This document shows, in pieces, positions 1 through 64,000 of a DNA stretch of 64,000 bases (position 1 is the first letter of the stretch; the number at the start of each line of letters is the position of its first letter). Below the pieces are notes generated by a model. It was not told where the DNA came from. It saw nothing but the letters and a program-made list of their open reading frames with translations, and searched no databases. The stretch lies in the NCBI GenBank assembly GCA_053919585.1, contig CM132800.1, one strand, 5' to 3'. The DNA comes from Euprymna scolopes. Its lineage: Eukaryota. A program made the position numbers and the translations under genes.

Positions 1-3000
1 ATAATTTCAGTGATATAAGCATATTAATATAATATCAATGATATAAGCATATTAATATAATTTCAGGGATATAAGTATATTAATATAATTTCAGTTATAT
101 AAGCATATCGAAATAATTTCAGTGATAAGCATATTAATATAATTTCAGTGATATAAGCATATTAATATAATTTCAGTTATATAAGTATATTAATATAATT
201 TCAGTGGTATAACCATATTAATATAATTTCATTGATATAAGCATATTAATATAATTTCAGTGATATAAGCATATTAATATAATTTCAGTGATATAAGCAT
301 ATCGAAATAATTTCAGTGATATAAGCATAGTAATATAATTTCAGTGATATAATCATATTACTATAATTTTAGTGATATAAGCATATTAATATAATTTCAG
401 TGATATAAGCATATTAATATAATTTCAGTGATATAAGCATATTAATATAATTTCAGTGATATAATCATATCAATATTATTTCAGTGATATAAGCATATTA
501 ATATAATAGCAGTAATATTAGAATAGTAATATAATTTCCGTGATATAAGCACATTATTATAATTTCAGTGATATAAGCATATTGATATAATATCAATGAT
601 ATAAGCATATTAATATAATGTCAGTGATATAAGCATATTAATATAATTTCAGTGATATAAGCATATTAATATAATTTCAGTGATATAAGCATAGTAATAT
701 AATTTAAGTGATATAAGCATATCGAAATAATTTCAGTGATATAAGCATATTAATATAATTTCAATGATATAAGCATATTAATATAATTTAAGTGATATAA
801 ACATATCGACATAATTTCAGTGATATAAGCACATTAATATAATTTCAGTGATATAAGCATATTAATATAATTTCAGTGATATAAGCATAGTAATATAATT
901 TCAGTGATATAAGCATATCGAAATTATTTCAGTGATATAGACATATTAATATAATTTCAGTGATATAAGCATATTAATATAATATCAGTAATATTAGAAT
1001 AGTAATATAATTTCAGTGATATAAGCACATTAATATAAATTCAGTGATATAAGCATATTAATATAATATCAGTAATATAAGAATAGTAATATAATTTCAG
1101 TGATATAAGCATATTAATATAATGTCAGTGATATAAGCATATTAATATAATGTCAGTGATATAAGCATATTAATATAATTTCAGTGATATAAGCATATTA
1201 ATATAATGTCAGTGATATACGCATAGTAATATAATATCAGTGATATAAGCATATTAATATAATTTCACTGATATAAGCATAGTAATATAATTTCAGTGAT
1301 ATAAACATATTAATATAATGTCAGTGATATAAGCATATTAATATAATTTCAGTGATATAAGCATATTAATTTAATGTCAGTGATATAAGCATAGAAATAT
1401 AATTTCAGTGATATAAGCACATTAATATAATTTCAGTGATATAAGCATATTAATATAATTTCAGTGATATAAGCATATTAATATAATTTCACTGATATAA
1501 GCATATTAATATAATTTCAGTGATATAAGCATAGTAATATAATTCCGGTGATATAAGCATATTAATATAATTTCAGTGATATAAGCATATTAATATAATT
1601 TCAGTTATATAAGCATACTAATATAATATAAGTAATATTAGAATAGTAATATAATTTTAGTGATATAAGCACATAATTATAATTTCAGTGATATAAGCAT
1701 ATTAATATAATTTCAGTGATATAAGAATATTAATATAATTTCAGTGATATAAGCATATTAATATAATTTCAGTGATATAAACATATTAATATAATTTCAG
1801 TGATATAAGCATATTAATATAATTTCAGTGATATAAGCATATTAAGCAAATTTCAGTGATATAAGCATATTAATATCATTTCAGTGATAAGCATATAAAT
1901 ATAATTTCAGTGATATAAGCATATTCATATAATTTCAGTGATATAAGCATATTAATATAATTTCAGTGATATAAGCATATTAATATAATTTCAGTGATAT
2001 AAGCATATTAATATAATTTCAGTGATATAAGCATATCGAAATAATTTAAGTGATAAGCATATTAATATAATTTCAGTTATAAAGGCATATTAATATAATT
2101 TCAGTGATATAAGCATAGTAATATAATTTCAGTGATATAAGCATATTAATATAATTTCAGTGATATAAGCATATCGAAATAATTACAGTGATAAGCATAT
2201 TAATATAATTTCACTTATAAAGGCATATTAATATTATTTCAGTGATATAAGCATATTAATATAATATCAGTGATATAAGCACATTAATATAATTTCAGTG
2301 ATATAAGCATATTAATATAATTTCAGTGATAAGCATATTAATATAATTTCAGTGATATAAGCATAATTATATAATTACAGTGATATAAGCATATCGAAAT
2401 AATTTCAGTGATAAGCATATTAATATAATTTCAGTTATATAAGCATATTAATATAATTTCAGTGATATAAGCATATTAATATAATTTCAGTGGTATCAGC
2501 ATATTAATATAATTTCAGTGATATAAGCATATTAATATAATTTCAGTGATATAAGCATATTAACATAATTTCAGTGATATAAGCATATTAATATAACTTC
2601 ATTGAAAAGCATATTAATAAAATTTCAGTGATATAAGCATATCGAAATAATTTCAGTGATATAAGCATATTAATATAATTTCAGTGATATAAGCATATTA
2701 ATATAATTTCAGTGATATAAGCATATCGAAATAATTTCAGTGATATAAACATATTAATATAATTTCAGTGATATAAGCATATTAATATAATAGCAGTAAT
2801 ATTAGAATAGTAATATAATTCCCGTGATATAAGCACATTAATATAATTTCAGTGATATAAGCATATTGATATAATATCAATGATATAAGCATATTAATAT
2901 AATTTCAGTCATATAAGCATATTAATATAATGTCAGTGATATAAGCATATTAATATATTCTCAGTGATATAAGCATATTAATATAATGTCAGTGATATAT

Positions 3001-6000
3001 GCATAGTAATATAATGTCAGTGATATAAGCATATTAATATAATTTCAGTGATATAAGCATAGTAATATAATTTCAGTGATATAAGCATATTAATATAATG
3101 TCAGTGATATAAGCACATTAATATAATTTCAGTGATATAAGCATATTAATATAATTTCAGTGATATAAGCATATTAATATAATGTCAGTGATATAAGTAT
3201 ATTAATATAATTTCAGTGATATAAGCATATTAATATAATGTCAGTGATATAAGCATAGTAATATAATTTCAGTGATATAAGCACATTAATATAATTTCAG
3301 TGATATAAGCATATTATTATAATTTCAGTGATATAAGCATATTAATATAATGTCAGTAATATAAGCATATTAATATAATTTCAGTGATATAAGCATAGTA
3401 ATATAATTCCAGTGATATAAGCATATTAATATATTTTCAGTGATACAAGCATATTAATATAATTTCAGTGATATATGCATACTAATATAATATCAGTAAT
3501 ATTAGAATAGTAATATAATTTTAGTGATATAAGCACATAATTATAATTTCAGTGATATAAGCATATTAATATAATTTCAGTGATATAAGAATATTAATAC
3601 AATTTCAGTGATATAAGCATATTAATATAATTTCAGTGATATAAACATATTAATATAATTTCAGTGATGTAAGCATATTAATATAATTTCAGTGATATAA
3701 GCATATAATTAAACTTTCAGTGATATAAGCATATTAATATAATTTAAGTGATATAAGCATATTAATATCATTTCAGTGGTATAAGCATATTAATATAATT
3801 TCAGTGATATAAGCATATTAATATAATTTCAGTGATATAAGCATATTAATATAATTTCAGTGATATAAGCATATTAATATAAGTTAAGTGGTATAAGCAT
3901 ATTAATATAATTTCAGTGATATAAGCATATTAATATAATTTCAGTGATATAAGCATAGTAATATAATTTCAGTGATATAAGCATATTAATATAATTTCAG
4001 TCGTGTAAGCATATTAATATAATTTCAGTGATATAAACATATTTATATAATTTCAGTGATATAAGCATATTTATATAATTTCAGTGATAAGCATATTAAT
4101 ATAATTTCAGTGATATAAGCATATTAATATAATTTCAGTTGGTATAAGCATAGTAATATAATTTCAGTGGTATAAGCATATGAATATAATTTCAGTGATA
4201 TAAGCATATTGATATAATTTCAGTGATATAAGCATATTAATATAATTTCAGTGGTATAAGCATATTAATATAATTGCAGTGGTATAAGCATATTAATATA
4301 ATTTCAGTGATATAAGTATATTAATATAATTTCAGTTATATAAGCATATCGAAATAATTAAAGTGATAAGCATATTAATATAATTTCAGTCGTGTAAGCA
4401 TATTAATATAATTTCAGTCGTGTAAGCATATTAATATAATTTTAGTGATATAAGCATATTAATATAATTTCAGTGATATAAGCATATAAATATAATTTCA
4501 GTGATATAAGCATATTAATATAATTTCAGTGATATAAGCATATTAATATAATTTCAGTGACATAAGCATATTAATATAATTTCAGTGATATAATCATATT
4601 AATATAATTTCAGTGATATAAGCATATTTATATAATTTCAGTGATAAGCATATTAATATAATTTCAGTGATATAAGCATATTGATATAATATCAGTTGGT
4701 ATAAGCATAGTAATATAATTTCAGTGGTATAAGCATATGAATATAATTTCAGTGATATAAGTATATTGATATAATTTCAGTGATATAAGCATATTAATAT
4801 AATTTCAGTGGTATAAGCATATTAATATAACTGCAGTGGTATAAGCATATTAATATAATTTCAGTGATATAAGTATATTAATATAATTTCATTTATATAA
4901 GCATATCGAAATAATTTCAGTGATAAGCATATTAATATAATTTCAGTGATATAAGCATTATCATATAATTTCAGTTATATAAGCATATTAATATAATTTC
5001 AGTGATATAAGCATAGTAATATAATTTCAGTGATATAAGCATATTAATATCATTTCAGTGATATAAGCATATTAATATAATTTCAGTGATATAAGCATAT
5101 CGAAATAATTTCAGTTATATAAGCATAGTAATATAATTTCAGTGATATAAGCATATTAATATAATTTTAGTGATATAAGCATATAAATATAATTTCAGTG
5201 ATATAAGCATATTAATATAATTTCAGTGATATAAGCATATTAATATAATTTCAGTGATATAATCATATCAATATAATTTCAGTGATATAAGCATATTAAT
5301 ATAATAGCAGTAATATTAGAATAGTAATATAATTTCCGTGATATAAGCACATTAATATAATTTCAGTGATATAAGCATATTGATAGAATATCAATGATAT
5401 AAGCATATTTATATAATGTCAGTGATATAAGCATATAAATATAATTTCAGTGATATAAGCATAGTAATATAATTTCAGTGATATAAGCATATCGAAATAA
5501 TTTCAGTGATATAAGCATATTAATATAATTTCAATGATATAAGCATATTAATATAATTTCAGTGATATAAACATATCGACATAATTTCAGTGATATAAGC
5601 ACATTAATATAATTTCAGTGATATAAGACTATTAATATAATTTCAGTGATATAAGCATATTAATATAATATCAGTAATATTAGAATAGTAATATAATTTC
5701 AGTGATATAAGCACATTAATATAAATTCAGTGATATAAGCATATTAATATAATATCAGTAATATTAGAATAGTAATATAAATTCAGTGATATAAGCATAT
5801 TAATATAATTTCAGTGATATAAGCATATTAATATAATGTCAGTGATATAAGCATATTAATATAATTTCAGTGATATAAGCATATTAATATAATGTCAGTG
5901 ATATACGCATAGTAATATAATGTCAGTGATATAAGCATATTAATATAATGTCAGTGATATAAGCATAGTAATATAATTTCAGTGATATAAACATATTAAT

Positions 6001-9000
6001 ATAATGTCAGTGATATAAGCATATTAATATAATTTCAATGATATAAGCATATTAATATAATTTCAGTGATATAAACATATCGACATAATTTCAGTGATAT
6101 AAGCACATTAATATAATTTCAGTGATATAAGCATATTAATATAATTTCAGTGATATAAGCATATAAATATAATATCAGTAATATTAGAATAGTAATATAA
6201 TTTCAGTGATATAAGCACATTAATATAAATTCAGTGATATAAGCATATTAATATAATATCAGTAATATTAGAATAGTAATATAATTTCAGTGATATAAGC
6301 ATATTAATATAATTTCAGTGATATAAGCATATTAATATAATTTAAGTGGTATAAGCATATTAATATAATTTCAGTGATATAAGCATATTAATATAATTTC
6401 AGTGATATAAGCATAGTAATATAATTTCAGTGATATAAGCATATTAATATAATTTCAGTCGTGTAAGCATATTAATATAATTTCAGTGATATAAACATAT
6501 TAATATAATTTCAGTGATATAAGCATATTAATATAATTTCAGTGATGAAAGCATATTAATATAATTTCAGTGATATAAGCATATTAATATAATTTCAGTG
6601 ATATAAGCATATTAATATAATTTCAGTGGTATAAGCATATTAATATAATTTCAGTGACATAAGCATATTAATATAATTTCAGTGATATAATCATATTAAT
6701 ATAATTTCAGTGATATAAGCATATTTATATAATTTCAGTGATAAGCATATTAATATAATTTCAGTGATATAAGCATATTAATATAATTTCAGTTGGTATA
6801 AGCATAGTAATATAATTTCAGTGGTATAAGCATATTGATATAATTTCAGTGATATAAGCATATTAATATAATTTCAGTGGTATAAGCATATTAATATAAT
6901 TGCAGTCGTATAAGCATATTAATATAATTTCAGTGATATAAGTATATTAATATAATTTCAGTTATATAAGCATATCGAAATAATTTCAGTGATAAGCATA
7001 TTAATATAATTTCAGTCGTGTAAGCATATTAATATAATTTCAGTCGTGTAAGCATATTAATATAATTTCAGTGATATAAGCATATTAATATAATTTCAGT
7101 GATATAAGCATATTAATATAATGTCAGTGATATACGCATAGTAATATAATGTCAGTGATATAAGCATATTAATATAATTTCAGTGATATAAGCATATTAA
7201 TATAATTTCAGTGATATAAGCATATCGAAATAATTTCAGTGATATAAGCATAGTAATATAATTTCAGTGATATAATCATATAAATATAATTTTAGTGATA
7301 TAAGCATATTAATATAATTTCAGTGATATAAGCATATTAATATAATTTCAGTGATATAAGCATATTAATATAATTTCAGTGATATAATCATATCAATATA
7401 ATTTCAGTGATATAAGCATATTAATATAATAGCAGTAATATTAGAATAGTAATATAATTTCCGTGATATAAGCACATTAATATAATTTCAGTGATATAAG
7501 CATATTGATATAATATCAATGATATAAGCATATTAATATAATGTCAGTGATATAAGCATATTAATATAATTTCAGTGATATAAGCATATTAATATAATTT
7601 CAGTGATATAAGCGTAGTAATATAATTTCAGTGATATAAGCATATCGAAATAATTTCAGTGATATAAGCATATTAATATAATTTCAATGATATAAGCATA
7701 TTAATATAATTTCAGTGATATAAACATATCGACATAATTTCAGTGCTATAAGCACATTAATATAATTTCAGTGATATAAGCATATTAATATAATTTCAGT
7801 GATATAAGCATAGTAATATAATTTCAGTGATATAAGCATATCGAAATAATTTCAGTGATATAAACATATTAATATAATTTCAGTGATATAAGCATATTAA
7901 TATAATATCAGTAATATTAGAATAGTAATATAATTTCAGTGATATAAGCACATTAATATAAATTCAGTGATATAAGCATATTAATATAATATCAGTAATA
8001 TTAGAATAGTAATATAATTTCAGTGATATAAGCATATTAATATAATGTCAGTGATATAAGCATATTAATATAATGTCAGTTATATAAGCATATTCATATA
8101 ATTTCAGTGATATAAGCATATTAATATAATGTCAGTGATATACGCATAGTAATATAATGTCAGTGATATAAGCATATTAATATAATGTCAGTGATATAAG
8201 CATAGTAATATAATTTCAGTGATATAAACATATTAATATAATGTCAGTGATATAAGCACATTAATATAATTTCAGTGATATAAGCATATTAATATAATTT
8301 CAGTGATATAAGCATATTAATATAATGTCAGTGATATAAGCATATTAATATAATTTCAGTGATATAAGCATATTAATTTAATGTCAGTGATATAAGCATA
8401 GTAATATAATTTCACTGATATAAGCACATTTATATAATTTCAGTGATATAAGCATATTAATATAATTTCAGTGATATAAGCATATTAATATAATTTCACT
8501 GATATAAGCATATTAATATAATTTCAGTGATATAAGCATAGTAATATAATTCCAGTGATATAAGCATATTAATATAATTTCAGTGATATAAGCATATTAA
8601 TATAATTTCAGTGATATAAGCATACTAATATAATATCAGTAATATTAGAATAGTTATATAATTTTAGTGATATAAGCACATAATTATAATTTCAGTGATA
8701 TAAGCATATTAATATAATTTCAGTGATATAAGAATATTAATATAATTTCAGTGATATAAGCATACTAATATAATTTCAGTGATATAAACATATTAATATA
8801 ATTTCAGTGATATAAGCATATTAATATAATTTCAGTGATATAAGCATATTAATATAATTTCAGTGATATAAGCATATTAATATAATTTCAGTGATATAAG
8901 CATATTAATATAATTTCAGTGATATAAGCATATCGAAATAATTTCAGTGATAAGCATATTAATATAATTTCAGTTATAAAGGCATATTAATATAATTTCA

Positions 9001-12000
9001 GTGATATAAGCATATTAATATAATTTCAGTGATATAAGCATATTAATATAATTTCAGTGATATAAGCATATCGAAAAAATTTCAGTGATAAGCATATTAA
9101 TATAATTTCACGTATAAAGGCATATTAATATTATTTCAGTGACATAAGCATATTAATATAATTTCAGTGATATAAGCACATTAATATAATTTCAGTGATA
9201 TAAGCATATTAATATAATTTCAGTGATAAGCATATTAATATAATTTCAGTGATATAAGCATATTAATATAATTACAGTGATATAAGCATATCGAAATAAT
9301 TTCAGTGATAAGCATATTAATATAATTTCAGTTATATAAGCATATTAATATAATTTCAGTGATATAAGCATAGTAATATAATTTCAGTGGTATCAGCATA
9401 TTAATATAATTTCAGTGATATAAGCATATTAATATAATTTCAGTGATATAAGCATAGTAACATAATTTCAGTGATATAAGCATATTAATATAACTTCATT
9501 GAAAAGCATATTAAGAAAATTTCAGTGATATAAGCATATCGAAATAATTTCAGTGATATAAGCATATTAATATAATTTCAGTGATATAAGAATATTAATA
9601 TAATTTCAGTGATATAAGCATATCGAAATAATTTCAGTGATATAAACATATTAATATAATTTCAGTGATATAAGCATATTAATATAATAGCAGTAATATT
9701 AGAATAGTAATATAATTTCCGTGATATAAGCACATTAATATAATTTCAGTGATATAAGCATATTGATATAATATCAATGATATAAGCATATTAATATAAT
9801 GTCAGTGATATAAGCATATTAATATAATTTCAGTGATATAAGCATATTAATATAATTTCAGTGATATAAGCATAGTAATATAATTTCAGTGATATAAGCA
9901 TATCGAAATAATTTCAGTGATATAAGCATATTAATATAATTTCAATGATATAAGCATATTAATATAATTTCAGTGATATAAGCATATCGACATAATTTCA
10001 GTGATATAAGCACATTAATATAATTTCAGTGATATAAGCATATTAATATAATTTCAGTGATATAAGAATAGTAATATAATTTCAGTGATATAAGCATATC
10101 GAAATAATTTCAGTGATATAGATATATTTATATAATTTTAGTGATATAAGCATATTAATATAATATCAGTAATATTAGAATAGTAATATAATTTCAGTGA
10201 TATAAGCATATTAATATAAATTCAGTGATATAAGCATATTAATATAATTTCAGTAATATTAGAATAGTAATATAATTTCAGTGATATAAGCATATTAATA
10301 TAATTTCAGTGATATAAGCATATTAATATAATTTCAGTGATATAAGCATATTAATATAATGTCAGTGATATATGCATAGTAATATAATGTCAGTGATATA
10401 AGCATATTAATATAATGTCAGTGATACAAGCATAGTAATATAATTTCAGTAATATAAGCATATTAATATAATGTCAGTGATATAAGCACAGTAATATAAT
10501 TTCAGTGATATAAGCATATTAATATAATTTCAGTGATATAAGCATATTAATATAATGTCAGTGATATAAGCATATTAATATAATTTCAGTGATATAAGCA
10601 TATTAATATAATGTCAGTGATAAAAGCATATTAATATAATTTCACTGATATAAGCACATTAATATAATTTCAGTGATATAAGCATATTAATATAATTTCA
10701 GTGATATAAGCATATTAATATAATTTCAGTGATATAAGCATATTAATATAATTTGAGTTATATAAGCATAGTAATATAATTCCAGTGATATAAGCATATT
10801 AATATAATTTCAGTGTTATAAGCATATTAATATAATTTCAGTGATATAAGCATATTAATATAATATCAGTAATATTAGAATAGTAATACATTTCAGTGAT
10901 ATAAGCATATAATAATAATTTCAGTGATATAAGCATATTAATATAATATCAGTAATATTAGAATATTAATATAATTTCAGTGATATAAGCATATTAATAT
11001 AATTTCAGTGATATAAGCATATTAATATAATTTCAGTGATATAAGCATATTAATATAATATCAGTAATATTAAAATAGTAATATAATTTCAGTGATATAA
11101 GCACATTAATATAATTTCAATGATATAAGCATATTGATATAATATCAGTGATATAAGCATAGTAATATAATTTCAGTGCTATAAGCATATAATTATAATT
11201 TCAGTGATATAAGCATATTAATACAATATCAGTAATATTAGACCATTAATATAATTTCAGTGGTATAAGCATATTAATATAATTTCAGTGGTATAAGCAT
11301 ATTAATATAATTTCAGTAATATAAGCATAGTAATATAATTTCAGTGGTATAAGCATATTAATATAATTTCAGTGGTATAAGCACATTAATATAATTTCAG
11401 TGATATAAGCATATTAATATAATTTCAGTGATATAAGCATATTAATATAATTTCAGTGATATAAGCATATAAATAAAATATCAGTGATATAAGCATATTA
11501 ATATAATTTCAATGATATAAGCATATTAATATAATTTCAGTGATATAAGCATATTAATATAATTTCAGTGGTATAAGCATATTAATATAATTTCAGTGAT
11601 ATAAGCATATTGATATAATTTTAGTGGTATAAGCATATTAATATAATTTCAGTGATATAAGCATATTAATATAATTTCAGTGATATAAGCATATTAATAT
11701 AATTTCAGTGATGTAAGCATATTAATATAATTTCAGTGATATAAGCATATTAATATAATTTCAGTGATATAAGCATATTAATATAATTTCAGTGATATAA
11801 GCATATTAATATAATATCAGTGATATAAGCATATTAATATAATTTCAATGATATAAGCATATTAATATAATTTCAGTGATATAAGCATATTTATATAATT
11901 TCAGTGATATAAGCATATTAATATAATTTTAGTGATATATGCTTATTAATATAATTTCAGTGATATAAGCATATCGAAATAATTTCAGTGATAAGCATAT

Positions 12001-15000
12001 TAATATAATTTCAGTTATATAGGCATATTAATATAATTTCAGTGATATAAGCATATGAATATAATTTCAGTGATATAAGCATATTAATATAATTTAAGTG
12101 ATATAAGCATATTAATACAATATCAGTAATATTCGAACATTAATATAATTTCAGTGGTATAAACATATTAATATAAGTTCAGTGATATAAGCATATTAAT
12201 ATAATTTCAGTGATATAAGCATAGTAATATAATTTCAGTGATATAAGCATATTAATATAATTTCAGTGATATAAGCATATTAATATAATTTCAGTGATAT
12301 AAGCATAGTAATATAATTTTAGTGATATAAGCATATTAATATAATTTCAGTGATATAAGCATATTGATATAATATCAGTAATATTAGAATAGTAATATAA
12401 TTTCAGTGATATAAGCACATTAATATAATTTCAGTGATATAAGCATATTGATATAATATCAGTGATATAAGCATAGTAATATAATTTCAGTGCTATAAGC
12501 ATATTAATATAATTTCAGTGTTATAAGCATATTAATATAATTTCAGTGATATAAGCATATTAATATAATATCAGTAATATTAGAATAGTAATACATTTCA
12601 GTGATATAAGCATATAATAATAATTTCAGTGATATAAGCATATTAATATAATATCAGTAATATTAGAATATTAATATAATTTCAGTGATATAAGCATATT
12701 AATATAATTTCAGTGATATAAGCATATTAATATAATTTCAGTGATATAAGTATATTAATATAATATCAGTAATATTAAAATAGTAATATAATTTCAGTGA
12801 TATAAGCACATTAATATAATTTCAATGATATAAGGATATTGATATAATATCAGTGATATAAGCATAGTAATATAATTTCAGTGCTATAAGCATATAATTA
12901 TAATTTCAGTGATATAAGCATATTAATACAATATCAGTAATATTAGACCATTAATATAATTTCAGTGGTATAAGCATATTAATATAATTTCAGTGGTATA
13001 AGCATATTAATATAATTTCAGTAATATAAGCATAGTAATATAATTTCAGTGGTATAAGCATATTAATATAATTTCAGTGGTATAAGCACATTAATATAAT
13101 TTCAGTGATATAAGCATATTAATATAATTTCAGTGATATAAGCATATTAAAATAATTTCAGTGATATAAGCATATAAATATAATATCAGTGATATAAGCA
13201 TATTAATATAATTTCAATGATATAAGCATATTAATATAATTTCAGTGATATAAGCATATTAATATAATTTCAGTGGTATAAGCATATTAATATAATTTCA
13301 GTGATATAAGCATATTGATATAATTTTAGTGGTATAAGCATATTAATATAATTTCAGTGATATAAGCATATTAATATAATTTCAGTGATATAAGCATATT
13401 AATATAATTTCAGTGATGTAAGCATAGTAATATAATTTCAGTGATATAAGCATATTAATATAATTTCAGTGATATAAGCATATTAATATAATTTCAGTGA
13501 TATAAGTATAGTAATATAATTTTAGTGATATAAGCATATTAATATAATTTCAATGATATAAGCATATTAATATAATATCAGTAATATTAGAATAGTAATA
13601 TAATTTCAGTGATATAAGCACATTAATATAATTTCAGTGATATAAGCATATTGATATAATATCAGTGATATAAGCATAGTAATATAATTTCAGTGCTATA
13701 AGCATATTAATATAATTTCAGTGATATAAGCATAGTAATATAATTTCAGTGATATAAGCATATCGAAATAAATTTAGTGATATAAGAATATTAATATAAT
13801 TTCAGTGGTATAAGCATAGTTATATAATTTCAGTGGTATAAGCATATTAATATAATTTCAGTGATATAAGCATAGTAATATAATTTCAGGGGTATAAGCA
13901 TATTAATATAATTTCAGTGATATAAGCATATTAATATAATTTCAGTGATATAAGCATATTAATATAATTTTAGTGGTATAAGCATATTAATATAATTTCA
14001 GTGATATAAGCATATTTATATAATTTCAGTGATATAAGCATATTAATATAATTTCAGTGATGTAAGCATATTAATATAATTTCAGTGATATAAGCATATT
14101 AATATAATTTCAGTGATGTAAGCATATTAATATAATTTTAGTGGTATAAGCATATTAATATAATTTCAGTGATATAAGCATATTTATATAATTTCAGTGA
14201 TATAAGCATATTAATATAATTCCAGTGATATAAGTATATTAATATAATTTCAGTGATATAAGCATATTAATATAATTTCAGTGATATAAGCATATTACTA
14301 TAATATCAGTGATATAAGCATATTAATATAATTTCAATGATATAAGCATATTAATATAATTTCAGTGATATAAGCATATTCATATAATTTCAGTGATATA
14401 AGCATATTAATATAATTTCAGTGATATAAGCATATTAATATAATTTCAGTGATATAAGCATATTAATATAATTTCAGTGATATAAGCATATCGAAATAAT
14501 TTCAGTGATAAGCATATTAATATAATTTCACTTATAAAGGCATATTAATATTATTTCAGTGATATAAGCATATTAATATAATTTCAGTGATATAAGCACA
14601 TTAATATAATTTCAGTGATATAAGCATATTAATATAATTTCAGTGATAAGCATATTAATATAATTTCAGTGATATAAGCATATTAATATAATTACAGTGA
14701 TATAAGCATATCGAAATAATTTCAGTGATAAGCATATTAATATAATTTCAGTTATATAAGCATATTAATATAATTTCAGTGATATAAGCATATTAATATA
14801 ATTTCAGTTGTATCAGCATATTAATATAATTTCAGTGATATAAGCATATTAACATAATTTCAGTGATATAAGCATATTAATATAACTTCATTGAAAAGCA
14901 TATTAATAAAATTTCAGTGATATAAGCATATCGAAATAATTTCAGTGATATAAGCATATTAATATAATTTCAGTGATATAAGCATATCGAAATAATTGCA

Positions 15001-18000
15001 GTGATATAAACATATAAATATAATTTCAGTGATATAAGCATATTAATATAATAGAAGTAATATTAGAATAGTAATATAATTTCCGTGATATAAGCATATT
15101 GATATAATATAATTTCAGTGATATAAGCATATTGATATAATATCAATGATATAAGCATATTAATATAATGTCAGTGATATAAGCATATTAATATAATTTC
15201 AGTGATATAAGCATATTAATATAATTTCAGTGATATAAGCATAGTAATATAATTTCAGTGATATAAGCATATCGAAATAATTTCAGTGATATAAGCATAT
15301 TAATATAATATCAATGATATAAGCATATTAATATAATTTCAGGGATATAAGTATATTAATATAATTTCAGTTATATAAGCATATCGAAATAATTTCAGTG
15401 ATAAGCATATTAATATAATTTCAGTGATATAAGCATATTAATATAATTTCAGTTATATAAGTATATTAATATAATTTCAGTGGTATAACCATATTAATAT
15501 AATTTCATTGATATAAGCATATTAATATAATTTCAGTGATATAAGCATATTAATATAATTTCAGTGATATAAGCATATCGAAATAATTTCAGTGATATAA
15601 GCATAGTAATATAATTTCAGTGATACAATCATATTACTATAATTTTAGTGATATAAGCATATTAATATAATTTCAGTGATATAAGCATATTAATATAATT
15701 TCAGTGATATAAGCATATTAATATAATTTCAGTGATATAATCATATCAATATTATTTCAGTGATATAAGCATATTAATATAATAGCAGTAATATTAGAAT
15801 AGTAATATAATTTCCGTGATATAAGCACATTATTATAATTTCAGTGATATAAGCATATTGATATAATATCAATGATATAAGCATATTAATATAATGTCAG
15901 TGATATAAGCATATTAATATAATTTCAGTGATATAAGCATATTAATATAATTTCAGTGATATAAGCATAGTAATATAATTTCAGTGATATAAGCATATCG
16001 AAATAATTTCAGTGATATAAGCATATTAATATAATTTCAATGATATAAGCATATTAATATAATTTAAGTGATATAAACATATCGACATAATTTCAGTGAT
16101 ATAAGCACATTAATATAATTTCAGTGATATAAGCATATTAATATAATTTCAGTGATATAAGCATAGTAATATAATTTCAGTGATATAAGCATATCGAAAT
16201 TATTTCAGTGATATAGACATATTAATATAATTTCAGTGATATAAGCATATTAATATAATATCAGTAATATTAGAATAGTAATATAATTTCAGTGATATAA
16301 GCACATTAATATAAATTCAGTGATATAAGCATATTAATATAATATCAGTAATATTAGAATAGTAATATAATTTCAGTGATATAAGCATATTAATATAATG
16401 TCAGTGATATAAGCATATTAATATAATGTCAGTGATATAAGCATATTAATATAATTTCAGTGATATAAGCATATTAATATAATGTCAGTGATATACGCAT
16501 AGTAATATAATGTCAGTGATATAAGCATATTAATATAATGTCAGTGATATAAGCATAGTAATATAATTTCAGTGATATAAACATATTAATATAATGTCAG
16601 TGATATAAGCATATTAATATATTTTAGTGATATAAGCATATTAATTTAATGTCAGTGATATAAGCATAGTAATATAATTTCAGTGATATAAGCACATTAA
16701 TATAATTTCAGTGATATAAGCATATTAATATAATTTCAGTGATATAAGCATATTAATATAATTTCACTGATATAAGCATATTAATATAATTTCACTGATA
16801 TAAGCATAGTAATATAATTCCGGTGATATAAGCATATTAATATAAGTTCAGTGATATAAGCATATTAATATAATTTCAGTGATATAAGCATACTAATATA
16901 ATATAAGTAATATTAGAATAGTAATATAATTTTAGTGATATAAGCACATAATTATAATTTCAGTGATATAAGCATATTAATATAATTTCAGTGATATAAG
17001 AATATTAATATAATTTCAGTGATATAAGCATATTAATATAATTTCAGTGATATAAACATATTAATATAATTTCAGTGATATAAGCATATTAATATAATTT
17101 CAGTGATATAAGCATATTAAGAAAATTTCAGTGATATAAGCATATTAATATCATTTCAGTGGTATAAGCATATAAATATAATTTCAGTGATATAAGCATA
17201 TTCATATAATTTCAGTGATATAAGCATATTAATATAATTTCAGTGATATAAGCATATTAATATAATTTCAGTGATATAATCATATCAATATTATTTCAGT
17301 GATATAAGCATATTAATATAATAGCAGTAATATTAGAATAGTAATATAATATCCGTGATATAAGCACATTATTATAATTTCAGTGATATAAGCATATTGA
17401 TATAATATCAATGATATAAGCATATTAATATAATGTCAGTGATATAAGCATATTAATATAATTTCAGTGATATAAGCATATTAATATAATTTCAGTGATA
17501 TAAGCATAGTAATATAATTTCAGTGATATAAGCATATCGAAATAATTTCAGTGATATAAGCATATTAATATAATTTCAATGATATAAGCATATTAATATA
17601 ATTTAAGTGATATAAACATATCGACATAATTTCAGTGATATAAGCACATTAATATAATTTCAGTGATATAAGCATATTAATATAATTTCAGTGATATAAG
17701 CATAGTAATATAATTTCAGTGATATAAGCATATCGAAATTATTTCAGTGATATAGACATATTAATATAATTTCAGTGATATAAGCATATTAATATAATAT
17801 CAGTAATATTAGAAAAGTAATATAATTTCAGTGATATAAGCACATTAATATAAATTCAGTGATATAAGCATATTAATATAATATCAGTAATATTAGAATA
17901 GTAATATAATTTCAGTGATATAAGCATATTAATATAATGTCAGTGATATAAGCATATTAATATAATGTCAGTGATATAAGCATATTAATATAATTTCAGT

Positions 18001-21000
18001 GATATAAGCATATTAATATAATGTCAGTGATATACGCATAGTAATATAATGTCAGTGATATAAGCATATTAATATAATGTCAGTGATATAAGCATAGTAA
18101 TATAATTTCAGTGATATAAACATATTAATATAATGTCAGTGATATAAGCATATTAATATAATTTCAGTGATATAAGCATATTAATTTAATGTCAGTGATA
18201 TAAGCATAGTAATATAATTTCAGTGATATAAGCACATTAATATAATTTCAGTGATATAAGCATATTAATATAATTTCAGTGATATAAGCATATTAATATA
18301 ATTTCACTGATATAAGCATATTAATATAATTTCAGTGATATAAGCATAGTAATATAATTCCGGTGATATAAGCATATTAATATAATTTCAGTGATATAAG
18401 CATATTAATATAATTTCAGTGATATAAGCATACTAATATAATATAAGTAATATTAGAATAGTAATATAATTTTAGTGATATAAGCACATAATTATAATTT
18501 CAGTGATATAAGCATATTAATATAATTTCAGTGATATAAGAATATTAATATAATTTCAGTGATATAAGCATATTAATATAATTTCAGTGATATAAACATA
18601 TTAATATAATTTCAGTGATATAAGCATATTAATATAATTTCAGTGATATAAGCATATTAAGAAAATTTCAGTGATATAAGCATATTAATATCATTTCAGT
18701 GGTATAAGCATATAAATATAATTTCAGTGATATAAGCATATTCATATAATTTCAGTGATATAAGCATATTAATATAATTTCAGTGATATAAGCATATTAA
18801 TATAATTTCAGTGATATAAGCATATTAATATAATTTCAGTGATATAAGCATATCGAAATAATTTAAGTGATAAGCATATTAATATAATTTCAGTTATAAA
18901 GGCATATTAATATAATTTCAGTGATATAAGCATAGTAATATAATTTCAGTGATATAAGCATATTAATATAATTTCAGTGATATAAGCATATCGAAATAAT
19001 TTCAGTGATAAGCATATTAATATAATTTCACTTATAAAGGCATATTAATATTATTTCAGTGATATAAGCATATTAATATAATTTCAGTGATATAAGCACA
19101 TTAATATAATTTCAGTGATATAAGCATATTAATATAATTTCAGTGATAAGCATATTAATATAATTTCAGTGATATAAGCATATTAATATAATTACAGTGA
19201 TATAAGCATATCGAAATAATTTCAGTGATAAGCATATTAATATAATTTCAGTTATATAAGCATATTAATATAATTTCAGTGATATAAGCATATTAATATA
19301 ATTTCAGTGGTATCAGCATATTAATATAATTTCAGTGATATAAGCATATTAATATAATTTCAGTGATATAAGCATATTAACATAATTTCAGTGATATAAG
19401 CATATTAATATAACTTCATTGAAAAGCATATTAATAAAATTTCAGTGATATAAGCATATCGAAATAATTTCAGTGATATAAGCATATTAATATAATTTCA
19501 GTGATATAAGCATATTAATATAATTTCAGTGATATAAGCATATCGAAATAATTTCAGTGATATAAACATATTAATATAATTTCAGTGATATAAGCATATT
19601 AATATAATAGCAGTAATATTAGAATAGTAATATAATTTCCGTGATATAAGCACATTAATATAATTTCAGTGATATAAGCATATTGATATAATATCAATGA
19701 TATAAGCATATTAATATAATTTCAGTCATATAAGCATATTAATATAATGTCAGTGATATAAGCATATTAATATAATCTCAGTGATATAAGCATATTAATA
19801 TAATGTCAGTGATATATGCATAGAAATATAATGTCAGTGATATAAGCATATTAATATAATTTCAGTGATATAAGCATAGTAATATAATTTCAGTGATATA
19901 AGCATATTAATATAATGTCAGTGATATAAGCACATTAATATAATTTCAGTGATATAAGCATATTAATATAATTTCAGTGATATAAGCATATTAATATAAT
20001 GTCAGTGATATAAGTATATTAATATAATTTCAGTGATATAAGCATATTAATATAATGTCAGTGATATAAGCATAGTAATATAATTTCAGTGATATAAGCA
20101 CATTAATATAATTTCAGTGATATAAGCATATTATTATAATTTCAGTGATATAAGCATATTAATATAATGTCAGTAATATAAGCATATTAATATAATTTCA
20201 GTGATATAAGCATAGTAATATAATTCCAGTGATATAAGCATATTAATATATTTTCAGTGATACAAGCATATTAATATAATTTCAGTGATATATGCATACT
20301 AATATAATATCAGTAATATTAGAATAGTAATATAATTTTAGTGATATAAGCACATAATTATAATTTCAGTGATATAAGCATATTAATATAATTTCAGTGA
20401 TATAAGAATATTAATACAATTTCAGTGATATAAGCATATTAATATAATTTCAGTGATATAAACATATTAATATAATTTCAGTGATATAAGCATATTAATA
20501 TAATTTCAGTGATATAAGCATATAATTAAAATTTCAGTGATATAAGCATATTAATATAATTTCAGTGATATAAGCATATTAATATCATTTCAGTGGTATA
20601 AGCATATTAATATAATTTCAGTGATATAAGCATATTAATATAATTTCAGTGATATAAGCATATTAATATAATTTCAGTGATATAAGCATATTAATATAAG
20701 TTAAGTGGTATAAGCATATTAATATAATTTCAGTGATATAAGCATATTAATATAATTTCAGTGATATAAGCATAGTAATATAATTTCAGTGATATAAGCA
20801 TATTAATATAATTTCAGTCGTGTAAGCATATTAATATAATTTCAGTGATATAAACATATTTATATAATTTCAGTGATATAAGCATATTTATATAATTTCA
20901 GTGATAAGCATATTAATATAATTTCAGTGATATAAGCATATTAATATAATTTCAGTTGGTATAAGCATAGTAATATAATTTCAGTGGTATAAGCATATGA

Positions 21001-24000
21001 ATATAATTTCAGTTATATAAGCATATTGATATAATTTCAGTGATATAAGCATATTAATATAATTTCAGTGATATAAGCATATTAACATAATTTGAGTGAT
21101 ATAAGCATATTAATATAACTTCATTGAAAAGCATATTAATAAAATTTCAGTGATATAAGCATATCGAAATAATTTCAGTGATATAAGCATATTAATATAA
21201 TTTCAGTGATATAAGCATATTAATATAATTTCAGTGATATAAGCATATCGAAATAATTTCAGTGATATAAACATATTAATATAATTTCAGTGATATAAGC
21301 ATATTAATATAATAGCAGTAATATTAGAATAGTAATATAATTTCCGTGATATAAGCACATTAATATAATTTCAGTGATATAAGCATATTGATATAATATC
21401 AATGATATAAGCATATTAATATAATTTCAGTCATATAAGCATATTAATATAATGTCAGTGATATAAGCATATTAATATAATCTCAGTGATATAAGCATAT
21501 TAATATAATGTCAGTGATATATGCATAGTAATATAATGTCAGTGATATAAGCATATTAATATAATTTCAGTGATATAAGCATAGTAATATAATTTCAGTG
21601 ATATAAGCATATTAATATAATGTCAGTGATATAAGCACATTAGTATTATTTCAGTGATATAAGCATATTAATATAATTTCAGTGATATAAGCATATTAAT
21701 ATAATGTCAGTGATATAAGTATATTAATATAATGTCAGTGTTATAAGCATATTAATATAATGTCAGTGATATAAGCATAGTAATATAATTTCAGTGATAT
21801 AAGCACATTAATATAATTTCAGTGATATAAGCATATTATTATAATTTCAGTGATATAAGCATATTAATATAATGTCAGTAATATAAGCATATTAATATAA
21901 TTTCAGTGATATAAGCATAGTAATATAATTCCAGTGATATAAGCATATTAATATATTTTCAGTGATACAAGCATATTAATATAATTTCAGTGATATATGC
22001 ATACTAATATAATATCAGTAATATTAGAATAGTAATATAATTTTAGTGATATAAGCACATAATTATAATTTCAGTGATATAAGCATATTAATATAATTTC
22101 AGTGATATAAGAATATTAATACAATTTCAGTGATATAAGCATATTAATATAATTTCAGTGATATAAACATATTAATATAATTTCAGTGATATAAGCATAT
22201 TAATATAATTTCAGTGATATAAGCATATAATTAAAATTTCAGTGATATAAGCATATTAATATAATTTCAGTGATATAAGCATATTAATATCATTTCAGTG
22301 GTATAAGCATATTAATATAATTTCAGTGATATAAGCATATTAATATAATTTCAGTGATATAAGCATATTAATATAATTTCAGTGATATAAGCATATTAAT
22401 ATAAGTTAAGTGGTATAAGCATATTAATATAATTTCAGTGATATAAGCATATTAATATAATTTCAGTGATATAAGCCTAGTAATATAATTTCAGTGATAT
22501 AAGCATATTAATATAATTTCAGTCGTGTAAGCATATTAAAATAATTTCAGTGATATAAACATATTTATATAATTTCAGTGATATAAGCATATTTATATAA
22601 TTTCAGTGATAAGCATATTAATATAATTTCAGTGATATAAGCATATTAATATAATTTCAGTTGATATAAGCATAGTAATATAATTTCAGTGGTATAAGCA
22701 TATGAATATAATTTCAGTGATATAAGCATATTGATATAATTTCAGTGATATAAGCATATTAATATAATTTCAGTGGTATAAGCATATTAATATAATTGCA
22801 GTGGTATAAGCATATTAATATAATTTCAGTGATATAAGTATATTAATATAATTTCAGTTATATAAGCATATCGAAATAATTTAAGTGATAAGCATATTAA
22901 TATAATTTCAGTCGTGTAAGCATATTAATATAATTTCAGTCGTGTAAGCATATTAATATAATTTCAGTGATATAAGCATATTAATATAATTTCAGTGATA
23001 TAAGCATATTAATATAATTTCAGTGATATAAGCATATTAATATAATTTCAGTGATATAAGCATATTAATATAATTTCAGTGACATAAGCATATTAATATA
23101 ATTTCAGTGATATAATCATATTAATATAATTTCAGTGATATAAGCATATTTATATAATTTCAGTGATAAGCATATTAATATAATTTCAGTGATATAAGCA
23201 TATTGATATAATTTCAGTTGGTATAAGCATAGTAATAAAATTTCAGTGGTATAAGCATATGAATATAATTTCAGTGATATAAGTATATTGATATAATTTC
23301 AGTGATATAAGCATATTAATATAATTTCAGTGGTATAAGCATATTAATATAATTGCAGTGGTATAAGCATATTAATATAATTTCAGTGATATCAGTATAT
23401 TAATATAATTTCAGTTATATAAGCATATCGAAATAATTTCAGTGATAAGCATATTAATAAAATTTCAGTGATATAAGCATATTAATATAATTTCAGTTAT
23501 ATAAGCATATTAATATAATTTCAGTGATATAAGCATAGTAATATAATTTCAGTGATATAAGCATATTAATATAATTTCAGTGATATAAGCATATTAATAT
23601 AATTTCAGTGATATAAGCATATCGAAATAATTTCAGTTATATAAGCATAGTAATATAATTTCAGTGATATAAGCATATTAATATAATTTTAGTGATATAA
23701 GCATATAAATATAATTTCAGTGATATAAGCATATTAATATAATTTCAGTGATATAAGCATATTAATATAATTTCAGTGATATAATCATATCAATATAATT
23801 TCAGTGATATAAGCATATTAATATAATAGCAGTAATATTAGAATAGTAATATAATTTCCGTGATATAAGCACATTAATATAATTTCAGTGATATAAGCAT
23901 ATTGATATAATATCAATGATATAAGCATATTAATATAATGTCAGTGATATAAGCATATTAATATAATTTCAGTGATATAAGCACAGTAATATAATTTCAG

Positions 24001-27000
24001 TGATATAAGCATATCGAAATAATTTCAGTGATATAAGCATATTAATATAATTTCAATGATATAAGCATATTAATATAATTTCAGTGATATAAACATATCG
24101 ACATAATTTCAGTGATATAAGCACATTAATATAATTTCAGTGATATAAGCATATTAATATAATTTCAGTGATATAAGCATATTAATATAATATCAGTAAT
24201 ATTAGAATAGTAATATAATTTCAGTGATATAAGCACATTAATATAAATTCAGTGATATAAGCATATTAATATAATATCAGTAATATTATAATAGTAATAT
24301 AATTTCAGTGATATAAGCATATTAATATAATTTCAGTGATATAAGCATAATGATATAATGTCAGTGATATAAGCATATTAATATAATTTCAGTGATATAA
24401 GCATATTAATATAATGTCAGTGATATACGCATAGTAATATAATGTCAGTGATATAAGCATATTAATATAATGTCAGTGATATAAGCATAGTAATATAATT
24501 TCAGTGATATAAACATATTAATATAATGTCAGTGATATAAGCATATTAATATAATTTCAATGATATAAGCATATTAATATAATTTCAGTGATATAAACAT
24601 ATCGACATAATTTCAGTGATATAAGCACATTAATATAATTTCAGTGATATAAGCATATTAATATAATTTCAGTGATATAAGCATATTAATATAATATCAG
24701 TAATATTAGAATAGTAATATAATTTCAGTGATATAAGCACATTAATATAAATTCAGTGATATAAGCATATTAATATAATATCAGTAATATTAGAATAGTA
24801 ATATAATTTCAGTGATATAAGCATATTAATATAATTTCAGTGATATAAGCATATTAATATAATTTAAGTGGTATAAGCATATTAACATAATTTCAGTGAT
24901 ATAAGCATATTAATATAATTTCAGTGATATAAGCATAGTAATATAATTTCAGTGATATAAGCATATTAATATAATTTCAGTCGTGTAAGCATATTAATAT
25001 AATTTCAGTGATATAAACATATTAATATAATTTCAGTGATATAAGCATATTAGTATAATTTCAGTGATATAAGCATATTAATATAATTTCAGTGGTATAA
25101 GCATATTAATATAATTTCAGTGACATAAGCATATTAATATAATTTCAGTGATATAATCATATTAATATAATTTCAGTCGTGTAAGCATATTTATATAATT
25201 TCAGTGATAAGCATATTAATATAATTTCAGTGATAAGCATATTAATATAATTTCAGTGATATAAGCATATTGATATAATTTCAGTGATATAAGCATATTA
25301 ATATAATTTCAGTGGTATAAGCATATTAATATAATTGCAGTCGTATAAGCATATTAATATAATTTCAGTTATATAAGTATATTAATATAATTTCAGTTAT
25401 ATAAGCATATCGAAATAATTTCAGTGATAAGCATATTAATATAATTTCAGTCGTGTAAGCATATTAATATAATTTCAGTCGTGTAAGCATATTAATATAA
25501 TTTCAGTGATATAAGCATATTAATATAATTTCAGTGATATAAGCATATTAATATAAGTTCAGTGATATAAGCATATTAAAATAATTTCAGTGATATAAGC
25601 ATATTAATATAATTTCAGTGACATAAGCATATTAATATAATTTCAGTGATATAATCATATTAATATAATTTCAGTTATATAAGCATATTTATATAATTTC
25701 AGTAATAAGCATATTAAAATAATTTAAGTGATATAAGCATATTAATATAATTTCAGTTGGTATAAGCATAGTAATATAATTTCAGTGGTATAAGCATATG
25801 AATATAATTTCAGTGATATAAGCATATTAATATAATTTCAGTGGTATAAGCATATTAATATAATTGCAGTGGTATAAGCATATTAATATAATTTCAGTGA
25901 TATAAGTATATTAATATAATTTCAGTTATATAAGCATATCGAAATAATTTCAGTGATAAGCATATTAATATAATTTCAGTGATATAAGCATATTAATATA
26001 ATTTCAGTGATATAAGCATATTAATATAATTTCAGTGATATAATCATATCAATATAATTTCAGTGATATAAGCATATTAATATAATTTTAGTGATGTAAG
26101 CATTTTAATATAATTTCAGTGATATAAGCATATTAATATAATTTCAGTGATAAGCATATTAATATAATTTCAGTGATATAAGCATATCGAAATAATTTTA
26201 GTGATAAGCATATTTGTATATTTTCAGTGATATAAGCATATTAATATAATTTCAGTGGTATAAGCATAGTAATATGATTTCAGTGATATAAGCATATTAA
26301 TATAATTTCAGTGATATAAGCACATTAATATAATTTCAGTGATATAAGCATATTAATATTATTTCAGTGATATAAGCATATTGATATAATTTCAGTGATA
26401 TAAGCATATTAATATAATTTCAGTGATAAGCATATAAATATAATGTCAGTGATATAAGCATATTAATATAATTTCAGTGATATAAGCATATCGAAATAAT
26501 TTCAGTGATAAGCATATTAATATAATTTCAGTGATACAAGCATATTAATATTATTTCAGTGATATAAGCATATTAATATAATTTTAGTGATATAATCATA
26601 TTAATACAATTTCAGTGATATACGCATATAGAAATAATTTAAGTGATATAAGCATAGTAATATAATTTCAGTGGTATAAGCATATTAATATAAGTTCAGT
26701 GATATAAGCATATCAAAATAATTTCAGTGATATAAGCATATTAATATAATTTCAGTGATATAAGCACATTAATATAATTTCAGTGATATAAGAATATTAA
26801 TATAATTTCAATGATATAAGTACCTTAATATAATTTCAGTGATATAAGCATATTAATATAATTTCAGTGATATAATCATATTAATATAATTTCAGTGATA
26901 TAAGCATATAAATATAATATCAGTGATATATGCATATTAATATAATTTTAGTGATATAAGTATATTAATATAATTTCAGTGATATAAGCATATTAATATA

Positions 27001-30000
27001 ATTTCAGTGATATAAGCATATTAATATAATTTCAGTGATATAAGCATATTAATAGATTTTCAGTGATAAGCATATTAATATAATTTCAGTGGTATAAGCA
27101 TAGTAATATAATTTCAGTGATATAAGCACATTAATATAATTTCAGTGATATAAGCATTTTAACATAATTTCAGTGATATAATCATATTAATAAAATTTCA
27201 GTGATATAAGTATATTAATATAATTTCAGTGATATAAGCATATTAATATAATTTAAGTGATATAAGCATATTAATATAATTTCAGTGATATAAGCATAGT
27301 AATATAATTCCAGTGATATAAGCATATTAATATAATTTCAGTGATATAAGCATATTAATATAATTTCAGTGATTTATGCATACTAATATAATATCAGTAA
27401 TATTAGAATAGTAATATTATTTTAGTGATATAAGCACATAATTATAATTTCAGTGATATAAGCATATTAATATAATTTCAGTGATATAAGAATATTAATA
27501 CAATTTCAGTGATATAAGCATATTAATATAATTTCAGTGATATAAACATATTACTATAATTTCAGTGATATAAGCATATTAATATAATTTCAGTGATATA
27601 AGCATATTAATAAAATTTCAGTGATATAAGCATATTAATATAATTTCACTGATATAAGCATATTAATATCATTTCAGTGGTATAAGCATATTAATATAAT
27701 TTCAGTGATATAAGCATATTAATATAATTTCAGTGATATAAGCATATTAATATAATTTCAGTGATATAAGCATATTAATATAATTTAAGTGGTATAAGCA
27801 TATTAATATAATTTCAGTGATATAAGCATATTAATATAATTTCAGTGATATAAGCATAGTAATATAATTTCAGTGATATAAGCATATTAATATAATTTCA
27901 GTCGTGTATGCATATTAATATAATTTCAGTGATATAAACATATTAATATAATTTCAGTGATATAAGCATATTTATATAATTTCAGTGATAAGCATATTAA
28001 TATAATTTCAGTGATATAAGCATATTAATATAATTTCAGTTGGTATAAGCATAGTAATATAATTTCAGTAGTATAAGCATATGAATATAATTTCAGTGAT
28101 ATAAGCATATTAATATAATTTCAGTGGTATAAGCATATTAATATAATTGCAGTGGTATAAGCATATTAATATAATGTCAGTGATATAAGTATATTTATGT
28201 AATTTCAGTTATATAAGCATATCGAAATAATTTAAGTGATAAGCATATTAATATAATTTCAGTCGTGTAAGCATATTAATATAATTTCAGTCGTGTAAGC
28301 ATATTAATATAATTTCAGTGATATAAGCATATTAATATAATTTCAGTGATATAAGCATATCGAAATAATTTCAGTGATATAAGCATATTAATATAATTTC
28401 AATGATATAAGCATATTAATATAATTTCAGTGATATAAACATATCGACATAATTTCAGTGATATAAGCACATTAATATAATTTCAGTGATATAAGCATAT
28501 TAATATAATTTCAGTGATATAAGCATATTAATATAATATCAGTAATATTAGAATAGTAATATAATTTCAGTGATATAAGCACATTAATATAAATTCAGTG
28601 ATATAAGCATATTAATATAATATCAGTAATATTAGAATAGTAATATAATTTCAGTGATATAAGCATATTAATATAATTTCACTGATATAAGCATATTAAT
28701 ATAATTTCAGTGATATAAGCATAGTAATATAATTTCAGTGATATAAGCATATTAATATAATTTCAGTCGTGTTAGCATATTAATATAATTTCAGTGATAT
28801 AAACATATTAATATAATTTCAGTGATATAAGCATATTAGTATAATTTCAGTGATATAAGCATATTAATATAATTTCAGTGATATAAGCATATTAATATTA
28901 TTTCAGTGACATAAGCATATTAATATAATTTCAGTGATATAATCATATTAATATAATTTCAGTGATATAAGCATATTTATATAATTTCAGTGATAAGCAT
29001 ATTAATATAATTTCAGTGATATAAGCATATTAATATAATTTCAGTTGGTATAAGCATAGTAATATAATTTCAGTGGTATAAGCATATGAATATAATTTCA
29101 GTGATATAAGCATATTGATATAATTTCAGTGATATAAGCATATTAATATAATTTCAGTGGTATAAGCATATTAATATAATTGCAGTCGTATAAGCATATT
29201 AATATAATTTCAGTGATATAAGTATATTAATATAATTTCAGTTATATAAGCATATCGAAATAATTTCAGTGATAAGCATATTAATATAATTTCAGTCGTG
29301 TAAGCATATTAATATAATTTCAGTCGTGTAAGCATATTAATATAATTTCAGTGATATAAGCATATTAATATAATTTCAGTGATATAAGCATATTAATATA
29401 ATTTCAGTGATATAAGCATATTAAAATAATTTCAGTGATATAAGCATATTAATATAATTTCAGTGACATAAGCATATTAATATAATTTCAGTGATATAAT
29501 CATATTAATATAATTTCAGTTATATAAGCATATTTATATAATTTCAGTGATAAGCATATTAAAATAATTTCAGTGATATAAGCATATTAATATAATTTCA
29601 GTTGGTATAAGCATAGTAATATAATTTCAGTGGTATAAGCATATGAATATAATTTCAGTGATATAAGCATATTAATATAATTTCAGTGGTATAAGCATAT
29701 TAATATAATTGCAGTGGTATAAGCATATTAATATAATTTCAGTGATATAAGTATATTAATATAATTTCAGTTATATAAGCATATCGAAATAATTTCAGTG
29801 ATAAGCATAATGATATAATTTCAGTGATATAAGCATATTAATATAATTTCAGTTATATAAGCATATTAATATAATTTCAGTGGTATAAGCATATTAATCT
29901 AATTTCAGTGATATAAGCATATCGAAATAATTTCAGTGATATAAGCATATTAATATAATTTCAGTGATATAAGCATATCGAAATAATTTTAGTGATATAA

Positions 30001-33000
30001 GCATAGTAATATAATTTCAGTGATATAAGCATATTATTATAATTTTAGTGATATAAGCATATTAATATAATTTCAGTTATATAAGCATATTAATATAATT
30101 TCAGTGATATAAGCATATTAATATAATTTCAGTGATATAATCATATCAATATAATTTCAGTGATATAAGCATATTAATATAATTTCAGTGATGTAAACAT
30201 TTTAATATAATTTCAGTGATATAAGCATATTAATCTAATTTCAGTGATAAGCATATTAATATAATTTCAGTGATATAAGCATATCGAAATAATTTTAGTG
30301 ATAAGCATATTTGTATATTTTCAGTGATATAAGCATATTAATATAATTTCAGTGGTATAAGCATAGTAATATGATTTCAGTGATATAAGCATATTAATAT
30401 AATTTCAGTGATATAAGCACATTAATATAATTTCAGTGATATAAGCATATTAATATAATTTCAGTGATATAAGCATATTGATATAATTTCAGTGATATAA
30501 GCATATTAATATAATTTCAGTGATAAGCATATTAATATAATGTCAGTGATATAAGCATATTAATATAATTTCAGTGATATAAGCATATCGAAATAATTTC
30601 AGTGATAAGCATATTAATATAATTTCAGTGATACAAGCATATTAATATAATTTCAATGATATAAGCATATTAATATAATTTCAGTGATATAAACATATCG
30701 ACATAATTTCAGTGATATAAGCACATTAATATAATTTCAGTGATATAAGCATATTAATATAATTTCAGTGATATAAGCATATTAATATAATATCAGTAAT
30801 ATTAGAATAGTAATATAATTTCAGTGATATAAGCACATTAATATAAATTCAGTGATATAAGCATATTAATATAATATCAGTAATATTATAATAGTAATAT
30901 AATTTCAGTGATATAAGCATATTAATATAATTTCAGTGATATAAGCATAATGATATAATGTCAGTGATATAAGCATATTAATATAATTTCAGTGATATAA
31001 GCATATTAATATAATGTCAGTGATATACGCATAGTAATATAATGTCAGTGATATAAGCATATTAATATAATGTCAGTGATATAAGCATAGTAATATAATT
31101 TCAGTGATATAAACATATTAATATAATGTCAGTGATATAAGCATATTAATATAATTTCAATGATATAAGCATATTAATATAATTTCAGTGATATAAACAT
31201 ATCGACATAATTTCAGTGATATAAGCACATTAATATAATTTCAGTGATATAAGCATATTAATATAATTTCAGTGATATAAGCATATTAATATAATATCAG
31301 TAATATTAGAATAGTAATATAATTTCAGTGATATAAGCACATTAATATAAATTCAGTGATATAAGCATATTAATATAATATCAGTAATATTAGAATAGTA
31401 ATATAATTTCAGTGATATAAGCATATTAATATAATTTCAGTGATATAAGCATATTAATATAATTTAAGTGGTATAAGCATATTAACATAATTTCAGTGAT
31501 ATAAGCATATTAATATAATTTCAGTGATATAAGCATAGTAATATAATTTCAGTGATATAAGCATATTAATATAATTTCAGTCGTGTAAGCATATTAATAT
31601 AATTTCAGTGATATAAACATATTAATATAATTTCAGTGATATAAGCATATTAGTATAATTTCAGTGATATAAGCATATTAATATAATTTCAGTGGTATAA
31701 GCATATTAATATAATTTCAGTGACATAAGCATATTAATATAATTTCAGTGATATAATCATATTAATATAATTTCAGTCGTGTAAGCATATTTATATAATT
31801 TCAGTGATAAGCATATTAATATAATTTCAGTGATAAGCATATTAATATAATTTCAGTGATATAAGCATATTGATATAATTTCAGTGATATAAGCATATTA
31901 ATATAATTTCAGTGGTATAAGCATATTAATATAATTGCAGTCGTATAAGCATATTAATATAATTTCAGTTATATAAGTATATTAATATAATTTCAGTTAT
32001 ATAAGCATATCGAAATAATTTCAGTGATAAGCATATTAATATAATTTCAGTCGTGTAAGCATATTAATATAATTTCAGTCGTGTAAGCATATTAATATAA
32101 TTTCAGTGATATAAGCATATTAATATAATTTCAGTGATATAAGCATATTAATATAAGTTCAGTGATATAAGCATATTAAAATAATTTCAGTGATATAAGC
32201 ATATTAATATAATTTCAGTGACATAAGCATATTAATATAATTTCAGTGATATAATCATATTAATATAATTTCAGTTATATAAGCATATTTATATAATTTC
32301 AGTAATAAGCATATTAAAATAATTTAAGTGATATAAGCATATTAATATAATTTCAGTTGGTATAAGCATAGTAATATAATTTCAGTGGTATAAGCATATG
32401 AATATAATTTCAGTGATATAAGCATATTAATATAATTTCAGTGGTATAAGCATATTAATATAATTGCAGTGGTATAAGCATATTAATATAATTTCAGTGA
32501 TATAAGTATATTAATATAATTTCAGTTATATAAGCATATCGAAATAATTTCAGTGATAAGCATATTAATATAATTTCAGTGATATAAGCATATTAATATA
32601 ATTTCAGTGATATAAGCATATTAATATAATTTCAGTGATATAATCATATCAATATAATTTCAGTGATATAAGCATATTAATATAATTTCAGTGATGTAAG
32701 CATTTTAATATAATTTCAGTGATATAAGCATATTAATATAATTTCAGTGATAAGCATATTAATATAATTTCAGTGATATAAGCATATCGAAATAATTTTA
32801 GTGATAAGCATATTTGTATATTTTCAGTGATATAAGCATATTAATATAATTTCAGTGGTATAAGCATAGTAATATGATTTCAGTGATATAAGCATATTAA
32901 TATAATTTCAGTGATATAAGCACATTAATATAATTTCAGTGATATAAGCATATTAATATTATTTCAGTGATATAAGCATATTGATATAATTTCAGTGATA

Positions 33001-36000
33001 TAAGCATATTAATATAATTTCAGTGATAAGCATATAAATATAATGTCAGTGATATAAGCATATTAATATAATTTCAGTGATATAAGCATATCGAAATAAT
33101 TTCAGTGATAAGCATATTAATATAATTTCAGTGATACAAGCATATTAATATTATTTCAGTGATATAAGCATATTAATATAATTTTAGTGATATAATCATA
33201 TTAATACAATTTCAGTGATATACGCATATAGAAATAATTTAAGTGATATAAGCATAGTAATATAATTTCAGTGGTATAAGCATATTAATATAAGTTCAGT
33301 GATATAAGCATATCAAAATAATTTCAGTGATATAAGCATATTAATATAATTTCAGTGATATAAGCACATTAATATAATTTCAGTGATATAAGAATATTAA
33401 TATAATTTCAATGATATAAGTACCTTAATATAATTTCAGTGATATAAGCATATTAATATAATTTCAGTGATATAATCATATTAATATAATTTCAGTGATA
33501 TAAGCATATAAATATAATATCAGTGATATATGCATATTAATATAATTTTAGTGATATAAGTATATTAATATAATTTCAGTGATATAAGCATATTAATATA
33601 ATTTCAGTGATATAAGCATATTAATATAATTTCAGTGATATAAGCATATTAATAGATTTTCAGTGATAAGCATATTAATATAATTTCAGTGGTATAAGCA
33701 TAGTAATATAATTTCAGTGATATAAGCACATTAATATAATTTCAGTGATATAAGCATTTTAACATAATTTCAGTGATATAATCATATTAATAAAATTTCA
33801 GTGATATAAGTATATTAATATAATTTCAGTGATATAAGCATATTAATATAATTTAAGTGATATAAGCATATTAATATAATTTCAGTGATATAAGCATAGT
33901 AATATAATTCCAGTGATATAAGCATATTAATATAATTTCAGTGATATAAGCATATTAATATAATTTCAGTGATTTATGCATACTAATATAATATCAGTAA
34001 TATTAGAATAGTAATATTATTTTAGTGATATAAGCACATAATTATAATTTCAGTGATATAAGCATATTAATATAATTTCAGTGATATAAGAATATTAATA
34101 CAATTTCAGTGATATAAGCATATTAATATAATTTCAGTGATATAAACATATTACTATAATTTCAGTGATATAAGCATATTAATATAATTTCAGTGATATA
34201 AGCATATTAATAAAATTTCAGTGATATAAGCATATTAATATAATTTCACTGATATAAGCATATTAATATCATTTCAGTGGTATAAGCATATTAATATAAT
34301 TTCAGTGATATAAGCATATTAATATAATTTCAGTGATATAAGCATATTAATATAATTTCAGTGATATAAGCATATTAATATAATTTAAGTGGTATAAGCA
34401 TATTAATATAATTTCAGTGATATAAGCATATTAATATAATTTCAGTGATATAAGCATAGTAATATAATTTCAGTGATATAAGCATATTAATATAATTTCA
34501 GTCGTGTATGCATATTAATATAATTTCAGTGATATAAACATATTAATATAATTTCAGTGATATAAGCATATTTATATAATTTCAGTGATAAGCATATTAA
34601 TATAATTTCAGTGATATAAGCATATTAATATAATTTCAGTTGGTATAAGCATAGTAATATAATTTCAGTAGTATAAGCATATGAATATAATTTCAGTGAT
34701 ATAAGCATATTAATATAATTTCAGTGGTATAAGCATATTAATATAATTGCAGTGGTATAAGCATATTAATATAATGTCAGTGATATAAGTATATTTATGT
34801 AATTTCAGTTATATAAGCATATCGAAATAATTTAAGTGATAAGCATATTAATATAATTTCAGTCGTGTAAGCATATTAATATAATTTCAGTCGTGTAAGC
34901 ATATTAATATAATTTCAGTGATATAAGCATATTAATATAATTTCAGTGATATAAGCATATCGAAATAATTTCAGTGATATAAGCATATTAATATAATTTC
35001 AATGATATAAGCATATTAATATAATTTCAGTGATATAAACATATCGACATAATTTCAGTGATATAAGCACATTAATATAATTTCAGTGATATAAGCATAT
35101 TAATATAATTTCAGTGATATAAGCATATTAATATAATATCAGTAATATTAGAATAGTAATATAATTTCAGTGATATAAGCACATTAATATAAATTCAGTG
35201 ATATAAGCATATTAATATAATATCAGTAATATTAGAATAGTAATATAATTTCAGTGATATAAGCATATTAATATAATTTCACTGATATAAGCATATTAAT
35301 ATAATTTCAGTGATATAAGCATAGTAATATAATTTCAGTGATATAAGCATATTAATATAATTTCAGTCGTGTTAGCATATTAATATAATTTCAGTGATAT
35401 AAACATATTAATATAATTTCAGTGATATAAGCATATTAGTATAATTTCAGTGATATAAGCATATTAATATAATTTCAGTGATATAAGCATATTAATATTA
35501 TTTCAGTGACATAAGCATATTAATATAATTTCAGTGATATAATCATATTAATATAATTTCAGTGATATAAGCATATTTATATAATTTCAGTGATAAGCAT
35601 ATTAATATAATTTCAGTGATATAAGCATATTAATATAATTTCAGTTGGTATAAGCATAGTAATATAATTTCAGTGGTATAAGCATATGAATATAATTTCA
35701 GTGATATAAGCATATTGATATAATTTCAGTGATATAAGCATATTAATATAATTTCAGTGGTATAAGCATATTAATATAATTGCAGTCGTATAAGCATATT
35801 AATATAATTTCAGTGATATAAGTATATTAATATAATTTCAGTTATATAAGCATATCGAAATAATTTCAGTGATAAGCATATTAATATAATTTCAGTCGTG
35901 TAAGCATATTAATATAATTTCAGTCGTGTAAGCATATTAATATAATTTCAGTGATATAAGCATATTAATATAATTTCAGTGATATAAGCATATTAATATA

Positions 36001-38775
36001 ATTTCAGTGATATAAGCATATTAAAATAATTTCAGTGATATAAGCATATTAATATAATTTCAGTGACATAAGCATATTAATATAATTTCAGTGATATAAT
36101 CATATTAATATAATTTCAGTTATATAAGCATATTTATATAATTTCAGTGATAAGCATATTAAAATAATTTCAGTGATATAAGCATATTAATATAATTTCA
36201 GTTGGTATAAGCATAGTAATATAATTTCAGTGGTATAAGCATATGAATATAATTTCAGTGATATAAGCATATTAATATAATTTCAGTGGTATAAGCATAT
36301 TAATATAATTGCAGTGGTATAAGCATATTAATATAATTTCAGTGATATAAGTATATTAATATAATTTCAGTTATATAAGCATATCGAAATAATTTCAGTG
36401 ATAAGCATAATGATATAATTTCAGTGATATAAGCATATTAATATAATTTCAGTTATATAAGCATATTAATATAATTTCAGTGGTATAAGCATATTAATCT
36501 AATTTCAGTGATATAAGCATATCGAAATAATTTCAGTGATATAAGCATATTAATATAATTTCAGTGATATAAGCATATCGAAATAATTTTAGTGATATAA
36601 GCATAGTAATATAATTTCAGTGATATAAGCATATTATTATAATTTTAGTGATATAAGCATATTAATATAATTTCAGTTATATAAGCATATTAATATAATT
36701 TCAGTGATATAAGCATATTAATATAATTTCAGTGATATAATCATATCAATATAATTTCAGTGATATAAGCATATTAATATAATTTCAGTGATGTAAACAT
36801 TTTAATATAATTTCAGTGATATAAGCATATTAATCTAATTTCAGTGATAAGCATATTAATATAATTTCAGTGATATAAGCATATCGAAATAATTTTAGTG
36901 ATAAGCATATTTGTATATTTTCAGTGATATAAGCATATTAATATAATTTCAGTGGTATAAGCATAGTAATATGATTTCAGTGATATAAGCATATTAATAT
37001 AATTTCAGTGATATAAGCACATTAATATAATTTCAGTGATATAAGCATATTAATATAATTTCAGTGATATAAGCATATTGATATAATTTCAGTGATATAA
37101 GCATATTAATATAATTTCAGTGATAAGCATATTAATATAATGTCAGTGATATAAGCATATTAATATAATTTCAGTGATATAAGCATATCGAAATAATTTC
37201 AGTGATAAGCATATTAATATAATTTCAGTGATACAAGCATATTAATATTATTTCAGTGATATAAGCATATTAATATAATTTTAGTGATATAATCATATTA
37301 ATACAATTTCAGTGATATACGCGTATAGAAATAATTTCAGTGAGATAAGCATAGTAATATAATTTCAGTGGTATAAGCATATTAATATAAGTTCAGTGAT
37401 ATAAGCATATCGAAATAATTTCAGTGATATAAGCATATTAATAAAATTTCAGTGATATAAGCACATTAATATAATGTCAGTGATATAAGCATATTAATAT
37501 AATTTCAGTGATATAAGTACCTTAATATAATTTCAGTGATATAAGCATATTAATATAATTTCAGTGATATAATCATATTAATATAATTTCAGTGATATAA
37601 GCATATAAATATAATATCAGTGATATATGCATATTAATATAATTTTAGTGATATAAGTATATTAATATAATTTCAGTGATATAAACATATTAATATAATT
37701 TCAGTGATATAAGCATATTAATATAATTTCAGTGATATAAGCATATTAATAGATTTTCAGTGATAAGCATATTAATATAATTTCAGTGGTATAAGCATAG
37801 TAATATAATTTCAGTGATATAAGCACATTAATATAATTTCAGTGATATAAGCATTTTAACATAATTTCAGTGATATAATCATATTAATAAAATTTCAGTG
37901 ATATAAGTATATTAATATAATTTCAGTGATATAAGCATATTAATATAATTTCAGTGATATAAGCACATTAATATAATTTCAGTGATATAAGCATATTGAT
38001 ATAATTTCAGTGATATAAGCATATTGATATAATTTCAGTGATATAAGCATATTGATATAATTTCAGTGATATAAGCATATTAATATAATGTCAGTGATAT
38101 AAGCATATTAATTTAATTTCAGTGATATAAGCATATTGATATAATTTCAGTGATATAAGCATAATCATATAATGTCAGTGATATAATTTATTAATATAAT
38201 TTCAGTTATATAAGCAAATTAATATAATTTTAGTGATATAAGCGTATTAATATAATTTTAGTGATATAAGTATATTAATATAATTTCAGTGATATAAGCA
38301 TATTAATATAATTTTAGTGATATAAGCATATTAATATAATTTTAGGTATATAAGTATATTAATATAATTTCAGTGATATAAGCATAGTAATATTATTTCA
38401 GTGATATAAGCATAGTAATATGATTTCAGTGATATAAGCAAATTAATATAATTTTAGTGATATAAGCACATTAATATAATTTCAGTGATATTAGCATATT
38501 AATATAATTTCAGTGATATAAGCATATTAATATGATTTCAGTGATATAAGCATATTAATATAATTTTAGTGATATAAGCGTATTAATATAATTTCAGTGA
38601 TATAAGCATATAAATATAATATCAGTGATATATCCATATGAATATAATTTTAGTGATATAAGTATGTTAATATATTTTCAATGATATAAGCATATTAATA
38701 TAATTTCAGTGATATAAGCATATTTATATAATTTTAGTGATATAAGCATATTAATATAATTTCAGTGATATAAGC
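1..38775. repeat. 28-bp tandem satellite array (runs off the left edge of the window)
   Basis: Consensus ATAATTTCAGTGATATAAGCATATTAAT recurs at 1, 29, 57 and onward, with 26- and 29-bp indel variants. It stops abruptly at ...GATATAAGC|TAGGCAGG (38775). Confidence 0.99.
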
Positions 38776-39783
38776 TAGGCAGGTGTGCCAGCCGCATCAA
38801 ATTTTGTTGGCAATATACAATAATAAAGAAATTAATCAACGAGCTATTTTTCCTTTTGTTTTTAGACGTTGTATATAAGATTTCGATGGCGGGCAGTAAA
38901 CATCTACAAACTATATGAGACGAAAGATCTTAAGTAATTGTTTGTCTTATATAATACCAATGGTTATATAAAGATGAGATGCAGAAAAAGATAATGAAGA
39001 ATGGTGGATGTGTAAGAAGGCAACAACAAGAAAGATAGCGGATGATGCTGAGATAGGATGGAAAACTACTGAAGAAAATGAAAAGCGCACCGAAAAATAT
39101 AAACCTTAGAAAAAAATCAAAAGACGATGAAGAAATAAAAAAAATTCTAAAGAATATAAAGAAGAGGAAATAGAAAACGTAATTAAGAGTATAAATTGAA
39201 AAAGAAAAGTATAAGCAAAAACAAAAAGAAATAGATGAAGAAGAAGATGAAGAAGAAATAGGGTAGAAAGGATGGTGCGAGAAAGATGATGGAAAAAGGA
39301 AAATAAGAACGACAATTAAATTATGAGTAAGAAAGACAATATGAGAAACAAAATAAGTGAGCAAGAATGAAAAGATATGAAACAGAAGAATATAATAGGA
39401 GATAAAATCGAATGAAGATGTTTCGACAGTATTCCATGCATGAACGAATGGTCGCTACATAGAAATATAAGATAACTGCAGATGGGAGAAATTTTCTTAA
39501 CCAGTCGAGAATGTTCAGATTGTTTACAATATTATCTATTTATCCATTCTAATCCCTTTAGCCCGAGGATGTTAGGCCGATACATATAAACACGATAATA
39601 TGGTGAGCCACAACAATCAGTAGTAAAAAAGTTGTTAAACCATAAATTGATCAATAGAATTAACTAATTGTAATTATTATAAGAGAGTATATGACAAGTA
39701 TTTGTGAACAGTGGATTTGAAGACAACTATTTTTTAATCAATTTCCAATGGCAGCCTGTGCGAACCCAGACATCAAAATATAC

Positions 39784-40024
39784 AAGCACAGATAGACAAG
39801 ACATGTAGTCAGACAACATGACAACAGATGGTCCATCAGGGCAACGAAATTGACATTCATGAACATGAGAGGCCAAAGGGAAGACCAAGAACGAGATGGA
39901 GGGACAACCTGATAAAGCACATGCGTCCCACATGGCAGCGAATAGCTCGCGGCAGAGTTGGATGCCTCTATTCCAGGGAGGGGTTCCTCATTGCGTGATA
40001 AAGCCCTTGATTGATTGATTGATA

Positions 40025-40071
<47 letters not shown>
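39784..40071 (+). mobile_element. RTE-clade LINE 3' remnant with (GATT)n tail
   Basis: Plus-strand translation with a stop and a frameshift gives KHR*TRHVVRQHDNRWSIRATKLT / HERPKGRPRTRWRDNLIKH..TWQRIARGR. This matches the RTE C-terminal pattern (W.GHV.R..D.RW...RP.GRP..RW.D) and is followed directly by a (TTGA)n tail at 40007-40071. Confidence 0.8.
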
Positions 40072-40074
40072 GTT

Positions 40075-40390
40075 TTAATCTGCATGGAAATAGTTTTGGC
40101 AGTAATGCGTTCCACAGACAGTGAGTTTTTGCAGAGAAGCACTGTCTATAGAAATACGCTTGTTGTTAAGAGACATAGTTGAAGAAAGGAAACTTTTTCC
40201 TGCAGTGTTAATAAACCGGGTTCTTGCAGTGAATGCCTCATGAAAGGGGGGGCAACGATTAGAACCCAGTAGAGCACCTTCCATTAAAATAATAGTAGAA
40301 TAGAGAAAGACTAAGATCGTCTTTTTCTGTGCTGAAGGAAATAGATCATTTCTCTGCTTGTGAAGCTGATTTTGTATTTGCCAAAGCAGT
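40075..40390 (-). mobile_element. Decayed 3' fragment of a CR1-group-like LINE ORF2
   Basis: Minus-strand pieces across frameshifts: LQHRK / LSLSLFYYYFNGRCSTGF*SLPP / ARTRF / YRQCFSAKTHCLWNALLPKLFP. The same motif series (SLxYRY..CS.E...PP) occurs in the LINE at 55.4-58.5 kb. Confidence 0.6.
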
Positions 40391-41454
40391 AAAGAATGAT
40401 CTGAGCGACTCTTGTATTGTGTATATATTATTTTTAATTTGTTAACTAAATATTTATGATAAAGTTTTAAAATTAACATTTTTATACTAAATGTAAAAAA
40501 ATATTTATTCTAAATATTTTTTTTATTATTCTAAAACATATTTTAGCTGAAAAACAAAACCAGTTGGCTTGAATAATCGTCGACCAGCACTCCTTCGGCG
40601 TTACCTGTTTAATTCGCAACACAACGGCCACTTATTTGTGGCTAATTCAATCCATCATATTGTGTAGTCCAATCGATACAGGATTTACAATTTAAGATGA
40701 ACAATTAAAATGATGCTTTAAATGTTGGCCGAGTAAACACCTTCAGCATAAAAAATGTGAAGTAGGAAGAGATTTTAATTGACATATTTATTCATATTCT
40801 GTTTATTACGCTTAAAACAGAAGATGTTTATCTCATCCAAAGTATTTCATGAGGATCTGTCTTGTAGCAGCAACAAGTTAACTTTTATCGATTTTCGTTC
40901 TTTGATATTAACTGCAACACGTTAAACATACAAAGTGTTATGAATCTTCAAAATAACGCCAATCTTTCATAACAATTTTAGAAGGCACATATTTTTTCTT
41001 TGTGCGAATAGATAGGTTCAGCAATAGGTAATTTTCTTGTAGGGAAATCAGATGATTTGATGTTGGAGTACAATTGGTTGCAATATTTCCAGCAACTGAA
41101 AAGTCTGGCATTTTCCTGCTTTTAATCGGTTAGTGTTTCGAAAATTTACTTACTGGACGTCCTGTATTTGAATCGCCCAACTCACCAGCAATGAAATGAA
41201 ATATACAGCGTTTAAAAAGATTGACATTTGGCTTTTTATACTTCTTTCCAAGCATTAACTAAATAAAAGTAATTTTTCTTTGAGGTTCAATGTTGTCCTT
41301 TGTCATTCATTTCGAATATGAAGTAAAATAAATATTCGCTAATAAGCTAACTTGCACGATATTATTGGTTACTTGAAATCATTGAAATGAATCTGATGGA
41401 TATGACAATTTTTTCACCATCTTTCTTTCTCTTTCTCTGCGACTCTGTCTTCAC

Positions 41455-41467
41455 CTCTCTCTCTCTA

Positions 41468-41543
<76 letters not shown>
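41455..41543. repeat. (CT)n(AT)n compound microsatellite, left flank of the ribozyme array
   Basis: Directly visible. Confidence 0.97.
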
Positions 41544-41544
<1 letters not shown>

Positions 41545-41559
41545 TATAATAATTAAATA

Positions 41560-41605
41560 CCTACAGACACTAGTGTTTCATCCTTTCGGGAATCTTCGGT
41601 GCAGG
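41560..41605 (-). ncRNA. Type I hammerhead ribozyme, copy 1 (core variant CCGAAGA)
   Basis: Minus strand reads CCUGCA-CCGAAGA-U UCC CGAAA GGA U-GAAA-C ACUAGU GUC/UGUAGG. Stem I CCUGCA:UGUAGG pairs fully (one G-U). The core has a U4 to C change. Confidence 0.75.
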
Positions 41606-41609
41606 GTGT

Positions 41610-41706
41610 CACGATTAATACCAGTCGAACGATTCGAACCCCGCAACACGAGACATCTCTAGCTCGATTAGCGAAGATCTAATCCATCCGGCTACCATTA
41701 ACCGCG
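41610..41706 (-). promoter_or_regulatory. tRNA-like internal Pol III promoter module (also at 41957-42053 and 42304-42400; copy 4 is truncated before the A box)
   Basis: Minus strand: A-box-like TAGCCGGATGG (41694-41684) and B-box GGTTCGAATC (41640-41631), 43 nt apart. The module is closed by a 10-bp stem CGCGGUUAAU:AUUAAUCGUG with two G-U pairs. It is not a clean cloverleaf, so not called a tRNA gene. Confidence 0.65.
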
Positions 41707-41906
41707 TGAAATAACGTTGAATTTAAACATTTTAATTTTTTAAATGTTCATTTACGTCAGTCAGACAGTGATCTAATCGTTATACGATGATCTATGCATA
41801 AAGGATAAATTGACCGACTTTAATTAAACTGAAAGTGCTCTACGATAAGAAACGAATTTCTTAAAGAGGCTGTAATAACTATTTTTTTTACTATAATAAT
41901 TAAATA

Positions 41907-41952
41907 CCTACAGACACTAGTGTTTCATCCTTTCGGGAATCTTCAGTCCAGG
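41907..41952 (-). ncRNA. Type I hammerhead ribozyme, copy 2
   Basis: CCUGGA-CUGAAGA-U UCC CGAAA GGA U-GAAA-C ACUAGU GUC/UGUAGG. Canonical CUGANGA, GAAA and GUC triplet; 10-nt palindrome ACACUAGUGU as stem III; one G.G mismatch in stem I. Confidence 0.85.
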
Positions 41953-42253
41953 GTGTCACGATTAATACCAGTCGAACGATTCGAACCCCGCAACACGAGA
42001 CATCTCTAGCTCGATTAGCGAAGATCTAATCCATCCGGCTACCATTAACCGCGTGAAATAACGTTGAATTTAAACATTTTAATTTTTTAAATGTTCATTT
42101 ACGTCAGTCAGACAGTGATCTAATCGTTATACGATGATCTATGCATAAAGGATAAATTGACCGACTTTAATTAAACTGAAAGTGCTCTACGATAAGAAAC
42201 GAATTTCTTAAAGAGGCTGTAATAACTATTTTTTTTACTATAATAATTAAATA

Positions 42254-42299
42254 CCTACAGACACTAGTGTTTCATCCTTTCGGGAATCTTCAGTCCAGG
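42254..42299 (-). ncRNA. Type I hammerhead ribozyme, copy 3
   Basis: Identical to copy 2. Confidence 0.85.
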
Positions 42300-42599
42300 G
42301 TGTCACGATTAATACCAGTCGAACGATTCGAACCCCGCAACACGAGACATCTCTAGCTCGATTAGCGAAGATCTAATCCATCCGGCTACCATTAACCGCG
42401 TGAAATAACGTTGAATTTAAACATTTTAATTTTTTAAATGTTCATTTACGTCAGTCAGACAGTGATCTAATCGTTATACGATGATCTATGCATAAAGGAT
42501 AAATTGACCGACTTTAATTAAACTGAAAGTGCTCTACGATAAGAAACGAATTTCTTAAAGAGGCTGTAATAACTATTTTTTTACTATAATAATTAAATA

Positions 42600-42645
42600 C
42601 CTACAGACACTAGTGTTTCATCCTTTCGGGAATCTTCAGTCCAGG
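42600..42645 (-). ncRNA. Type I hammerhead ribozyme, copy 4
   Basis: Identical to copy 2 across the motif. Confidence 0.85.
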
Positions 42646-42717
42646 GTTTCACGATTAATACCAGTCGAACGATTCGAACCCCGCAACACGAGACATCTCT
42701 GGCTCGATTAGCGAAGA

Positions 42718-42719
<2 letters not shown>

Positions 42720-42796
<77 letters not shown>
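42720..42796. repeat. (TA)n microsatellite, right flank of the ribozyme array
   Basis: Directly visible. Confidence 0.97.
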
Positions 42797-42798
<2 letters not shown>

Positions 42799-42908
42799 GC
42801 GTGTCTGCTCGTGTGTGTTTCTGTGTATTGGTATGGAAAAGAAAAAGTAATCAATAAGCACACAAAACTAATATGTAAGAAAAAGATTATCGCATTTTTG
42901 TCCATATT

Positions 42909-42935
42909 TACTACTACTACTACTACTACTACTAC

Positions 42936-42975
<40 letters not shown>
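42909..42975. repeat. (TAC)n(TAA)n microsatellite
   Basis: Directly visible; abuts the 5' end of the R4/Dong-like fragment. Confidence 0.97.
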
Positions 42976-44030
42976 CAGGAACAGGTAATGGAATCAGCAA
43001 GAGAACCGTAAAGAAAACGAAAGGAAAAAATGGCAAGCTGGAGCGCACCAGGACACGACGGAATACATGCATACTGGTTCAAAGAATTGGCAACATTACT
43101 AAAAGGCTAGCCCAAAATCAGAGAAATTCTGAGATTGGATGACAAAAGGTGCAACAACACTGCTAAAGAAGGACACAGAGATATGAACCGCCCCAGCAAT
43201 TATAGACTTATCACGTGTTTATCCACTATGTCGAAAATACTAACAGCACGACTGAGGGAACAAATCTACCACTCCTTGAATAATCGCGGACTTCTTAACA
43301 AGGGACAGAATGGATACCAAAAAGGAAAAAGAAGAACATATAATCCGCTATGCATAGATGAAAAGATCTTGAAGGAGTTAAAAAGGAGAAAGAATTTATC
43401 CATGGCATGGATCGACTACAAAAAAGCGTATGACATGATCACCCAAGCATGGATAATAGAATGCTTACAAATCTATAAAATACCAGGCAGGATCATCAAC
43501 GTAATAGAAAATGCAATGAGAACATGGAGACTGGAACTGAAGGTTGATGAGCAACACATAACAGAAATTAACATACAAATAGGCATTTTCCAAGGAGATT
43601 CACTATCACCATTACTGTTCATCATAGGCATGATGCCCCTGAACAATATAATGAGAAAGTGCCAAGCTGGATACAAGTTCTCTAATACAGAGAAAAAAAA
43701 TGAACCACCTGACGTACATAGACGATTTGAAACTTTTTGCAAGGACCGAAATGGAACCAGAAACAATAATAAACATTACCAGGATCTTCAACCAGGATAT
43801 CCAAATTGAGTTGAATGGAAACTTGCGCACTACTAGTTATAAGAACCGGAAAACTGGAGACGATAGAAGACATAGCATTACCCAACCAAACGGATAGTAG
43901 GGTACTAGGAGAACAAGATGCCTAGAAATATTGGGAGTTCTGTAAGCAGACACCATAAAAGCAACAGAAATAACAGATAAAATTGAACAGGGATACCTCA
44001 GGATAACAAGAAAACTCCTGTCGCCCACAT
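42976..44030 (+). mobile_element. R4/Dong-like non-LTR retrotransposon, truncated and frameshifted reverse transcriptase
   Basis: WSAPGHDGIHAYWFKEL precedes ORF 43135-43809, which contains NYRLITCLSTMSKILT, NLSMAWIDYKKAYD and GIFQGDSLSPLLF. A frameshift in an A-run near 43693-43700 leads to NHLTYIDDLKLFA. The motif wording is typical of R4/Dong-type RTs; the clade call is from memory of motifs. Confidence 0.88.
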
Positions 44031-44109
44031 AAAAGAATCCAAATAATACAAATAACCAATCCTCATCTAAAAAATTCCTAAATAAATTTAGTGTTAATAT
44101 AAAGCTGGG

Positions 44110-45020
44110 TTGATGTTTTTTATACAGAACAACGGTCAGTTTAATTTTGTTTTTATCTTTTTCATTTTTTTTTTCTTCTTTATTGTTGCAATGGTTGTTA
44201 AATTTATTATTTTATTTTATTATTTTTCTCTAAACTTGTTTTTATTTCGCTTTTTTTTTACTTTTGGTCTTTCTTATATTATTTTTCTATCTTCATCTCG
44301 TCCTTACGTTTTTTCCACATCTTTATCCATTTACCCATTGACTTTCTTTTCTTCTTCTTCATCTCTTTTTCTGTCTTGTTTTACTTTACCCTTATTATTT
44401 CCGTGTTACTTCAATTTTGTTTTCTATATTTATAGTTTCTTCTTCATCGTTTTCTTTTGTTGTTCTTTTTTTCATTGTTCTTGTACTTTTCTTCTTTCTT
44501 TTTTTCTTTTTTCTTTTCTGTTTTTTTTTTTTTTTAGTTTTTTATGCATTTATGTTACCTTTATAATTTTTTTTTCTTTTCTTAACCTTATTTCTTTTCC
44601 GGTGTTCTTTTTTTAAACCTGTTCAATTTTCACATATATTTCCACCATTTTCACTCCGAGATTCAGTCGCTGATTTTTCTTTAACGTGTTTCTTTTATTT
44701 ATAATATTCTCATCAACTTTTCATTCCTCTACCGTTTCCCTGTCTCCCTTACTTTTCTTTTTTTTCCTTTTCTTAGCTTTTCCTTTGTTTGTACTTCTTT
44801 TTATCTTCTTTCGCCCCCTCCTTTCACATTTTCATTTTTTAAAGAACATGTTTCTCCCCTCTTTTTTTTTCAATATTCCATCATATTTTCATTTCTTTTT
44901 CTTTATTATCATTATATTATTGGTTCTTATATTTCGTAGATTTCTCATTAAAATTCTTCAACTCTATTACATTCCTCCATTCTCCCGTATGTCATTCTCA
45001 GCAAACACTAGTCATCATTG
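44110..45020. repeat. T/C-rich low-complexity tract
   Basis: Strong pyrimidine skew; the Phe-rich ORFs here are compositional artefacts. Confidence 0.8.
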
Positions 45021-45338
45021 ATTTTTGCGCAAATTACTTTCTGACCTTCAAGCATCCTCATTCTTTAGTTCAACCTAATATAATCAAAATCTATAATAAA
45101 CAACACAAAAACATCAACATATTTTAGCATGCATGGCACAGCGGAAGATTTTTTGATAGACAAAATATTGAAGTCGCCAATTGATCGTTACACGATTCCT
45201 TCTTTTTTTTTGTTTGTATTTCTTGATTCCCTTAGTACGAAAACGAGGCACGTACGCATTAGTTGCCTCGTTTGGAGGTAAGACAAATTTTACTCAGAAA
45301 GAAAGATTAGTAAATGTGAAGCGATAAAGATGCTGATG

Positions 45339-45393
<55 letters not shown>

Positions 45394-45772
45394 CATTTAT
45401 ACTTTCATATTTTATCTTTCTGCTACATAAAGAAAATAAATAGGTAAGACAGAGACTCTGATTGGTTAATATATGTCACGTGTTAAAAAGAAGCTTTAAA
45501 TATCTTAAATTTATATATTAGCTCGTGCCACAAATTGCGGATGCATGGCGTGTAACTGTGTGCTAAATTTATAAGATACCACTCGTATTCTGATGTCACA
45601 ATAATCCTTATAATAAATAAAAATGGAAACATTTCCACCTAACCATTGACATGATATGAAACTACTGAGACCATAGCTTTCATACTCGGCTGCAACTTCT
45701 CTGCATGCATATATAAAGACAGCGATTCGTGCTACTAGAAATATTGTACTGATGTTGCTGATAATTATATTG

Positions 45773-45942
45773 CTTCTTCTTCCTCTTCTTCTTCTTCTTC
45801 TTTTTCTTCTTCTTCTTCTTCTTATTATTATTATCATTGTCTCACAAGAAACTTTCACACAGGTCATTAAAGATCTCACTGCCTGTGGTGGTCCCTGGAA
45901 GCTGAGCGGCAACAAGTCTCCCTAGATTTTCCAGTACTCTCC
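45773..45942 (-). mobile_element. Probable R4/Dong-like 3' end with (AAT)n(AAG)n tail
   Basis: Minus strand GGAGAGTACTGGAAAATCTAGGGAGACTTGTTGCC (..RVLEN) then a short 3' UTR ending in TAA/GAA repeats. The GG(A/G)GACTT(G/A)TT motif recurs near 61758 and 61888. Confidence 0.5.
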
Positions 45943-46200
45943 ACCTCTTTCGATAACATTTGCAAATAAATTTGCCTTATCGCAACAGCTGCTTGCCATT
46001 GATTTCTCGTTGGCAATGGCCATCGATCTTTACTGCAATTTGAGTGGCATGTAGCCTCCCAGTTCTCTTCGCACTTATACAGTGAAAGTCTGGTCAGTGC
46101 TCACTCTTTGGTTTTCCTTCCTCCTTGACTACTTGGCTATTCGGTCTCGCACTCTTTTTGGAGAGAAGGGGACAGTGATGTGGTAATGGGGGAATGGGAG

Positions 46201-46334
46201 NNNNNNNNNNNNNNNNNNNNNNNNNNNNNNNNNNNNNNNNNNNNNNNNNNNNNNNNNNNNNNNNNNNNNNNNNNNNNNNNNNNNNNNNNNNNNNNNNNNN
46301 NNNNNNNNNNNNNNNNNNNNNNNNNNNNNNNNNN
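46201..46334. other. Assembly gap (134 N)
   Basis: Run of N. Confidence 1.
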
Positions 46335-47731
46335 TAAATGATTGGGGTTTTTTATGGGTCGTTCTTTCATAGGTTTTTGATCGGTTAAAATAGTTTTAAG
46401 GAGTCAAAAAGAGGTAAAATTTGGAAAAAATCGTGATATATGTTGCACATTCTTCTTAGTTAATTTGTAATTTTTAATCAGTTCATATGCCTGTCTCGTT
46501 GGTAATGAGGTAACGTCAGCAGCATTGAATGCTACAGTTTTGCTTTTGATTTCGATTCTAGTTGATGCCACCCAAATTTTTTTTTTATTTCTGAAATCTC
46601 GACTCTATAATAATATATACGAAATCTGGACAAATTAAAATATCATATTTAAACGTCTCCCCCGCTGGCCAAGTATATAAAACGTTACATGTCTGTCTGT
46701 CTCCATATTTTTAAACTTTATATTTTCCGAAATTAAAAGTCGCAGAGCGGCACTAGGAGTTCGAATTATTGATTTTTTTTATGGACCATCTTTTATGGGT
46801 CTTTAGCCGGTTAGACAGTTCTTAAAGGGTAAAATATGGGTCAATGTTTTTTTTAAATCGTGATACATTTTGTACATTCATCTCAGTTTATTTTTAATCA
46901 GTTAATATGTGTATCACGTTGCTACAGTGGTAACGTCACCAGCTTTAATGCTAAAGTTTTGCTTTCGATTTCAGCAATAGCACCCAAATGTTTTTTTTAC
47001 TTTTGAAATCATGACTTCATAATAAAATATATGAAATCTGCGTAAATCAAATTATCATTAGCATATCTTACGGCCAGAAATAGCCCCCCATCCCACTCGC
47101 GCTTTTCATATCATCTGCATTGTCTAAACGCGCGTTTTTACGTAAACATTGACTTAAAATTATACATCATACATATAGATCGGTTTGTACTTTTTTCTCA
47201 CTTCAGACACGCACACACTGGGTTTCAGAATCGATAATTTTTTTCCTCAAATATCCCAACAAAAATTTATCATCCAAACGCACTTGTTACTGTTATGTAA
47301 ACAGTGAATTACACTTGAACATTAAATCTAGGTATAGCACTGTTTGTCTTTTCTTTGAATAAGAACGCGCACACAACTGGTTTCGATCATGATATTTTGT
47401 GCCCCCAAGAAACAAATAGAACAACGATTATTCAAACGCACTTTCTTTTACGTAAAAATTGATTTAAACTTATCTTATCTATAATTGCGCAGTTTGTATT
47501 TTTTTTTTTCAATTCCGACGCGCACACGCCGGGTTCGATCACTTTATTTTTTTCTGATCCCCCCCCCCACAAACCGCTCTCAAAATAAATTTATTAAAAT
47601 GAACTTATTTCTTACGTAAACACTGAATTAAAATCATATCTACATATAGCAGGGTTTGTATTTTTTCTAGCTTCGACTTGGTTATTAGATTTTCGTCATT
47701 TTCGGGCAATGCAGGGTTACGAGTAGGCTAG
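46335..47731 (+). mobile_element. Probable non-autonomous Helitron with internal repeats; 5' end not defined
   Basis: The 3' end CGGGCAATGCAGGGT...CTAG|T (47703-47732) resembles a decayed GC-rich Helitron hairpin plus CTAG before a T. Internal features: a (GTCT)n motif at 46691, a diverged direct duplication (about 46340-46648 vs 46768-47060) and an about 155-bp subrepeat array. Confidence 0.55.
47124..47678. repeat. About 3.5 diverged tandem copies of an about 155-bp unit
   Basis: The series AAACGC..TTA(C/T)GTAAA..TGA(A/C/T)TTA..GTTTGT..ACGCGCACAC..GG(G/T)TTC recurs at about 47124, 47275, 47433 and 47596. Confidence 0.8.
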
Positions 47732-48341
47732 TCAAGCTATAATCGACGGACCTCTAAATAGCTGCTTGTCTAACACCGACACCACTATATAACAAATACC
47801 TGTTAACAAATAATGCTGATGCTAGAGACGTTTGGGCTTAACCTAATACAGACGAATTAGCCATATGAAGCTCTAAATAACGAATCATTGATAACTCGGG
47901 CGTCGAAAATTCAAATTAGCTTCACCGAATCTTAATTTTATATTTAAAACTACAGTGAATTACATCCCTGTCGAGCAATGCTTTTATGTACGGTACATGT
48001 GATTCATTATCAGTTACTTTGTGGGTATTTGTTTTGCCCATAAGACATCGGGCTTTTGTCACCATAATACACCTCGGAGGCAAATAGAAGTTTTCTAGAC
48101 AAAGTTTAGACATCATATCTAAGTCGACCTTGAAAATTATAGAGAAATTAATAAAGAAAGTGGCCACAGTTGTTTTTATAGTTATCTGTCAATATATTAT
48201 TCAATAAATGAGAAAAATCATTTTAACATGATCAGCCTATTGGGGGCTGTGTCTAGATAATGTAATGTTGTGACCCTTTGGGCTGTGATCATAGCGTAGT
48301 ATCTGTGTAAACTGTGGGAAACAGGGCCAAGGGTCAAAACA

Positions 48342-48383
48342 TTCTTCTTCTTCTTTTTCTTCTTCTTCTTCTTCTTCTTCTTC

Positions 48384-48425
<42 letters not shown>
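48342..48425. repeat. (CTT)n(ATT)n compound microsatellite
   Basis: Directly visible. Confidence 0.95.
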
Positions 48426-48427
<2 letters not shown>

Positions 48428-51400
48428 TTATTCGAGCGACGGCGGGTCGCTGGATCAATTATTATGATTAGAAAAATAAACAATTAAATTGGGGAAAAAA
48501 TGATTGACATATATAATATAATAATATGGCAAAAGGAATGTGAACATAGAAAATAGATGTAAACATTATTTTTGGTTTGCATAAACAAATTACTAGACTT
48601 GGGTTACATCAGCTGTTGGTATGAGGCACGTGATGAGATCTATGTAGATTTTGCGAGATTCTAAAAGTCGTTAGCTGGACACAAGAGAGAACGGACGACT
48701 CAAGAGTTGGTCAACATGACGCAGGGAGCGGCCTCATTTCAGGCAGCCAAGATGTAAAAACGTGTAATCTCTGAAAATGCCGGCCGAATCATGAAAATAA
48801 ATTTTTGTAAATAATTCAGGTATGCGTTGTGTTATTTACATCTGTTTAAAAGAACTGTTTGTCTTCAACTGTTTTCATACGTCCACGTCAATCGTTTTCT
48901 GATAGAATTGTTGCATAAATGTTAAAATATACACACTAAACGATCAACTAACTGATACGACGTAAATAAATACACACATTTATACGTACATGAATATACA
49001 GATCAAATATAAAACTCAACTATACAACATGTACGTCGTTATATACATATTCATATACACATTGCACAACATGAGCCCGTTTTAGAGACCCATAATATAA
49101 CAATAACACCCACCATACATACACAAACTGAAACACGTCCTCTCTCAGATTCCCCAATTTGATTTGGTAATGAAATTAACAATCATTTCTGAAATCCTAC
49201 CATATTGGGTTCAGAATAACTACAGCCTATACCTAAGTTGTCCACCAAGTTTTACTTATAAATGTCCACCAGTTTTTGTTTTATAACTGTTCAGTGATAT
49301 GATATATGTACACCAACGTTGTAATGCATCTATTAAATTCACGTCCACACATATTCAATTGAACGGCTGTGAAATCTGACCAATGAGAGCAAGAAAACTA
49401 CAAAACTTTGAAGTGTTTGATCATTAATGTTTGCATCGTATCCTTCGTGTTCACTGGCAACAATTCAGCTCAAATGTCATTGTTCGTGCCTGCTGTAACA
49501 TATTCTCCCTATAGCAAATTTTCCTCTCGAGGTGTCTTCGCTGTTTAGGTCACGCTCTTTTTTGTCAACCTATATGATTTCATCCTCAAAGTAATGAACC
49601 ATTTCCCCATCAGTGTTAAAATAAAATTAAAAAACGCCACTGAGGCCAGCTGAAAATTTGATTCAGAACGCTGGAACATGATACTAAGCTGATCATAGGC
49701 TCTCGTTCTAGTGGGATTCGCTGCTGAAACTGTAACTGGCTAAGATTTGTGTTTGCTACTGCGGTGGCAGCATTCGTTAAGGGCACTGTAAATTCTATGG
49801 ATGGGGCCTGCCTAATCGTTTCTATGTAAATACCGAAATAAGTAAGAGTATGTTAGCGTAGTAAGTAAACCTGAATACAACGTGCAATTAACTGGGACAA
49901 ACTCTTTTTAAACACTATCCTCGTTTTGGCTGCGATGTTTCTTTTAATTTCAGGACTATACTGAGGATTGTCTTAAGAATATATTCCTCTTGCGATGACT
50001 CTATAGAAACAAGAACTGGGTAGGGATTACGGTTTGGATTAAACTTTCTACTAATGACACGAACACAGAAAATATTGCCACTTTTTCAACTGTTGTTTTT
50101 TTAAGTGTAGATAGTTGTCATATCCTAGGGAAACAATTGTTCGCCTCTCACAACGCCTCTTCGTCTGGTCCAAACTTCTCATTGACTATTCAGTACCATC
50201 AAGTATTAATCAAAATAGCACATTTGGAGCATTTAATTGAACGGTTATCGGTCAAACGCTGTAGAACATTCATGACTAAACTATTAGAACAAGTCGTGTA
50301 TAAAATATAATTTATATGTGCAAACTTTGTTTACATTGTAAAACAATAAGTGTGATTTATATTAACGTTTCCATGTGTGGCATTTATTGGTTATTCTGTA
50401 TAAGATTGTGCTGCAAATGTAAGCATTTTAACCCCTAGTAGCTATTTAGTTTTACCTCTAACATTTGTCTTTATTATAAGATTTAATGAGCATGTCACTT
50501 TTCATTATGCTTAGGCACTATATTTAATTATGAATTTTTTCTAATGTCTACTGCTTTTCCCTAAATTTCTTTCTATTAGAAATATGCACACTTTATGGCA
50601 TTCCTATATAGAGCTTTACTATTTCGTCGTTATTCTCATATTTCCAGTTTCATATTCTCCCATCTTTTCTTCTAGCTTCGTTCCTTTTTCTTTTATTTTG
50701 CAACCATTTGTCTTATTATCTTCTCGTTTTTTTTCTTTAAAATCATTTTTCCAATATTAATCACAACGAAAGGTTTACGTGATTGCGAGTTAGACGGTTA
50801 ACTATATATGATCGGATTTGACACATGTAAATCACTTAACTGTTCGACAAGTATCTATTTACAATAGCCTTAAATACGACCAGGTTGTAGTCTGTAAGGA
50901 AGTAGTACCTAGAAATATTTTAACGTGTTCGAGGTTCTTTGTAAAAAAAAACTCTGTTCATGTAAACTGTGCTTGGTATTAGGTACACAGAGGAAAAATA
51001 AGGTATTTTGCAGTAGATCATAAACAAGCCAGCGACCCCCATACATACCTGCTTTAGGGTGGCATGCAGTCACCGCATCTTTACACGCACGCACAAGTCT
51101 ACTAACTGGCTACACTTTATCTAAGTTAACACTTATCCCCACCCCCCAAAAAGCTGTTGAAAGCTTTAATAAACGAGAACTATATAATTTTGAAATTGTG
51201 TTTCTTCATGTTTTATACGGGTTATAATGTTCGAAATCTTAGTTGTATGATGTATGTATGTATGGGTGAGTATATAGTTATGTGTATTTGTCTATATGGG
51301 TATATATTTATATGTATGGGTGCGCGGTTGTACCTGTATATATGTATATTTCTGTGTATATGTATGTATATACATATATGTATATGTGTATCTGTATATC

Positions 51401-51548
51401 TATGTATGTATATGTGTTTTATGTGTGTATTGTATATATATCTCTGTGAGTTTGTGTATATATGTATATGTACCTGTGTATCTGTATCTATGTATATATA
51501 TATAATGTATATAATATGTGTATGCGTATGTTTGTATGCATGTATATG

Positions 51549-51594
<46 letters not shown>

Positions 51595-51868
51595 TATGGG
51601 AAGGTAAATGGGAGTATGATCTACAGGTTTTTAAGTTTGTCTTTAGATATTTAAAAATTTCCTAAGTGATACTTTATTAGTATTTGTATAATCACAGCGG
51701 TATATACCTTTGTATATCTTTTCGTATTTCTTTGTTCTTACAGTAAATATTTCTCGCCACCTTACGTAATGGGTCATAATGTTGAAAATACGCAATTTTT
51801 TTATACTAACTATTAGTTAACCATAGTTAGGTGTTCATGTATGTCGACGATAATTATTTTTAGACTTG

Positions 51869-51916
<48 letters not shown>

Positions 51917-52016
51917 CATGTGAGTGGGTGTATGTAGGTCGTTATATGTAGATATACATATGTATGTGTGTGTATTTGTATGTGTGCATATATGTATATA
52001 AATGTGGGTATGTATG

Positions 52017-52053
<37 letters not shown>

Positions 52054-52057
<4 letters not shown>

Positions 52058-52458
52058 GAGATGGTAATTAATAAAAAAAAACTGAAGAAAGTGCTCAATA
52101 CTGTTGTAGAGCAAATATGCGTTTTATTTTTTATTACCGTATCTTTCTGTTAAGTTACATTTTTATTTCGGCTACTCGGCCGTTTTTGTTTTTTTTGCCG
52201 TCTGTAAACCCCAAAACTAAAACATTATCGACATACCAAGCACCCCCCACCTTCCCCTTTGTTCCCCTCCTCTCTCTCTTTCTTCCGCCTTCCTCGCAAC
52301 CCCCACTGACCTCATTCACTTTTTCACTCTTTCATCCCAAAATAGCGAACATTTCTGTAAAAGTCTGAGGATACTACAGACGGCCAAAAAAAAAAACGGC
52401 CGAGTAGCCGAAACAATAATGTAACTTAACAGAAAGATATGGTAATAAAAAATAAAAC

Positions 52459-52460
<2 letters not shown>
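52054..52460 (+). mobile_element. About 400-bp (TA)n-flanked insert with about 90-bp inverted repeats and an HHR motif; Penelope pLTR-like
   Basis: 52115-52206 is approximately the reverse complement of 52375-52464. (TA)n lies on both sides, and the right arm overlaps an HHR motif. Confidence 0.6.
52361..52427 (+). ncRNA. Type I hammerhead ribozyme motif (partly decayed)
   Basis: AAGU-CUGAGGA-UA CUAC AGA CGGCC A11C GGCCG A GUAG CC-GAAA-C AAUAAU GUA/ACUU. Stem I AAGU:ACUU is perfect and the core is intact; the base of stem II is mismatched. Confidence 0.7.
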
Positions 52461-52496
<36 letters not shown>

Positions 52497-52987
52497 ACAT
52501 GTAGGTAGGCCTATGTGTGTATTAGTATGTTTCTCCATTATATGTATGTCTATGTGTGTGCATGTGTGTATATGTGGATTTATATGTAACTTTCATGCAT
52601 TGGGAGTGTATGTAATGCTCAACGCGTGCATGAAACTTTATGTGAGAGAGTATGTGTTTTCCCGCTATATATGTAATTACTTAGTGGAAATTTCATGCTA
52701 AATGACTTAATTATCTAAAATAAATCGTATTTTTATTATGTTCTGTGTCGACATAGTTTCCTCCGTTTCTGTGTTTGTGTAAGTTAAGGTACTATGTATA
52801 TGTGTACGTATATGTTTTTATGTGTACGTATATGTTATGCGTGTATGTATATGGTTATATATGTAGATATATGCATGTGAGTGTAACTACGTGCATGAGT
52901 ATATATGTATATTATATGGATATGTATTTACGTTTGGTGTAAATGTATAGATGTATATCTGTAGATGTATATGTATGTGCGTATATC

Positions 52988-53019
<32 letters not shown>

Positions 53020-53571
53020 GGTGTATGCGAGTCTATATATTTATGCATGTATATACTGTATTGTTGCATTTTATATCTATATGTTTTGGTTTTCTTACAT
53101 TTTTTTATAATTTTATATATTTTATATTTCTGTGTGTATGCGTAAGGAAATATACAAAAAGTGTGCACCCACTCCTGCGTATTTGTGTGTATGTTTACTT
53201 CCGAAAAGTGCATGTGTGAAAATCAGAAATATCGTTTTCCCCATACTGGGTGAACGTTGGGAATTGCTGAGCACTTAAAGTTTGACCGTTGGTTATAGGC
53301 AACATATTGTCTTACTTCTCAAGTAATTTACAACGCTAAACCAAAGAGTAGATACTTAACTTTTAGGTTATAAATAGAATAAAATAAAAATTGTCCCTAC
53401 CGAAGTTAAGACGAGAAGAAATAGAAGCCTAGATAAATGGATTATTACGGGACCTTGCTTATTCTCCCCATGCCAACCCCTACCCCTGTTCTATGGAAGG
53501 ACTCTAATTTTGTAAGTGATATTATAAAAAAATAATTTTTATCTTGAGTTTCAGTTTTCGAGGGAAATTCT

Positions 53572-53637
53572 TGGCCTGAAGACGTAATCTCCCCAATAAC
53601 GGGTGATTACAGAAACATGTATGCACATATGTAGCCA
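53572..53637 (+). ncRNA. Type I hammerhead ribozyme motif (near intact)
   Basis: UGGC-CUGAAGA-C GUAAUC U CCC CAAUAAC GGG U GAUUAC A-GAAA-C AUGU AUGCAC AUAU GUA/GCCA. Stem I is 4 bp, stem II 6+3 bp, stem III 6 bp within a near palindrome, and the triplet is GUA. Confidence 0.82.
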
Positions 53638-53759
53638 TCAATGTGTGTATAAATAAATTTAATATACTTGCTCTGTTTACTCATTGAGCGCTTTTGGGTA
53701 GACACATGTTGTTTCATTGAATGTACTTCTAGGAAACTAAACCCTACTGCCATAATATA

Positions 53760-53823
<64 letters not shown>

Positions 53824-53828
<5 letters not shown>

Positions 53829-54296
53829 AAAATTATGATTAAATTTACCAAAATGATCCAAGATGGTAAAACTAAAGTATATTATAAATATTAAAGAATT
53901 AATATTTATAGAGTAATCTCAACCAGATGTAAAAGCTCGATAAAATAAAATAGGAGATAGAGCTTATAATAATTGGATTTTACCGTTATTGGATAATTTA
54001 CCTTTCACCAGACTATCCATTCATGTGTAATCACCTTTTTCTTCACCATATTCCCTCTGCTTCATTTTTTGTTATCAAGTAAGATCTTTTACTTACTTGC
54101 AGTTTCATCAAATACTTCTGTATGCAAAATCCGATCCCGCATTTTGCTAATTTCTACTCTCTGATGAAAAGGAGAGTATTTCTTCGAAACTCCGCGGATT
54201 AAGGACTATCCACTTATTAAGTGTTTCCTTTTCAGATTAAATATGTTTTTAACTCTTTTTCAAATTGTTTTTAACATGTTTTATTAACTATTTGCT

Positions 54297-54299
<3 letters not shown>
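53824..54299 (+). mobile_element. Probable 5'-truncated Penelope-like element end (GIY-YIG C-terminus + pLTR) inserted in (TA)n
   Basis: Long (TA)n tracts on both sides. The translation INIKELIFIE*SQPDVK...IGDRAYNNWILPLL resembles the tail of PLE endonucleases, and an HHR motif follows. Confidence 0.5.
54158..54204 (+). ncRNA. Degenerate type I hammerhead ribozyme motif
   Basis: UCU-CUGAUGA-A AAGGAG AGUA UUUCUU C-GAAA-C UCCGCGGA UUA/AGG. Intact core and palindromic UCCGCGGA in stem III, but a C.U mismatch next to the core and a weak stem I. Confidence 0.6.
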
Positions 54300-54358
<59 letters not shown>

Positions 54359-54729
54359 GTGTACATGTATTATTATTTATCGACTCCACAATGTGCGAAC
54401 GCTTACACATTCTCATTCCTCTTCTTTACTCATTGCCACATGCTGCCTTGATCTATGTCAAGTAGCTATTGTATTATTCGCCTTAAGTCTACTAGCCCGC
54501 GTTCTTTCTTATAAAGTGTGTTATGCGAATACGGACAAGGTTTTCGAGCGCCTTTCTTATACATTGCTGTGGCATGCACACCAAATGGGTTTTATATTGA
54601 CCTCTTACATAGACTCACCAACCATAAACTGTCATAACTCATGGTTTCTATTTGAACCAAGTTTCTACGGCCGATATCTTTCTATGTATGTATATGTGTA
54701 TGTATGTATGTATCTACTTGTGTCAGGTC

Positions 54730-54926
54730 ATGTCATATGCTACTGGTACCATGTAACCCAGTACTACCTGCCTCATGGTCGGGTCACCGGCGACTAAACT
54801 GGTTCCCCCACCAGACTTGTTTGGTGAGGAGGGCGGCTAGTCTCCCTGGAGGATTAAAAACAAGACCTTCCAAAGGGCGAATGAACTCTTTTTCTGGGTC
54901 AACGGCCAACTAGCACCGTGTATATT

Positions 54927-54959
<33 letters not shown>

Positions 54960-55270
54960 ATTGGGGTGGAGAGGGCTCCCGTAAGCCGTGGTGAAGGCAA
55001 CCTTTCTAGGAGAAGCAAATCTCTGATTTAAAAAAACATAAAGCGGGAGACCAGTACCCGCATTAAGCTGGTCTGCAGTTTGATTTGTTGCTGGCTACCT
55101 TGCTCTTGCTTGTTGCTGGATCTCAACATTTTGAACAGAGAGAGACTTAGCTGTCGTACAAAGCTAAGACTCTGTAACATCATATTTGTATAGATACTCC
55201 CTCAGGCATTTAGGCTCATGGATTTTAAATGTCTGAGGGAGTGGCACTCGTCTGACAAGACGTTGCAATC
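54730..55270 (+). mobile_element. Possible RTE-type LINE 5' UTR remnant
   Basis: GC-richer structured island. GGCAACCTTTCTAGGAGAAGCAAATCTCTGATT resembles RTE leader sequences as I recall them (unverified). A 17-bp hairpin lies at 55196-55242. Confidence 0.3.
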
Positions 55271-55745
55271 AACATCATGTATGTATCTATCTAGCTATCT
55301 ATCTTTTGTACATAGACATCACTCGAGGATAAGAGTTAAGAGCGTACAGTAGTCAATTGGACAATATAGTAATCGTAAGTAATGGAAATTCGGTAAATTT
55401 GTTAACTTAAGGGGGGAGGCTCATCAAGAACTTGTTTACGTTGGACTTGAAGACAATCAGATTGTAGTCAGCTAGAAAGCAGGAAAACGGGAGACAGTTA
55501 CACAGGCGTGGAATCTATGTTTAGGTTTAGGCACAGATAAATAGTTGGGGGAATTATGTATAGTGTTTTCAGGTAGACAAGTGTTTCTTGTGACAGTTTG
55601 GTTAGGAGGGACCATAGATTGAAACTCAGTCGAGCACTTGTCATGAAAATAACGATAAAGCAGAGACAAACTTGCAACATCTCTTCTGTGAGATAGAGGT
55701 TACCGGGAAGAGAAAAAGACACCTCCTACGAGGCTTCGAAGTCTA

Positions 55746-57013
55746 CGAGGGGCGTGCAATAAAGAATGCCCCTGACCCACTTCCCATAGCAGTAGAGCAA
55801 CGAAACTTAGCACAGTTATTAGTCTTTCTCTACATAGGAATCACCAAAAGTTAAGCATTTCTTCTATCGTTTGATGCAGCTCTGGAAACCGTTTTTGTAG
55901 AACATTCCAGGTTGGTCCTCCAACAACAACGTGACTTCAGAAATCAAGGCTGCATCATCTGGGAAACCCTTTCCTTTCAAAAACAACTTCATGGCTGGGA
56001 AGGGGTGATAGTCAGAGGGTGCAAGGTCAGGAGAGTAGGGAGGATTTCATAACCACACGCCCGTGCTTCTGATCTAGCGACATGCGAGTTGTGGACCGGA
56101 GCGTTGTCCTACAGGAGGAGCGTAGCTTTGCTGATCTTGCCCCGCCTCTTGATTTTGATAGCTTCCCTTAATTTCCTCAAAAGTGAAGCATAATAGGCCC
56201 CTATAATTGTGGTACCTTTAGCAGGAAATCTGTCATCACTACTCCGTCCTGGTCCCAGAAAACTGTGAGAATGACCTTGCCAGTGAAGGGCTGCACCCTT
56301 GCCTTTTTTGGAGGTATGAGTCCAAGTGCTTCCACTGCATTGACTGGCCTCTGGTCTCTGGATCATAGTGACGGACCCAGGTTTCATCTTGTGTAATCAG
56401 TCTTTTGAAAAACTTTGACTCATCTTCTTGGCACATCTCCAAATTCATCCTCGAGCACTAGACGCGTTCTCGCTTCTGGAATGGTGTGAGAAACCTGGGA
56501 ATCCATCTGGCATATGCAAATGCTCATGAATGATAGTTTTCACAGACCCTGTACTAATCTTGACATCTTGGGCTATTTAGCGAATAGTAATGCGCCGATC
56601 TTCCAAAATGGCAGCCTCAACTTGACGGACAGATGCCTCATCAATGGCAGAAGGGGGACGACCAGGTCTGGGAGCTGTTTCCCCAGACTTCCGGCCTTGT
56701 TTGAATTCACGATGCCAGCGTTTTACAAGGTCATATGATGGGACATTATCACCATAAGTTTCTTTCATTTCATCAATAGTCTCCTGCGGTGTGCGTCCTT
56801 TCAAATACAAAAACTGAGTCACTGCTCGACATTCAACAGGCTCCAATTCACACCTGAACTAGTTCAAAAACCTGTAAAACAGACACCACAGGTACTTCAG
56901 AGCTGTAATTTGTCACATAAGCTGTAAAGATATAAACCATTGCACATGCAAAATTTCAGCTAGATTAGACAACTGGAAGTGGGTCAGTGGCATTACTTAT
57001 TGCACGCCCCTCG
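55746..57013 (-). mobile_element. Full-length mariner transposon (1268 bp; irritans-like), TA target duplication
   Basis: About 39-bp TIRs CGAGGGGCGTGCAATAA..AATGCC.CTGACCCACTTCC with 3 mismatches. TA at 55744-55745 and 57014-57015; transposase inside. Confidence 0.96.
55819..56846 (-). pseudogene. Mariner transposase pseudogene
   Basis: MEPVECRAVTQFL...RPGRP...DRRITIR*, RWIPRFLT, ITQDETWVRHYDPE, *DNAPVH, PYSPDLAPSDYH, ending YVEKD*. In-frame stops and frameshifts are present. Confidence 0.94.
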
Positions 57014-59425
57014 TATTTTGAACTCTATCAAGACAGGACAAGTATTGTCTAGCAGCTCCTGTCCAGATGTGGCAACAGTACTCCATCCTTGGATGTACCT
57101 GGATCTTATATAGATAAAGACTTTCATCAGCAGTGAGATATCTACTGGATCGATTGAAGGATCCCACCATTTTTCCAGCGACCTTGGCAACAGATTTGAT
57201 GTACGTGTTCTATTTTAGATAAAGATTAAAAAGTTCAAGGGCAGAATCTTGTCAAAACATGAGGCATCCCCAAGACGAGATCCAATCATTTTAATTGATG
57301 CCAGATGGGGATAAGAGAGTTGATGATGTAAAGATAAAAGCTTGGTATTAGATGCATTAAAATAACCAGCCACTCCTCCCTCCATTGTGACACGTGCTCA
57401 AGGTCAGAGGAGAGAGAATCGGAGAGAACTTGGTCGTTTACGGTCTTAGATGTGCAACGATAGATAGTAGTGTCATCAGTATAAATGTCTGCGAATGATG
57501 TAAGCATGTGGTTTGAAAGTTCATTAATGTAGATCAGGAAGAGAGTTGGGCCCAGGTTGAACCCTTGAGGGACCCCAGCATTAATGCTGTGAGCTTCTGA
57601 TTTTTGCCCATCAACTACTACTTTTATGAATCTATCAGAGAGAAATGATTCAATAATTGAGAAGACATTTACAGCTATACCATAGCTGAAGATTTTTTGA
57701 AATAAACCTTTATGCTATACCCTATCCAACGCCTTCGATATGTAAAGAGCAATTACCCTAGAAAGGTAGCCTCCGTCGAGAGATTCAAAAATCCTATGAT
57801 AACTGTAAGCACATCTGCTATAAATTTAGCAGAATCGAAACTATATTTTGTATCACTAAGAAGGTTGTTTCTGTTGAGATGGTTAACTACTTCTCTATTT
57901 AACACAGATTCCAGCAACTTACTCATGACGCACGGGAGACCTATTGGCCTGTATTCAGAGGGAGATCAGCGATCATCTGAATTCTTAAATACAGGGCATA
58001 CTGATGAGATTTTCCAGGGTGATGGGAAGCAATTCTCCTTAAGACAACGTTTAAACAGCTTTGTAAGTATGGGCGCTAGTTCTGGTTGAAGTTTTTTGAG
58101 TACTATAATTGGAATACTGTTAGGGCCGGTTGCTTTACTAAAATTAAGGTTTTTGATTAGCTTGGCAACATCACGTACAGATATTTGTATAGCACATATC
58201 GTGCTTTCTGATACAGGAGGAAATATTGGCGGTTGGCGACCTTGGTCGCAAAGTGTAGAATTAGCTGCAAAGTTCTTGGCAAAGAGTTTGGCTTTGTTTG
58301 ATGCTGACGAGATTACCTAAGGTCCATTTATGATTGTTGGGATAGAGCACACGCTTCTGTTCAGGATCTTATTTGCTATTAGCCAAAACTGGTAGGAACC
58401 AAGCCGCTGCTCGGCTACTTTGGACTTGACGGACTGAGCATACAACTGTCTTGCTTTCTTTATTACTTTCTTAAAATGGATGCTGACAGTCCTATATATA
58501 GAGAGATAGATTGAAAAGAGGGAGAAAACGAGAGGGCGATACAGATTATTTACAAATCACCGTAAATAATAACTTTTTAAAAATAATGAATTTTATTTAT
58601 GGTCAAAATGATTAAGAAAAATGGCTCTTCTTCTTTAAAATTAATTGCCTCTGCAAACTAAATATTGTTTAAATAGAGATGATGGATATGTCTTTTCTTT
58701 ATTTAGAATTATGAAACTGGAATTCTTTATAAAATAATAGACTCTTATTGTAAAATAATGACAAACAAAATATTTTTGAAATCAATACAATGAATATCAC
58801 TCTTTTTCAATATATTTATTTGCAATTTAAGTATTATAGTCGATATGCGACTTAATTTGTACTTTTCAGAAGTATTAAAAGTGTTTTTCGTTCAGAATAA
58901 TCCGCAATCACTTTGTTAATTGGATTATCTTGTTTTGAATGCTTGTGAAATTGTGATAACGTACAGAAAATATGTTTTTGTATTATATGGTTTCATCGGA
59001 CTACTATTCTTATCTTGAATGTGATTTTCAAACCGTTTCCATCGATGTAACCTCCGCCCGTCGAACTCGGGAATGTTTCTGTCGAACTTGGTCATTTTAA
59101 CGGATTTCTAGCGAAACCCTTTATTTACTTTACAGGGGTAACGTGCACTTGTTCCGTCAGCCATAACTGGACAGACGCCCTAAGTAATTTGCAATTTTTT
59201 TCGGTCGCTCACACTGAGGACTGAACGTTCAACCTTCAGGAGAATAGCATGTTTTTACAATTTACTTTTCCAATTACTCTAACTAACTGCGGCACAGGTC
59301 CTTGCAGAACATTCTTGTAGGAATTTTAGGAGTCTTAACCTTATTTAATTTCACGTTATAAATATCACTATTCATTACTAATTAATACTATATATATTGA
59401 TATTTTAACTCATGACTTGCATATA

Positions 59426-61080
59426 TTATTTATTGTTTATAATTACGGGATCCCATATCGTATTAAATTCTATACTAGGTCTACTTAGTAATTGGTTATT
59501 TCCCAGCATATGTGCTGCTTCCTTCAGTCTTCTTTCTCTTTACCGTTCATCTCTGTCTATAATTTTACTCCATCCCACAATGGTAGATCGTATCCCTTTT
59601 CCTTCCAGATATGGTCAGCTGTATCTGATTTTTTTTAATCTCTCCACGTACTACAGCTTTTCGATGTTCTTCTAACCGTACTTTTAGTGGACGGCACGTC
59701 TAACCTTTGTATAGTTTCCCACATTAACATGGGATTTAATCCCACAACATGGGAGTCAATCCCCCAACAGAACAAATCATGACTAAACCTGTGTATATAC
59801 ACAGGTTTAGTCATGATTTGTTCTGTTGGGGGATTGACTCTCATAAGCTATTTCGGAGAGTTGAATTACTCCTGGATACTGTCCAGATATCATATGGATT
59901 AAATATTCGTTCAAGTTTTTAAGACAAGCCTTTCATATATGTTATACAAACTGTGGTGAGTTTCTGCGTGGTGTCTTTTTGTGTCTGGTCCAGATTTCTT
60001 GGTGCTGATGTTATGCTCTCTGAATAGTTGTTTCGATGGAGGGTTTCTCTTATATTGTCCATCTCCTCTTGATATGCACTGCTGTACATATTGTTTTTGC
60101 TCGATGTTGTAGGCAACGGACGATTCTTTTTTTATATTATATGGATGATAGGAACTGAAGTTTATGAACTGTCCAGTGAAAGTTGGCTTTCAGTATACAG
60201 GTGAAATAAACCTCTGACCAGTGTGGGTTATCAACACATCTAGGATCGATAAGTTGTTGTTATGTTCTTGTTCCATCGTGAACTGTATAATCGGACGGAT
60301 CGAGTTCACATGGTCTAATAATGTTTGAACCTATTCCTGATGAGGCCAGAGTATGAATGTGGCATCTATATATCATAACCACATTGTTGGCTTTAGTGGT
60401 GTTGATCCTAATGCCATTTCCTCAAAGTATTCCATGTATGCATTGGGTACAGTTGTGATCACATCGCCAAACCTTCTTCCTGTCGATATATATCAGATCC
60501 CATCACGAAGTATGTAGTTTCTACACCGAAGGTCAACATTTCCATTATATTGTCAATTGGGATGCAAGCGTGTTTCTTCGGTGAGGCATCAGAAGTCAGC
60601 TTCTCCCGTACCACTGTACAAAATCTCATCAGTGGGTACTTTCTTGGACAGGCTCATTACATCTAAACCTCACCATCTGGTTGGAATGAATGGGGGCATT
60701 GTTTATTATTTCCTCGAAGTGAGGTGAATTTTTGACGTTTGGTAGAGATTTGCCGATAATTGGGTGATTATATATACCAGGAATCAGCTCAATAGATGGC
60801 ATGCTGAACCTCGGGCACTGAAAATGGGCCTGAATAGGATACCATTTGTGTCGATCTTAGGGAGACCGTATAGGTGTGGTAGCTTACTGTAATTCTGTAC
60901 TAACTGCCTTTATTCTTGAGACAGCTTCTTTTCCGTTTCAAGGTCGGATTCTTTTTCACTTTACAGTAGCCACCATATTCTATTAAATCTGCCAATTTCT
61001 TAGAATATTCTGTTCTATACATTAACACTGTAGCATTGTTTTTGTCTGCTGGTAGTATTACTGGCTTCTTATCAACATAA
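59426..61080 (-). mobile_element. Decayed Penelope-like element: RT plus C-terminal GIY-YIG endonuclease
   Basis: Minus strand RT: ILPADKNNATV, LPHLYGLPKID, AYMEYFEE, WL*YIDATFILW, IQFTMEQEHNNNLSILDV, VY*KPTFTGQFINFSSYHP. Then endonuclease: IPC*CGKLYKG*TCRPLKVRLEEHRK..ADHIW..RRLKEAAHM. Many stops and frameshifts. Confidence 0.92.
59749..59844. repeat. 96-bp spacerless palindrome (88-bp perfect core 59753-59840)
   Basis: Centre GTGTAT|ATACAC at 59796/59797; the arms pair except 59752/59841. Confidence 0.95.
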
Positions 61081-61384
61081 TATGTCTTAACGTAATATTA
61101 TGCAGATATATATTTATGGTAATCAAAAAAGGACGACTACAACAACAACAACAATAACAATAATAGTAAAAGTAACAATAATAATTAACAAGAAAGAAAG
61201 GAACTGCCTAACTGCAGCTTTTTTTAATCCAGCAGAACACATACTATAAATCAAACGACGGAAAAATAAAACAAATACGCGAAACTTTCCAGAGAAAAAA
61301 AAGGAATATAAAATATGAAAAACACAATACAATACTCCTCATAAGCATATGTGCATGAGTGCTAGGAACATTTTAAAACAACTT

Positions 61385-61988
61385 CGGAAAAAGACCAGAA
61401 AAAATTGGTATCAAGGGGGAAGACAGACGATAAAACAGACGGAAATGATGGAAACAGCTAAAATCCTAAGGAAAACTGTAGAATCCGGAAACTAACCCAC
61501 GTGAGCTACAAACGCTAACCAGCCATATAAAAAGTGCAGCATAAGTGGAGCAAAATGATAGAAAAATGTTACATTGAATCAAAAAAATCGAAACCGCAAA
61601 GTTTTAAGTTAACTATGCTCCCCCCTCCTCTCCAAAAAATTAGTGTCGGCATAGACTGGATCCACACCAAACAGTCGCGAAAGCTTAAGAAAGATAGTTA
61701 AAACCTAAGTGTGAAAAATTAATAAAACTTCTACTGGATAAATGGCAGAGACTTTGAGGGGACTTGTTGCCACCAAATATCAGTGAAGACCAATGGCCGT
61801 TACTAGCGAAATGTGAATAGCATTCCCATGAACAAACATAATTTACAACTGTTATTGAAAAGAGGTGGAACGTACGGTGAATCTCGGGGGAGACTTATTC
61901 TCACCTAGACTCGAGGGAAAAACATCGACTGCTGTCAGTGAGTACCGTTTATGATAACGATTTGTGTGAGAATTCCTAATGAGTACAA

Positions 61989-62022
<34 letters not shown>

Positions 62023-62060
62023 TAATAATAACAATAATAACAATAATAATAATAATAATA
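61385..62060 (+). mobile_element. Cluster of short R4/Dong-like 3' remnants ending in (AAT)n
   Basis: EKIGIKG / TIKQTEMMETAKILRKTVES near 61395-61490 resembles the R4-type terminal TA.ILR.VL motif. GG(A/G)GACTT 3' UTR motifs occur near 61758 and 61888, and a (TAA)n tail at 61990-62060. Confidence 0.45.
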
Positions 62061-62088
62061 GACTCAGATTTTAAGATAGTTTTTAATT

Positions 62089-62098
<10 letters not shown>

Positions 62099-62153
<55 letters not shown>
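62099..62153. repeat. (TG)n microsatellite
   Basis: Directly visible. Confidence 0.97.
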
Positions 62154-62155
<2 letters not shown>

Positions 62156-63763
62156 GCAGGCCGTCTGCCGTAATCGAGTCGTAAAATACGTTTCAATATG
62201 ATATTTTAATTTATGTAGATTTCGTATTTATTTTTATCGAGCCAATACTCAATTGATTATTATATTGTACTTAATGTATATAGTAATGATTTAAAATTTT
62301 TACAAAAAAAATTCTTTATTGCCATCAGCTGAAATCGAGACTAAAGTATTTAGCGCTTTATTCAACTTGCTCTTCCAAGGTCAACTGTTTCATTTCCAAT
62401 TTTGGTCCCTTTGCAGCAGTTTTTGCTGGCTATAAACCGAATTAAATGTGTGCTCTAAACTGAATCGAGAGTGTGCTTACCAATATATCAATTTTCAGCG
62501 CTATAGACTAAATACTTAGAGAGGACTTTGGTAGAGATTTTCCGCACACACCGACAATATATATATATATATATAAAATATCTCCGTGTGCTATAAAGTG
62601 TTCATCTTAAATTCTACACAATTATGCAGAATGTAGAAACTATGCATAATAGAATTCGACGTAATAGTCAAATGAAATTAGTTATCTAATACAAAATTAT
62701 AAAAATGAGTAAGTTAATTAATTAACGATCGTTTTTCAAATGAATTTGCAAATAAGTTAATCTCCATGGAATCACTCGCAAATGTTGTATCTTTTGCCCA
62801 AATGATGTCTCCTCCGTATCGCTAACCCACACTGGCTTTTACAAAGAATGTACCTATTTCTCCAAATGATGTTACCTTAAGTAAGCGCATGAAGCGAGAT
62901 ACTCCACCAGACTAGATTAATTCTTGTCCTCGACTCCATTAAGACAAAGAGATCAAAGAGAAAGATATTCTATAACATTTTCAAATGGTAGATTAAAGAG
63001 AGGAAACTAATTTTTGACAACTTCTTTACTTACCCAGTATTTGAGAGATAAAATAGAACTTTACTGGAATATTCGAATATATAAGTATCTCTTATAGGGG
63101 CCTAGTGTTGGCTCCAGGAGAATAACCCTCCCCCCTGGATTTCTGAGAACTCCGACTGAAGTAAAATAAAACAAAAGGTAAAATTATTTTTTTAAATTTA
63201 TTTATCAACAAACGAGTTCGAACTTCCAACTCTTTTGTAATCCAATAGATGGTGATCTGATCAGCTGCGCGATTAGAGCGTATAATACCGTTTTAATACA
63301 AACTTTACAGCAAATTACATCTACAGTGTTTAGCCAACCATGGGAGGAGCTATAAAAGTATTGCTACACCCATACACTTATATTGTACCAATCAAAGTAC
63401 CCTCCCTTTATTTAAGAGACCTATAATAATTAAATATCATTTTACTCTATAGACAATTTTTCTTTGGAATATTCATCTGTATAGATTAGATAACTGCTCT
63501 ATCTACGGATGGGTTCGAACTTAATTAGTGAGAGAGTATAATGTCCACAACTTATTTTAGTTTATTTCGTTGTGACATAGCTAATCAGTAATATTGAAAA
63601 TAATTGTATTTGCCGATTTTTCCTTTCAAAAAAAAAACCAAAAAAAAAATTCGTCCTTGCAACAGTTGCTTTCTGGTGGTGGTTAAACAAAATGCTTGTT
63701 GACTTCATTTCCTTTCTTTCTCCCCTTCTTCTACTTCTCAAAACGTTTTCATCCATCCCCCCA

Positions 63764-63856
63764 TCACATGACCTGTAAACATGTGACTCGGGTTTGGTAT
63801 AAAAGCTCAGTCAATCTTCATGGCATCTCTCTTTCAGATCCCACCTGAAGGTAAGT
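63764..63856 (+). promoter_or_regulatory. Candidate Pol II core promoter and short first exon
   Basis: TATAAAAG at 63798-63805, a pyrimidine-rich Inr-like TTTCAGA about 34 bp downstream, and a consensus donor AAG|GTAAGT at 63850/63851. Upstream, inverted E-boxes TCACATG...CATGTGA flank a forkhead-like GTAAACA. Confidence 0.4.
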
Positions 63857-64000
63857 TCGTTATTTTTGTTTATTTCACGTACAGCCACACAAGCTACAAA
63901 CACGTGGACGCTTGTTTCTTTGATGACTATCACAAGTAACACTCGTCATGGCAAGCGCATTGACTTGATATTCAAAAAATTACGCTGGATCACTAGTTTT

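What the first reader, a model, noticed from the sequence alone, without database searches (positions are those of the whole stretch)
41542..42719. Tandem 347-bp repeat carrying a dimer-type hammerhead ribozyme: candidate retrozyme / circular-RNA-producing element
Seen: every unit has, on the minus strand, stem I - CUGAAGA - stem II - GAAA - ACACUAGUGU palindrome - GUC - stem I, with predicted cuts at 41566/41565, 41913/41912, 42260/42259 and 42606/42605, about 347 nt apart. Stem III would have only a 2-nt loop in a monomer but forms 10 bp between two copies. Established: minimal type I HHRs with palindromic stem III in small tandem repeats characterise metazoan non-LTR retrozymes (newt satellite 2, Schistosoma SM-alpha, cricket pDo500) and Penelope pLTRs; they can cleave as double hammerheads and release monomer RNAs that circularise. 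Inference: this is such a family in this genome, probably mobilised by Penelope-like RT/endonuclease. Whether this family is already described cannot be judged here.
Basis: partly seen in the sequence, partly recalled or inferred. Interest (0 to 1): 0.92.

Follow-up and report, generated by a model that had tools for sequence, protein, structure and literature searches.

The report
Hammerhead-ribozyme retroelement array in TA microsatellite
This 1.2-kb tandem repeat is a young copy of a small non-coding mobile element that carries a hammerhead self-cutting RNA motif and has copied itself via RNA into thousands of (TA)n microsatellites; the kind of element is already known, and cutting or RNA circles were not shown here.

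Summary
The tandem repeat is real: 3.4 units of 346-347 bp, 99% alike, at 41542-42721. On the minus strand, three units carry a complete type I hammerhead (HHR). The 3'-most unit reads CCGAAGA (U4 to C) and is probably dead. The other three have a G.G mismatch in helix I that most family copies lack.

The motif occurs 17,781 times in this 5.9-Gb genome and 0 times in a reversed-pattern control. It stays intact across diverged sister families, with compensatory changes in helix II.

Copies have a fixed 3' end 38 nt past the predicted cut and near-uniform 5' truncation. 41% are longer than one unit. (TA)n flanks are present at 70% of 5' and 85% of 3' ends (1.2% background). 5' ends are 4-7 times enriched in the first 12 nt after the predicted cut.

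This fits a non-LTR retrozyme or ribozyme-bearing SINE-like element inserted by target-primed reverse transcription. An abundant Penelope-like element (PLE) with the same target is the likeliest helper.

PolyA and oligo-dT RNA-seq showed no ends at the cut site, so cleavage and circles remain unproven. Rfam scores are below threshold. This scan already found sister families (286-, 322- and 337-bp units) elsewhere in this genome. Verdict: new member of a known kind.

The parts
41542..42721 (-). Tandem array. A 5'-truncated unit starting at unit position 232, then three full units of 346, 347 and 347 bp, then the first 24 nt of a fifth unit.
   Evidence: TRF; BLAST of the unit on the window; sequence.
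42599..42646 (-). Hammerhead copy a, predicted cut 42606/42605. Core intact; G.G mismatch at helix I pair 1.2-2.2; U.U at helix II pair 10.1-11.1.
   Evidence: Rfam Hammerhead_1 15.1 bits.
42253..42300 (-). Hammerhead copy b, predicted cut 42260/42259. Same state as copy a.
41906..41953 (-). Hammerhead copy c, predicted cut 41913/41912. Same state as copy a.
   Evidence: 45/45 model positions aligned.
41559..41606 (-). Hammerhead copy d at the 3' end of the array (site 41566/41565). Helix I is clean (CCUGCA), but the core reads CCGAAGA (U4 to C), so it is probably inactive. It got no Rfam hit.
41975..42044 (-). tRNA-gene-like 'head' of the middle unit, directly upstream of the ribozyme and repeated in each unit. 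A-box-like TAGCCGGATGG at 42031-42041; B-box-like GGTTCGAAT at 41979-41987. It folds as a long hairpin.
   Evidence: ARAGORN and Rfam tRNA are negative.
41542..41565 (-). 3' tail of the element: the first 24 nt after the last ribozyme site. It merges into (TA)n. In most family copies the tail runs to unit position 38 (..TAATTAT).
41488..41548 (.). (TA)30 microsatellite at the element's 3' side.
   Evidence: TRF.
42720..42797 (.). (TA)39 microsatellite at the element's 5' side. The array sits inside one (TA)n tract.
   Evidence: TRF.

Best explanation
The array is a recent insertion of a non-autonomous, non-coding retroelement. It belongs to the animal 'non-LTR retrozyme' or ribozyme-bearing SINE-like kind.

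Each roughly 347-nt unit, read on the minus strand, has three parts: an AU-rich body, a tRNA-gene-like hairpin 'head', and a minimal type I hammerhead. Helix III of the hammerhead is a 10-nt palindrome.

Proposed working, with the status of each step:
1. Multi-unit transcripts of the ribozyme strand are made, possibly from the head by RNA polymerase III. (Inferred.)
2. Two hammerhead copies pair through the palindrome into a double hammerhead and cut after GUC. This releases 347-nt RNAs that start with UGUAGG and can be ligated into circles. (Inferred.)
3. RNA that still spans a junction, either ligated circles or partly cut multimers, is reverse-transcribed at a nick in a (TA)n microsatellite. 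Priming is at the AU-rich stretch ending at unit position 38. (Inferred.)
4. Synthesis runs for a variable distance. This gives a fixed 3' end, random 5' truncation and seamless head-to-tail units. (The pattern is shown; the cause is inferred.)
5. Some cDNAs stop at or near the ribozyme-made 5' end. (The enrichment is shown; the cause is inferred.)
6. The reverse transcriptase and endonuclease are borrowed, most likely from the abundant Penelope-like element that also ends in (TA)n. (Inferred.)

The window copy itself carries weakened ribozymes (G.G in helix I) or a dead one (U4 to C). It is best seen as a product of the family, not a source.
For: Anatomy:
- The core and three helices are in type I order.
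- Family-majority motifs have a clean 6-bp helix I. One subfamily has A-U instead of U.U at the base of helix II, and it scores 25.6 bits with E 1e-4.
- The dimer fold is much more stable than two monomers.

Reality of the motif:
- 17,781 genomic matches against 0 in the reversed control.
- In families whose bodies no longer align, all core bases, the palindrome and CUGUAG are kept.
- Helix II shows compensatory changes: C-G to G-C at 10.3-11.3 (4 variants) and C-G to U-A at 10.4-11.4.

Retrotransposition, from 59 motif-sampled loci:
- 3' ends lie at unit position 26-39, followed by (TA)n.
- 5' starts spread over the whole unit.
- Lengths run from 47 to 933 nt, and 41% exceed one unit with seamless junctions.
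- (TA)5 or longer is found at 70% of 5' flanks and 85% of 3' flanks, against 1.2% background.

Footprint at the cut site: 5' ends fall within unit positions 1-12 in 7 of 27 loci (P 3e-5) and 8 of 59 loci (P 9e-4).

Age: within-array identity is 0.84-0.997 and always above the between-array mean. The window array, at 0.994-0.997, is among the youngest.

Helper:
- The PLE fragment has a weak GIY-YIG match and 34,227 first-look candidates.
- Its open frames reach 857 aa.
- Its own palindromic minimal hammerhead lies about 45 nt before (TA)n.
- It lies tail-to-tail with this family in one (TA)n tract in L018 and L047.

Literature:
- Dimer-acting type I hammerheads with a U.U at the base of helix II cleave in axolotl retrozymes (PMC7229834).
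- (TA)n insertion bias is reported for Naiad PLEs (PMC8557442).
Against: - No RNA evidence of cutting. In two polyA and two oligo-dT runs, reads cross the site and no ends pile up there. These library types would miss circles and short 5'-OH fragments.
- Rfam Hammerhead_1 stays below its gathering score.
- Genomic copies mutate in the core as fast as outside it, 3.2% against 3.3%. Selection is therefore visible only between lineages.
- The 5'-end cluster peaks at unit position 7. There, TA microhomology with the target, or a reverse-transcriptase stall before helix I, would also place it.
- The unit folds only modestly better than shuffles (z -1.72).
- No sequence similarity to the one PLE 3' end available.
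- Target-site duplications cannot be read inside (TA)n.
- The edge units of the window array differ from the inner ones. DNA-level duplication may therefore have added units.
Confidence: 0.7

Rival explanations
1. Plain tRNA-derived SINE. Linear polymerase III transcripts with a (UA)n tail are the only templates. The hammerhead at most trims 5' ends, or is a passenger, and no circular RNA is involved.
For: - The B-box-like GGTTCGAAT is conserved across families, and an A-box-like motif lies about 54 nt upstream of it.
- 21 of 29 units have no T4 run on the ribozyme strand, while A4 runs number 3-4 per unit.
- Seven oligo-dT single-cell reads carry the full template-switch oligo at a ribozyme-strand 5' end 14 nt upstream of the A-box-like motif.
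- The 5'-end cluster at the cut site fits linear RNA cut at one site only.
- Sm-alpha in schistosomes is a precedent (PMC2770079).
Against: - There is no pile-up of genomic 5' ends at a transcription start. Starts are near-uniform (chi-square about 9.9, 6 d.f., computed by hand from the bins), unlike typical SINEs.
- Seamless multi-unit arrays need a multimeric or circular template.
- ARAGORN and Rfam tRNA find nothing.
- The hammerhead is the best-conserved block across families.
Confidence: 0.22
2. Same element, but mobilised by a LINE with a (TA)n-type tail rather than by the Penelope-like element.
For: - A LINE family (RVT_1-positive relatives) ends in TGTGTAAAA followed by (TA)n in 2 of 3 copies seen (L007, L048).
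- The retrozyme tail also reads ..GTAAAAAAATAATTAT followed by (TA)n.
- A fixed 3' end with 5' truncation is classical LINE-type behaviour.
Against: - LINE-driven SINEs rarely form head-to-tail arrays longer than one unit. PLE insertions typically do (PMC8557442, PMC4209133).
- All three PLE 3' ends seen abut (TA)n and carry a dimer-type hammerhead at a similar distance from the end.
- The shared 3' similarity with the LINE is only about 6 nt.
Confidence: 0.2
3. An ordinary satellite or minisatellite grown by DNA-level slippage or unequal crossing-over in a microsatellite, with a hammerhead look-alike by chance. Or a Helitron-type rolling-circle DNA element.
For: - The edge units of the window array differ from the nearly identical inner units, as unequal crossing-over would give.
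- Helitrons insert at AT dinucleotides.
Against: - Thousands of dispersed copies lie on all chromosomes, with one fixed end and random truncation of the other.
- The reversed-pattern control gave 0 matches.
- Compensatory changes occur in helix II.
- I saw no CTRR 3' end or fixed 5' terminus.
Confidence: 0.03

Closest known systems
Animal non-LTR retrozymes (coral, mussel, axolotl; Cervera and de la Pena 2020, PMC7229834), including newt satellite 2
   Same: - Type I hammerhead inside tandem units of 170-400 bp.
- Low G+C (35% here) and no coding capacity.
- Thousands of copies, together with hammerhead-bearing PLEs in the same genome.
- A weak palindromic helix III that calls for dimers. The U.U at the base of helix II matches axolotl HHR_Amex2.
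   Different: - Helix III here is a full 10-nt palindrome with a 2-nt loop.
- Strict insertion into (TA)n, with a fixed 3' end 38 nt after the cut.
- A tRNA-gene-like head.
- No RNA circles shown here.
Sm-alpha / Sj-alpha SINE-like retroposons of schistosomes (Ferbeyre et al. 1998, as cited in PMC2770079)
   Same: A short non-autonomous retroposon that joins a tRNA-derived region to a type I hammerhead. High copy number.
   Different: - The Sm-alpha head is recognisably tRNA-Gln-derived (tRNAscan-SE, PMC2770079). Here neither ARAGORN nor Rfam tRNA detects a tRNA.
- Different host phylum and no sequence relation tested.
- The (TA)n targeting and multi-unit copies are documented here.
Minimal hammerheads in the terminal repeats of Penelope-like elements (PMC4209133; PMC8557442; bioRxiv 10.64898/2026.07.22.740005)
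   Same: - A palindromic helix III meant for dimers.
- The motif lies near the element's 3' end.
- Tandem copies longer than one unit, 5' truncation and a microsatellite insertion bias.
- A PLE with these traits is abundant in this genome.
   Different: - No reverse transcriptase or endonuclease gene.
- Helix II is 4 bp with no bulged base.
- No sequence similarity to the PLE 3' region compared.
Plant LTR retrozymes and viroid-like circular RNAs
   Same: Proposed life cycle: ribozyme cutting, ligation to circles and reverse transcription by a borrowed enzyme.
   Different: Those carry type III hammerheads in long terminal repeats, with a primer-binding site and polypurine tract. None of these is present here.

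Membership tests
Hammerhead ribozyme, type I (Rfam RF00163) | Conserved core: CUGANGA, GAAA, the A15.1-U16.1 pair and H17. | tested here: met
   Met in 3 of 4 window motifs; the fourth has U4 to C. 31 of 45 unselected family motifs have an intact core.
Hammerhead ribozyme, type I (Rfam RF00163) | Three helices around the core, with open helix I. | tested here: met
   - Helix I is 6 bp in the family and 5 of 6 in the window.
- Helix II is 4 pairs, counting U.U or A-U at its base.
- Helix III is palindromic.
- All 45 model positions align.
Hammerhead ribozyme, type I (Rfam RF00163) | Score at or above Rfam's gathering threshold (34 bits). | tested here: not met
   15.1 bits for the window motifs and 25.6 bits (E 1e-4 on 121 nt) for the A-U subfamily. 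There is no hit at gathering level.
Hammerhead ribozyme, type I (Rfam RF00163) | Base-pair covariation. | tested here: inconclusive
   Helix II has double-sided changes (G-C in 4 variants, U-A in 1). Helix I has only one-sided compatible changes. Helix III is nearly invariant.
Hammerhead ribozyme, type I (Rfam RF00163) | Site-specific self-cleavage after H17. | not testable with these tools
   RNA-seq of unsuitable library types shows no ends at the site. Genomic 5' ends are enriched just after the site, which is indirect.
Animal non-LTR retrozyme | Type I hammerhead in tandem units of about 150-450 bp, with G+C under 50% and no LTR, primer-binding site, polypurine tract or gene. | tested here: met
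   347-bp units, 35% G+C and 1 to over 3 units per locus. PBS/PPT motifs were not formally searched.
Animal non-LTR retrozyme | Dispersed high-copy insertions with marks of retrotransposition. | tested here: met
   Target-site duplications are unreadable inside (TA)n.
Animal non-LTR retrozyme | Expressed as unit-length linear and circular RNA. | tested here: inconclusive
   Low-level reads on both strands in polyA libraries. Junction-spanning reads are also expected from genomic tandems. No total-RNA run could be listed.
Animal non-LTR retrozyme | Co-occurrence with hammerhead-bearing PLEs. | tested here: met
tRNA-derived SINE (Sm-alpha type) | A recognisable tRNA-derived head with polymerase III A and B boxes at the element's 5' end. 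| tested here: inconclusive
   - Box-like motifs have tRNA-like spacing, and the B-box-like motif is conserved.
- There is no tRNA call from ARAGORN or Rfam.
- Genomic 5' ends do not pile up upstream of the head.
Derivative of a PLE terminal repeat | Sequence homology of the unit to a PLE terminal repeat. | tested here: not met
   There is no BLAST similarity between the unit and the 1.3-kb 3' part of the one PLE family available.

The most novel reading that the evidence does not exclude
The copy structure may be the genomic footprint of rolling-circle reverse transcription. In this reading, ribozyme-made, ligated RNA circles are primed directly on nicked (TA)n microsatellites by a Penelope-like enzyme, and the elements carry their own polymerase III head. 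The footprint would be one internal priming site 38 nt past the cut, seamless arrays of up to 3.4 units or more, near-uniform 5' ends and an excess of ends at the cut. If so, this superfamily would be a natural, very young system in which the long-proposed retrozyme life cycle could be tested.
Probability: 0.3. Interest if true: 0.6.

Novelty: new member of a known kind. Interest (0 to 1): 0.4.

Why it matters
Hammerhead-bearing retroelements are a known source of abundant small circular RNAs in animals, but how they are copied back into DNA is unsettled.

This family offers clean positional data that bear on that step. It has one fixed 3' end next to the ribozyme site, microsatellite-specific insertion, copies longer than one unit, and an excess of 5' ends at the predicted cut. 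It also has near-identical young arrays, and a candidate helper element with open frames up to 857 aa in the same genome.

The host is probably a decapodiform cephalopod. That is my inference from the 5.9-Gb size, at least 46 chromosome-size contigs, and mollusc-labelled RNA runs. The genome paper of one such species (the cuttlefish Sepia officinalis, PMC13218726) reports almost no SINEs and about 40% unclassified repeats. Elements like this one may account for part of that unclassified fraction.

For this window alone the finding is ordinary: one decayed-ribozyme copy of a repeat family.

Tried and rejected
- **Rfam at gathering level on the whole window.** Nothing was found. Permissive searches gave only sub-threshold Hammerhead_1 hits, plus microsatellite noise such as mir-297 and a pestivirus UTR. 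A permissive search on L004 listed no hammerhead at all even though it holds the majority motif, presumably lost to the filters.
- **RNA evidence.** I laid two polyA and two single-cell oligo-dT runs on permuted monomers of the window unit and of the A-U subfamily. No ends appeared at the cut site. Runs X1 and X2 are probably DNA, judging by about 1 Gb of short contigs, so their huge depth says nothing about expression. A second run search for random-primed libraries listed none.
- **A template-switch artefact.** A pile of 45 reads carrying the template-switch oligo (TSO) at L041:1663 looked like a transcription start. I rejected it as strand invasion, because the element reads GAATGG there, the same as the TSO's 3' end.
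- **tRNA detection.** ARAGORN found none on the window or on 14 loci.
- **Target-site duplications.** Only isolated, unconvincing matches were found (L029 9 bp, L065 12 bp offset); most sites are (TA)n.
- **Conservation profile.** The whole-unit profile across families failed because truncated copies misaligned. I used the head-plus-ribozyme module instead.
- **Pfam on neighbouring open frames.** It gave only RVT_1 for LINE pieces and a sub-threshold GIY-YIG match for the PLE piece.
- **Helitron and chance-motif readings.** Both were considered and rejected (see rival explanations).

Full report
**Observation.** Tandem Repeats Finder reports one array at 41542-42721 with period 347, 3.4 copies and 99% matches. 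It is bracketed by (TA)30 and (TA)39. Nothing else in the 64-kb window matches the unit.

Read on the minus strand, three units contain CCCUGGA-CUGAAGA-UUCC-CGAAA-GGAU-GAAA-CACUAGUG-UC|UGUAGG. The 3'-most motif instead reads CCCUGCA-CCGAAGA, so core U4 is C. From established hammerhead biochemistry (my knowledge, not tested here), that change should kill it.

**Is it a hammerhead?**
- Rfam finds nothing at gathering level.
- With permissive settings, Hammerhead_1 aligns over all 45 model positions at 15.1 bits against a threshold of 34. It flags non-canonical pairs in helix I (G.G) and at the base of helix II (U.U).
- In 27 other loci the majority motif has CCUGCA, which gives a clean 6-bp helix I.
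- A large subfamily has A-U instead of U.U at pair 10.1-11.1. That version scores 25.6 bits (E 1e-4 on 121 nt) with no flagged pair.
- A U.U at this place exists in axolotl HHR_Amex2, which cleaves, best as a dimer (PMC7229834).
- Helix III is the palindrome ACACUAGUGU. A monomer would need a 2-nt loop. Two copies are predicted to form a double hammerhead with helices I and III in trans, at -29.0 kcal/mol against 2 x -8.7. The window variant with G.G does not form the trans helix I.

**Family size and conservation.**
- The pattern CTGANGA-N8-20-GAAAYACTAGTRYCTGTAG matches 17,781 times in the 5.9-Gb genome and 0 times in the reversed-pattern control.
- Sister families have bodies that no longer align with this unit. 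They still keep every core base, the palindrome and CUGUAG.
- Their helix II differs by compensatory changes: UCC/GGA becomes UGC/GCA, UGU/ACA or UGU/GUA.
- Within the family, the core decays as fast as its surroundings (3.2% against 3.3%), and 31 of 45 motifs are intact. Inserted copies are therefore neutral, and selection acts on the source lineages.

**How copies are built.** I fetched 60 loci chosen only for holding a motif; 59 could be scored.
- The 3' end is fixed at unit position 26-39, typically ..TAATTAT, followed by (TA)n.
- 5' starts cover the whole unit. Counts in seven bins of about 50 nt are 10, 6, 12, 3, 7, 14 and 7.
- Lengths run from 47 to 933 nt, and 24 of 59 copies exceed one unit with seamless junctions.
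- Over all 86 loci, (TA)5 or longer lies within 40 nt of 70% of 5' ends and within 70 nt of 85% of 3' ends. The figure for random window positions is 1.2%.
- A fixed 3' end with random 5' truncation is the mark of target-primed reverse transcription. Seamless arrays longer than one unit require a multimeric or circular template.
- Within-array identity (0.84-0.997) always exceeds the between-array mean (0.81-0.90). The window array, at 0.994-0.997 between full units, is among the youngest.
- Its 5' partial unit and its last ribozyme differ from the inner units. Unequal crossing-over may therefore have contributed to its 3.4 units.

**A footprint at the cut site.** 5' ends fall within unit positions 1-12 in 7 of 27 BLAST-selected loci (expected 0.9, P 3e-5). 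They do so in 8 of 59 motif-selected loci (expected 2.0, P 9e-4). Some copies start at positions 1-3 (L027, L071, L032), and the mode is position 7. This is what run-off at a ribozyme-made 5' end would give. However, TA microhomology at positions 7-8, or a stall before helix I, could give the same picture. An earlier follow-up on a 337-bp sister family made the same claim; I tested it independently on this family.

**RNA.** In two polyA runs about 400-800 reads per roughly 10-12 million records map to the family, on both strands. Most run on into unlike flanks, which looks like passive transcription. Reads cross GUC|U and no ends pile up there, for the window unit and for the A-U subfamily alike. 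These libraries would miss circles and 5'-OH fragments, so the result is uninformative and does not count against cleavage. No random-primed run could be listed. A seeming start at L041:1663 (45 reads) is a strand-invasion artefact of the template-switch oligo (TSO). Seven reads with the full TSO mark a ribozyme-strand 5' end 14 nt upstream of the A-box-like motif, which is only a hint.

**Head and polymerase III.**
- Upstream of the ribozyme lie TAGCCGGATGG and, 54 nt downstream, GGTTCGAAT. The latter is conserved in sister families.
- The ribozyme strand lacks T4 runs in 21 of 29 units although T makes up 32% of the bases. For a shuffled unit the probability of no T4 run is about 0.04-0.07.
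- ARAGORN and Rfam tRNA find no tRNA, and genomic 5' ends do not cluster upstream of the head.
- A working promoter is therefore plausible but unproven.

**Helper.** Three observations bear on which element supplies the enzymes.
- A neighbouring open frame (L047) has PLE-type motifs by eye and a weak GIY-YIG match (E 0.013).
- Its family has 34,227 first-look candidates and open frames up to 857 aa.
- All three 3' ends of this family that I saw abut (TA)n. They carry a second, unrelated palindromic minimal hammerhead (CUGACGA..GAAAGAGCUCUC|GAGAAA) about 45 nt before it.
- In L018 and L047 the PLE and this family lie tail-to-tail in one (TA)n tract.
- A (TA)n bias is published for Naiad PLEs (PMC8557442), and descent of retrozymes from PLE terminal repeats is argued for vertebrates (bioRxiv 10.64898/2026.07.22.740005). 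I found no sequence similarity to this PLE's 3' part.
- A LINE family ending in TGTGTAAAA followed by (TA)n remains a possible helper.

**Comparison and novelty.** The element meets the descriptive criteria of animal non-LTR retrozymes (PMC7229834). In its head-plus-ribozyme design it resembles the schistosome Sm-alpha SINE (PMC2770079). It fails Rfam's score threshold and the test of homology to a PLE terminal repeat. Its RNA forms are unknown. I found no paper in the held library that links hammerheads or retrozymes to cephalopod genera. The host identity is my inference. The scan has already reported sister families with 286-, 322- and 337-bp units in this genome, with the same reading. Verdict: a real feature, a new member of a known kind. 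This copy is a young but catalytically impaired product.

Noticed in passing
L047:1800-2955 (minus strand); also L040:1742-2648 and L018:891-1467: A very abundant Penelope-like element: 34,227 first-look candidates, copies about 90% alike, open frames up to 857 aa. Its 3' end abuts (TA)n and carries its own minimal hammerhead with a palindromic helix III (AGAGCUCU) and a matching 6-bp helix I.
   Followed up: partly
L020:2740-3290 (minus strand); L045, L064, L074 and L076 around position 1500: Diverged sister families with the same head-plus-hammerhead module but unalignable bodies. Helix II is UGC/GCA or UGU/ACA. They are also next to (TA)n.
   Followed up: partly
L007:1150-1450, L048:1900-2180, L032:560-890: A LINE family whose 3' end, ..GGTGATCACTGTGTAAAA, is followed by (TA)n in two of three copies. 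It is a possible alternative helper, or another (TA)n-targeting element.
   Followed up: partly
window 43135-43809 (+): A reverse-transcriptase fragment (Pfam RVT_1, E 2e-13) lies 400 nt from the array, beyond TAC and TAA microsatellites. It looks like a truncated LINE copy.
   Followed up: partly
L041:1659-1663 (runs X21, X22): 45 single-cell reads join the template-switch oligo to the element where it reads GAATGG, which equals the oligo's 3' end. This is a strand-invasion artefact that mimics a transcription start. Anyone mapping 5' ends of this family in such data should beware.
   Followed up: yes
L041:1682 (run X22): Seven reads with the complete template-switch oligo mark a ribozyme-strand RNA 5' end 14 nt upstream of the A-box-like motif. 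This is the geometry expected of a tRNA-type polymerase III start.
   Followed up: partly
window 42252 to 42394 (joint in runs X23, X24): 13-17 polyA reads skip 141 nt, joining unit position 213 to position 8 of the next unit. They lack the whole head-plus-ribozyme module and have no GT-AG ends. This may be a genomic deletion variant or a sister family without the module.
   Followed up: no
window 52365, 53576 and 54161 (+): Loose hammerhead-like matches found by a relaxed motif scan.
   Followed up: no
L066 3' end: One copy reads unit positions 1-56, then repeats positions 28-38 before (TA)n. It looks as if reverse transcription began on the AAAAUAAUUAU stretch and then switched template.
   Followed up: no
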